From a virus (Duplodnaviria; Heunggongvirae; Uroviricota; Caudoviricetes): a DNA stretch of 29,089 nt. The translations under genes were made by a program, and so were the position numbers. Of this stretch, positions 1-29,089 are shown piece after piece. Location of the stretch: the IMG/VR virus record IMGVR_UViG_2529292726_000018, positions 1-29,089 of that record. One strand, written 5' to 3'. Numbering within the stretch: the first letter of the stretch is position 1; each line of letters begins with the position of its first letter. The notes below the pieces were generated by a model. It worked only from the letters and a program-made list of their open reading frames with translations, did not search any database and was not told the origin of the DNA.

Positions 1-63
1 GACTGAGATACCAGCCTTCATGGCCGAGATATGCTGAGTTATACCTTTCTTACGCTGAGTCAT
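1..63 (-). CDS. Tail assembly protein K-like, N-terminal fragment (runs off the window start)
   Basis: Minus-strand ATG at 63..61 opens a frame (MTQRKKGITQHISAMKAGISV...) that stays open to position 1. It sits immediately downstream of the L gene, as K does in lambda. Only 21 codons are visible. Confidence 0.3.
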   Translation of the reverse strand, partial: MTQRKKGITQHISAMKAGISV

Positions 64-184
64 ATAGTAACTGACCTGAGAAGTATTGAGCGTCACGCCA
101 TTTCCTGTTGGATCATGTAAATGACACTCAGGTTACAAAACCGGCCAGAATAATCGGCGCCAGGCGGACTGAGTTATTGTCGTC

Positions 185-847
185 TCATATGCCGACGTTA
201 TTGCGAAACTTACAGCCGCTCAGGCATTTGCTGCATTTATCCTTCGTGATATCGGATGTAGGCTGGTCATATTCATCCGCGACTGCCGGACCGTGATAAC
301 CGCACTCATCGCCGCGATAGGTCCAGGTGCAGGTGTTGGCCAGCATGATACGTCCCGGAAAAACAGCGCCGTCCGTTTCCGTCGGCGTGGACAGTACAAA
401 GGAGGCACTGACCGCGCTCAGTTCGCTGCACTGCTCGATGCGCCAGCGGCTGATCACCTCCTGCTCCGGATCGGCGTCACTGTTTCCGTTGACGAAGTTC
501 ACCGCATCCAGAAAACGGGCGTAAACCTTACGCCGGACCACCGTTCCGCCGACCAGACTCTGCAGATCTTCCGCCATCCCGGTGACCATACCGTACAGGT
601 TAGAAACCGTAAGTGTGGGACGTGCGCTGCTGCCCTTACCGTTCATCTCAAAGCCGCTTCCCTGAATGGGGTACGCCTGATACTTTCGCCCCTGCCAGGT
701 AACCGGTTCACCTTTTTCATTCTGCTCATTGCAGAAAAAGTAACGCTCCCCACCGACCTCTGTCAGATCAATTTCCCAGAGCACCACGCTGGCCGTCTGC
801 TCCACACGGATGCATTCATTCAGTGTTTCCTGTCGTATGTCCTGCAT
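185..847 (-). CDS. Minor tail protein L (lambda gpL family)
   Basis: 220 aa; N-terminus [12 protein letters not shown]...VVLWEIDLTEVGGERYFFCNEQNEKGEPVTWQGR and the cysteine-rich C-terminal part closely match lambda gpL as recalled. ATG at 847; follows M. Confidence 0.9.
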   Translation of the reverse strand: MQDIRQETLNECIRVEQTASVVLWEIDLTEVGGERYFFCNEQNEKGEPVTWQGRKYQAYPIQGSGFEMNGKGSSARPTLTVSNLYGMVTGMAEDLQSLVGGTVVRRKVYARFLDAVNFVNGNSDADPEQEVISRWRIEQCSELSAVSASFVLSTPTETDGAVFPGRIMLANTCTWTYRGDECGYHGPAVADEYDQPTSDITKDKCSKCLSGCKFRNNVGI

Positions 848-1185
848 CAGATCACCACTTCGTCAAACTGACACGAAAAATCGGTATAGGTGATATGTTC
901 TGTCGCTGACCACGTTCGACACACCACTCTGATTTTTCTGTTAATACCCGGCGGGCGCCAAAAAAAAGATTTATAGCCTTCATGCCGGGCTAAAAATTTT
1001 TCAAATGAATCACGTTCATTCGCCTCAACTTTGAAATCACAGGTGAAAACGCGCAGAGAATGATTAAGTCCATTTGGACTTCGTTGCTCATAACCATCAC
1101 CAAATCTTACAGTTTTTATCGATGGTTTATTTTCTGTTTTCATTCCATCCTCTGGTAACCAGTGAAATTCTTCCGTATTAGCCAC
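847..1185 (-). CDS. Minor tail protein M (lambda gpM family)
   Basis: 112 aa; [16 protein letters not shown]...KSFFWRPPG matches the lambda gpM core. GTG start overlaps the tape-measure stop by 8 nt. Confidence 0.85.
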
Positions 1186-4100
1186 TTAACATTCCCCCAT
1201 CACGTCGCATATTTAACAGATTGCCCTGCACCCGCTGATCAACCATCCCCATAAGTGCTTTTATTGCCTGAGGGCCAATCTCTCCATTCTGGCCGTCATT
1301 TTGAATAGTGATTTGGTATACAGGGGCATAGGTAATATCTCCGCCTCCATTACCACTTTTACTATTAATAGCTCTGACACCAAGAGAACCATCGGAAGTT
1401 CGTGTTAATGGCATAATAGCTTCCGGTCCAGCCTCACCAAAAACACCAGCCCCTTTTGCAAAAGCAAAAAATTGCGGGGAATCATAAATACCGTTCGAAT
1501 ACGTGCTCAATGACGGAGACTCATAAACACCGCCCTTTGCATTCGGAATAAATTTACTAATAGCACTCCCGATAGTTCCTAAAATCCCCCCAGAAGAACT
1601 GTTACTAATGCTGTCGAAAATCCCAGTAATTGAAGCCTTTAATGCTATTCGACTAAGATCCGAAATCACGGAAGTAGCGAAAGAACGAAAATTTGCCTTG
1701 CCTGTCGTGACAAAATCACCCAGCGCATCGGTCATCCCATCAAACATCTGAGTCGTGGTTGATTTTATCTGCTCACTGATATCCTTAGTGTCATCCAGCC
1801 AGTTATTGAATCCCTGGGAGGCACCACTAACCCAGTCTCCTGCCTGAATATCGAGCTGCTCGTTTTTCTGTCTGACAATTTCTTTTTCCCGTTCCAGAGC
1901 ATCATTCAGAGCCTGCATTTTCTCTTGAAAAACATGATCTGACATTCCACGGGATTTATCTGCATAGTCACGTTCAAGTTGCAGACGCTGATTGTTATAT
2001 CCATGTTCAATCCGCAGTAATTCCTGCTGGCGTTGCTGATTTTTATCGCCAACCCCATAACCAGCAATCTGAATATCATACCCCTGCTGACGATTATCAA
2101 TCGAAGCCTGCAATGAATCACGCCATGCTGTTATTTCGGCGGATTCCTTGATTAGCCTGTTATTTTTTTCAATCGCAACATTTTTCTCCATCAACGCGGT
2201 TATTTCTTCCCGGTGTAAGAGAAGCGATTTCTGATCCTGGGTTAATTTCGTTGATGGTCGTGACTCTAGGTCGGCAATCCGCTGACGCCACTTAACCAGT
2301 TCCTGTTCAGAGGAACTTAATTTAACGGTCAACTCAGCTTGTGAACTTAGTAACGCATTCTGTTGATTCAGATGATCAATCATTCGTTGGGCTGCATCAT
2401 CAGAATAACCTTTCGCCTTTGGTTGCTTTGGATCTTTATAACGCTCATTTATTTGAGCGATAAGATTATTATATTCTTCCTTTGAATACTGATTCTTTAG
2501 CTTTTCCAGTTTTGCAAGTTCACTAGCTCTCTGCTGCTCCCGGGTCTGATATTGTTTTGAAAAGGCATCTGCTCTCTGTCTGAGTTCAATTCCTTCCTGT
2601 TGTCGCTTGTTGTAATCGTTTATTGATGAATTTAGTACGTCCTGAGCAATTTTTTCTGCTTGAAGTACGCCCAATTGCTGCTTTAATCGTGCCAGCCTTT
2701 TATTTTGAGCTCCGCCATCTCCAATGCCACCTAACCCGAAAACTCCGGGTCGGGGATTTTTTTCTATTTCATCAATTTGACGGAGAACATCTGAGATTTT
2801 TTGATCAAGGGAGGTCTCACGGCCAATATCCAGCATGGAATCCCATGCCCATTTTGCGGAGTCTGCGACAGCTTTCCATGCAGTCTCAAGATAACCAAGA
2901 TTTTCTTTAATCTGGTTGGTGCGCTGGATCATTGAGGATGAGTATTCTTCTGTCGCAATGCGGGCGGCCTCCTGCTGGTTCCCTTCATCCTGTAGCGCCT
3001 TAATCTGGTTATAAGTCGCAAGTGTCAGAAAATGGTACTGATCATTAAGTTTTGATATGGCACTGACAGGATCCTTTGCAATTTCATTGAAGTCATTAAC
3101 CAGTTGTTCGGTTGATATTCCTGTTACTTCGCTCGTTTTTACTATCGCTGTCGTCACTTGCTCCAGCGAACTGCTCGCTACCTTTCCCGAACGCACAAGC
3201 TGATTTAATACTGCCGCCGCAGCACCAGTTGTCGAATCAGCCGCATTCCCGGCACGTTGAGCTATATCGCCCAATTGCCCGCTGGTTGTCCCCAACTGAT
3301 TTCCGGTAAGAATAAGAGATTTATTAAATTCGTCCTGCTCCTGAGAGCCTTTATAGTAAGCCAGTCCTAAGACCCCAACGGCTGCTGCGGCTAGGGGAAA
3401 AGGATTAACTAATCCCAGCACATAAGAACCTACACCTTTGATCGCCGGGCCAATCCCACCGAACATATCTTTTAGCTGGCCGCCCTGCTGCATTAACACC
3501 ATAAATGGCGACTGACCAGTGGACAACCCAACAACAATATCCGTCATTTGTGCAGGCAACATGCGCATAGCAAAAGCCGTTTGTTTTGCCGACATTCCGG
3601 TTTTGCTTAATTGTGATTGAGTAACCTCAAGCTCACTCCGCATAGCACGAAGTTTTCCAGAAAGCTCCTCATACATTTCAGGAGAAAGCATCCCCTTAGC
3701 TTTTGCTTCATTGAGCTGTTTCTGTTGTTCTACCAGACGATTAAAAGCAGTTCCGACAGGATCAAGTTGAGCAATCAGACGTTGCAAAGCAACAACCTGT
3801 TCATCATGCGCTTTTGCTGCTTCTCGCTCTGCCTGAGCCTCTCCGGTAAGCTCTCGCCGTGTTTCCTGTATTTTTCGGCTATAATTCTCAAACTGAGAAC
3901 CATTTATTTTCCCGGATGCAAACGCAGCATTAAGTTCATCATGCTGTTGTTCAAGATTTCTTAGCGCCGCAGCCAGAGGGTCGATCTTGTCCAGCATTCT
4001 TTGAAAGGCCTGAGCCTGCGCTTCCTGCTGGGCGGCAGCAAGTTTTCCGGCCTTCTCGGCTTCTCTCTGCGCTTGCGCAACCCCGCTCAATTCCTCTGTG

Positions 4101-4411
4101 GTTTCATTAAGTTTACGGACAAGAAATTCATATTCTTCTTTATCAATAAGCCCTTTATCGAAAAATTTCTTTAATTCAGAATAGCGTCGACCGACAGTAT
4201 CAATTGCGGCACCAACTGGATCAATAGCTACTTTTAATTTTGCGAGCGCGTTCTTCTCATCTTCTGTTGCCTTAGTCACTTTCCCTGCGCTATTTGCAGC
4301 AGTTTCCCCAGCCTGCGTCATTTTGACTAATGAGGAGGTCAGATTGTCAGCATTATTTTTCGCTCCAGTGCTATCAATAATTATTGCGAGACGCGAGGTT
4401 TGCTCTGCCAT
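1178..4411 (-). CDS. Tail tape measure protein
   Basis: 1077 aa, Ala/Gln/Glu-rich coiled-coil-like N-terminal two thirds with a Gly-rich hydrophobic segment. Strong SD (AGGAG) before the ATG at 4411. Lies between the chaperone genes and M. Confidence 0.9.
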
Positions 4412-4430
4412 TTATTAAAACTCCTGACAA

Positions 4431-4456
4431 CAAAAAACCCACCGCGAAGTGGGTTT
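4431..4456 (-). terminator. Intrinsic terminator-like hairpin upstream of the tape measure gene
   Basis: Minus-strand RNA forms AACCCAC-(6 nt loop)-GUGGGUU followed by UUUUUUG. Sits in the 165 bp gap between the T-frame stop (4577) and the tape-measure start. Confidence 0.5.
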
Positions 4457-4576
4457 CAGGCGACATAATAGTAGATATAGCGATTACGAGGCCACGCAAT
4501 GCTTTTCTCCAGGAGCATCATCGATTTAATTAAAGACACCATCACATCTCTGTAACAGAGTGTACGTAATTAACAA

Positions 4577-5346
4577 CTACACACACTGCTCCTGAAAATA
4601 CTGGTCATCCAGTGCAAAGATCACTGCTTCAAATTCATCGCGCTCAATCAATACCGGATGAGTGGCTAAATATTCATTTATCTCTGTCAGAGATAAAGGC
4701 AAAGGCACCCCAGCCATTCCAGCATAACGTCGGGCACGGGATATTACCGAATAGGCGTACAACAACTCCTTAAGCACCGGGTCTATTTCTGGTTCCGGTA
4801 TCGGTGGCAACCTGAGTTTTTCTCGCTTCCATCTTGCCTTTCCCCCCCTTTCTCCCCCGAACTCCGATAACCACCGCTGGGCAGCTATGGCTTTTTTATC
4901 GTATCCTGCTTCTGCTGCTCTTTACCCTGGGCGATGCTGGCTGCTTCTGCAAGGATCTGCCAGTACAACTCTGGATTCTGCTTAAGCAGCGCGATCCCTC
5001 GTTCTGCCGTATATTCCAGTGCAACCTCAACACCATTAACCAGTTCACCAACCCCTTTCCAGTCTTTCAGCAGATAACGAGCGGCATTATCAATGAGTAA
5101 ATCATCAACAGAATCCACCTCGGAAACCTTTGAAATATCAAACTCCTTCGTTCCGACGTGCAAACTGGCATCCATTTTCTCAATGTGGCGACGGATTAAT
5201 GCATTACGGGAGCGATACTGATCGTTATCGCTGCTTGCCACCAACAGTTTTAACCCGTCTACAGGTTTTAAGTCCTTCATTGGCGTAAACCAGCGTTCTC
5301 CACCAATGATAATTTTCTGATTAAGAATAAACATCCATAACCTCAT
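4577..5346 (-). CDS. Tail assembly chaperone G-T fusion made by a programmed -1 frameshift
   Basis: The -1 frame is open with no stop from the slippery site through to the stop at 4577 (DKKAIAAQRWLSEFGGERGGKARWKREKLR then LPPIPEPEIDPVLKELL...). Predicted product is about 254 aa. Confidence 0.7.
4885..5346 (-). CDS. Tail assembly chaperone (lambda G-like)
   Basis: 153 aa ORF directly downstream of the major tail protein gene, ending ...DTIKKP. Carries the slippery heptamer three codons before its stop. Confidence 0.75.
   Translation of the reverse strand: MRLWMFILNQKIIIGGERWFTPMKDLKPVDGLKLLVASSDNDQYRSRNALIRRHIEKMDASLHVGTKEFDISKVSEVDSVDDLLIDNAARYLLKDWKGVGELVNGVEVALEYTAERGIALLKQNPELYWQILAEAASIAQGKEQQKQDTIKKP
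4891..4897 (-). other. -1 ribosomal slippery heptamer A_AAA_AAG
   Basis: Plus 4891-4897 is ctttttt, so the minus strand reads A AAA AAG in the G frame (codons ata-aaa-aag, then cca-tag). This is the same heptamer as E. coli dnaX and is placed exactly as in lambda G/GT. Confidence 0.75.
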
Positions 5347-5394
5347 TCAATGCGTCCCCCTGTAGGGCAGTACCACAGGAGGAATAACGGAAAA

Positions 5395-6357
5395 TCAACT
5401 AATCGCCTCAGCACTGGCTTTTGCGATCACGGCAGCCGGGGAATTTTTTTTTCTGGTTATCGTAGGTGCTTCATCTGCTGCGGTAATGCTCAATTGAACC
5501 TGGATAATGTCGCTATTACCCCCATCAGGCCATTCACCTGACACCTGAACCTTCGGGAAACTGAAAGTGTATGCCCCCTCTCCATTCGAAAGCGTGAAGC
5601 TGAACGGAACTGTTTCTCCAGTCAGTGTTTTACTCCAGATTTCCCACGCGGCTTTAGACCATGAAAGCGTCACCGTACCGGACGGTGTAAAAGTAGTCGG
5701 AATATTTGCTCCTGCATAAGGCGAGCCAGTCCCGATACAACGCTGTGTCTGGAGTTTGTTATCGAACTGAATATCAAAACTGTCGATACAAAAACCGTTA
5801 CCTCCGGCAACACCATTCAGGCTTACTGCTGAAACCTCCTTAAACGAATAACGTAGCTTTCCTGCACTATCCACAGGTTCGCCTTTGATAAAATTCGTAT
5901 CATCGGCCTTTGATTCCCAGTCCAGTCCGGCAAAGGTTACGGTCGCTGTAATATCGCCGTCGTTAGGGATCTGCATTTTCCATGAGCCAACCTGCGCTCC
6001 TCTGACGACAGAGGCAATTCCGACATCGGACGCATAGGTCGCCAGAGAAAATGTTATTCGCTCATTCCCCATTGTCAGAGAATCGCCTGACCATTCCGCG
6101 CCGAAACAGGATGCAAGAAAATCATCATGTTGACCCCAGCGAAATTTGGTACCAACATCACCGCCGACATCCACAGTGCCAGGCGTCGCCCCCTGAGCCA
6201 TCCGGGAGCCACCAATCTCATTATTTTCGCCTTTATTCTGGGTGGGTTTTACTCCCCAGCTTGTGCGTTTTAATAAACTCCAGTCACCACTTGCTGGCGT
6301 AGTGCCTGCAACCGTCTCCCGGATAAATGCCGAGATAACCTTTGCACCTGAACTCAC
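5395..6357 (-). CDS. Major tail (tube) protein, probably with a C-terminal Ig-like domain
   Basis: 320 aa. GTG start five nt after a strong SD (AGGAGG). Position upstream of the G/T chaperones; Thr/Ser/Gly-rich beta-type composition. Confidence 0.8.
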   Translation of the reverse strand: MSSGAKVISAFIRETVAGTTPASGDWSLLKRTSWGVKPTQNKGENNEIGGSRMAQGATPGTVDVGGDVGTKFRWGQHDDFLASCFGAEWSGDSLTMGNERITFSLATYASDVGIASVVRGAQVGSWKMQIPNDGDITATVTFAGLDWESKADDTNFIKGEPVDSAGKLRYSFKEVSAVSLNGVAGGNGFCIDSFDIQFDNKLQTQRCIGTGSPYAGANIPTTFTPSGTVTLSWSKAAWEIWSKTLTGETVPFSFTLSNGEGAYTFSFPKVQVSGEWPDGGNSDIIQVQLSITAADEAPTITRKKNSPAAVIAKASAEAIS

Positions 6358-6383
6358 AGGAGCCTCCTATGTCATTAATTGCG

Positions 6384-6776
6384 CTAGAGCGCGCGATATG
6401 GAATTTGAAGATTAAGCTGGAACCAGCCATTCTTTTCGCCAACGGCTATTGAGGAAACAGCCTGGTAACTGAGACGATCGTCATCCTGAAACTCAAACAG
6501 TTCCCGCAATTTATCGGCTGTCTCAGTAATGAGTTTTGAACCAGAACCTGCGGGGACAAATAACTGAATAATGATTATCCCCGTGCGATAAACAATCGGC
6601 CCCGCGCCAATTTCATTAACTCCAGCCTGCCCGGGAATATTACTTAACCGCGCCCAGATTAACTTACCGGAAGGATCGAACGTTGGCGCGTTCGGATACA
6701 ATACGTCTTTTCCATCAATAATCGTCTGTGCCGTCATTCTGGAAATAACCGTATTTCTGATTTCAGTAAACGTCAT
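6384..6776 (-). CDS. Tail terminator / tail component protein (lambda U position)
   Basis: 130 aa ORF immediately upstream of the major tail protein gene. Assigned by synteny only. Confidence 0.5.
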   Translation of the reverse strand: MTFTEIRNTVISRMTAQTIIDGKDVLYPNAPTFDPSGKLIWARLSNIPGQAGVNEIGAGPIVYRTGIIIIQLFVPAGSGSKLITETADKLRELFEFQDDDRLSYQAVSSIAVGEKNGWFQLNLQIPYRAL

Positions 6777-7153
6777 TTGTAAGCCTGTAAAACACCATGA
6801 AAAGCGTTGGCATACACGCCAGTTGGCGCTTGTTGTGAATAACCGTTTTCAAGAGCCTCTGCATAAGGAAGGTTATTCTGGATATAAATAACTCCGTAAT
6901 TTGCAGCTTTCGAAATAACCCCGATCCCACGCTGAACAGCAATCGTACCGTTCGGATCCACGTTATCAGATATACCAAAATCGGGATGCTGTAACGACAC
7001 CAGGTTGTTATTTCTGAAACGTCCGGTATCAACCGGAGCAGCAATATCAATAGCAGTAAGAATCTGAATAGCGATGTAGCGAATCTTCAGCCCTACATCT
7101 TCCTCAATCATCCCGGCAAATATTGACGGTTCTATATCCCATGCCTTTGCCAT
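6773..7153 (-). CDS. Tail completion protein (HK97 gp10-like, lambda Z position)
   Basis: 126 aa; size and position match the HK97 gp10 family. Overlaps the neighbouring stop by 4 nt. Confidence 0.5.
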   Translation of the reverse strand: MAKAWDIEPSIFAGMIEEDVGLKIRYIAIQILTAIDIAAPVDTGRFRNNNLVSLQHPDFGISDNVDPNGTIAVQRGIGVISKAANYGVIYIQNNLPYAEALENGYSQQAPTGVYANAFHGVLQAYK

Positions 7154-7537
7154 TTACGCTCTCCTTAACTGGATAGAGTAAACTGATGCGGAAGGATCTA
7201 CACTTGCTGTAATTACCTCGTATCGTTGTAACTGCCTTGATACAGGATCATAAATCTCAATAATATGGTCGACAGCTGGTTTATCCGTAACCTCGCATAC
7301 CAGAGCGGTTAATTTAAGGTCACCATGCAAAATATTAATCCCATCAATTCTGCCCAGCTTATAACGTGTCAACACGCCTCGCCCGGTATAGATTTCGGTG
7401 GATTCGCCGCCAGTTTCCGTCACAGGATCCCAGTGCCGGTGCGTAACGTAAGAACCAGAAAAATCACTCACGGCGTCCGCTAAATCCTCATCAAAAGCAG
7501 CGGCAACCTCTGACTGAATCTCTTCACGAAGCCCCAT
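7154..7537 (-). CDS. Head-tail adaptor / head closure protein
   Basis: 127 aa, between the connector protein and the tail completion protein. Assigned by synteny. Confidence 0.5.
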   Translation of the reverse strand: MGLREEIQSEVAAAFDEDLADAVSDFSGSYVTHRHWDPVTETGGESTEIYTGRGVLTRYKLGRIDGINILHGDLKLTALVCEVTDKPAVDHIIEIYDPVSRQLQRYEVITASVDPSASVYSIQLRRA

Positions 7538-7932
7538 TATCCCCCCCTCACAACCCTGACTTGTGAGCGACTAAGTCCGTACGGTTTCAGCAGTGCTATC
7601 GCAAGCTGTAAATCGGGTTCAAGCAATGCAGTGCTGTTTGCTGGCAACTCAGAAAATGATTTCGATACACTGACCCCGTCAGCCGACACGGCTTTACTGA
7701 TAACAACGCCAGAATCATTTTTCTGCTGAAACAACTTACCGAATGAGGCAATTCTGGCTGCATATGCTCCCGCAAGTTTTACCTCTTCCGGAATACGGGA
7801 TGGGTTAATTTTCAGGTTGAAGCCATTAAGCCAGGCATTAGCCATTAAAACAGCTTTATTTTTAGCGTTCTCACTCGTCCAGGCGTTCCCAAACGCATTA
7901 TCAACGTCATCACAGGTCACGTAAGTGATCAT
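7537..7932 (-). CDS. Head-tail connector protein (gp6-like)
   Basis: 131 aa; first gene of the head-tail joining block after the capsid gene. Assigned by synteny. Confidence 0.5.
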   Translation of the reverse strand: MITYVTCDDVDNAFGNAWTSENAKNKAVLMANAWLNGFNLKINPSRIPEEVKLAGAYAARIASFGKLFQQKNDSGVVISKAVSADGVSVSKSFSELPANSTALLEPDLQLAIALLKPYGLSRSQVRVVRGG

Positions 7933-7935
7933 GTG

Positions 7936-8112
7936 TTACTCCTGAGTTTTCCAGCCCATAGCCTTCCAGTTGTCAACTTCATCAGGATGAACATTAGCGA
8001 TAGTTGGTGCGCCGGGAAACATCTGATAATCGGTCACCATAACCACTAACTCAATTTGCGTTTTTTGTGCGGCTTCACGCTGTGCTCTTTGCTCTTTAGT
8101 TAATCCGGCCAT
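7936..8112 (-). CDS. Small hypothetical protein (58 aa) between capsid and connector genes
   Basis: Not in the supplied track (below its length cutoff). ATG at 8112..8110, TAA at 7938..7936; translation MAGLTKEQRAQREAAQKTQIELVVMVTDYQMFPGAPTIANVHPDEVDNWKAMGWKTQE. Confidence 0.35.
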   Translation of the reverse strand: MAGLTKEQRAQREAAQKTQIELVVMVTDYQMFPGAPTIANVHPDEVDNWKAMGWKTQE

Positions 8113-8120
8113 ATGCCCCC

Positions 8121-8144
8121 CATTAAAAATGGGGCCGAAGCCCC
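8121..8144 (-). terminator. Intrinsic terminator after the major capsid gene
   Basis: Minus-strand RNA forms GGGGC-UUCG-GCCCC followed by AUUUUUAAUG, about 10 nt after the capsid stop codon. Confidence 0.55.
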
Positions 8145-8154
8145 GTTTGAATGT

Positions 8155-9294
8155 TTAACCAAGAATCAGACAACCATGTGCCGGCTTCACTGATGAAACA
8201 CCCCATGCCAGTCCAACTTCATAGCGCACCTGGCGATACTGACGATACAGTGCAATCTGGAACGTAATCCCTGAAATCGGGTCCGTAACATTCATTACAT
8301 CATCAGCATTATCGCCACCTTCCGGCATTGCCGGAGGACGGGATGCCAGCAGAAACGCGTTGCGATCAAACGCCATATTTGCAGTAAAGGAGCCAACAAC
8401 TGTGATTGCAGTATCATCGGCCAGATCCTGACGCAGTCCGGGCGCTGCAAGAGTAATCAGATTGCTGGTCGCTGCTGCCACAACATACTGATTCGGATCG
8501 CCAGCGAACGTAACAATCTGACCTGCAGAAATACTCCCCGAACCAGTATCAATGGAAATAAGAACATCGCCTTCTTTTTTCTCGCCATTCACGAGATAAC
8601 CAGTTGCAGCAACCTTTGGCGCTCGTTTTACACCTGCCGAACTGTGAATATTGAATCCCTCCAGACGCCCCAACACGCCCTCACGCAGTAGCTGTTCAGT
8701 GCCGGATTCATTCACTTTAAACAGTACAGACTGTTTTCCGCGCAAATTAGCAATGGCAGTGGAGCCAAGCACCATCTGCAGATCGGTTGTCGGTGCGCCG
8801 TTATCCTCCAGAACCTGACGAGCCAGAGCAGCATCAGAAAGATCATCTTTAACACCAAACGGCGTTGTCCCTGCGGTTCCCACGGCGCGGGAAGCACCGA
8901 AATACAACGCACCAAGATCAGCCTCAACCTCGTTTGCAAGGGCGCGAAAAGCCTGCTTGAACTGATCAGCCAGAATGGTGTTGTAAGTCCCTGAAGGGCC
9001 AAGAGCCAGTTGTTCTTCACCATTCCATTTAACCGGTGCCATTTTGGATTTAGTAATTTTCACATCAACAGTGCCAATATTTTGATCACCGGTATTCGGA
9101 GCTGACGGCCCCGGTACGATATCTTCGGTTTTCGCCTCAGGCGCAACTGGCGCGGTTACCGTCTGATCTTTTGCTGCGGCGTCAGCTTTTGCGTTTTTAG
9201 CTACCGCAGGGATAAAACCTACCTGCTCACGGGATACAATATCCAGGGCGGTATAAATAGTCGGGATCAACCCGGTCAGGGTATTTCCAGCCAT
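8155..9294 (-). CDS. Major capsid (coat) protein
   Basis: 379 aa from the internal ATG at 9294, which has an SD (AAGGA) 10 nt upstream; the 410 aa track ORF is an upstream extension. Follows the scaffold gene and is followed by a terminator. No prohead protease gene is present. Confidence 0.7.
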   Translation of the reverse strand: MAGNTLTGLIPTIYTALDIVSREQVGFIPAVAKNAKADAAAKDQTVTAPVAPEAKTEDIVPGPSAPNTGDQNIGTVDVKITKSKMAPVKWNGEEQLALGPSGTYNTILADQFKQAFRALANEVEADLGALYFGASRAVGTAGTTPFGVKDDLSDAALARQVLEDNGAPTTDLQMVLGSTAIANLRGKQSVLFKVNESGTEQLLREGVLGRLEGFNIHSSAGVKRAPKVAATGYLVNGEKKEGDVLISIDTGSGSISAGQIVTFAGDPNQYVVAAATSNLITLAAPGLRQDLADDTAITVVGSFTANMAFDRNAFLLASRPPAMPEGGDNADDVMNVTDPISGITFQIALYRQYRQVRYEVGLAWGVSSVKPAHGCLILG

Positions 9295-9392
9295 AATTAA
9301 ATATTCCTTAAAAATTTGCGTAATTGTGAATAGATGGAGTAATGAGCTATCCAGCCCTGACACCAGCTCCCATCCGGAAGCTGACAAATGTG

Positions 9393-10157
9393 TTAATCAA
9401 CAATTGTGATACCGTCTTTCAATGCGTTTTGCTTACCTGCAACATCCAGTGCATCAAAAGCAGAGCGTTTCATCGTTTTCTGACCAACATCATGCTGTGT
9501 CGGACGGGAGCCGCCGCCATTGTTGCCACTGGCTTTCAGGATGTAGTCTTTCTGAGGGTAATTTTCGACGAGGAACTCCAGCGCCTCATCAAACTGCGCC
9601 AGTTCGCCAGGCTTCGCGCGGGAATAAATTTTGTTGCCGGAAGCGTCATAAGCAACGATCTTCCCTTCTTCCACTTTGAATGCCTGCCCGAAGCGGGCTT
9701 GTAATAAATCTGCCGGGATCGCAATTTTATCGGCAATATATTTTGAACCCGCAAAACTACCGCCAATCATAGAATCGTAAAGCTGCGTCTCCAGCATCTG
9801 AGAGCGTTGCTTTTCTTCATCTAATTGCTGCTGAAAATTTTTCGTAATTTCTGCCTTAACCTGGTCAACCTGTCCCGCATCGATCAGCTTTTTCTGGTCG
9901 ATTTTTGACAGCATTTCCAGTGCCTCGATCGCCTTCTTCGGGTCTTCGATAGCGGCAAACTTAGCCAGTTTTTCCTCTGCAGCTTCTTTAGCCAGGCGAT
10001 GATTTTTTGCCTCGCCATTAAGCTCTGTAATTTTTTTTATCGCCAGCGGTGCATCGAAGCCGATTTCTTTACCATCGTCGTGCACATAAACTGGCAGGCC
10101 AGCAGTATCGATTTCTGCGTATTGTTTTCCGTTAATCTCGACCGTTTTCAGTTTCAT
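9393..10157 (-). CDS. Putative head scaffolding protein
   Basis: 254 aa from ATG 10157 (MKLKTVEINGKQY...). Lys/Glu/Gln-rich with a helical central region; directly upstream of the capsid gene. The track start at 10229 falls inside a terminator hairpin. Confidence 0.5.
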   Translation of the reverse strand: MKLKTVEINGKQYAEIDTAGLPVYVHDDGKEIGFDAPLAIKKITELNGEAKNHRLAKEAAEEKLAKFAAIEDPKKAIEALEMLSKIDQKKLIDAGQVDQVKAEITKNFQQQLDEEKQRSQMLETQLYDSMIGGSFAGSKYIADKIAIPADLLQARFGQAFKVEEGKIVAYDASGNKIYSRAKPGELAQFDEALEFLVENYPQKDYILKASGNNGGGSRPTQHDVGQKTMKRSAFDALDVAGKQNALKDGITIVD

Positions 10158-10214
10158 ATTAGTACCTGGTTTAAGTCTTCCGACAGTTACGCTGCTCACC
10201 ATCCGGATCGCAGC

Positions 10215-10241
10215 AATAAAAAAGGCCACCCGAAGGTAGCC
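10215..10241 (-). terminator. Intrinsic terminator-like hairpin between head morphogenesis and scaffold genes
   Basis: Minus-strand RNA forms GGCUACC-UUCG-GGUGGCC (one G-U pair) followed by UUUUUUAUUG. Confidence 0.45.
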
Positions 10242-10261
10242 TGTTGTAATAAATGATTTAT

Positions 10262-11377
10262 TTAAATCCCTGCTTTTCTGAATACCTGTGCATCACGCTC
10301 ACGGAGTTGCTTCAGCGTCAGCCATTCGCCTTTATCGGTGTAAAATTCATCTGGCGACATACCGCCATCCCGAATCAGCTTTGCCCGGGTTTCCCCCACA
10401 ATCTGTTTTTGTCTGGTGTAAGGCTGACGCAAAAACCATTCCCTGTAGGTTGTATCTCCGGCCACCACGCCATCCATGCTGGCCCGCTCAGCCGGGGAAA
10501 TATCACGAACATCAATACCCAGTTCCTTCGCTGATTTCAGAATGAACGTTTCCGTTGAGCGGCAGCAGAAATGAATTTTTCCCGGCCCATGCAAATAAGG
10601 CACACTGTGACCTACAGGTTTATTATCCAGCGTATATTTGAGGAGATCCCTGATTCGACATTGTGGCGTAGTACGATTATCAAGCGTTGATAACCATTGC
10701 TTACCCTTAATCAAATCATTATTCGCGCTGGCAAAACTCTCACGGGCAGTAGCAGCAAGATGTCCAACCGCTGTTTTTGCAATGCTGGCCGCATTAGCCC
10801 GGCTCATCTGCAATGCACCATCCTGAAATCCCTTGCTGACATGTCCCCGAATTTTTCTTGCGATCTGCTCATTGGTATCCCCCAGCAAAAAACCCTGACG
10901 CACCGTATTTGTTATGCGTCTGAGCCGATCCGCCTCAAGATCCAAGGCCCACTCACTGAGCAGTCGTCCCTGGAATGGTCGCGCCATTGCAGCGGCGTAA
11001 AGTGCATCAGAAGATATACCAACCAGAGGGTGAACATCAGCAACAAAATCAGGTAGCAGAGAATCAAACAGACTTAACTGATAACCAGCCTCATAAATTG
11101 CCAGCTCGTTCAGCTCTCCGGAGAGACTGGTAAACATGCTGTTAATAGCAGCGCGGTTAACCTCTCTGACACTCGCCAGAAGTGACTCCAGGCGCGTAAC
11201 GGTAAAACTACCAGGATCGAGGCTGTCCAGTGCTACCAGCAGGCGAGCTGTAAGCTCCGCATCGCTGTCATTCAGTATTTTCACCATTCTGGCAGCCACA
11301 CCAGTGCTATAGCGGGATATCCAGACTGCATGAGCAATTGATTCATCACGCAGCCGTTCATTCACGGTTTGCATCAT
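10262..11377 (-). CDS. Head morphogenesis protein (Mu gpF / SPP1 gp7-like)
   Basis: 371 aa; overlaps the portal stop. Contains a conserved-looking block LDNRTTPQCR...LHGPGKIHFCCRS typical of Mu F-like proteins. Confidence 0.65.
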   Translation of the reverse strand: MMQTVNERLRDESIAHAVWISRYSTGVAARMVKILNDSDAELTARLLVALDSLDPGSFTVTRLESLLASVREVNRAAINSMFTSLSGELNELAIYEAGYQLSLFDSLLPDFVADVHPLVGISSDALYAAAMARPFQGRLLSEWALDLEADRLRRITNTVRQGFLLGDTNEQIARKIRGHVSKGFQDGALQMSRANAASIAKTAVGHLAATARESFASANNDLIKGKQWLSTLDNRTTPQCRIRDLLKYTLDNKPVGHSVPYLHGPGKIHFCCRSTETFILKSAKELGIDVRDISPAERASMDGVVAGDTTYREWFLRQPYTRQKQIVGETRAKLIRDGGMSPDEFYTDKGEWLTLKQLRERDAQVFRKAGI

Positions 11378-12764
11378 TGATTTCCATCAGCATTACACTC
11401 TGATTTTTTAATTCATCGATCACTTCCTCTGGACGGGAATCCTGATCGATAAATTTCAACGCCTGCAACACCCGAACCGCATCAATCTGACGTATATCAC
11501 CGCCCTGACGCAATGACTGAACAGCCAGCGCGGAGGATGAGTCAAACACCTGGGCAGATACATCCAGTTCAGTGCGCACATCCACATTGCCACCGCAACT
11601 CTCTCCGCTCCATTCCGCCATTATCTGGAGAATATTATCGAGGGCATCTTCGAGGGAGTTCGCCATTGTATAAAGCGGCGAGTGTTCCTGCATCCGCTCT
11701 TCATTAGTCTGATCAACAGATTTGGTGGATGTATTTTCAGCCCGCAGAAGTTTAGCGCCGGCATGACGCATCTGATTTTCCAGCTTCTCAAGTGATGTTT
11801 CGCCAGATTCTATCGCTGCGCCACTATGTTCAACATATTCGAGGCCATTTTTTGTTCTGTCCTCAAAAATCGTAGCGGTGGATGCACCAACCGTCAGTTC
11901 TTCATTCCTGTCCAGCCCGTAGGCCACCAGCAATGGAACGCGGGCAACATGAAGAATATTGTCCTGCTCGCTCTGGCTTTGCCAGTGCTTGATATTCAGC
12001 AAGCCAAGATTAAGCAATGGCGGTGTACCACGCATAAACCCTGTTTTCTTCGTATACAGTGTTACCAGAGGAATATCATCACGGCTGGTATTCCATGACT
12101 CATGAAGCATCCAGACAGATTCGCCATTAGTACCTTCGCTGCGTCGATAAATTTCTACTCGACGGGGCATAATATGGCGGATCTGCTCCACCTTCTTCTG
12201 CCCGAAATCATCACCATCAATAATGATGACCTCTTTTATACGCAAATCAGTGAGAACAACTTTCCCTTTTTCAACTTTCGATTTCCATCCAATAACCTGG
12301 CGTGGATTCAGCATCGTAACGTACGGGCGACCACCGGCCGCGTTTTCATCGGCTTTTGTCCGAATCTCGTTCATATCCGTTCGTGGATAGTCCACCAGCG
12401 CATGTGCCACACCATACTGAAATGCGAGACTGAAAAATTGCTGCGCCCACACATCCAGTCGGCTCCCCTCCATGTCGATATTTTCTGCATATTCCCTGAT
12501 TTTTTCCGGCGTTTCCTCACTCAATACTGTCGGCTCTGCAAATATGCGCCCAATATTTTGTTTGATGCTTTCTTCATACACAGGAAGTAGCGTAGCCACA
12601 GACAGGCGTTTTTTATAAGCGTCTTCATCTTCATTAGGCCATTTGGGGAGATAATTTTCCCCCTGCCTGCGCATTTCAAGCGTACCGCCCATCAATGCGT
12701 CGTTAATATCCCACGCCTCCAGCATATCGTTATAGTCGAGGTTGGGGGTTGATATATCAGCCAT
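11358..12764 (-). CDS. Portal protein
   Basis: 468 aa, immediately downstream of the large terminase gene (2 nt gap) and overlapping the head morphogenesis gene. Confidence 0.75.
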   Translation of the reverse strand: MADISTPNLDYNDMLEAWDINDALMGGTLEMRRQGENYLPKWPNEDEDAYKKRLSVATLLPVYEESIKQNIGRIFAEPTVLSEETPEKIREYAENIDMEGSRLDVWAQQFFSLAFQYGVAHALVDYPRTDMNEIRTKADENAAGGRPYVTMLNPRQVIGWKSKVEKGKVVLTDLRIKEVIIIDGDDFGQKKVEQIRHIMPRRVEIYRRSEGTNGESVWMLHESWNTSRDDIPLVTLYTKKTGFMRGTPPLLNLGLLNIKHWQSQSEQDNILHVARVPLLVAYGLDRNEELTVGASTATIFEDRTKNGLEYVEHSGAAIESGETSLEKLENQMRHAGAKLLRAENTSTKSVDQTNEERMQEHSPLYTMANSLEDALDNILQIMAEWSGESCGGNVDVRTELDVSAQVFDSSSALAVQSLRQGGDIRQIDAVRVLQALKFIDQDSRPEEVIDELKNQSVMLMEINDANRE

Positions 12765-12766
12765 AA

Positions 12767-14077
12767 TTAAATCCGAAGTGATGTGACTCTTCCGGTCGGT
12801 TTGACAATAGGGAATTGCTTAACGATGAAATAACCTCCGGCATCATTCGGGTGATCATTGCCAGATTTTTTATCAGGCTCCCCCTTATCATCCCAGACCT
12901 GTTGCTCCAGAGATTCGGCATATACCGGACAACGCTTCACATTAACTTTATAGCGACGCTCACCATTGGCATTGCAGAACATTGCATTCATTGAGTTAAC
13001 GCGATCTTTTACTGGCGGGTTCGAGCTGTTCACCACAACGTTAAAACCTGCCTGCTTAAGCTGGGCTATATCCGTCGTACTTGCGTTACTTGATTTTCTG
13101 GAATCTCCGGAAGCATCTGGATAAATATAAATCTCCCTCACTTTCCGGTAATCATGCCCGTCATACGGCCAGAAGCGTTCTTTAATGAGGCGGATCATAT
13201 CCGGCGTATCGTAGGCATTGATGATTTCAGTTACCGCACATGGAAGCCCCAAACGCAGCACATGGACGATTCCCGCCATCTTTCCAACGTTAAAATCCAT
13301 CCCAATATAAATCGGCTCCCCTGGCTGCTCCACTTCTTCGCAATTATTCAGTTTCCGGTCAAACTGATGGTAAACAGTACCACTTGTCAGGTTAGTAAAC
13401 CGTCCTAGAAGATAGGCTTTAATCAACCCTGGAGGGTATGATTCAAGAAGTGAAGGAATGTAATCTGCTGGCAGGTTCTTTTCATTATCGAAAGTAGATG
13501 CCTGCACCAGACCATACAGTGAGGCCAGCTCTGTTTTTTCACGCACGGCTTTAACAAACTGCTCGTAGACAAATTTGAATCCTTCCGGCGTGGTTGTAAC
13601 GTCAATACCGTTGCGAAGTCCATCAATCTTATAACGCATACGCGCAATTATCTTGCGCCACGCCGTTCTGGCTTTTTCCTTCGGCAAAATATCCAGTTCA
13701 TCCACCAGCGCATTACCAATTTTGAAACCGACGATCGTTTGTGGCTTCTCCATCGATCTGCAGATAGTGGTTCCCCGATACTGGCGTCCGTAATAAAAGT
13801 GAACCTCTTTATTTCCCTCATTAATTTTTACGTTCAATCCCCAGTCAGCAGCAACTTCTTCCACTGTAGGGTAAAAAATATCGCGAATTTGGGGATACGT
13901 TGGCGCAAAATATCCCTGATTTATACCTGGATGCTCCCAAATCCCCTTGCATATGCCGCCACACCCAACCCATGTTTTGCCCGAGCCAAAACCAGCAATA
14001 TAGGCTTTAAATTTATGGGGCATTGAAAGAAATCGCGCCTGAGGCACATTAAGCGTCGGAGAGATCATCTTCATCAC
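12767..14077 (-). CDS. Terminase large subunit
   Basis: 436 aa with an N-terminal Walker A motif (AGFGSGKT) and acidic segments consistent with an ATPase plus nuclease. Overlaps the small terminase gene by 29 nt. Confidence 0.85.
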   Translation of the reverse strand: MMKMISPTLNVPQARFLSMPHKFKAYIAGFGSGKTWVGCGGICKGIWEHPGINQGYFAPTYPQIRDIFYPTVEEVAADWGLNVKINEGNKEVHFYYGRQYRGTTICRSMEKPQTIVGFKIGNALVDELDILPKEKARTAWRKIIARMRYKIDGLRNGIDVTTTPEGFKFVYEQFVKAVREKTELASLYGLVQASTFDNEKNLPADYIPSLLESYPPGLIKAYLLGRFTNLTSGTVYHQFDRKLNNCEEVEQPGEPIYIGMDFNVGKMAGIVHVLRLGLPCAVTEIINAYDTPDMIRLIKERFWPYDGHDYRKVREIYIYPDASGDSRKSSNASTTDIAQLKQAGFNVVVNSSNPPVKDRVNSMNAMFCNANGERRYKVNVKRCPVYAESLEQQVWDDKGEPDKKSGNDHPNDAGGYFIVKQFPIVKPTGRVTSLRI

Positions 14078-15143
14078 TCCTTAATCTGGCATCAACCACA
14101 TTAATATTGATCGCCACAGGCTGGGGATGTTCATTATCCTCCACCGTTTCGATCTCTTTGCGCAGCTTCTGGTTTTCTATTCTGCGCCGTTCAATTTCCA
14201 GTTCCTGTAGCCGTTTATCTGCACATAATGCCCCGCCAGCAGAAAGCAAACGCAACAATTCACGCCGGGCGGCAGCCTTATCCTCCAGCAGGATCTCAAC
14301 ACCGTATTTTCCGAGCTTTGACCCTGCATATAATTGCCGCGCATCCCCATCAAGCAGTGTGGTATCAGCCATATAAAGCTGTCCCGTTCCCTCACCGCAG
14401 CACTTCGGGCAATCCGGATTGGGTATGGCGTTATCAACAAAGCCGAGGCCTCCATATTCCGGCTCGGGTTTACCATCTCTGGAGGCCTGTGCCGCAGCCT
14501 TATCGAATTCTGCAATATCACGCCACTGGTAGAGATGATTCTCGCCCCAGCAATAACGGCAGTTAACACGGCGAAATTGTGCCAACTGATTGGGGTCGGC
14601 CTGGACAATGGCCATCAACTGGCTCACCAGTAAATCCAGGTCTGCGGTATAGCGTTTCTGGTACTGATTGCGGAAGTAGCTGATAGCACGATAAACCCTG
14701 GCATTTCTAAGCATACGGCTGGCGTTGCTGTTAGCTGTCGCACCTTGCCCCTCATAACCAGCCAGTCGGTATGCCTCTGTCGGCTTTTTCCCCTGAGCAA
14801 CCAACATGGCGAATTTTGCCTGCTGGTCAGAAATACCGAATTCATCGGGGCAGAACGAAATTTCTTCCGTGTCCCCCTCAATCAGGAGTGCATCGGATAC
14901 AGCCTTTTTTTTCTGAGATTTTCCGTTCTGCCTTTGCGCAGTCTGCGCAGTTTTTTTTCGCGCACTTTTTTGCGCAGTTTTGCGCATTTCTTTCTGCGCA
15001 TTTTTCGGAGTTTTTTTGATGTAACGACGGGCTGTTGCGTAGTTCAGTCCCCTTGCTTCACACCATGCCACCGGAGATATACCGGAGCGGGTGTATTCAG
15101 CAATATACTCCTGCTGCAACGCCCCCCAGTCCGGTCTGCTCAT
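14049..15143 (-). CDS. Terminase small subunit (Terminase_2-like core with N- and C-terminal extensions)
   Basis: 364 aa. Core AKFAMLVAQGKKPTEAYRLAGYEGQGATANSNASRMLRNARV resembles the small-terminase signature. Also has an N-terminal HTH-like segment, a Lys-rich linker and a Cys cluster (CRYCW...CPKCCGEG). Confidence 0.65.
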   Translation of the reverse strand: MSRPDWGALQQEYIAEYTRSGISPVAWCEARGLNYATARRYIKKTPKNAQKEMRKTAQKSARKKTAQTAQRQNGKSQKKKAVSDALLIEGDTEEISFCPDEFGISDQQAKFAMLVAQGKKPTEAYRLAGYEGQGATANSNASRMLRNARVYRAISYFRNQYQKRYTADLDLLVSQLMAIVQADPNQLAQFRRVNCRYCWGENHLYQWRDIAEFDKAAAQASRDGKPEPEYGGLGFVDNAIPNPDCPKCCGEGTGQLYMADTTLLDGDARQLYAGSKLGKYGVEILLEDKAAARRELLRLLSAGGALCADKRLQELEIERRRIENQKLRKEIETVEDNEHPQPVAININVVDARLRSDEDDLSDA

Positions 15144-15146
15144 CAG

Positions 15147-15398
15147 TTAGTCCTGATTTTTATCCACCCTGAGTAGTTCGCGCAGAGCAAAGGCATCCCC
15201 TTTTCTGGCAAGCTTAAACAATGCCGCTCGTAACTCGGCTTCACCTTTCGCTCTGCCCTTACGGATGGCCGCATAAAAATCTGTCATTGCTTCCCGATTT
15301 TCTTTCAGTCGGTTCAGATCAACATCCAGAACGTCAGCGATTTGTTGTGCAGTCATCCGGCACGCTGCCAGAGACTCGACTTTCGAATACGGAATCAT
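15147..15398 (-). CDS. Small hypothetical protein with a possible HTH (83 aa or less)
   Basis: MTAQQIADVLDVD is HTH-like. Overlaps the 3' end of the upstream gene; lies between the GT-A-like gene and the small terminase gene. Start codon uncertain (15398 or 15356). Confidence 0.4.
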   Translation of the reverse strand: MIPYSKVESLAACRMTAQQIADVLDVDLNRLKENREAMTDFYAAIRKGRAKGEAELRAALFKLARKGDAFALRELLRVDKNQD

Positions 15399-16266
15399 TT
15401 GTCACCCCCATTGATATGCAGGGTGTCTTCTTCCTGTATTTTTCGTGAAGGATTTTTACTGCAGCGTTGTTCCAGGTGACCTGATGGTGAATGCGTTTAT
15501 GGCTGGCACCCATCAGTGAGATTTTTACGCACGACGGCGCATACATGACGGAGTAAAAACTTTTAACGTAGGTTCCGGAATCCAGATACAGCTCGGTCAT
15601 TCCGCCGCTGTTTTTCTGCGTCTGTTTCTGCCCTAACTGGACAGCACCGATCGTCATAAACAATTCACCACAGCGACCGAGATTCGTGTACGTATTCACA
15701 TCCTCGTTAATGCGCCCCATGAATGAGAACGGTCGATCAACCGAACAGATAAAGCTGTTCATTGCCTTGCGTTTCACCCACGAAGCATGGCCGCCATTGT
15801 CACCAAGAAAATCCCCGCCCTGCGACATAGCGATGGAAAGCGCGGGTATTGATTCGTAATACGCCAGCATTTCAGAAAGGATCGCATCCAGTTTCCTTAT
15901 CGGGAAATAGGCCTGGTCATAGTTGCGATCCACCCGAAACTGGAACTCGTGATAATCATCATCGAGCTGAATGAAGTATTTACACCCGACCAGTTTTGCC
16001 AGGTCGAAACAGGCATTACGGGCGTAAAAAATTGAGCGGCGGTCACCAAAATTATCGGCTTCGTCAAAACGACTGGCAATATCGGCTTTGGAAAATACCA
16101 GCACCTGTTCACCAAATTCAGCCATGTACTGATGCCGTGTCTTATCTTCATCATCAACAACGATAAAAATTTTCCCGGTATAGCCAGCACGACGCAACGT
16201 CCGGTAAGTCAGAACTTTGTCCGGTCGCCCGTGAGTCAGAATAAAGGCGCAAAAATCATCACGCAT
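15334..16266 (-). CDS. Hypothetical protein with GT-A-like (DxD-type) nucleotide-sugar transferase hallmarks
   Basis: 310 aa. ATG at 16266 preceded by a G-rich SD and coupled to the ParB-like stop (ATGCGTGA overlap). N-terminal AFILTHGRPDKVLTYRTLRRAGYTGKIFIVVDDED and later KYFIQLDDDYHEF look like a GT-A Rossmann start and a DxD motif. Fold assignment is by eye only. Confidence 0.55.
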   Translation of the reverse strand: MRDDFCAFILTHGRPDKVLTYRTLRRAGYTGKIFIVVDDEDKTRHQYMAEFGEQVLVFSKADIASRFDEADNFGDRRSIFYARNACFDLAKLVGCKYFIQLDDDYHEFQFRVDRNYDQAYFPIRKLDAILSEMLAYYESIPALSIAMSQGGDFLGDNGGHASWVKRKAMNSFICSVDRPFSFMGRINEDVNTYTNLGRCGELFMTIGAVQLGQKQTQKNSGGMTELYLDSGTYVKSFYSVMYAPSCVKISLMGASHKRIHHQVTWNNAAVKILHEKYRKKTPCISMGVTNDSVFESRVSGSVPDDCTTNR

Positions 16267-17047
16267 ATTCCCCCTCCCCGCTATGCATGATCGCCACCAT
16301 GCGCTGCGTCATTCGGACAAATCCATTTTCAATAGCCTGCTGATAATCAATGATCACCAGCGCCGACTCCTCGAAAAGGCACTGAATTTCAGCGGGGGCA
16401 TGAGCGTAATAGTCCGCAATTCTGCTGAAATTAAACACCGTGTGACGTTCTGCCGCACACAGGAGGAATTTCTCAATATCAGGATCAAGGGACGCCGAAC
16501 GTATCCGGCTGATCAGCTCCTGAGTTTTCGTATCGTCGTACAGTTCACTGATATCCGGTTTACCGCCCGACGGCTCATAAACAGGCGTATCAATTTTCGT
16601 CGTATACGGCTCCTCCTTATTTCCTGTACCGGGCAAAACATCCGTCAACAGTTCATCAATTTCTGTCGGGCCGAAGCCTGTCAGGGAGACATCAAAATCA
16701 GCATTGATTAGGTCCGACAGCTCCATCCGCAATAGATCTTCATCCCAGCCAGCATTCATCGGTAGGCGATTATCTGCCAGGCGGTACGCCTTTTTCTGCT
16801 CATCCGTCAGGCCAGACAGAACAATGACCGGAACAGAATCCATTTTGAGCATTTCAGCCGCCATAACACGACCGTGACCCGCAATAATTTCGCCCTTTTC
16901 GTCAATCAGCACCGGATTAGTCCAGCCGAATTGCTTAATACTTTCTACCAGTTGTGCCACCTGCTCAGTACTGTGCGTCCTGGCGTTGTGCGCATACGGT
17001 GACAATTCTTGTAATGGGCGATAGACTATCTTTAATTTCTCGCTCAT
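16259..17047 (-). CDS. ParB-like N-terminal domain protein (ParB/Srx superfamily; IbrB-like)
   Basis: 262 aa. ARTHSTEQVAQLVESIKQFGWTNPVLIDEKGEIIAGHGRVMAAEMLKMDSVPVIVL matches the ParB N-domain pattern (GxGR, then hydrophobic VPV). SD (GAGG) before ATG 17047. Confidence 0.8.
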   Translation of the reverse strand: MSEKLKIVYRPLQELSPYAHNARTHSTEQVAQLVESIKQFGWTNPVLIDEKGEIIAGHGRVMAAEMLKMDSVPVIVLSGLTDEQKKAYRLADNRLPMNAGWDEDLLRMELSDLINADFDVSLTGFGPTEIDELLTDVLPGTGNKEEPYTTKIDTPVYEPSGGKPDISELYDDTKTQELISRIRSASLDPDIEKFLLCAAERHTVFNFSRIADYYAHAPAEIQCLFEESALVIIDYQQAIENGFVRMTQRMVAIMHSGEGEYA

Positions 17048-17066
17048 ACAGCCTCGCTTTATGAAT

Positions 17067-17159
17067 AAAAAAGCCCGCTATCGGCCAGTGCGCTGGGTGC
17101 GCGGCGGGTGCTGATAACGAGCTTTGACATTATCGCAGCCCCTCACACTGAAGGGCTGC
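17067..17159 (-). terminator. Pair of hairpins (terminator-like) between the acidic small gene and the ParB-like gene
   Basis: Perfect 7 bp stem GCAGCCC/GGGCTGC at 17135-17159 just after the upstream stop. A second GC stem (CCCGC/GCGGG with an inner CCAG/CTGG) is followed on the minus strand by UUUUUUAUU at 17067-17072. Confidence 0.35.
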
Positions 17160-17170
17160 TGTAATGCCTG

Positions 17171-17470
17171 TTACTCAGTAACAACTGCGCCTTCCGGTAA
17201 TTTCATACCGGCAAATACCGGACAACCAGGATGACAATCATCTTCTGTTGCTTCCAGCATTGACTCACCAAACCACTCCGTCGTGGCGCGACCATCAGCT
17301 GCTTTGTAGTGGATCAAGTACTGGTTTTCGCCATCCGCATACTGCGCGCGGGCTTTAACCTCCCCCCATTCATCACTGATGCGCATCTCCACCAGTTGAG
17401 ACAACTCAAACTTAAACGGAGCAGCATCAGCACCAATTACAATCGGTTTGTTTTTTGTTTTTTCCATCAT
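17171..17470 (-). CDS. Small acidic hypothetical protein (about 99 aa)
   Basis: ATG ATG at 17470/17467 with SD AGGAG. MMEKTKNKPIVIGADAAPFKFELSQLVEMRISDEWGE...; net acidic. Flanked by hairpins on both sides, which suggests an autonomous accessory gene. Confidence 0.55.
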   Translation of the reverse strand: MMEKTKNKPIVIGADAAPFKFELSQLVEMRISDEWGEVKARAQYADGENQYLIHYKAADGRATTEWFGESMLEATEDDCHPGCPVFAGMKLPEGAVVTE

Positions 17471-17605
17471 CGTCTCCTGATATCGAAGCCCGCCGCCGCA
17501 CCGGGCGCTGATCAACATTTGAGTATTCGCAGCGAAAGAAAGAATTTATTTTATTGAGTAGCCACAAACACAGAATTTCGTGCTTTCCAGACGATGGCGC
17601 ATCCT

Positions 17606-17824
17606 TCATTTTTCAGCAAAATATTCTGCTCTTACAGGCGATAAGTTCTGCAGACACTGCCGAACACCGTCAACAATTTCGCAGACCTGAGAAGCCGTAT
17701 CGAAAAGCTGGCGCGCCTTATCCAGGCTAACGCATCCCACCAGGAAAAAAGGCACCAGTATCGCTACCAGTGCCCATTTCGCCGCCGTTCGCGGCATTCT
17801 GTGTGTCCAGTGTTTTCTGCTCAT
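17606..17824 (-). CDS. Small lipoprotein, possible spanin component
   Basis: 72 aa from ATG 17824 (SD AGGTG). Signal peptide with lipobox LVGC (…WALVAILVPFFLVGC). Overlaps the endolysin 3' end, as spanin genes often do. Confidence 0.45.
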   Translation of the reverse strand: MSRKHWTHRMPRTAAKWALVAILVPFFLVGCVSLDKARQLFDTASQVCEIVDGVRQCLQNLSPVRAEYFAEK

Positions 17825-17838
17825 AACACACCTGGTTA

Positions 17839-18222
17839 TCAGCGTTTCAACTGAAAGTGAGGCCCGTCTTTCAGTGTTTTCCAGTCCCCGCCCCATTCGA
17901 TGGCAGTTCCCAGCTCTGCGGCAGCCTTCTTAAATGCCTGCGCGATTTTCTCGTACAGAGGCCAGTCCCATGACACCTGGCTGCCAACCCAGGCAACAAC
18001 ATCCACCGCATCACCGGTCAGGTGGCGGCTGTTCATGGTCTGGCTTTTCCCTTCCGCGACCAGCTGTTTCTGGCGTTCTTTCGTGCGCAGCCCTTCCGTA
18101 ATACCGAAATCAACCTCCGTCAGCTCCAGCGCACGGCGAACGACAGCAACCAGCTGTGGTTTAACGCCCTCCAGATTTTTTTCACTGCGACGGCTGAATC
18201 TGAATTTACCCGACATATTCAC
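17839..18222 (-). CDS. Endolysin, peptidase M15 family (L-alanyl-D-glutamate peptidase, T5-endolysin-like)
   Basis: 127 aa. SEKNLEGVKPQL, RRALEL, SRHLTGDAVD and GGDW parallel the T5 endolysin / VanY-type zinc-peptidase motifs as recalled. Confidence 0.85.
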   Translation of the reverse strand: MNMSGKFRFSRRSEKNLEGVKPQLVAVVRRALELTEVDFGITEGLRTKERQKQLVAEGKSQTMNSRHLTGDAVDVVAWVGSQVSWDWPLYEKIAQAFKKAAAELGTAIEWGGDWKTLKDGPHFQLKR

Positions 18223-18494
18223 CTCAACAATGGAAAGATTTTTGTGACGTTCCCGCGTGCGCGTATCACCAGCACGCAGAACAGCAGGTTAAAAAACACT
18301 TCCAGCCAGCCCGTTGCTAACGGGCGACCACACAGATAGCTGAGGGGCGCAAAGGCATACAGCAGCATCAGCAGCCACGCCAGCCATGACATCAGCGGTT
18401 TATGTCTGGAATCACGGCGACGATAAAAAAAGAGCGTCAGCACGATAACCGTGCATAACGCTACATTCAGCAATCCGGGAAGGTTACTTAACAT
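18219..18494 (-). CDS. Small membrane protein (holin or antiholin-like), 91 aa
   Basis: ATG at 18494 with SD GGAGG. Three predicted transmembrane segments; directly upstream of the endolysin and overlapping its start. Confidence 0.5.
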   Translation of the reverse strand: MLSNLPGLLNVALCTVIVLTLFFYRRRDSRHKPLMSWLAWLLMLLYAFAPLSYLCGRPLATGWLEVFFNLLFCVLVIRARGNVTKIFPLLR

Positions 18495-18876
18495 TGCCGC
18501 CTCCTCCACCCCGCAGACGGGAGAACAGGCCGGACACCAGTGATGCAATATCCTGCTGGTGGATGAACGAGAGAATCTTCACCGACACCACTGACACCAG
18601 CACTGCACACAGTGCGTCGACAGGCGCACCGTCAAACCCTGTATGCTTTACCAGCCAGGATGCCAGAACCTCTGCGCCCAGCACGCCGATAATGAACGAC
18701 ACCAGAAAATGCGCCGCCACACGCCAGGCTGAAAGCGCCTGCGGCATCGTTGCCACAAATAACGCCCCGGCGAACGCACCAAACACAATCCCGAAATCCG
18801 TTCCGGTAAACAGCCCGAATACCGTCGCCCCGCCGAGCGCCACAGCCGTACCGGAACCGGATAAGGGTTCAGACAT
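18484..18876 (-). CDS. Membrane protein (putative holin), 130 aa
   Basis: ATG at 18876 with SD GGGAGG (MSEPLSGSGTAVALGG...). Gly/Ala-rich transmembrane helices; first gene of the lysis cassette. The 186 aa track ORF is an upstream extension. Confidence 0.45.
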   Translation of the reverse strand: MSEPLSGSGTAVALGGATVFGLFTGTDFGIVFGAFAGALFVATMPQALSAWRVAAHFLVSFIIGVLGAEVLASWLVKHTGFDGAPVDALCAVLVSVVSVKILSFIHQQDIASLVSGLFSRLRGGGGGNVK

Positions 18877-18894
18877 GCTTTTTCCTCCCACAAA

Positions 18895-18917
18895 TAAAAA
18901 AGGGCCTCCAGCGGCCC
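18895..18917 (-). terminator. Intrinsic terminator-like hairpin between the AraC-family gene and the lysis cassette
   Basis: Minus-strand RNA forms GGGCC-(6 nt)-GGCCC followed by UUUUUUAUUUG. Further GC-rich hairpins lie at 18965-19020. Confidence 0.5.
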
Positions 18918-19051
18918 GTAAAAACACCCTGTCAAAGGCACCCGCAGATGCCTTTTGTGTGGTGTTATCTGATGTGATGTGCGCCGGGCGCGGCGCGGAT
19001 ATGAAAAAGGCCCGCCGCAGCGAGCCTGTTTTCAATGAGTGCAAAATTCAA

Positions 19052-29089: not shown

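What the first reader, a model, noticed from the sequence alone, without database searches (positions are those of the whole stretch)
4412..4576. 165 bp gap with an intrinsic terminator between the chaperone genes and the tape measure gene
Lambda-like tail operons usually run T straight into H. Here a hairpin with a U-run (4431-4456), a 6-1-6 palindrome CTCTGT-a-ACAGAG (4548-4560) and a possible 33-codon ORF intervene. A partial terminator could set stoichiometry by reducing transcription of tape measure and tip genes relative to tube and chaperone genes.
Basis: seen in the sequence. Interest (0 to 1): 0.35.

Follow-up and report, generated by a model that had tools for sequence, protein, structure and literature searches.

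The report
Conserved terminator before tape-measure gene
The 165-base gap is real and holds a textbook transcription terminator that nearly all relatives of this phage tail module keep just upstream of the tape-measure gene, at the downstream edge of a slot where related phages carry extra "moron" genes; here the slot is almost empty, so this is an ordinary, already-described kind of feature.

Summary
All genes here are on the minus strand. The G/GT chaperone gene ends at 4577 and the tape-measure (TMP) gene starts at 4411. A canonical intrinsic terminator lies at 4457-4434, with its U-run at 4437-4427, 10 nt before the TMP ribosome-binding site.

The window is an intact Rac-like lambdoid prophage. 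The gap is 100% identical to the ydaY-ynaA intergenic region of E. coli K-12.

Across 181 related loci there are 74 distinct upstream sequences, from Enterobacterales and one Pseudomonas phage. 73 of the 74 have a hairpin plus U-run at this position, with differing, partly compensating stems.

The distance from the chaperone stop to the TMP start ranges from 39 nt to over 3 kb. The space holds Ail/Lom, lipoprotein, zinc-ribbon membrane, KilA-N, antirepressor and antitoxin genes. This is a moron slot like that of HK97 gene 15. The extra ~120 nt here match nothing, show no promoter, and the 29-codon ORF is not conserved as coding.

The phage encodes a Q antiterminator, and five other coding-strand terminators precede this one. 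Lytic transcription therefore probably reads through it. I favour an insulator for non-antiterminated transcription.

The parts
4412..4576 (-). 165-nt intergenic gap between the GT chaperone stop and the TMP start. It is a nearly empty accessory-gene (moron) slot.
   Evidence: It is 100% identical to the E. coli K-12 Rac ydaY-ynaA intergenic region. The equivalent distance in relatives is 39 nt to more than 3 kb.
4434..4457 (-). Terminator hairpin GAAACCCAC-UUCGCG-GUGGGUUUU. The core stem is CCCAC/GUGGG, extended by A-U pairs.
   Evidence: -13.3 kcal/mol, z = -2.79. Present at the same position in 73 of 74 distinct relatives. 91% of cells are paired and 3 of 8 pairs show compensatory changes.
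4427..4437 (-). U-rich tract UUUUUUGUUGU immediately 3' of the stem.
   Evidence: Relatives have at least 5 U in the 8 nt that begin at the U-run.
4409..4425 (-). TMP ribosome-binding site AGGAG (4425-4421), a 9-nt spacer and the ATG (4411-4409).
   Evidence: The RBS region (GCCCGGAGA in most relatives) is conserved next to the terminator.
4458..4576 (-). About 120 nt of extra sequence found only in the Rac-like group. Its origin is unknown. No sigma-70-like promoter was called on the coding strand.
   Evidence: No blastn or tblastx match to the cargo of 113 relatives. Only Rac-like records were hit in the phage collection. Promoter scan. GC is 0.40 against 0.45-0.47 in the flanking genes.
4456..4545 (-). 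29-codon ORF (GTG ATG GTG start; its TGA stop abuts the hairpin). Probably not a gene.
   Evidence: All five distinct substitutions among Rac-like variants are non-synonymous or nonsense: ATG to ATA or ATT, W to L, W to stop, P to L. No Pfam match.
4548..4560 (.). 6-1-6 palindrome CTCTGT-a-ACAGAG, at chance level.
4559..4587 (-). Imperfect 13-bp hairpin spanning the GT stop codon. Not significant.
   Evidence: the region has z = -1.65.
4577..5346 (-). Tail assembly chaperone G (4885-5346) and its -1 frameshift product GT. The slippery A AAA AAG is at 4897-4891 and the T frame runs to 4577.
1178..4411 (-). Tape-measure protein gene, 1077 aa.
20025..20687 (-). Q-like late antiterminator gene at the head of the same transcription direction.
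   Evidence: PF06530 and DUF1133, phrog_753 at E = 1.8e-79.
19922..19941 (-). tR'-like terminator about 85 nt downstream of the Q stop. It is the first of six coding-strand terminators between Q and TMP.
8131..8144 (-). Terminator hairpin directly after the major head protein gene. This is a parallel case inside the late operon.
10223..10242 (-). Terminator hairpin between the head-morphogenesis and scaffold genes.

Best explanation
The gap is the accessory-gene (moron) slot of a widespread siphovirus tail module, here almost empty. Its downstream edge is a genuine intrinsic (Rho-independent) terminator, fixed about 20 nt upstream of the tape-measure start codon.

Shown:
- The hairpin plus U-run is on the coding strand.
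- It is retained at the same position in 73 of 74 distinct relatives, with varied and partly compensating stems.
- The interval between the chaperone stop and the terminator is hypervariable and carries typical moron cargo.
- This phage has a Q antiterminator, and several other terminators lie along the late transcript path.

Inferred:
- During lytic growth, Q-modified RNA polymerase reads through this terminator as it must read through the five before it.
- The terminator therefore acts mainly on polymerases that are not antiterminated. These would come from promoters of slot cargo, or from read-through or spurious transcription in the prophage. In K-12 Rac that would be transcription coming from trkG-ynaK-ydaY.
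- This keeps the tape-measure and distal tail genes silent in the lysogen.
- The extra ~120 nt here are most simply a non-coding remnant of past cargo turnover.
For: Anatomy.

Conservation and covariation. In the structure-fitted alignment 91.4% of cells are paired, against at most 68% when the partner is slid. There are 16 cells with double changes, and 0 of 500 shuffles reach the observed covariation score.

Slot variability and cargo: (Ail_Lom, Zn_ribbon, KilA-N, SocA_Panacea, P22_AR_N, lipoproteins).

Precedent: the HK97 gene 15 moron lies between the chaperone and TMP genes and is followed by an annotated terminator 12 nt before H. Review PMC3594210 says morons carry their own promoter and terminator so that they can be expressed from repressed prophages.

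Q system and terminators. Antitermination complexes bypass multiple terminators regardless of their sequence (abstract of PMC10325885).
Against: The window's slot has no detectable promoter or gene, so in this phage there is little obvious transcription to insulate against.

The terminator is also kept in two relatives with empty slots (39 and 45 nt). One is Gungnir39, which has no annotated lysogeny or Q genes. In HK022 the empty junction has no terminator. Together these suggest the element belongs to the tail module rather than to cargo, and that it may act during lytic growth.

No transcript 3'-end data for this site were found.
Confidence: 0.5

Rival explanations
1. The element is a built-in partial terminator (attenuator) that lowers transcription of the tape-measure and tip genes relative to the tube and chaperone genes during lytic growth. 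This would resemble the leaky terminator after the T7 major capsid gene.
For: The hairpin and U-run are conserved whatever the cargo, including in empty slots and in Gungnir39, which has no annotated lysogeny or Q functions. Analogous terminators follow the major head gene in the window and in Gungnir39. The U-run itself is conserved, not only the stem.
Against: This phage has a Q antiterminator, a tR'-like terminator, and four more terminators upstream that late transcription must already pass. Q-type complexes generally ignore ordinary terminators. In cargo-laden relatives the cargo sits upstream of the terminator, so any stoichiometric step would also include the cargo.
Confidence: 0.22
2. 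The element acts mainly as an RNA 3'-end stabiliser. After read-through and endonucleolytic cleavage, the hairpin would protect the upstream tube and chaperone mRNA from 3' exonucleases. That would give differential mRNA half-lives rather than differential transcription.
For: The stable hairpin sits at a boundary after abundantly needed genes, and similar hairpins follow the head gene. This model is compatible with Q read-through.
Against: Stabilisation does not need a U-run, yet at least 5 U are kept in 73 of 74 relatives. There is no direct evidence.
Confidence: 0.1
3. The gap is a tiny live moron or small-RNA gene: a promoter within 4458-4576, then a 28-29-aa peptide or an RNA of about 90 nt, ending at the terminator.
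For: An ORF of 29 codons ends exactly at the hairpin. The layout parallels HK97 gene 15. The 165 nt are nearly invariant in about 1,050 E. coli genomes.
Against: No sigma-70-like promoter was called on the coding strand in the gap. All substitutions seen in the ORF are non-synonymous or nonsense, including loss of the ATG. There is no Rfam family beyond a sub-threshold match to a terminator and no Pfam hit. Nothing is annotated at this site in K-12, and no 3' end is listed there in the Term-seq tables that could be read.
Confidence: 0.08
4. The element is a neutral leftover: a terminator that once belonged to cargo now deleted, with no present function in this phage.
For: The slot here lacks a gene and a promoter. 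Two Rac-like variants carry a weakened stem, GUGGU.
Against: The element persists across genera, with compensating stem changes and a conserved U-run, including in empty slots.
Confidence: 0.1

Closest known systems
HK97 gene 15 moron, between the tail assembly chaperone genes 13/14 and tape-measure gene 16
   Same: It occupies the same junction in a lambdoid tail operon. A GC-rich hairpin (CCCGCU-AUCA-AGCGGG) with a U8 run lies 12 nt before the TMP start, and extra DNA is present relative to a sister phage.
   Different: HK97 carries a real 62-aa gene, a superinfection exclusion protein, described as having its own promoter. The window has no conserved ORF and no detectable promoter. In the HK97/HK022 pair the empty site lacks the terminator, whereas in this family the two empty sites keep it. 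The tail modules are not close in sequence: the HK97 GT search returned none of these phages.
Lambda-type Q-antiterminated late operon with internal terminators
   Same: A Q homologue is followed about 85 nt after its stop by a terminator. A long unidirectional late operon then contains further intrinsic terminators that must be read through.
   Different: The PR' promoter and the Q-binding site were not identified here, and read-through at this particular terminator has not been measured.
Leaky intrinsic terminators or hairpins after abundant structural genes. The T7 terminator after capsid gene 10 is cited from my own knowledge. The HK97 putative terminators flanking the major tail gene come from the record.
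   Same: A hairpin plus U-run is placed after genes needed in high copy number (tube and chaperones here; the major head gene at 8131-8144).
   Different: T7 uses its own polymerase and has no processive antitermination. In this phage a Q system should blunt any such effect.
E. coli K-12 cryptic prophage Rac, ydaY-ynaA (tmpR) intergenic region
   Same: The sequence is identical over window 4380-4620. ydaY ends where G ends, and ynaA starts at the TMP ATG.
   Different: K-12 Rac is a deleted remnant, whereas the window is an intact relative with complete head, tail, lysis and Q genes. Nothing is annotated in the K-12 gap.

Membership tests
Intrinsic (Rho-independent) terminator | GC-rich stem-loop on the transcribed strand | tested here: met
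   The stem has 9-10 pairs with a 5-bp G/C-rich core (4 G-C pairs), -13.3 kcal/mol, z = -2.79. It is on the minus strand, the same strand as all flanking genes.
Intrinsic (Rho-independent) terminator | U-rich tract immediately 3' of the stem | tested here: met
   UUUUUUGUUGU at 4437-4427. At least 5 U in 8 nt in 73 of 74 distinct relatives.
Intrinsic (Rho-independent) terminator | Transcript 3' ends or termination activity at the site | not testable with these tools
   The K-12 Term-seq and SMRT-Cappable-seq supplements that could be read list nothing at 14264xx (+). Other data sets are not held. Absence from these tables is uninformative for a poorly transcribed cryptic prophage.
Moron (Juhala/Hendrix sense) | Extra DNA between two genes that are adjacent in related phages | tested here: met
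   165 nt here against 39 nt (L098) and 45 nt (L007). Most relatives have 500-3091 nt.
Moron (Juhala/Hendrix sense) | Own terminator | tested here: met
   However, the terminator is also present where no cargo exists, so it may belong to the module rather than to a moron.
Moron (Juhala/Hendrix sense) | Own promoter | tested here: not met
   No sigma-70-like site on the coding strand within 4412-4576 in the consensus scan. By eye there are only weak candidates. The scan covers sigma-70 consensus promoters only.
Moron (Juhala/Hendrix sense) | Encodes a gene product | tested here: not met
   The only coding-strand ORF has 29 codons. All 5 distinct substitutions in it are non-synonymous or nonsense. 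No Pfam or Rfam family matched.
Q-antiterminated lambdoid late operon | Q-family antiterminator gene upstream of the lysis and structural genes on the same strand | tested here: met
   20025-20687(-): PF06530 at 26.7 bits (cut-off 26), DUF1133 at 2.3e-107, phrog_753 at 1.8e-79.
Q-antiterminated lambdoid late operon | Terminator shortly downstream of Q that blocks late genes without Q | tested here: met
   AACCCGC-CAUUGA-GCGGGUU plus a U-run at 19941-19922, about 85 nt after the Q stop, z = -3.65.
Q-antiterminated lambdoid late operon | Demonstrated Q-dependent read-through | not testable with these tools
   This needs expression experiments.
Leader-peptide transcription attenuator | Conserved leader ORF and an alternative antiterminator structure | tested here: not met
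   The ORF is not conserved as coding. The MFE and centroid folds of the 191-nt region keep the terminator hairpin and show no competing helix.

The most novel reading that the evidence does not exclude
The terminator may be an integral, ancestral control element of this tail module rather than a moron accessory. It would be a fixed terminator-RBS unit in front of the tape-measure gene with two effects. First, it would attenuate or gate tape-measure transcription. In empty-slot relatives the GT stop codon lies 0-4 nt from the stem, so a ribosome finishing the frameshifted GT product could occlude the hairpin and couple tape-measure read-through to GT synthesis. Second, because it insulates anything placed upstream of it, it would turn the chaperone/tape-measure junction into a dedicated docking bay for accessory genes. 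That would explain why this junction is hypervariable in almost every relative.
Probability: 0.15. Interest if true: 0.55.

Novelty: new member of a known kind. Interest (0 to 1): 0.3.

Why it matters
On its own the element is ordinary: a terminator at a junction already known from HK97 as a moron site.

The comparative result is modestly useful. In this widespread Enterobacterales tail module the chaperone/tape-measure junction is a near-universal cargo bay with a constant terminator-RBS boundary. That boundary gives a simple landmark for finding prophage accessory genes such as outer-membrane proteins, exclusion-type membrane proteins and antitoxins. It also explains an unannotated terminator in the E. 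coli K-12 Rac remnant between ydaY and ynaA.

If the terminator proved to act during lytic growth despite Q, it would be an example of transcript-level stoichiometry control inside an antiterminated operon.

Tried and rejected
- Rfam scan of 4000-5400 at E <= 10. The only hit in the gap was a sub-threshold match to the terminator end of sroH (14.7 bits against 80 needed), so no known RNA family is present.
- Homology of the extra ~120 nt. There was no blastn or tblastx match to the upstream regions of 113 non-Rac relatives. Only Rac-like records were hit in the phage collection, and E. coli genomes carry a median of one copy (highest two).
- Small ORF as a gene. Rejected on its substitution pattern and the lack of any family match.
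- Palindrome 4548-4560 as an operator. It is unique in the window and at chance level.
- Hairpin over the GT stop (4559-4587). Not significant.
- Leader-peptide attenuation. No alternative structure was found.
- Experimental support from K-12 data. Supplements of PMC7815308, PMC12207403 and PMC6131387 list nothing at the site. PMC9023263, PMC11092163, PMC6061677 and PMC4161252 have no held supplements. PMC4288677 is not held. PMC6401483 was a wrong identifier recalled from memory.
- A literature search for ydaY or ynaA gave nothing relevant.

Full report
**1. What is there**

All genes around the finding are on the minus strand.
- The tape-measure protein (TMP) gene is 1178..4411(-), 1077 aa.
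- The tail assembly chaperone G gene is 4885..5346(-).
- Near the end of G there is a canonical -1 slippery heptamer A AAA AAG (4897-4891) in the correct phase. The -1 frame stays open to TAG at 4579-4577, giving a 256-aa GT product.

Read in the direction of transcription, the interval ends as follows:
- a hairpin GAAACCCAC-UUCGCG-GUGGGUUUU at 4457-4434;
- a U-rich tract UUUUUUGUUGU at 4437-4427;
- the Shine-Dalgarno sequence AGGAG at 4425-4421;
- a 9-nt spacer and the TMP ATG at 4411-4409.

The hairpin folds at -13.3 kcal/mol, with z = -2.79 against shuffles. On the opposite strand the same stem is followed by UUUCAGGCG, which is a poor tail, so the element is essentially unidirectional.

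**2. Minor items in the finding**

- The 6-1-6 palindrome is at 4548-4560 as stated. It occurs once in the window, is matched in frequency by 16 of 100 shuffles when two mismatches are allowed, and is broken in two Rac-like variants.
- I could not reproduce a 33-codon ORF. The only coding-strand ORF in the gap is 29 codons (4545..4456, starting GTG ATG GTG), and its TGA stop abuts the hairpin.
- Among 14 distinct Rac-like variants of the gap, plus those seen, every distinct substitution inside this ORF is non-synonymous or nonsense: ATG to ATA, ATG to ATT, W to L, W to stop, and P to L. I do not regard it as a gene. It has no Pfam match.
- An imperfect 13-bp hairpin spans the GT stop (4559-4587) but is not significant.
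- Rfam finds nothing in the gap apart from a sub-threshold match to the terminator end of sroH.
- No sigma-70-like promoter is called on the coding strand in the gap.

**3. Where the sequence comes from**

The region is 98-99.7% identical to Salmonella phage SPF_0923 and a set of vB_EcoS E. coli phages. Window 4380-4620 is 100% identical to E. coli K-12 MG1655. There it is the unannotated interval between ydaY, a remnant of G, and ynaA/tmpR, a truncated TMP gene, in the cryptic prophage Rac. 1,048 of 5,426 complete E. coli genomes carry it; all but one of the best matches are at least 95% identical. The window is thus an intact Rac-like lambdoid prophage.

**4. Comparative evidence**

I found relatives in three ways:
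- a tblastn search of phage records with the GT protein;
- a scan of one genome per species with the TMP N-terminus;
- two scans of IMG/VR with the TMP N-terminus.

This gave 181 loci including the window, with 74 distinct sequences over -60..+3 of the TMP start. The loci come from Escherichia, Shigella, Citrobacter, Raoultella, Klebsiella, Serratia, Pectobacterium, Pantoea, Mixta, Siccibacter, Entomohabitans, Providencia and Erwinia, plus a Pseudomonas phage.

- In 73 of the 74, a hairpin with at least 3 G-C pairs, followed by at least 5 U in 8 nt, ends 16-27 nt before the TMP start. Only L026 lacks it, and it shares just 48 residues of the TMP.
- The stems differ between lineages: CCCAC/GUGGG, CCUCGC/GCGGGG, CCCGC/GCGGG, GCCGC/GCGGC, GCCCCG/CGGGGC, GGCCCCGCUU/AAGCGGGGCU, GCCCGG/CCGGGU and CCCAG/CUGGG.
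- On a plain MAFFT alignment of 25 representatives, 88.9% of cells pair, against at most 69% when the 3' partner is slid.
- On a covariance-model alignment of 28 sequences, 91.4% of cells pair, 3 of 8 pairs show changes on both sides (16 cells), and no shuffle in 500 reaches the covariation score. The caveat is that the structure was derived from these same sequences and the second alignment is fitted to it. The per-sequence scans do not depend on any alignment.

The terminator is therefore a positionally conserved, selected element.

**5. The gap is a cargo slot**

The distance from the chaperone stop to the TMP start varies widely:

| Locus or group | Distance (nt) |
|---|---|
| L098 | 39 |
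| L007 (Erwinia phage Gungnir39) | 45 |
| Rac-like group | 163-165 |
| Nearly all others | 500-3091 |
| Some loci | more than 3000 |

- The inserted DNA always lies between the chaperone stop and the terminator.
- It encodes Ail/Lom outer-membrane proteins, lipoproteins, zinc-ribbon membrane proteins, KilA-N and P22-antirepressor-type proteins, and a SocA/Panacea antitoxin.
- This matches the situation for which the word 'moron' was coined. [quoted passage not shown]
- In the HK97 record the moron is followed by an annotated terminator (CCCGCU-AUCA-AGCGGG-U8) 12 nt before the TMP start. In HK022 the chaperone and TMP genes are 19 nt apart with no hairpin.
- The window's slot is nearly empty. 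Beyond the ~45 nt of terminator and RBS, it holds ~120 nt (4458-4576) that match no cargo in any relative at the DNA or translated level and have lower GC (0.40 against 0.45-0.47).
- The Rac-like T domain also ends earlier than in relatives (…ALDDQYFQEQCV*). This places a mosaic joint at the 3' end of T.

**6. How it most likely works**

The window encodes a Q-family antiterminator at 20025-20687(-), supported by PF06530, DUF1133 and phrog_753 at 1.8e-79. It lies upstream of an AraC-family gene, the holins and all structural genes, which share one orientation.

About 85 nt after the Q stop there is a terminator at 19941-19922, laid out like lambda tR'. Under strict criteria, six coding-strand terminators lie between Q and TMP:
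- 19941-19922;
- 19027-19008;
- 18917-18902;
- 10242-10223;
- 8144-8131, directly after the major head gene;
- 4457-4434.

Late transcription must pass the first five to express head and tail genes at all. That is the signature of processive antitermination. [quoted passage not shown]

I therefore infer that the terminator at 4434-4457 is largely read through in lytic growth and is effective mainly against polymerases that are not Q-modified. These include polymerases starting at cargo promoters in relatives, and read-through or spurious transcription in the prophage. The effect would be to keep TMP and the distal tail genes silent in the lysogen. This inference is not shown by any experiment.

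**7.

- The two relatives with empty slots keep the terminator, unlike HK022.
- The Gungnir39 record annotates no integrase, repressor or Q. It gave no tblastn hit to the window's Q, and it has similar hairpins after its capsid and tube genes. This rests on the depositors' annotation, and I did not test the phage's lifestyle.
- The U-run, which termination needs but RNA stabilisation does not, is conserved everywhere.

These points suggest the element belongs to the tail module itself and may have a role in lytic expression, either attenuation or 3'-end stabilisation. My estimates are:

| Explanation | Estimate |
|---|---|
| Insulator or boundary terminator | about 0.5 |
| Lytic attenuator | about 0.22 |
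| RNA stabiliser | about 0.1 |
| Live mini-moron or small RNA | about 0.08 |
| Functionless leftover | about 0.1 |

That the element is a true intrinsic terminator I put at about 0.85.

**8. Experimental data**

I looked for K-12 3'-end or transcript-boundary calls at the equivalent coordinates. The gap is NC_000913.3 1426289-1426453 (+), and the predicted 3' end is at about 1426432-1426438. The tables that could be read list nothing there. Other data sets were not held, and one look-up used a wrong identifier. For a poorly expressed cryptic prophage this absence is not informative.

**9. Verdict**

The feature is a new member of a known kind: a terminator bounding a moron slot at the chaperone/tape-measure junction.

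The useful additions are:
- this boundary is almost universally conserved in a widespread tail module;
- the slot is a hypervariable accessory-gene bay;
- the same unannotated terminator sits in E. coli K-12 Rac.

Interest is low to moderate.

Noticed in passing
window 19900-20060 (-): Directly after the Q-like gene there is a short region that ends in a strong terminator (AACCCGC-CAUUGA-GCGGGUU plus a U-run, 19941-19922). The layout is like lambda PR'-tR', and a short constitutive RNA of about 60-70 nt may be made there. By eye, a weak promoter candidate TTGATT-17-TTCAAT overlaps the Q stop.
   Followed up: partly
window 19052-19948 (-): An AraC-family regulator gene (HTH_18/HTH_AraC) sits between Q/tR' and the holin genes and is followed by two terminators (19027-19008, 18917-18902). 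This looks like a second moron inside the late operon.
   Followed up: no
window 22598-23371 (+): A KilA-N protein matches the PHROG family annotated as 'BstA abortive infection system, replication inhibitor' (phrog_6287, E = 2.7e-89). It lies on the opposite strand between the early and late regions and is followed by a terminator at 23377-23401. It is a likely prophage defence gene.
   Followed up: no
window 8131-8144 (-) and 10223-10242 (-): Canonical terminators lie directly after the major head protein gene and between the head-morphogenesis and scaffold genes. An unlisted ORF of about 58 codons follows the first one (roughly 8112-7933).
   Followed up: partly
window 4443-4448: The window and K-12 carry a 6-nt loop UUCGCG, whereas most Rac-like variants have the classic C(UUCG)G tetraloop. 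This is a 2-nt CG indel. Other variants change the U-run length (CU5, U7, U8) or weaken the stem (GUGGU).
   Followed up: yes
E. coli K-12 NC_000913.3 1425621-1426454 (L005): ydaY ends exactly where G ends in the intact phage, so it is the remnant of the tail assembly chaperone gene. The frameshifted T extension (about 1425980-1426288) and the terminator are unannotated in K-12.
   Followed up: partly
L004 (E. coli KMi012), 3289-4016: An IS1A insertion replaces everything upstream of about 30 nt before the TMP start in one Rac-like prophage. The chaperone genes and the terminator are removed.
   Followed up: no
L021 gap 908-1890; L024; L009: Some slot cargoes are multi-gene and include a SocA/Panacea antitoxin-like gene with a partner ORF, a P22-type antirepressor, and opposite-strand Arc-like or other ORFs. 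The slot therefore also holds candidate toxin-antitoxin or defence modules.
   Followed up: partly
L006 3280-3300: In the Klebsiella phage slot the first cargo gene, a lipoprotein, has its own terminator (AAAGCCACC-AUCG-GGUGGCUUU plus a U-run) ahead of a second cargo gene. The cargo has accumulated in a stacked, moron-by-moron fashion.
   Followed up: no

Follow-up and report, generated by a model that had tools for sequence, protein, structure and literature searches.

In the part of the window considered here (the window being the whole 29,089-nt stretch of viral DNA that was analysed), all genes lie on the minus strand, in the order tail terminator, tube, a pair of overlapping open reading frames (ORFs), tape measure and then M/L/K/I/J-like genes. 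The second ORF of the pair lies in the −1 frame, overlaps the end of the first and lacks a start codon of its own near the overlap. The features on which the analysis turns are as follows.

5395..6357, minus strand: tail tube protein gene, 320 aa, the upstream neighbour (Pfam Phage_tube_2, E 9.4e-32; RefSeq 'phage tail tube protein')
5346, minus strand: alternative upstream start (ATG) of the G-like ORF, giving 153 aa
4885..5334, minus strand: G-like tail assembly chaperone ORF (full-length YdaY family), 149 aa from ATG 5334
4888..4921, minus strand: 34-nt overlap in which the frame change has to fall, from the −1-frame TAA to the zero-frame TAG
4897..4891, minus strand: slippery heptamer A_AAA_AAG (CTTTTTT on the plus strand) in X_XXY_YYZ phase, with codons AAA 4896..4894 and AAG 4893..4891
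4887..4885, minus strand: zero-frame stop (TAG) of the G-like ORF
4577..4891, minus strand: T-like segment in the −1 frame after the slip, 104 codons (AIAAQRWLSEFGG...QCV), then TAG 4579..4577
1178..4411, minus strand: tape measure protein gene, 1077 aa, the downstream neighbour (Pfam TMP_2 6e-81, Tape_meas_lam_C 4e-26 and TMP_4 2e-24; PHROG 24)

The pair thus sits between a Phage_tube_2 gene and the tape measure gene, which bears out the original prediction of a G/GT arrangement upstream of the latter. The start of the G-like gene is likely ATG 5334, which we prefer to ATG 5346 because a GAGG lies 6 nt 5′ of it and because the homologues of Klebsiella and Erwinia start at the corresponding position. 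At its other end the zero frame reads ...CAG GAT ACG ATA AAA AAG CCA TAG on the minus strand, as sequence and translation agree; the dinucleotide CC (4890..4889) directly follows the heptamer, and the single codon CCA separates the heptamer from TAG 4887..4885.

Both sequence and translation confirm that a perfect slippery heptamer lies in phase near the G-like stop, as had been predicted. Translation likewise confirms that the −1 frame is open down to 4577: counted from 4897 it holds 106 open codons before TAG 4579..4577. Upstream, the −1 frame opens at 4921, immediately after a TAA (4924..4922), and since it is closed by that codon the frame change must occur inside the 34-nt overlap, where the heptamer is the sole X_XXY_YYZ site. 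A Klebsiella homologue has an identical 34-nt overlap, and an in-frame scan there also finds the heptamer as the sole such site; the 34-nt overlap recurs in Klebsiella, Raoultella and Entomohabitans relatives. The first new codon of the T-like segment after the slip would be GCC 4891..4889, and the earliest possible T-frame start codon is TTG 4810, 81 nt 3′ of the heptamer. The predicted GT fusion comprises 252 aa from ATG 5334, or 256 aa from ATG 5346, in agreement with the approximately 254 aa first proposed. Its stretches AIAAQRWLSEFGGER and AIAAQRWLSEFGGERGGK would be diagnostic of the fusion as against a T-only product, and the predicted junction Glu-C peptide, QQKQDTIKKAIAAQRWLSE, is encoded 5′ of any T-frame start codon.

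Repeats and homopolymers also occur near the junction. A 10-bp direct repeat, GCAGAAGCAG, is present in two copies 35 nt apart (4941..4950 and 4906..4915, minus strand) just 5′ of the heptamer. The T-frame linker contains a G7 homopolymer (GAAAGGGGGGGAAAGG; 4842..4848, minus strand), at which most relatives have GAAAAGGGTGAAAAGG. One IMG/VR contig (L020) carries G5 at this homopolymer and another indel, and its frame is broken; the G7 run is likely a site where sequencing or replication readily introduces indels. The T stop and the start of the tape measure gene are separated by a 165-nt spacer, which holds a strong terminator-like hairpin (4434..4457, minus strand; GAAACCCACTTCGCGGTGGGTTTT, followed by a further T-rich tail) and a 28-aa ORF (4456..4542, minus strand; MVSLIKSMMLLEKSIAWPRNRYIYYYVA) found unchanged in 57 related loci. 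In Klebsiella and Pseudomonas relatives the same position is occupied by one to four additional genes, and the spacer looks like a moron or insertion slot.

Profile searches place the products among the tail assembly chaperones. The G-like protein matches PHROG 313, 'tail assembly chaperone', with E 4.9e-46 (158 bits, profile positions 15–149 of 258), and the hypothetical 252-aa fusion matches the same profile in one stretch with E 1.7e-50 (173 bits, positions 20–246 of 258). As the fusion aligns in one stretch and with a higher score, some members of PHROG 313 must have been recorded as fused G-T products. The T part on its own matches PHROG 1189, a family of unknown function (E 1.5e-36), and shows a weak similarity to Pfam Phage_TAC_18 (E 5e-4, 20.5 bits, below the cut-off of 27), a family that 3 of 10 T homologues reach at E≤0.01; a match of the T part to Pfam WIYLD was set aside as chance. 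For the G part, no Pfam family was found at E≤1 in a local Pfam copy that does not contain PF27119.1, and no NCBIfam match. A large protein database assigns PF27119.1 to the G-like family (P0001–P0120, homologues of 4885..5334). Neither G nor T matches the lambda gpG (Phage_TAC_2) or gpT (Phage_tail_T) families in Pfam at E≤1, and NCBIfam is also negative, so that the proteins are not lambda G or T by sequence, in line with the remark of the original prediction that they are not obviously so. A PDB sequence-profile search with the G alignment gave no match. Among the closest known systems are the tail assembly chaperone of HK97 (PDB 2ob9) and the group of chaperones with the 'spiral' fold (3fgx, 3klu, 5ir0); the spiral tail-assembly-chaperone fold was reportedly described by Pell and colleagues in 2013.

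Searches with the fusion protein (tblastn) found relatives in phages of Klebsiella (65% identity), Erwinia (55%), Pseudomonas (~32%) and Acinetobacter (31–40%). Every full-length match, together with three partial ones, came as two pieces, and the other partial matches covered the T part only. The T ORF lies in the −1 frame and overlaps the G stop in all seven loci that were fetched. We extended the comparison to a wider set of 11 loci from GTDB species representatives and 160 from IMG/VR; an IMG/VR scan with the Erwinia protein found no relatives. The −1 position of the T-like ORF holds for 96 of the 98 related loci analysed, the two exceptions being a contig with N and a contig with homopolymer indels downstream, in which heptamer and TAG are still present.

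The slip site itself is kept as well. The sequence [A/G]T A_AAA_AAG CC is present in 157 of 166 loci (102 distinct haplotypes), and seven loci (6 haplotypes) of a Raoultella-type clade have GT G_GGA_AAG CC at the same position, a replacement that takes three coordinated base changes, preserves the X_XXY_YYZ form and yields the heptamer of lambda. The zero-frame stop lies 1, 7, 25 or 35 codons 3′ of the heptamer, depending on lineage, with the position of the heptamer fixed; the conserved element is therefore the heptamer and not the stop. In the alignment of G proteins, the lysine encoded by the AAG of the heptamer occupies one of only eight invariant columns. At the homologous column, the Acinetobacter phages TCUAN1 and TRS1 have GT G_GGA_AAG, 28–31 codons before their G stops, and the Pseudomonas phages phiPSA1, Aurca01 and Cruim01 have CT G_GAA_AAG CCA. 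The −1 reading of the Pseudomonas phages from the slip column, AIARFQWESEWAG..., is clearly homologous to the AIAAQRWLSEFGG... of the window, and two of these phages have the very same −1 translation over a stretch in which their zero-frame translations disagree at 4 of 22 residues. Erwinia phage Gungnir39 (L003 1962..1995) reads GTC GCA AAG TAA: the tandem heptamer is lost and A_AAG stands directly before the stop, which suggests that here a single tRNA may slip, aided by slow termination, in place of a tandem slip. Read from these sites, the frameshift mechanism is not uniform across the family, as Erwinia does without the full tandem-slip heptamer; A_AAG is the invariant core of the slip site across lineages.

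We next consider nucleotide diversity by codon phase, computed in a sliding window over 49 distinct enterobacterial sequences. On the 5′ side of the heptamer, diversity is 0.34 at G-frame third positions, 0.07 at T-frame third positions and 0.10 in the remaining phase. Over the 80 nt from the heptamer to the first T-frame start codon, the corresponding values are 0.15, 0.35 and 0.13. With the sliding window that starts at the heptamer, synonymous-type variation thus passes from the third positions of the G frame to those of the T frame, and this switch shows a −1 frame that appears to be translated as a continuation from the slip site onward, which is only possible by a change of frame. Within the heptamer, diversity at the G-frame third positions is 0.08, 0 and 0, against an upstream mean of 0.34, and only 13% of upstream G-frame third positions are as conserved.

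Taken together, position, frame, slip-site conservation, the selection switch and the PHROG 313 match support the central claim of the original prediction, a programmed −1 frameshift that joins the G-like and T-like frames. In our judgement the locus is very probably the tail-assembly-chaperone pair of a Rac-like lambdoid E. coli prophage, expressed by programmed −1 ribosomal frameshifting. The support for this reading is strong and comes from comparison, not from experiment. The production of a second tail assembly chaperone by a G/GT frameshift is textbook biology, being the standard route to this protein in long-tailed phages; its conservation in long-tailed phages was reportedly documented by Xu, Hendrix and Duda in 2004, and the lambda G/G-T frameshift itself is said to have been described by Levin, Hendrix and Casjens in 1993 and by Xu, Hendrix and Duda in 2004, 2013 and 2014, work that PMC5009743 reviews.

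Three other readings of the same arrangement were weighed. RNA polymerase could add an extra A on the A6 run, so that some mRNAs would encode GT in a single frame. The homopolymeric A run at the slip site would allow this, and fusions of this type are known to arise by transcriptional slippage as well (PMC5009743, PMC3711429); however, A6 is shorter than the runs reported for productive transcriptional slippage (A n>7, PMC3711429), and sister lineages with G_GGA_AAG or G_GAA_AAG have only three to four A's at the same position, which argues that slippage of this kind is not the shared mechanism. Moreover, the conservation is specific to codon phase, which matters for re-pairing of tRNA and not for slippage of the polymerase. 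We therefore regard transcriptional slippage as very unlikely.

A slighter chance still attaches to two independent genes, with a T-like protein initiated internally at TTG 4810, TTG 4762 or a downstream ATG and a heptamer that is incidental. Such a layout is how most database records, GenBank and RefSeq among them, present the region, with a separate T-frame 'hypothetical protein', and an AAGGAG occurs just 5′ of TTG 4765/4762; it lies 0–3 nt from these TTGs, however, too close for a ribosome-binding site. AAAAAAG as such is not rare in the window (14 occurrences observed vs 10.5 expected), so the heptamer alone is not unusual; the expectation for an in-phase heptamer inside the 34-nt overlap is ~0.002, its conservation in relatives is decisive, and the synonymous positions of the heptamer are frozen or co-vary. 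Independent initiation is further opposed by the 81 nt from the heptamer to the earliest T-frame start codon, which are under T-frame purifying selection and encode a peptide conserved out to Pseudomonas phages, and by the end-to-end fit of the fused sequence to PHROG 313.

The chance that the prophage is decaying, and that a mutation or a sequencing error has shifted the frame and split what is really a single in-frame ORF, is close to negligible. Prophage remnants do decay, the K-12 copy is truncated and a few database proteins are in-frame fusions or frame-scrambled (P0001–P0004), but 1074 of 5426 complete E. coli genomes show the two-frame layout, as do deposited phage records (Salmonella phage SPF_0923, for example) and genera ranging from Citrobacter to Acinetobacter. 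This excludes the error at the T run that the original prediction had named as its possible undoing, and the rare fused proteins P0001, P0002 and P0004 have other explanations (deletion, or loss of one base).

Each of these database proteins was considered, and rejected, as evidence for a single ORF. P0001 (240 aa, E. coli) results from an exact 35-nt deletion between the 10-bp repeats that puts G and T in one frame, and is presumably a constitutive fusion without free G in a defective prophage. In P0002 and P0004 the A run is followed at once by a stretch in the +1 frame, for which the loss of one base there is the simplest explanation, and P0003 enters the −1 frame 5′ of the heptamer.

Contributions from elements other than the heptamer were also looked for. 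A stimulatory structure 3′ of the slip site, which the original prediction had proposed looking for, did not emerge from folding against shuffled sequences or from RNAalifold, none being significant or conserved. The fold of the 141 nt downstream is no better than that of shuffles (z 0.68), and the same holds for a hairpin that starts immediately 3′ of the heptamer (−11.6 kcal/mol, z 0.03). In an RNAalifold analysis of 11 diverse relatives we found no conserved helix (−2.7 kcal/mol, covariation term 0), and Rfam at a permissive threshold gave no relevant match over 4300..5500. An sroH match on the terminator hairpin, outside the ORFs, was dismissed as chance (14.7 bits vs a cut-off of 80). As an upstream Shine-Dalgarno (SD)-like stimulator we could find only an AGGA that ends 6 nt before the heptamer; it was rejected as weak and too close, and is explained by conserved Gln-Asp/Glu codons.

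The lambda G-T frameshift, according to what Levin and colleagues are said to have found in 1993, also needs no stimulatory element. The lambda locus is likewise composed of two overlapping ORFs between the major tail (tube) gene and the tape measure gene, with a −1 slip at an X_XXY_YYZ heptamer that ends in A_AAG near the end of G and with no stimulatory structure evident. Its heptamer is G_GGA_AAG, whereas the window has A_AAA_AAG and sister lineages use G_GGA_AAG at the same position. The locus described here differs from lambda in that a single codon separates the heptamer from the zero-frame stop, that 165 nt containing a small ORF and a terminator-like hairpin lie between T and the tape measure gene, and that the proteins show no detectable similarity to the gpG/gpT Pfam families. 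The second instructive comparison is with dnaX of E. coli, which has the identical heptamer A_AAA_AAG, read by the single E. coli tRNA-Lys. However, dnaX has an upstream SD-like stimulator (about 10 nt) and a downstream hairpin, whereas none was found here, and it shifts at about 50% with a truncated protein as the outcome, whereas the predicted shift here extends the protein. A_AAA_AAG is the most shift-prone heptamer tested in E. coli, a 3′ CC is its most favourable context, and the motif owes its shiftiness to the single tRNA-Lys, whose pairing with AAA is better than that with AAG (PMC5009743).

We propose that most ribosomes would make the 149-aa G-like protein and stop at TAG 4887..4885. 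A minority would slip back by one base with tRNA-Lys on AAA AAG (4897..4891), read on through GCC ATA GCT... and add the 104-aa T-like domain, giving the 252-aa GT fusion. In lambda, the binding partner of G, and of the G portion of GT, is the tape measure protein; that of the T domain is the major tail protein. The G:GT ratio there is ~30:1, and the virion contains neither product (PMC5009743). By analogy, many copies of G and few of GT would coat the tape measure protein, the T domain would recruit the tube protein, and neither G nor GT would end up in the virion; the partner of the T domain would presumably be the tube protein (5395..6357) and that of the G domain the tape measure protein (1178..4411). 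We infer that the slip is ribosomal and that its efficiency is a few per cent, as we do the binding partners of the two domains.

More tentatively, the variety of slip sites may bear on the amount of fusion made. The slip position is fixed and the A_AAG lysine codon is invariant, and the rest is swapped between A_AAA_AAG, G_GGA_AAG, G_GAA_AAG and C_GCA_AAG plus stop, sites whose intrinsic shiftiness differs widely. It is possible, though we hold it to be rather doubtful, that the G:GT ratio is either tuned by lineage or buffered by context, and that the enterobacterial A_AAA_AAG-CC perhaps yields a markedly higher fraction of GT than the 3–4% of lambda.

An E. coli chromosome matches the region at 100% identity. 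Of the 1074 complete E. coli genomes that contain it, 707 cover at least 80% of the query, and it is found in ten deposited phage records at 97.8–99.9% identity. In E. coli K-12 only the part 3′ of a deletion junction survives, as the Rac prophage gene ydaY, followed by a truncated tape-measure pseudogene, ynaA; the K-12 copy of ydaY begins at the deletion junction with ynaK. Since K-12 ydaY is what remains downstream of the deletion, the G-like ORF of the window represents the full-length YdaY. In one intact RefSeq E. coli prophage record, ydaY is called as 119 aa (4885..5244, minus strand) from an internal TTG at 5244, where the intact gene has 149 aa; this looks like a mis-start carried over from the truncated K-12 model. 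Databases also contain a 246-aa ParB-N/YdaY chimera (P0040).

Among the annotated Rac-like records that were fetched, a joined coding sequence (CDS) is absent from Salmonella phage SPF_0923, from one intact E. coli prophage and from K-12. None of the feature names of the other E. coli, Klebsiella, Erwinia and Pseudomonas matches suggests a joined frameshift product, those in the listed E. coli records being only ydaY, with or without a separate hypothetical protein. A distant member of the family, Acinetobacter phage vB_AbaS_TRS1 (NC_031098), already has TRS1_18/TRS1_19 annotated as a joined CDS. Compared with the window, TRS1 has the same arrangement, the same type of tube protein and a T part that is 37–39% identical, whereas the G parts are only about 21% identical; in TRS1 a canonical G_GGA_AAG precedes the G stop by 28 codons, with an A7 run further downstream. 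In the searchable library we found no literature linking ydaY or the Rac prophage to a chaperone frameshift. The frameshift is, in the records examined, unannotated for the Rac-like lineage, and it is biologically ordinary.

The main value of the finding accordingly lies in annotation, and the understanding of the mechanism is unchanged. The series of heptamer swaps at one homologous slip position offers a natural set in which frameshift efficiency could be related to tail assembly. For E. coli, the K-12 gene ydaY (b1366, 'protein YdaY', function unknown) proves to be what truncation has left of a tail assembly chaperone gene, the intact form of which is carried by about a fifth of the complete E. 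coli genomes. Once the annotation is corrected, Rac-like prophages and related phages of Klebsiella, Citrobacter, Raoultella and Erwinia would gain a 252-aa GT protein.

Follow-up and report, generated by a model that had tools for sequence, protein, structure and literature searches.

A four-module small terminase of a widespread Escherichia coli prophage and a conserved hexamer array within its gene

The 364-aa protein encoded at 14049..15143 (minus strand) of the window, i.e., the whole stretch of viral DNA analyzed with its 29,089 nucleotides, is a small terminase (TerS) of the SF6/SPP1 type (Terminase_2). It is built of four modules: an accessory N-terminal HTH, the Terminase_2 HTH, a ring core with a cysteine insertion, and a coiled coil with a tail. 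The DNA encoding the linker behind the first HTH contains an array of short hexamers, whose existence, conservation, and constraint at the DNA level are established. By analogy with known packaging sites, this array is probably the packaging signal (pac) of the phage. In the best explanation of the data as a whole, which is favored with some reserve, the four modules would be exchangeable, and the accessory HTH together with the array would set pac specificity.

The terS gene and its small-terminase core

The terS gene runs from ATG to TAA, is preceded by an AGGA Shine–Dalgarno sequence, and starts 3 nt past the stop codon of the upstream ORF. It lies directly upstream of the gene of the large terminase TerL (12767..14068, minus strand; Pfam Terminase_6N and Terminase_6C, with the start set by PGAP and the sequence). 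The ATG of TerL at 14068 overlaps the 3′ end of terS by 20 nt, and terS is translationally coupled to the TerL gene. A sequence search of the PDB with TerL gave no match, and the label "T4-like headful" for this TerL type is found solely in the more distant relative PhiR12_3. Directly upstream of terS, the gene of an HTH protein of ~83 aa is located (15147..15398, minus strand). This protein matches phrog_309, annotated as "terminase small subunit" (positions 145–218, E 8e-23), and orthologues with 45–64% identity precede terS in the loci L013, L097, and L098. It may be a packaging accessory, and the array does not require its gene. The element carrying terS is more probably than otherwise a headful-type lambdoid (Rac-like) E. 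coli prophage.

The E. coli counterparts of TerS are labeled "terminase small subunit" by PGAP (WP_000089446.1). The segment 12000–17100, which includes terS, is present with 99.7% identity in at least 756 complete E. coli genomes and is matched in 1609 of 5426 (~30%). Protein clusters with 1423 and 414 members share the length of 364 aa, and full-length orthologues with 34–48% identity are found in Yersinia, Klebsiella, and E. coli phages. The 364-aa terS is a genuine and very common prophage small-terminase gene. An earlier note, made from the sequence alone, had called the protein atypically long. Its size is indeed about twice that of a textbook small terminase; within its own branch, it is normal, as full-length relatives measure 315–381 aa, and such equally long homologues are what the note itself had named as evidence against its reading. 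In the wider family with the Cys motif, the median length is 260 aa. The additional length of TerS is accounted for by the accessory HTH, the Cys insertion in the core, and the linker.

Some database relatives look split or truncated (L012 with 73 + 270 aa, L054 with 88 aa, and L017 with 254 aa), as would be expected if the 364-aa ORF were an artefactual fusion of an HTH protein and a standard TerS, created by a frameshift or sequencing error. The apparent splits, however, are scaffold gaps or frameshifts in A-runs: that of L012 is an N-run scaffold gap, and the truncation of L054 is due to a 1-nt change in an A-run. Moreover, the identical ORF recurs in hundreds of complete genomes, each sequenced independently, and the orthologues mentioned above are full length. 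Since the ORF is this common in complete genomes, it is no fusion artefact, and the chance of one is practically nil. The idea of two genes split in relatives, which the earlier note had suggested checking, was rejected as well, the fusion reading having already been refuted by the population data.

The small-terminase core that the note had recognized is confirmed by profile searches. TerS matches PF03592 above the gathering score (36.1 bits compared with a cut-off of 26.1; E 1.2e-8), with residues 122–316 aligned to profile positions 19–129 around a large internal insert, and 104 of 106 family members match this model too. The match to phrog_51 (terminase small subunit) extends from end to end (residues 1–364 on positions 1–261 of 261; E 6.4e-75). 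A profile of the family matches SF6 G1P (3zqp) with an E of 3.7e-17 in two stretches, namely the HTH with helix 1 (profile positions 6–87 on SF6 21–102) and the strand with helix 2 (positions 183–220 on SF6 117–154); the TerS of Pam5 (21di) is matched as well (E 3.8e-13).

The canonical Terminase_2 HTH, a DNA-binding domain, comprises residues 101–147 (14703..14843, minus strand). Herein, the family profile matches the DNA-binding domain of SF6 G1P (3zqp, 4zc3, and 2cmp; E 4e-17 to 1e-9), the Pfam match is retained on the fragment, and AF2, with which the monomer was modeled throughout, places helices at residues 106–116, 121–127, and 135–146 with a pLDDT of 95–98. It is followed by the first long core helix (residues 148–182; 14598..14702, minus strand), which AF2 predicts at 148–181 and whose alignment with SF6 G1P extends to residue 102. 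Residues 276–336 (14136..14318, minus strand) contain the β-hairpin strand, the second long core helix, and the coiled coil, corresponding to SF6 G1P 117–154; strands are predicted at residues 272–278 and 281–286 and a helix at 289–336. Ring-shaped homo-oligomers of 8–11 subunits that bind pac DNA are the hallmark of the Terminase_2 class. Like SF6/SPP1 G1P, TerS probably forms a ring and wraps bent pac DNA around it. The single protein sequence found nothing significant in the PDB (best, Pam5 TerS with E 0.13), and Foldseek with the full model returned from the PDB weak TerS matches alone (E ≥0.24) because the multidomain model is floppy. Against BFVD, the matches were other predicted small terminases and nothing else.

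The protein ends in a disordered acidic tail (residues 337–364, …PVAININVVDARLRSDEDDLSDA; 14052..14135, minus strand; pLDDT ~52–56), a putative TerL-docking element. The type of tail tracks the type of TerL, whatever the TerS core: PVAININVVDAR tails pair with TerL proteins that are 78–84% identical to one another, and DGDKDNAIVVHNxLPIPGR tails pair with another TerL type, which is 87% identical between Yersinia and RothC.

The Cys4 insertion

Between the two long core helices, the alignment of the family profile to SF6 G1P and the AF2 model delimit an insertion module (residues 183–275; 14319..14597, minus strand) standing in place of ~14 residues of SF6 G1P. It contains two Cys knuckles, evident from the translation and from conservation: C195-R-Y-C198, followed by W-G (14550..14561, minus strand), and C245-P-K-C248, followed by C-G-E-G, which gives CxxCxGxG (14400..14411, minus strand). 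The conserved motif reads C195-x2-C198-x-G … C245-P-x-C248-x-G-x-G. Among 130 unselected representatives, 126 retain C195 and C198, and all exceptions are chimeric or truncated; C245 is retained in 114 and C248 in 118, the remainder being gaps or chimeras. Hence, the four Cys are essentially invariant across the family. The earlier note had described a C-terminal CxxC…CxxCC motif as one of several extra domains. The cluster and its four Cys are there, but the fifth, C249, is not conserved, relatives having N, C, G, or F at this position, and with residues 195–248 of 364 the cluster lies within the core rather than at the C terminus. It is no added domain but an insertion of ~80 aa into the oligomerization core, found family-wide (1776 clusters at 50% identity), in most cases without the N-terminal extension.

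The module is probably zinc-binding. This is suggested by two CxxC knuckles ~46 residues apart, each beside a β-strand, by the CxxCxGxG signature, by the near-absolute conservation of the Cys in more than 100 diverse clusters, and by sub-threshold DnaJ_CXXCXGXG matches in 18 of 106 members (best E 0.001); a weak Anti-TRAP match was also seen with the family. It is rather unlikely that the Cys instead form disulfides, hold an Fe–S cluster or another metal, or are a structural relic, with the insertion serving as nothing but a larger oligomerization surface. In line with that reading, no Pfam zinc model reaches its threshold on TerS or its fragment, and Foldseek of the core fragment found no PDB neighbor with an E below 1 and thus no structural hint of the function of the insertion. 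Disulfides are unlikely in cytoplasmic proteins such as this one. Literature searches found no description of a zinc site or zinc finger in a phage TerS. Since the AF2 model of residues 166–300 is confident (pLDDT 96.9) and without a PDB neighbor, the module is a good structural target.

The accessory HTH and the hexamer array

A second HTH, as the earlier note had proposed, is present at the N terminus (residues 1–45; 15009..15143, minus strand). AF2 predicts three helices (6–20, 24–30, and 35–38) with a pLDDT of 89–95. This "type A" HTH is a module shared among relatives, at least 575 of which are found in IMG/VR, and follows the pattern MxxPDWGxLQ…GISPxxWCExxGLNYxTARRYIKK, with YATARRYIKK as the proposed recognition helix. 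A PDB profile search with it returned spurious lectin repeats and nothing else. In Pfam and NCBIfam, fragments with the N-terminal HTH, the Cys insertion, or the tail matched no model, apart from one sub-threshold, IS66 TnpA-like match.

The HTH is connected to the core by a Lys/Gln/Ala-rich linker (residues 46–100; 14844..15008, minus strand), for which AF2 predicts, with low confidence, a helix and then a disordered stretch (pLDDT 46–78; below 50 at residues 73–88). The Lys-rich stretch reported in the earlier note is real (10 K and 3 R among its 55 residues); as a feature of the protein alone, it is less well explained than at the level of DNA. The coding strand is A-rich here (AT skew −0.35), and the Lys-richness is reasonably ascribed, in large part, to the translation of A-tract spacers between hexamers.

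These hexamers form the putative pac recognition site at 14935..15000 (nt 144–209 of the gene). TGCGCA occurs at 14935, 14944, 14971, 14981, and 14995, and TGCGCG at 14959. Hence, six hexamers with a spacing of 9–15 bp are packed into 66 bp. Five of the 17 TGCGCA of the window fall into the array, and none of 20,000 random placements gave at least five within 100 bp. A shuffle test of the exact motif CTGCGCAAA over the whole window (13 matches compared with 11.3 expected) is uninformative because the signal is the clustering and not the total count. In an unbiased 6-mer search, the linker window beat every control window in 53 of 53 distinct type-A loci (5.25 compared with a mean of 2.28). The array is found in every relative with a type-A HTH, including those with an unrelated terminase core (RothC, PhiR12_3, Pmp11, and L082–L094). 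In the TerS-position proteins of RothC, PhiR12_3, and Pmp11, which are likewise headed by this HTH, Pfam detects no Terminase_2 domain; therefore, the N-terminal HTH is the sole protein element common to all array-bearing genes. At least four core types carry the HTH with the array. No comparable 5′ array was seen in the HTH-less family members Bcep22, F116, Skulduggery, PEp14, BcepB1A, Parlo, and P0136, the 6-mer statistic being noisy in GC-rich genomes. Single hexamers are sometimes degraded, to TGTGCA or TGCACA in relatives and to TGCGCG in the window.

The hexamer varies together with the recognition helix. Loci with ARRYIK helices carry TGCGCA (51 loci; on average 5.2 copies compared with 0.04 of TGCGAA), and AKRYIK helices go with TGCGAA/TTCGCA (8 loci spanning three core types and three host genera; on average 5.6 copies compared with 0.13 of TGCGCA). 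Hence, the change of TGCGCA to TGCGAA accompanies that of Arg39 to Lys. The distinct loci are phylogenetically nonindependent, and few independent evolutionary events underlie the covariation; HTH codons and array are co-inherited because they are adjacent. A second class of N-terminal HTH (type B; at least 519 loci in IMG/VR) follows this arrangement as well, in 68 of 71 loci, which were retrieved with a narrower HTH alignment, the broad one being too diverse. Its motifs differ (GCGAAC and GCGTAC), tracking changes of the helix, and some of its arrays consist of 3+3 inverted sets, e.g., GGGGCA/TGCCCC. The assumption of the earlier note that the extra HTH adds DNA recognition is thus very probably correct, given this covariation with an array encoded directly behind the HTH. 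That the HTH itself reads the hexamers is the somewhat better-founded expectation from these comparisons.

The linker peptide is of low complexity, Tandem Repeats Finder reports a degenerate periodicity of 12/24/36 nt, and the hexamer columns are barely more conserved than the spacers among sequences of the E. coli lineage (0.039 compared with 0.053, which discriminates weakly). All this would fit an array without cis function, arising as a by-product of an AQK/TAQ peptide repeat through slippage or duplication in a tolerant linker, with the HTH binding something else. Such an origin is very improbable, however. The hexamers occupy up to three reading frames and thereby encode different peptides (T-A-Q, L/M/V-R, and C-A); AQ dipeptides are written T-GCG-CA in 206 of 222 cases (93%) in the linker but in 21 of 154 (14%) elsewhere in the same genes; all copies switch together to TGCGAA alongside the R-to-K exchange; inverted 3+3 sets make no sense as peptide repeats; and the array is kept across unrelated cores and hosts. 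A cis-acting array could also be an operator, through which the N-terminal HTH autoregulates the late operon or the expression of terS and terL, with pac located elsewhere. A site matched to the HTH is equally expected from this, the data not telling pac from operator, and for SPP1-like phages, a switch from transcription to packaging or back through binding of the small terminase has been suggested (PMC4737164). It is nevertheless unlikely: where terminase-bound repeats inside terS have precedents, they are packaging sites (P1), and the array lies in the gene of the protein that hands DNA to TerL, the gene of which comes next. The roles of operator and pac are not mutually exclusive. Literature searches found no paper that links TGCGCA to packaging or to a phage terminase, and a preprint on gut capsid DNA holds no data on the prophage carrying terS.

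Proposed packaging cassette and comparison with known systems

In the proposed mechanism, in which the array acts as pac, specificity would come from the N-terminal HTH, which, held on a flexible basic tether, would recognize some six TGCGCA hexamers. These follow one another at intervals of about one helical turn, with A-tracts between them, and are contained in the very codons of the tether, so that HTH and site would constitute one cassette of ~350 bp setting pac specificity. A general grip would be provided by the canonical Terminase_2 HTH, wrapping DNA weakly and independently of sequence as in SF6 G1P. The SF6-like helical core would form the ring, its hairpin region enlarged by the four-cysteine, DnaJ-motif-like zinc module. 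This module would rigidify an extra β/α subdomain, and its conserved basic residues (RR…CR) may also touch DNA. The coiled coil and the acidic tail would recruit the cognate TerL, which would cut near the array and start headful packaging. Since the HTH would be transferred along with its site, the cassette could be grafted onto unrelated TerS cores without loss of function. Whether such a portable cassette carries packaging specificity in a large group of proteobacterial temperate phages, with a linker composition dictated by the DNA and not by the protein, and with Cys4 as the first zinc site in a phage TerS, is rated as an even chance.

If the array is pac, packaging signals become readable from sequence for hundreds of prophages, including one in ~30% of complete E. 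coli genomes. Transduction potential would become predictable from pseudo-pac sites and from the direction in which lateral transduction proceeds, and compact packaging signals of ~70 bp would be available for phagemid and delivery vectors in the manner of P1 pac. The paired exchanges of Arg39 to Lys and TGCGCA to TGCGAA offer a natural experiment in protein–DNA coevolution, and the array would exemplify a cis-acting element that shares its DNA with the codons of a disordered linker. Small terminases with the conserved Cys4 module form a large class for which no structure has been solved.

One of the known systems closest to TerS is SF6/SPP1 G1P (PF03592; 3zqp/3zqq and 4zc3): the HTH, the first core helix, and the β-strand with the second core helix are homologous, and the gene likewise lies directly upstream of TerL. 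In contrast to G1P, TerS has a second, N-terminal HTH on a tether of ~55 aa, the 93-aa Cys4 module where G1P has ~14 residues, and a long C-terminal coiled coil, amounting to 364 aa compared with the 164-aa G1P chain of the PDB entry. The Terminase_2 HTH of SF6 is a weak, nonspecific DNA binder (PMC4737164), so that specificity could reside in a separate module.

The pac site of phage P1 is located within pacA and contains seven TGATCA/G hexamers in 161 bp (PMC10028697). Hence, repeated hexamers inside the coding sequence of the recognition subunit of the terminase are common to P1 and terS, with a presumed role in packaging for the latter. However, the hexamers TGCGCA/TGCGAA lack the GATC through which Dam methylation controls P1-type hexamers, so that control by Dam is not expected. 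In addition, the array is one compact block of 66 bp, whereas P1 has 4+3 sets around the cleavage site; some relatives of terS show the inverted 3+3 arrangement.

Zinc fingers are contained in the TerS-like herpesvirus subunits pUL28/pUL56, according to a review in which no zinc site is described for any TerS of a phage (PMC9611059). A DNA-recognition subunit of a terminase with a zinc finger would thus be shared, provided that TerS binds zinc; pUL28/pUL56 differ by an unrelated fold and size (~85 kDa, all-α) and have no sequence relationship to TerS. With the cysteine-rich domain of DnaJ and with anti-TRAP, the likeness is confined to the knuckles: CPKCCGEG of knuckle 2 fits CxxCxGxG, knuckle 1 reads CRYCWG, and the matches stay below the Pfam thresholds, with none by Foldseek. 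TerS has one Cys4 center and not two, and a terminase instead of a chaperone core.

In phage lambda, the N-terminal HTH of gpNu1 reads repeated cosB sites beside the terminase genes, aided by DNA bending. Lambda is a cos phage, its 16-bp R sites lie outside the coding region, and the HTH of gpNu1 is winged. An N-terminal small-terminase HTH with repeated sites near the terminase genes, which it would read, is hence common to both systems, whereas the array of terS consists of short hexamers inside the gene.

The terS gene and the insertion in its core

As annotated ("terminase small subunit"), the gene terS (14049-15143, minus strand) is unremarkable. According to the ORF listing and translation, it runs from ATG to TAA and encodes 364 aa; it is preceded by an AGGA ribosome-binding site, and the stop of an 83-aa upstream ORF lies only 3 nt before its start. 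The gene of the large terminase (TerL; ATG at 14068, minus strand; Pfam Terminase_6N + 6C) follows directly downstream, sharing 20 nt with the 3' end of terS, and is itself followed by a DUF4055 portal-type gene (Pfam). The window is a lambdoid, Rac-like E. coli prophage, in whose relatives ynaK-, ydaY-, and trkG-type genes are neighbors. Of 5426 complete E. coli genomes, 1609 match the stretch 12000-17100, with 756 of these covering at least 80% of it at up to 99.9% identity, and two protein clusters, with 1423 and 414 members, have the identical length of 364 aa. Hence, the ORF is real and under selection, and it is not the fusion of two genes by sequencing error that the earlier note had named as a possible refutation.

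TerS matches PHROG phrog_51 "terminase small subunit" from end to end (E 6e-75). Pfam Terminase_2 (PF03592) is matched above threshold, with residues 122-316 aligned to positions 19-129 of the model, implying that a large insert lies inside. The profile built from 106 diverse relatives matches the solved small terminase SF6 G1P at E 3.7e-17 in two blocks. Herein, G1P 21-102 corresponds to the HTH and first core helix, and G1P 117-154 to the strand and second helix; thus, residues 183-275 of TerS stand in place of about 14 G1P residues. The Cys cluster that the earlier note had placed as a C-terminal addition sits inside the oligomerization core, as a family-defining insertion (Cys4).

Searching 1.84 billion representatives exhaustively gave 1776 clusters (50% identity) at E ≤1e-3 and 1261 at ≤1e-10; most of the 1776 are 240-270 aa long and align just to query residues ~104-300. 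Among 130 unselected representatives covering the region, C195 and C198 (knuckle 1) are both kept in 126, and C245 and C248 (knuckle 2) in 114 and 118, respectively, all exceptions being chimeric, truncated, or frameshifted metagenomic proteins. This is the unbiased count; in A2, which was selected on Cys, invariance is by construction. The family motif reads CRxCxG…(46 aa)…CPxCxGxG, accompanied by the near-invariant residues R191/R192, Y205, Q206, E212, G231/G232, and D260, and C249 is variable among relatives. AF2 predicts the module in the order strand, knuckle 1, helix, long loop, knuckle 2, strand, short helix, and β-hairpin (pLDDT 85.8 for whole TerS and 96.9 for residues 166-300). Foldseek found no PDB neighbor of the module (best E 1.0), and Pfam gave weak DnaJ_CXXCXGXG matches in 18 of 106 family members and Anti-TRAP matches in three. 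The insertion probably binds zinc. In a 2022 review of small terminases (PMC9611059), herpesvirus pUL28 and pUL56 are the sole proteins mentioned as having zinc fingers, and no zinc site in a phage small terminase was found in the literature searched.

Terminal regions of TerS and the genes upstream

Residues 1-45 form a three-helix HTH (AF2, pLDDT ~90), followed by a Lys/Gln/Ala-rich tether (residues 46-100) modeled as low-confidence or disordered. N-terminal heads are heterogeneous among family members (Pfam). This "type-A" extension is confined to a sub-branch from phages and prophages of Yersinia, Klebsiella, and E. coli, with lengths of 315-381 aa, and other members carry a different HTH ("type B"), likewise followed by a basic tether. 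The type-A head also opens the TerS-position proteins of RothC, PhiR12_3, and Pmp11, which have unrelated cores and no Terminase_2 domain.

At the other end, a 48-residue helix (289-336) leads into a disordered acidic tail (AF2). The tail …PVAININVVDAR… is common to the window, Klebsiella ST974-OXA48phi18.2, and PHB10; across the three, TerL proteins are 78-84% identical and TerS proteins just 38-43%. The tail …DGDKDNAIVVHNxLPIPGR occurs in Yersinia 210.17, which has a Cys4 core, and in RothC, whose core is unrelated; these two have a second TerL type, at 87% identity to each other. Hence, the tail type goes with the TerL type, not with the core type, which supports a predicted TerL-docking role.

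The 83-aa HTH protein encoded upstream (15147-15398, minus strand) matches phrog_309 "terminase small subunit" at positions 145-218 (E 8e-23) and may be a third packaging component. Its orthologs (45-64% identity) occupy the same position in three relatives (L013, L097, and L098) and align upstream of PGAP's shorter start (15357); thus, the true gene is probably the longer of the two ORFs, whose sequence runs into the end of the TAGT gene. TAGT, a TET-associated glycosyltransferase (15334-16266, minus strand; Pfam TAGT E 5.5e-35; PGAP "GREB1-related"), is replaced in these relatives by other DNA-modification genes, namely Mom (L013), Dam-like plus GNAT (L097), and a ParB_N-methyltransferase (L098). 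Scanning the ORFs in 17-27.4 kb revealed no TET/JBP partner. Both TAGT and a ParB_N/Srx protein (16259-17047, minus strand) are encoded just upstream of the packaging genes. Mosaicism upstream of the packaging module is evident at 17100-18300, where the close relative L001 (NZ_CM128586) has trkG and a truncated ynaK, as in K-12 Rac; in the window, their place is taken by other small ORFs and by a ParB_N gene of 262 aa that is intact. Farther on, an AraC-family regulator (19052-19948, minus strand; HTH_18/HTH_AraC) that looks like prophage cargo has the lysis genes (17839-18222 encodes a Peptidase_M15_4 endolysin) on one side and the Q-like antiterminator region (20025-20687; DUF1133, weakly matching Phage_antitermQ) on the other.

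A hexamer array in the tether codons

The tether codons at 14935-15000 read TGCGCA-gaaagaaa-TGCGCA-aaac-TGCGCA-aaaaag-TGCGCG-aaaaaaaac-TGCGCA-gac-TGCGCA, with one of the six hexamers (TGCGCG) off consensus. Five of the 17 TGCGCA copies in the 29-kb window fall herein, and at least five per 100 bp occurred in 0 of 20000 random placements; the clustering is not due to chance. An equivalent array directly follows the HTH codons in 7/7 phage genes with a type-A head and is present in 53/53 distinct IMG/VR loci retrieved by that head alone; where the N-terminal head is missing, family members have nothing comparable at the 5' end. When 6-mers were counted without bias toward any motif, the linker exceeded every control window in all 53 loci (5.25 copies, against 2.28 on average in the controls and 3.17 for the mean of their maxima), the top 6-mer being TGCGCA in 47 and TGCGAA in five. 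Spacing is mostly 9-15 bp, and the coding strand is strongly A-rich across the linker. The hexamer is read in up to three frames (T-A-Q, L/M/V-R, or C-A), and AQ dipeptides are encoded as T-GCG-CA in 206/222 cases in the linker versus 21/154 elsewhere in the same genes (Fisher P 2e-59, for loci that are not independent). Hence, the constraint acts on DNA rather than on the peptide. Within the E. coli lineage, hexamer columns are only slightly more conserved than spacer columns (0.039 versus 0.053; HTH codons 0.015, distal linker 0.111).

Apparent two-gene versions of terS among relatives are artefacts, namely an N-run scaffold gap (L012) and an A-run frameshift (L054); in the latter, a single-nucleotide change in the A7 run that immediately precedes the array shortens TerS to 88 aa. 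The long A-tracts make the gene frameshift-prone and may account for several truncated or chimeric entries (P0122-P0126, L017, L039). Apparent fusions of TerS to a tail fiber (616 aa) or to the TAGT glycosyltransferase (565 aa) in P0011, P0039, and P0041 probably stem from faulty gene calling or assembly.

The motif varies with the recognition helix, with few independent events counted since HTH and array are physically linked. The helix …ARRYIK… (51 loci) goes with a mean of 5.2 TGCGCA and 0.04 TGCGAA, and …AKRYIK… (eight loci from Yersinia, Klebsiella-type, and Pasteurella phages, with three core types) with 5.6 TGCGAA/TTCGCA and 0.13 TGCGCA, at a background of ~0.1 hexamers per window. The HTH-plus-array design is general: a family of type-B heads shows it in 68/71 loci, with GCGAAC or GCGTAC depending on the helix (…SDTAIRK… versus …TEGAIRK…), and single examples carry inverted 3+3 sets, such as GGGGCA×3 followed by TGCCCC×3, with A-tract spacers between. 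In four type-B loci (L106, L108, L109, and L112), the top linker 6-mer is AATTGA (4-5 copies) instead of GCGAAC, although their HTH is nearly identical to that of GCGAAC-bearing neighbors; two motif sets may exist there.

Proposed function and comparison with known systems

The N-terminal HTH is the sole protein element common to all array-bearing genes: the 83-aa upstream protein is absent at the Yersinia and Klebsiella phage loci, and RothC-type proteins lack the Terminase_2 HTH. In the simplest model, the head would read the hexamers, and the array would be the packaging recognition site (pac). The array could instead be an operator, or serve both roles; that it is an operator rather than pac is considered unlikely. 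If the array is a packaging site, the Lys-richness pointed out in the earlier note, which is present, would as a protein feature be largely the translation of AAA-rich spacers. The predictions made here are directly testable.

No description was found of three features: the conserved Cys4 insertion, the recurrent swappable N-terminal head with its putative role in specificity, and the proposed cognate hexamer array overprinted on the codons of its tether. For the SF6 small terminase, the Terminase_2 HTH is a weak, sequence-independent binder that depends on bent DNA (PMC4737164), so it makes sense to add a head for specificity, held separately on a flexible tether. A precedent for a hexamer-array pac inside its own terminase gene is phage P1, whose 161-bp pac lies within pacA and contains seven TGATCA/G hexamers (PMC10028697). 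The DNA-modification genes upstream of the packaging genes raise the question of whether base modification might affect the pac-like hexamers, which are C-rich, in the way that Dam affects P1 pac. The window protein is best described as a Terminase_2 TerS whose gene carries a putative P1-like pac.

Follow-up and report, generated by a model that had tools for sequence, protein, structure and literature searches.

A TAGT-family glycosyltransferase and its ParB-like partner form a common two-gene phage cassette ahead of the terminase genes

In a 29,089-nt stretch of Caudoviricetes DNA (IMG/VR record IMGVR_UViG_2529292726_000018, positions 1 to 29,089; hereafter the window), two overlapping genes ahead of the terminase genes encode a ParB-like protein and a GT-A glycosyltransferase (GT). 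We find that this pair is a very common two-gene phage cassette of an already known kind. What is new here is that a linear motif and the C-terminal domain (CTD) of the ParB-like protein are the invariant partner of the GT, that the two genes co-occur strictly, that one natural fusion of them exists, that the cassette adjoins unrelated terminases, and that neither TET/JBP enzymes nor a hydroxymethylase accompany it. We tentatively read the cassette, with somewhat less than even confidence, as a late-expressed, packaging-proximal DNA-modification module in which the GT would depend on the ParB-like protein for activation or delivery.

Gene order of the locus

The locus is part of a Rac-like lambdoid prophage, in whose late operon the ParB–GT pair lies between the lysis genes and the terminase. 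Both ORFs are present in the ORF list of the window at the positions given by the initial annotation, and they lie on the minus strand. The order on this strand (holins, M15 endolysin, Rz-like gene, a 115-aa ORF, ParB, GT, an 83-aa HTH ORF, TerS of the Terminase_2 family and TerL of the Terminase_6 family) agrees with the earlier placement of the pair just before the small terminase in the late operon. The main features are:

16259..17047, minus strand: ParB-like partner, 262 aa (ORF, Pfam ParB_N, PHROG 620, AF2 model)
15334..16266, minus strand: TAGT-family GT-A glycosyltransferase, 310 aa (ORF, Pfam, PHROG, alignments, Foldseek)
16259..16266, minus strand: 8-nt overlap ATGCGTGA of the ParB stop codon and the GT start codon (ORFs and sequence)
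15147..15398, minus strand: small HTH-like ORF, 83 aa from the first ATG, overlapping the 3' end of the GT gene (phrog_309 'terminase small subunit', E 8e-23)
12767..15143, minus strand: terminase small subunit (14049–15143) and large subunit (12767–14077), directly downstream (Pfam Terminase_2, Terminase_6N and Terminase_6C; PHROG 51)

The range 15147–17170, to which the initial annotation referred, also spans the 83-aa ORF and a 123-nt leader 5' of the ParB gene. The plus strand reads tcacgcat at 16259–16266, and because the reverse complement of these 8 nt is ATGCGTGA, they are common to the GT start codon and the ParB stop codon, an overlap that had already been noticed. Judging by the sequence, the overlap is translational coupling; an overlapping or adjacent arrangement of the two genes is kept in 21 out of 21 genome loci. 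ParB and GT run in the same direction as the lysis and terminase genes and form one contiguous series with them, and a promoter scan scored no sigma-70-like promoter upstream of the ParB gene. There are hairpins at about 17075–17160, between the 115-aa ORF and the ParB gene, which the scan did not score as an intrinsic terminator. No NCBIfam model and no PADLOC match were found for the GT, the 83-aa ORF or the 115-aa ORF.

The glycosyltransferase

The 310-aa protein is best explained as a TAGT-family GT-A glycosyltransferase that is active and metal-dependent, the activity being predicted from its sequence and model. It matches Pfam PF20691 (TAGT, TET-associated glycosyltransferase) over aa 8–222 (E 5.5e-35; 121.6 bits, cut-off 27.5) as well as PHROG 842 (E 9e-104), and PF20691 is present in all 120 homologues among the matches listed. 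The structural model has an overall pLDDT of 65.9 (residues 1–150 are confident, the C-terminus is poor); Foldseek comparison with the PDB retrieved SpsA, glycogenin, GnT-I and LH3 at probability 1.0, with the S-glycosyltransferase ThuS also among the fold matches, and comparison with BFVD retrieved viral TAGT proteins (E 2e-21, TM 0.63). A PDB sequence search with the GT profile gave nothing meaningful: the best match is an endophilin (E 0.94), and no solved TAGT structure is reachable by sequence. These profile and structure searches (PF20691, PHROG 842, PDB and BFVD) bear out the GT-A hallmarks read earlier from the 310-aa protein, and they return a transferase, not a family of another kind. 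Three features of the gene are used below:

15955..15963, minus strand: codons D102-D103-D104, predicted DxD metal / NDP-sugar-binding motif (plus strand ATCATCATC, minus strand GATGATGAT)
15700..15705, minus strand: codons E188-D189, the ED of the R...DDD...ED GT-A motif (sequence; alignments A1 and A3)
15397..15600, minus strand: basic C-terminal extension, aa 223–290, pI 9.6 (GGMTxxY, GTYxKSFY, PS, R-x-H-H)

Both motifs singled out in the initial annotation are conserved: D102-D103-D104 (LDDD) does not vary among 18 close homologues, nor among 17 sequences that reach down to 26% identity, and D38 and D41 (in the VVDDED stretch) are invariant among close homologues. R14, D102–D104 and D189 are invariant in both alignments (A1 and A3) down to 26% identity, an archaeal virus included, and E188 is invariant in A1. 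The R...DDD...ED motif has been described for phage DNA glycosyltransferases and for the base-J glucosyltransferase JGT (bioRxiv 10.1101/2023.12.21.572611); the residue after ED is V in our GT versus Y/F in the described form, R...DDD...ED(Y/F). The basic extension lies beyond the Pfam TAGT profile (the match ends at aa 222), yet it is highly conserved, and pLDDT is below 50 at aa 216–270 when the GT is modelled alone. Identity among GTs across phyla is 50–60%. The homologues are about 288 aa long, and the last ∼20 of the 310 residues are found in the E. coli lineage only.

The ParB-like partner

The 262-aa partner is an acidic protein (pI 4.6, net charge -20). Its ParB N-domain motifs, pointed out in the initial annotation, are confirmed by Pfam ParB_N (29.3 bits versus a cut-off of 26.3), by PHROG 620 'ParB-like partition protein' (E 3e-90) and by its AF2 model (mean pLDDT 73.9), for which Foldseek matched ParB, Noc, KorB and PadC at probability 1.0 (CDP/CTP-bound structures included); sulfiredoxin was also matched, and the PDB sequence matches are Spo0J/ParB. 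Four segments can be distinguished:

16763..17047, minus strand: ParB/Srx nucleotide-binding domain (NBD; binding predicted), aa 1–95 (Spo0J/ParB alignment, conservation, Foldseek)
16643..16762, minus strand: acidic helix-helix segment, aa 96–135, with W101-D102 and L122-T-G-F125 (model helices 103–115, 120–123 and 127–134)
16571..16606, minus strand: invariant linear motif Y148-T-x-K151-I-x-x-P155-x-Y157-E-P159, inside the disordered linker aa 136–170
16283..16537, minus strand: helical CTD, aa 171–255 (FLxxAAxRHxxF...IAxxYAH...SALVIIDxxxAIxxG)

The NBD carries N21-x-R23, G57-H-G-R60 (versus GERR) and D92-N93; in a phylum-wide alignment G57 and R60 are kept in every sequence, and N21-x-R23 and N93 in most. 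The partner has the nucleotide-phosphate-binding residues (Arg of box I, GxxR of box II and Asn of box III), and NTP binding is predicted from them. The catalytic Glu of GERR, which serves CTP hydrolysis, is replaced in the partner (GHGR), and relatives have GN(M/Q)R, GH(L/Q)R or GERR. The helix-helix segment is common to ParB-methyltransferase fusion proteins, and the N-terminal half as a whole has its nearest relative in the ParB domain of phage ParB–DNA-methyltransferase fusions: phrog_498 covers aa 3–141 (E 3.7e-51), and the PADLOC MTase_II model covers aa 10–141 (E 1e-38), this sole PADLOC match of the partner being to the ParB-like N-terminus of a type II methyltransferase model.

The linear motif lies in a region where pLDDT is low (<50 at aa 136–155). 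It is kept from Proteobacteria to Bacteroidota and Bacillota phages, with Y148, P155 and Y157 invariant across phyla, also in partners without a ParB N-domain. The CTD is matched by no Pfam model (Pfam search); it is found in 1173 representative clusters (50% identity), always C-terminal, and in three loci (L111, L019 and L022) it occurs alone, without the ParB N-domain. Motif and CTD together are the invariant partner unit of the GT, and the ParB N-domain is missing in some lineages.

No HTH or other DNA-binding domain was found in the partner, either with Pfam profiles or in the model, which consists of NBD, helix-helix segment, linker and helical CTD. A partition ParB was rejected, with no HTH profile match, no parS site, and no parA-like gene in the window or in related loci. 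A role of the ParB-like protein as small terminase subunit was also rejected, a separate TerS being present in the window and in most loci.

Pairing and distribution of the cassette

The partner lies directly upstream of the GT, on the same strand, in all 21 genome loci, which come from many phyla. It is upstream of the GT in 77 out of 77 assessable viral loci (of 80 found with the GT), and conversely the GT is downstream of the partner CTD in 80 out of 80 viral loci found with the CTD. Over 160 loci, the CTD was seen only with the GT. These counts, obtained from HMM hits on stop-to-stop frames, show that the two genes do co-occur outside this locus, on which the earlier proposal of a module depended. 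A viral scan with an E. coli-centred alignment gave near-identical E. coli prophages only, and a Bacteroides-first alignment was used instead. In one natural fusion protein (P0337), TAGT, ParB_N, the motif and the CTD are joined in a single chain.

Among 5426 complete E. coli genomes, 866–1613 (about one sixth to one third) carry the pair; E. coli W is one strain that has it, and it extends to phages of many bacterial phyla and to one archaeal virus. Deposited isolates carry it as well, for example Lactobacillus delbrueckii phage c5 (annotated genome without integrase) and 191-kb Vibrio phages. RefSeq names the two proteins 'GREB1-related protein' and 'ParB/Srx family N-terminal domain-containing protein (ynaK)'. 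The initial annotation overstated its case in calling the pairing undescribed: the GT belongs to the curated Pfam family TAGT, both proteins have RefSeq names, and ParB has been noted in TAGT/TET clusters (see below). Our full-text literature search found no paper on the function of the TET-less ParB–GT version and no experiment on the pair; 'ynaK' appears in screens and genome notes only, and the literature on ParB, glycosyltransferases, prophages, terminases and anti-defence gave the NEB TET/5mYOX papers and unrelated work only.

Neighbouring genes

The cassette lies directly upstream of at least four unrelated terminase families (Terminase_6, Terminase_3, GpA, HK97-type TerL, T7-like), and versions without the NBD adjoin genes for DNA polymerase I, primase and helicase. 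In a few loci the neighbours include sugar-nucleotide enzymes (His_Phos_1 with CTP_transf_like, an epimerase), a radical SAM enzyme or methyltransferases; known DNA-hypermodification clusters likewise hold sugar-nucleotide, radical SAM and methyltransferase genes.

Neither a TET/JBP enzyme, nor a thymidylate-synthase-like hydroxymethylase, nor a C5-methyltransferase was found in the window, in a complete Rac-type prophage or anywhere in the genome of Lactobacillus phage c5 (complete, 31.8 kb), and the annotated flanks of four metagenomic loci contain no TET/JBP or other source of hydroxymethyl-pyrimidine. TET_JBP is also absent among the families matched by at least two of 150 neighbour proteins (55 non-redundant loci); with 25 of 78 families listed, a single match may be hidden. 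The acceptor of the GT cannot be 5hmC or 5hmU made by the phage.

Comparison with known systems

Characterised TAGT members put sugars on hydroxymethyl-pyrimidines in DNA (PMC8256090; bioRxiv 10.1101/2023.12.21.572611). The phage TET/5mYOX-associated GT-A enzymes (Burke et al. 2021, PMC8256090; bioRxiv 10.1101/2023.12.21.572611) and the trypanosome JGT have the same Pfam family, GT-A fold and R...DDD...ED motif as the GT described here, and the former are phage-encoded, often near ParB and terminase genes, as here. However, they act on 5hmC or 5hmU supplied by an adjacent C5-methyltransferase and TET, T-dioxygenase or ThyS-like enzyme, none of which was seen with our clade; the clade differs also in its conserved basic C-terminal extension beyond the TAGT profile and in its dedicated partner domain. 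As quoted in PMC8256090 and PMC13229309, the paper that defined TAGT (Iyer et al. 2013, NAR 41:7635) already noted that TAGT/TET DNA-hypermodification clusters contain ParB genes, and it proposed that ParB directs the modification apparatus during packaging.

A ParB-like protein that activates a phage T-dioxygenase on dsDNA has been reported (5mYOX176/ParB176; O'Toole et al. 2026, PMC13229309). Such 5mYOX/ParB pairs are cognate-specific, and mutation of NTP-site residues in ParB176 has little effect (PMC13229309). The 5mYOX-associated ParBs resemble our partner in layout, judged from their description (NBD, helix-helix, a disordered linker of ∼50 aa, CTD and no DNA-binding domain), and their genes adjoin a post-replicative DNA-modifying enzyme that depends on the ParB for dsDNA (PMC13229309); the enzyme of ParB176 is an Fe(II)/2-oxoglutarate dioxygenase, whereas here the adjacent enzyme is the GT in every locus counted (21/21, 77/77 and 80/80). 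The ParB-fused DNA methyltransferases (phrog_498; PADLOC MTase_II PDLC03229; Kaljevic et al. 2025, PMC12704722), which are enriched in prophages (PMC12704722), are clearly homologous to the N-terminal 140 residues of the partner (E 1e-38 to 4e-51), but in them the module is covalently joined to an N6/N4 methyltransferase, while here it is joined to a putative docking motif and a CTD that would recruit a separate GT. GREB1 has a TAGT-like GT domain, as in the RefSeq 'GREB1-related' E. coli protein, but it is a eukaryotic, multidomain protein of 1949 aa that O-GlcNAcylates ER-alpha and has no ParB partner (PMC7968844).

The IbrA/IbrB system likewise combines a ParB/Srx-fold protein with an enzyme on a mobile element, but partner enzyme, C-terminal domain and genomic position are different. 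The initial annotation took IbrA/IbrB as the usual pairing and noted that a GT-like protein stands in place of the PAPS reductase. The absence holds, there being no PAPS-reductase (IbrA-like) gene at the locus (the neighbours are the 115-aa ORF, the GT, the small HTH ORF and the terminase), and identity with IbrAB was rejected on this ground; ParB takes part in several pairings, of which IbrA/IbrB is just one, and the N-terminal half of our partner is nearest to the methyltransferase-fused ParB. In DpdA/DpdB 7-deazaguanine DNA modification, a ParB-like NTPase is required by the DNA-base-modifying enzyme; DpdA is a transglycosylase that exchanges guanine for preQ0, and the system is chromosomal or on genomic islands. 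To our knowledge DpdA is unrelated in sequence to TAGT.

Possible function of the cassette

On the reading that we tentatively favour, the two genes would be a self-contained nucleic-acid modification cassette heading the packaging module of tailed phages. The motif and CTD would dock onto the GT, probably on its basic C-terminal extension, and the NBD and helix-helix segment would couple the GT to double-stranded DNA or gate its activity, a role modelled on ParB176, which 5mYOX176 needs for acting on dsDNA. As late-operon products, the two proteins would act on phage DNA that has already been replicated and is about to be, or is being, packaged; the modified DNA might then be protected or marked in the next host.

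Several observations count for DNA as the target: the TAGT family with its invariant catalytic residues and GT-A fold; the strict pairing together with the natural fusion P0337; the R...DDD...ED motif, the same as in reported phage DNA GT-A enzymes and JGT; the homology of NBD and helix-helix segment to ParB-DNA-methyltransferase fusions; the replication- or terminase-gene neighbours, and in some loci the sugar-nucleotide, radical SAM and methyltransferase neighbours; the activator precedent of the 5mYOX-associated ParBs and their likeness in layout (PMC13229309); and the late-operon contiguity without a scored promoter of its own. Counting against it are the missing source of a hydroxylated base, a strongly acidic partner without a DNA-binding domain, the replaced catalytic Glu (GHGR for GERR), the slight effect of the ParB176 NTP-site mutations (PMC13229309), and GREB1, a eukaryotic TAGT-like enzyme that glycosylates a protein. 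Because no hydroxylated-base source is found among the neighbours, a DNA target would need chemistry undescribed for GT-A enzymes. It is rather unlikely that this takes the specific form of a TET-independent sugar, installed directly on a canonical base, the backbone or a DNA end of phage DNA around packaging, with motif and CTD as an essential co-factor.

The main rival, to which we give a chance well below even, is that the GT O-glycosylates a protein and not DNA. The missing hydroxylated base would then be no obstacle, and the TAGT-like GREB1 is a protein O-GlcNAc transferase; in one locus (L105) four further GT2 genes follow the capsid gene, and glycogenins are among the PDB fold matches, which reflects the shared GT-A fold only. 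In the most specific version the acceptor may be one of the invariant tyrosines (or the Thr/Ser) of the partner's motif, in a glycogenin-like manner, in line with the invariance of this motif across phyla and its predicted disordered surroundings; an invariant linker motif, however, fits a docking peptide equally well, and the benefit to a phage of a purely self-modifying cassette is hard to see. Alternatively, the sugar may go to a packaging or virion protein synthesised alongside the GT, which is unlikely because terminases, portals and capsids belong to entirely different families in loci whose GTs are still 50–60% identical across phyla. The relation of the partner's N-terminal half to the module fused to DNA methyltransferases also speaks against a protein target.

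Anti-defence or host takeover is an improbable function: in this case the ParB-like protein would be a regulatory subunit of the GT, whose target would be a host protein, the 2'-OH of RNA, a nucleotide or a small-molecule signal of immunity. GT-A chemistry is versatile (the fold matches include ThuS), proteins of the ParB/Srx fold, small-molecule kinases among them, bind ATP, CTP or GTP, and a few loci have sugar-nucleotide and radical-SAM genes nearby. But a late-operon gene comes too late for an action needed when infection begins, the GT would require a target conserved all the way from archaea to E. coli, the persistent adjacency to terminase or replication genes would be left unexplained, and PADLOC does not match the GT. 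That last point also weighs against prophage defence or lysogenic conversion, a possibility raised by the authors of bioRxiv 10.1101/2023.12.21.572611, in which the pair would be expressed in the lysogen and keep superinfecting phages out by glycosylating their incoming DNA or the cell surface. The pair is indeed very frequent in E. coli prophages, and the best PDB match reported for phage GT-A enzymes is TarP, a prophage wall-teichoic-acid GlcNAc-transferase (bioRxiv 10.1101/2023.12.21.572611); still, we consider this highly improbable, as the genes have no promoter of their own and lie within the late operon from lysis to terminase, the cassette is also found in isolates (phage c5 and the 191-kb Vibrio phages), and neither protein has an apparent membrane segment or signal peptide (sequences read by eye). 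O-antigen conversion of the gtrABC type was rejected on the late-operon position and on the soluble appearance of both proteins (again read by eye).

In the current view, TET/5mYOX or ThyS-type enzymes make the hydroxymethyl-pyrimidine on which post-replicative sugar hypermodification of phage DNA builds, and the largest published survey set aside the ∼65% of GT-containing contigs without such a neighbour. The ParB–GT cassette is a clean and abundant example of this set-aside class, and a tractable one, with an extremely conserved GT, a strictly coupled partner and a fixed position ahead of unrelated terminases. If DNA is the target, the product would be a new base or backbone glycosylation, with consequences for restriction and CRISPR evasion, sequencing artefacts and enzyme tools; if the modification is TET-independent, a widespread two-gene system would make a chemically new DNA modification; and if a protein is the target, this would be a new phage protein-glycosylation system with a ParB fold. 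Either way, the partner's motif and CTD are an unnamed domain family, and the partner would be a further case of ParB folds serving DNA-modifying enzymes as adaptors, a theme that is now emerging.

The small ORF downstream of the GT

The RefSeq version of the 83-aa ORF is shorter (69 aa, a 210-nt CDS). The ORF is restricted to enterobacterial loci, plus a weak match in one further locus (L013). Its sequence suggests a truncated small terminase subunit, and the ORF is probably part of the packaging module rather than of the cassette.

Organization of the cassette locus

Within the window, a Rac-type lambdoid prophage, the initial annotation had singled out two genes, encoding a 262-aa ParB-like protein (ynaK; the partner) and a 310-aa glycosyltransferase (GT), and our analysis confirmed this observation: both ORFs exist, the GT matches PF20691, and the partner has a ParB/Srx nucleotide-binding domain (NBD). 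The overlap reported for this pair (the cassette) is also real: plus-strand positions 16259-16266 read tcacgcat, i.e. ATGCGTGA on the coding strand, so the stop codon of the partner overlaps the start codon of the GT.

Genes of the cassette and its neighbors in the window
12767..14077, minus: large terminase subunit
14049..15143, minus: small terminase subunit
15147..15398, minus: small HTH-like ORF, 83 aa (ORF map; phrog_309 match)
15334..16266, minus: GT, 310-aa ORF (ORF map)
16259..17047, minus: ParB-like partner, 262-aa ORF (ORF map)
17171..17518, minus: 115-aa acidic ORF directly upstream of the cassette (phrog_1935, unknown function)

The 115-aa ORF has no match in Pfam, NCBIfam or PADLOC; further upstream are an Rz-like gene, an M15 endolysin gene and two holin-like ORFs. 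A 123-nt leader (17050-17170, minus) separates this ORF from the ParB gene. It contains a perfect 7-bp hairpin (AGCAGCCC TTCAGTGTGA GGGCTGC region, about 17136-17160), and a GC-rich segment followed by TTTTTTATT immediately 5' of the Shine-Dalgarno sequence. The hairpin was not scored in a terminator scan of the window; candidate roles are a processing site, a leaky terminator or translational control. At the other end, the small HTH-like ORF overlaps the 3' end of the GT gene by 65 nt if counted from its first ATG (23 nt with the RefSeq start), and aligns only to the middle (positions 145-218) of the 319-position small-terminase profile phrog_309. The E. coli GT has a C-terminal tail of ∼20 aa that lies inside this overlap and is absent in homologues of ∼288 aa.

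The glycosyltransferase

Residues 8-222 of the GT are assigned to PF20691 (TET-Associated Glycosyltransferase, TAGT; Pfam, E 5.5e-35), and the protein matches PHROG 842 with an E-value of 9e-104. More than 8000 database proteins match the GT, and PF20691 was found in 120 out of 120 among the matches listed. Its AF2 model has a mean pLDDT of 65.9, with good confidence over residues 1-150 and poor confidence beyond residue 215; among its structural matches are GT-A enzymes from the PDB, such as SpsA, glycogenin, GnT-I and ThuS, and viral TAGT proteins in BFVD (E 2e-21, TM 0.63). Residues R14, D38, D41, D102-D103-D104 and E188-D189 do not vary among 18 homologues, and R14, the DDD triad and D189 are still invariant in 17 sequences, among them a Porphyromonas phage protein with 26% identity and a protein of a haloarchaeal virus. 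These positions make up the R...DDD...ED motif previously described in phage GT-A enzymes acting on DNA and in the base-J glucosyltransferase (bioRxiv 10.1101/2023.12.21.572611).

Conservation of the GT across phyla is unusually high, with 51-59% identity among phages of Proteobacteria, Bacteroidota, Bacillota, Planctomycetota and Actinomycetota. Outside the Pfam profile there is a basic C-terminal extension (residues 223-290, pI 9.6), which is also highly conserved (GGMT..Y, GTY.KSFY, PS, R.HH) and is modeled with low confidence when the GT is folded alone (AF2).

The ParB-like partner

The partner is acidic overall (pI 4.6, net charge -20) and has no HTH. Residues 1-95 are the ParB/Srx NBD (Pfam and PDB alignments), for which Foldseek retrieves CDP/CTP-bound ParB, Noc, KorB and PadC; according to the alignments the phosphate-binding positions are retained (N21-x-R23, G57..R60, N93), and the glutamate position of the GERR motif is H58. 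An acidic helix-helix segment follows (residues 96-135). Over residues 3-141 the partner is similar to the N-terminal part of phage fusions of ParB and DNA methyltransferase (phrog_498, E 3.7e-51; PADLOC MTase_II, E 1e-38), i.e. the NBD and helix-helix are the same module that phages fuse to DNA methyltransferases. Prophages are enriched in methyltransferase-fused ParB folds, which bind CTP, ATP or GTP (Kaljevic et al. 2025, PMC12704722).

Residues 136-170 are predicted to be disordered, yet they hold the motif Y148-T-x-K-I-x-x-P155-x-Y157-E-P, of which Y148, P155 and Y157 are invariant across phyla. The protein ends with a six-helix C-terminal domain (CTD, residues 171-255; signature FLxxAAxRHxxF...IAxxYAH...SALVIIDxxxAIxxG), for which Pfam has no model. 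A full-library search with motif plus CTD gave 1173 representative clusters, with the CTD at the C-terminus in every one.

Pairing of the GT and its partner

We examined co-occurrence from both sides, i.e. in loci found by the GT and in loci found by the CTD. In all 21 genome loci, which come from very different taxa, the gene immediately 5' of the GT gene, in the same orientation, encodes a homologue of the 262-aa protein. Among 80 diverse viral contigs (retrieved with a Bacteroides-first GT alignment), motif plus CTD was directly upstream of the GT in 77 out of 77 assessable loci; the ParB N-domain was present in 69 of these and absent in 5-7. Conversely, all 80 viral contigs retrieved with the CTD alone have the GT downstream: adjacent in 69, and with exactly one gene between in 11. 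Partners consisting of motif and CTD only (131-139 aa) occur in Vibrio phage pv27, a Lachnospiraceae prophage and a Bacteroidota contig, so the ParB N-domain is dispensable in some lineages and motif plus CTD is not. Judging from these sequence comparisons, the core of the partner is motif plus CTD. A natural fusion protein of 534 aa (P0337) combines TAGT, ParB_N, motif and CTD.

The gene inserted between partner and GT is a His_Phos_1 + cytidylyltransferase-like fusion in nine loci (L210 3853-4803 and eight related viral loci), which probably makes a nucleotide-activated donor, a radical SAM enzyme in one contig (L260 957-1901) and a class-I methyltransferase in one. A sugar-nucleotide epimerase/dehydratase is encoded beside the GT in one locus.

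A distinctive class-I SAM methyltransferase (motif VD[VA]GCG; weak Methyltransf_23/11/12 matches) recurs with the cassette: in an Ignavibacteria locus (L018 189-1739) it forms an N-terminal fusion with the partner, and it is a separate gene between partner and GT in a viral contig (L218 1506-2339). In another locus (L187, about 5759-7850) two TAGT genes flank a motif-plus-CTD partner without the ParB N-domain.

Genomic position and spread

In many phages the cassette is immediately upstream of terminase genes: Terminase_2/Terminase_6 in the window, Terminase_4 and an HK97-type TerL in L105, an HK97-type TerL in L107 and GpA in L108. Gene order in Lactobacillus phage c5 is cos, ParB, GT, two small ORFs, TerL; the cassette also precedes terminase genes in phage jlb1, a Porphyromonas phage and Nocardia phage NTR1, and lies about 3 kb upstream of TerL in the archaeal virus HHTV-2. 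For 55 non-redundant viral loci, we scanned the two nearest downstream genes with products of ≥90 aa: large-terminase matches were to Terminase_6N (21), Terminase_3 (18), T7-type (five) and GpA (three), several small-terminase families were likewise found, and further terminases and portals are encoded just beyond. The setting of the NBD-less versions is replication genes (DNA polymerase I, primase, exonuclease, helicase). L105 also has four consecutive GT2-family genes right after the capsid gene (17837-20316), reminiscent of virion-glycosylation clusters.

A segment 97% identical to the 2-kb cassette segment is found in 1613 out of 5426 complete E. coli genomes, 866 of which have at least 80% of its length. 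One Rac-like prophage with both genes intact is that of E. coli W (NC_017664.1, 1517448-1519471). RefSeq names the partner 'ParB/Srx family N-terminal domain-containing protein' (ynaK) and the GT 'GREB1-related protein' or 'hypothetical protein'. K-12-like Rac elements (L002) keep the GT gene, with ynaK a truncated remnant beside trkG; in Shigella flexneri (L003 5093-6005) the ParB-like gene is split in two ORFs by an apparent frameshift and the GT is 100% identical to that of the window. One E. coli genome (L001 5133-6569) labels the gene that follows the large terminase 'anti-CBASS protein Acb1 family protein', and at the equivalent position of L002 (15859-17265) the label is 'DUF4055 domain-containing protein', which is portal-like; this is probably an annotation inconsistency.

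Absence of enzymes for a hydroxylated base

Phage GT-A (TAGT-type) enzymes glycosylate 5hmC produced by a C5-methyltransferase and TET, and ParB and terminase genes have been reported near phage GT-A genes (Burke et al. 2021, PMC8256090; bioRxiv 10.1101/2023.12.21.572611). Profile searches of the window found no TET/JBP dioxygenase, ThyS-like hydroxymethylase or C5-methyltransferase. None was found either in a complete Rac-type prophage, in the flanks of four metagenomic loci (precomputed Pfam annotation), or in the complete 31.8-kb phage c5, whose leftover unannotated ORFs are all <210 aa. TET_JBP is absent from the families with at least two members among 150 neighbor proteins of 55 loci (25 of 78 families listed). 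These searches indicate that cassette phages do not make the usual TAGT acceptor. About 65% of GT contigs, those with no 5mYOX (dioxygenase) or ThyS neighbor, were previously put aside as less obviously DNA-related (bioRxiv 10.1101/2023.12.21.572611). On sequence grounds, this GT clade is a very widespread group of TET-independent TAGT enzymes with a dedicated, previously unnamed partner domain. The literature we searched has no description of a TET-less ParB-TAGT pair or of the partner CTD. The initial annotation took the pairing to be unknown, which was not borne out, given the published ParB neighbors and the RefSeq names of both proteins; the GT-A fold, the coupling of the two genes and a possible role in DNA glycosylation or anti-restriction stand.

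Possible function

The most economical reading, which we put forward tentatively, is that the cassette is a late-expressed DNA-modification module. Motif and CTD would dock the GT, presumably through its basic C-terminal extension, given the pairing of acidic with basic conserved surfaces and the low-confidence fold of the extension alone; the ParB NBD and helix-helix would couple the GT to dsDNA or gate it there. Replicated phage DNA would then be modified before packaging, which fits late expression and the place ahead of the terminase. For the late timing, mom of phage Mu, also a late gene, is an analogue. A role for ParB in directing modification machinery during packaging was proposed by Iyer et al. 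2013, as far as cited by Burke et al. 2021 (PMC8256090) and bioRxiv 10.1101/2023.12.21.572611. A phage thymine dioxygenase depends on a ParB-like protein for its action on dsDNA, in cognate-specific ParB/dioxygenase pairs in which NTP-site mutations had little effect (O'Toole et al. 2026, PMC13229309); this ParB-like protein has the same layout as the window partner (NBD, helix-helix, a disordered linker, ∼50 aa in their protein, and CTD, with no DNA-binding domain).

The weak point of a DNA target is chemistry: with no hydroxylated base, a new acceptor is needed (an exocyclic amine, the backbone or a DNA end), or else something other than DNA is the target. Protein glycosylation is the strongest rival reading, which we consider rather unlikely; its most specific candidate acceptor is the invariant tyrosines of the partner motif. 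GREB1, a TAGT-like family member acting on protein (PMC7968844), demonstrates that the family is able to do so. That the GT is so extremely conserved from host to host points to an acceptor that is universal, a requirement which DNA and the partner motif satisfy and host or virion proteins mostly fail. That the cassette serves defence or lysogenic conversion is very improbable, because it is in the late operon, occurs in non-prophage phage isolates (c5, 191-kb Vibrio phages) and includes a GT with no PADLOC match.

Other elements of the prophage

Flanked by the lysis genes on one side and the upstream late-region genes on the other is a gene for a 298-aa AraC-family regulator (19052-19948, minus), nearest to YdeO, GadX and HilD (NCBIfam YdeO, E 5e-43, below the model cut-off). 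It appears to be prophage cargo (a 'moron'), a regulator of the acid-resistance or virulence type. A sok antitoxin RNA (Rfam RF01794; 22073-22243, minus; 101 bits, gathering score 59) points to a toxin-antitoxin locus of the hok/sok type at the early/late junction of the prophage; a Hok/Gef protein is annotated at the equivalent place in related prophages.

Follow-up and report, generated by a model that had tools for sequence, protein, structure and literature searches.

The gene at positions 17171–17467 (minus strand) of the 29,089-nt phage DNA analysed here (the window) encodes a 98-residue protein, and both the gene and its predicted fold, an SH3-type barrel, are almost certainly real. It is optional cargo at a mosaic joint between a lysis module and a ParB/terminase module, an assignment in which we have high confidence. 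Taken together, the data suggest that temperate enterobacterial phages carry this genuine, conserved gene as optional cargo of the late operon, located in the variable slot between the lysis and packaging genes. The best explanation of the whole, in which optional late-operon cargo with an HspQ-like barrel is expressed by read-through and modulates a host protease or adaptor, has in our judgement about an even chance of being right. The gene itself is an ordinary-looking, well-delimited optional accessory gene with a confident fold and a plausible functional lead.

A conserved family of small proteins

17171–17467, minus strand: coding sequence of the 98-aa protein, stop codon included (ORF list, phrog_1935, 103 homologues, dN/dS, AF2, RefSeq)
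17473–17478, minus strand: ribosome-binding site AGGAGA (read from the sequence; conserved among loci)

The product (MEKTKNKP...AVVTE) starts at ATG 17467, and the ribosome-binding site lies 5 nt 5′ of this codon. The surrounding region is conserved among loci as (A/T)GGAGA(C/T)GAT(G/A)ATG, even where the upstream gene differs. The longest reading frame extends over 17171–17518 and would encode 115 residues; this start at 17518 was rejected because the ribosome-binding site, the lengths of the homologues and locus L075 all favour 17467, which is the start in most homologues and in RefSeq WP_001405089.1 and the sole ATG in L075. The gene is under purifying selection (median dN/dS 0.18, 28 pairs). 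Its GC content (0.481) shows no compositional difference from the window (0.476) or the adjacent genes (0.497–0.509).

The protein belongs to phrog_1935 (E 8e-60), within the family phrog_1935/8618, which is annotated as ‘unknown function’. It has 103 close homologues, and an exhaustive profile search returned 724 cluster representatives with a common core. This conserved core of ~58 residues (about residues 17–74) reads FKFxLGQxV..SxExG.V.(A/G)RAEY...EN.YL..YKAADGRA...W(W/F).ES.L. It is frequently a stand-alone protein of 60 aa, and most of the distant relatives stop right after the barrel; the tail HPGCPVFAGxxLPEGAVVxE (HPGCPV...LPEGA) is confined to Enterobacteriaceae. A profile scan of genome contigs (13 loci) places relatives in Alpha-, Beta- and Gammaproteobacteria and in one Acidobacteriota metagenome-assembled genome. 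Among multi-domain relatives, one carries Lcl_C and the others match only PHROGs of unknown function.

Annotation searches were largely silent. Scans of the protein against Pfam (E ≤0.1), NCBIfam and PADLOC gave no match, a Pfam scan of 78 diverse relatives gave only scattered sub-threshold matches, and a sequence-profile search of the PDB returned nothing at E ≤10. Foldseek against BFVD matched uncharacterised proteins only, the cluster tables held no informative name for the relatives, and a literature search on phiP27 L33, P27p33, WP_001405089 and phrog_1935 found no mention.

A cargo slot between lysis and packaging genes

18484–19044, minus strand: holin_8, lysis cassette
18219–18548, minus strand: holin_3_7, lysis cassette
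17839–18222, minus strand: M15_4 endolysin, lysis cassette
17606–17797, minus strand: lipoprotein of 63 aa (phrog_7528) with an LVGC lipobox, the gene that ends the lysis cassette
17172–17640, minus strand: presence/absence cassette of 469 nt, intergenic leader plus ORF (alignment of the window, STEC346 and phiP27)
17118–17127, no strand assigned: mosaic joint, with the phiP27-type lysis/cargo module on one side and the ParB/terminase module on the other (homology limits)
16259–17047, minus strand: ParB_N-domain protein, ynaK-like, opening the downstream module

The gene lies in a Rac-like E. coli prophage. All its neighbours are co-oriented with it, and the downstream order is the ParB_N gene, two ORFs of unknown function, and the small and large terminase genes. 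The preliminary description of this DNA had placed a small acidic ORF between the lysis cassette and the ParB-like gene; the position and the ORF are as described, whereas the acidity is only mild (net charge −8). It had further regarded the gene as an autonomously inserted accessory gene. The gene is indeed optional, but no sigma-70-like promoter of its own was found and its GC content is like that of its neighbours.

The limits of homology on either side define the joint. The Stx2e phage phiP27 is 96.9% identical over a stretch that begins at 17128, with hairpin 1 (see below), spans the gene and extends into the lysis cassette; the phiP27 counterpart, L33/P27p33, is annotated ‘hypothetical’. 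Homology to the ParB/terminase module (666R9 group, SPF_0923) stops at 17097–17117 and takes in hairpin 2. Positions 17120–17610 (491 nt tested) are 100% identical to a Rac-like prophage of Escherichia coli EC11 that carries racR, ydaS and ydaT.

The clearest evidence of optionality comes from the Stx2e prophage of STEC346, which shares the lysis cassette and hairpin 1 with the window and has an empty site in place of the gene. Its lipoprotein stop codon runs straight into hairpin 1, and therefore exactly 469 nt (17172–17640) are missing. In the window, the lipoprotein ORF runs into the cassette leader because its ancestral stop position (17642–17644) reads TTA. A 98-aa ORF beside the hairpin in STEC346 was considered as a diverged homologue and rejected (BLASTP E 9.5).

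The same slot is occupied by trkG in 666R9, and by KilA-N-like or other small genes in cdtI, pPE4 and DLP12-type prophages. In the K-12 Rac prophage, trkG likewise lies in this slot, and bor is a moron or cargo gene of the lysis-to-packaging slot of lambda. Several of these alternative genes end in a relic, consisting of the last ~60 nt of our gene plus hairpin 1 and read in a different frame. The relic is found in cdtI, in pPE4 and in about one half of the 298 E. coli genomes that have a match; cdtI orf60 was accordingly rejected as a homologue, the common part being these last ~60 nt and hairpin 1 in the other frame. A match is present in 298 of 5,426 complete E. coli genomes, 138 with most of the region and the remainder mostly with the relic only; the family is present in about 2.5–5% of complete E. 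coli genomes. Downstream partners vary as well: in 38 loci the gene is followed by lambda-type cos/Nu1/A, and the others have ParB, HNH, terminase or further genes at this place.

The position of the gene raises the question of a lysis accessory, that is, a cytoplasmic protein tuning the timing of lysis or the function of spanin or endolysin. The gene comes immediately after the last lysis gene in cassettes of three types: M15 endolysin plus lipoprotein (in 65 related loci the lipoprotein gene is its upstream neighbour), M15 endolysin plus DUF2514, here with stop and start codons overlapping, and endolysin plus Rz PF03245 (L101 with Phage_lysozyme; L100 without a Pfam match). However, STEC346 keeps its lysis cassette without the gene, a Yersinia homologue lies between gpM and gpL, away from the holin, and distant relatives adjoin replication, integration and packaging genes. 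The protein has neither a transmembrane segment nor a lipobox (maximum Kyte–Doolittle value over 19 residues 0.9; GRAVY −0.44) and would be soluble and cytoplasmic. It resembles no PHROG of the lysis category, and the Pfam, PHROG and NCBIfam searches returned no homology to a lysis-accessory or virion protein, which would have counted against the preliminary reading. A lysis accessory is thus unlikely.

Hairpins around the gene

17128–17166, minus strand: hairpin 1 (ΔG −29 kcal/mol, z −5.5; no U-run)
17064–17125, minus strand: hairpin 2 (stem-loop at about 17070–17125), then UUUUUUAUU (17064–17072) (ΔG −25.1 kcal/mol, z −3.3)
17488–17506, minus strand: weak upstream GC hairpin, GCCCG-9 nt-CGGGC (z −0.10)

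The gene had been described as bracketed by an upstream GC hairpin and two downstream hairpins, one with a U-run. Both downstream hairpins are borne out, each being more stable than expected by chance. Hairpin 1 begins 5 nt past the stop codon and has ~18-nt arms (about 20 bp) with a 2×2 internal loop; none of 200 shuffled sequences was as stable. Hairpin 2 consists of a stem with a large 30-nt loop, followed by U6AUU. A consensus scan of the minus strand (17050–17605), in which terminator loops of ≤8 nt were allowed, called neither terminator nor promoter; hairpin 2 was missed for the sole reason that its loop exceeds 8 nt. The upstream hairpin exists where it was described, but its stability is no better than that of shuffled sequences: its 5-bp stem with a 9-nt loop, a weak stem followed by UUCGAUAU, was equalled by 88 of 200 shuffles. 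It is kept in locus L033 despite an intergenic deletion. In 8 loci of the L064/L075 type, a canonical terminator (AGCCCCGcaaatGCGGGGCTTTTTTATAT) stands at this position and abuts the same ribosome-binding site; the upstream gene is a different one in these loci and ends in that terminator. A search of Rfam around the hairpins returned no family.

Hairpin 1 was compared in 81 loci (80 IMG/VR prophage loci and the window). It is present in all of them, 4–8 nt past the stop codon in 78, and each of its 20 sequence variants folds. Pairing is kept in 88.8% of cells, compared with at most 59% in slid controls, and four pairs are changed on both sides; this pattern supports a stem under selection, with modest covariation. 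A U-run follows in 2 of the 81 loci and is absent from the other 79, and at least 12 unrelated sequences directly follow its terminal ...ATAATG. A related hairpin lies 3′ of the homologue in Enterobacter P2-like prophages, there with UUUUUCG after it. Hairpin 1 is thus conserved, and it marks the joint at which cargo genes have been swapped.

The two downstream hairpins belong to different modules. We assign hairpin 1 to the backbone because it has no U-run and persists in the empty site. Hairpin 2 falls within the homology of the ParB module, and an equivalent, diverged and partly conserved, is present after trkG, between trkG and ParB, in 666R9; it is therefore a leader of the ParB module and not part of the gene studied here. 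In the mechanism that we propose, both hairpins would serve as transcript punctuation of the flanking modules: hairpin 1 would close the lysis/cargo module and act as a recurrent recombination joint, and the terminator-like hairpin 2 would lead the ParB module. For hairpin 1 itself, a role in stabilising the 3′ end, in weak termination or in processing is conceivable.

Probable expression as part of the late operon

A consensus scan of the minus strand over 17468–17640 found no sigma-70-like promoter, no candidate reaching 9 of 12 matches; the scan covers the sigma-70 consensus only, and a weak or atypical promoter lies outside its reach. There is no room for a promoter between the upstream hairpin and the ribosome-binding site, because the hairpin, or the terminator in its place, abuts that site. 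The promoter-plus-terminator signature that had been attributed to the gene therefore does not hold up: the promoter is missing at the sigma-70 level, hairpin 1 is backbone and hairpin 2 is part of the ParB module.

Homologues in other phages are embedded in late genes. In Enterobacter P2-like prophages the homologue lies after the DUF2514 spanin and before gpR, in an HP1/P2-like Yersinia prophage between gpM and gpL, and in Salmonella lambdoids after Rz, and start and stop codons overlap with DUF2514, gpM or the downstream ORF in the P2-like, HP1-like and Salmonella prophages. Since homologues are translationally coupled to late genes elsewhere, read-through of the late transcript is probable here too, and on this anatomy we consider late read-through expression of the gene likely.

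The 469-nt cassette could also be read as a classical moron, with its own promoter in an AT-rich leader, expressed from the repressed prophage, ended at hairpin 1 or 2 and of benefit to the lysogen. Presence/absence polymorphism is expected of such an element, the slot holds known lysogen-expressed cargo (trkG in 666R9 and in K-12 Rac, bor in lambda), the gene is preceded by 139 nt of AT-rich leader containing the hexamer TAAAAT, and two stable hairpins lie downstream. Yet the best −35 element for TAAAAT has, by eye, only 2 of 6 matches, the promoter scan stays below 9/12, and the leader is separated from the ribosome-binding site by a hairpin, which is replaced by a canonical terminator in 8 loci. 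Moreover, the GC content of the gene (48.1%) is close to that of the window (47.6%), homologues elsewhere overlap late genes and have no leader, and hairpin 1 lacks a U-run and is left behind in the empty site. Such a moron is quite improbable. Under late read-through, the gene would have no promoter of its own and would be transcribed by extension of the Q-antiterminated late transcript across the hairpin abutting the ribosome-binding site, a barrier that would be weak here and strong in other phages.

Predicted fold and probable relation to HspQ

AlphaFold2 with a 110-sequence alignment gave a model with a pLDDT of 89.3 (85–89 across all five models), which is a six-strand SH3-type barrel. 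In YccV-like domains, about six strands form an SH3-like β-barrel, and a short 3-10 helix precedes the last of them (PMC7647994); the predicted model shows both the six strands and the 3-10 helix. In Foldseek searches, HspQ (PDB 5YCQ) was the first match, and it was again first with a second model (E 2.3e-3, TM 0.71), the next match being 26-fold worse.

Profile comparisons gave mixed results. Using hhalign, a diverse family profile aligned with the HspQ profile at 82.9% probability (pairwise E 9e-6, 75 columns, same register), a value that is not robust because the HspQ profile is shallow (orthologues at least 77% identical). The aligned landmarks (family/HspQ) are KFxhGQxV, G35/G21, Y50/Y52, W65/Y67, E68/E70 and L71/L73. 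The same diverse profile gave 54% against a single HspQ sequence, and a shallow enterobacterial profile gave only 1.9% against the HspQ profile. PF08755 (YccV-like) did not match the protein and matched 1 of 78 relatives (E 0.11); generic barrels appeared among the same relatives as Tudor-knot in 2 (best E 0.031) and KOWx_SPT5 in 1 (E 0.0032). Because of the Foldseek rank and the hhalign result, and despite the 1.9% from the shallow profile, we regard YccV/HspQ as the nearest relative known and as a probable homologue, with no demonstrated membership of PF08755. Homology is on balance favoured.

An SH3-type barrel also invites a role in nucleic-acid binding, in which the protein would bind DNA near cos or replicated phage DNA and aid packaging or the control of replication. 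YccV was originally described as a binder of hemimethylated DNA, many neighbours of the fold (KOW, PWWP, Tudor) bind nucleic acids, and in many cases no other ORF separates the gene from cos or from the small terminase gene. However, the protein is acidic (net −8) and its family has a single conserved basic residue, R40; adjacency to terminase is not conserved among distant relatives; and the gene is dispensable in STEC346-type phages, which lack it and carry the same P27-family terminase and HNH genes. A nucleic-acid helper is therefore improbable.

The acidity had suggested a DNA mimic or anti-restriction protein. The protein is small, acidic (pI 4.68; 18 D/E versus 10 K/R) and encoded by an optional phage accessory gene, as such a mimic might be. 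But −8 over 98 aa is a modest charge density, and the charge is not shared by the family: among 78 diverse relatives the median net charge is −3 (range −20 to +14), 33 have a net charge of −2 or above, some are basic, with pI values reaching 10.3, and conservation in >75% of members is limited to three acidic columns, E33, D58 and E68. The predicted structure is an SH3-type barrel closest to HspQ, with no known DNA mimic among its fold neighbours, and expression from the late operon would come at the wrong time to protect incoming DNA. Because acidity is not a family trait and no mimic is found among the structural neighbours, this interpretation is very unlikely.

A possible role in host proteolysis

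HspQ is a host heat-shock protein that activates Lon and, in its acetylated form, inhibits ClpS. The characterised YccV-like domains all dock onto or modulate AAA+ protease systems, as in HspQ–Lon/ClpS, ClpF–ClpS1 and the PDIP38–ClpX zinc-binding domain (PMC7647994, PMC6719616, PMC10665427), and phages are known to modulate host proteases, with T7 Gp4.5 and T4 PinA acting on Lon and lambda RexB on ClpP (PMC10286901). Because of these domain roles and phage precedents, a late docking module acting on host proteolysis is our best guess. The barrel would most probably work by docking onto another protein and, by analogy with YccV-like domains, might modulate an AAA+ protease or adaptor of the host at a late stage of infection.

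A target in the protease system is argued by analogy and is doubtful. The guess is weakened by the loss of the Lon-activating C terminus, since HspQ has a C-terminal sequence that binds and activates Lon (PMC10665427, citing Puri and Karzai 2017), and this sequence is not conserved here. It is also weakened by the distant relatives: 70 distant viral loci have heterogeneous neighbours, with no conserved gene neighbourhood and no pathway. The 60-aa relatives, which have no tail at all, speak against the link to HspQ itself.

A broader and more speculative proposal, to which we attach a rather low probability, is that phages, mostly of Proteobacteria, carry minimal mimics of HspQ, late YccV-like barrels of ~58 residues that would dock onto Lon, ClpS or ClpX and re-programme proteolysis, and that are encoded in a cassette with a hairpin at its joint. 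As an example of the proposed effect, labile antitoxins or phage proteins might be stabilised and triggers of abortive infection thereby blocked. The cassette would move between late-operon slots, with the conserved hairpin as the recombination joint.

If the relation to HspQ and the protease target were both true, they would give a function to the large uncharacterised family phrog_1935/8618, add a structurally distinct new class to the few known phage modulators of AAA+ proteases, and connect it with the biology of toxin–antitoxin systems and abortive infection. Hairpin 1 is a clear case of a conserved stem-loop at a module boundary and informs how lambdoid mosaics form.

Comparison with known systems

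As a cargo gene, it resembles trkG and bor in its lysis-to-packaging slot, its presence/absence pattern and its stable flanking hairpins. It differs from cargo of that type in having no detectable promoter and a GC content like that of its neighbours, in being co-oriented with and probably dependent on the late operon, and in that its downstream hairpins belong to the flanking modules.

Among proteins of related purpose, the Ocr and ArdA mimics have a very high and conserved negative surface charge imitating the DNA backbone, unlike the modest and variable net charge here, and no structural or sequence similarity to them was found. T7 Gp4.5, T4 PinA and RexB are small phage accessory proteins acting on the host proteolytic machinery, as the present one would by binding it; their roles are experimentally supported, whereas that of the phage barrel is drawn by analogy, and no sequence or structural relationship between them is known.

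Generic SH3-like barrels (KOW of NusG/Spt5, Tudor, chromo, PWWP, eL27) score lower than HspQ and are mostly domains of larger proteins that bind nucleic acids or histones. HspQ/YccV (PF08755, PDB 5YCQ) is the best structural match by two methods and with two models. The two proteins have in common a six-strand SH3-type barrel in which a short 3-10 turn leads into the last core strand. Their sequences share KFxhGQxV at the beginning and, at strand 5, Y/W-h-x-E-x-x-L, with an acidic stretch and ‘HP’ coming next; both are small, acidic and cytoplasmic. The alignment stops at HPGCP versus HPEQP, and the phage tail ...VFAGMKLPEGAVVTE is unrelated to HspQ ...TIRKQLQAPRLRN. HspQ has an insertion of ~16 residues between strands 2 and 3 and a C-terminal helix bearing the Lon-binding sequence, both missing from the phage protein, which in turn has an invariant S-x-E-x-G loop that is specific to the phage family and absent from HspQ. 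Finally, one is encoded in a phage late operon and the other by a chromosomal heat-shock gene.

Small genes around the target

The slot occupied by the HspQ-like target gene varies among related loci, where three features are relevant.

L064 4693-4938, also in L075 (IMG/VR loci): unrelated 81-aa ORF (MSPGTQKEK...)
L042 4950-5393, and about 26 similar loci: long target variant, 130 aa, or 147 aa with an upstream ATG
L198 2165-2461 (the STEC346 prophage, which lacks the target), also in L014 and L038: unrelated 98-106-aa ORF (MSERNYEAIGRC...)

With the 81-aa ORF, the target's slot holds two small cargo genes, one stacked on the other: this ORF precedes the target in eight IMG/VR loci, L064 and L075 among them, and in these it is ended by a canonical intrinsic terminator that directly abuts the target's RBS. 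The long form is a common variant of the target itself, with a 35-residue C-terminal extension past LPEGAV (...ELQPGEVFVMTDIIDGKPQYSRIEMNSKSARLIRE) ahead of hairpin 1, the stable stem-loop just 3′ of the target; a lambda-type cos/Nu1/A module lies directly downstream. The 98-106-aa ORF is flanked by hairpin 1 and an HNH endonuclease in several phiP27-like prophages.

Flanking genes and modules

The genes discussed below lie in the window as follows.

About 11358-12764 (L095 6161-7597, in a related locus): ORF adjoining the large terminase, named in RefSeq
15147-15398, minus strand: 83-aa ORF between the ParB and small terminase genes
15334-16266, minus strand: 310-aa ORF, likewise between these genes
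16259-17047, minus strand: ParB_N protein gene, intact 262-aa ORF
17606-17797, minus strand: 63-aa lipoprotein, final lysis-cassette gene (LVGC lipobox, phrog_7528)
19052-19948, minus strand: AraC-family, YdeO/GadX-like regulator gene
22073-22243, minus strand: sok antitoxin RNA (Rfam RF01794, 101 bits)

Codon 17642-17644 is TTA in the window, whereas phiP27 and STEC346 carry the ancestral TGA stop of the lipoprotein; the ORF is thus 12 codons longer and runs into the cassette leader. No i-spanin partner for this lipoprotein is recognisable.

The ParB_N protein matches phrog_498 and PADLOC MTase_II (E 1e-38), a likeness to phage DNA methyltransferases that concerns their N-terminal part; a methylase domain is missing. 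Its gene is annotated in RefSeq as a partial ynaK pseudogene in EC11, whereas the window copy is intact. In several phages the 310-aa and 83-aa ORFs, which had no match in an NCBIfam search, are conserved alongside the ParB/terminase module. The ORF adjoining the large terminase, to which RefSeq gives the putative name 'anti-CBASS protein Acb1 family protein', occupies the portal gene position.

The sok RNA match and a nearby Hok/Gef toxin gene in the RefSeq annotation of the prophage together identify a hok/sok module.

Finally, the AraC-family gene looks like lysogenic-conversion cargo. It is low in GC (41.7% versus 47.6%), is followed by a terminator-like hairpin (19008-19027) and has the Q-antiterminator region on one side and the holins on the other. 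The same slot is occupied in phiP27 by stx2e.
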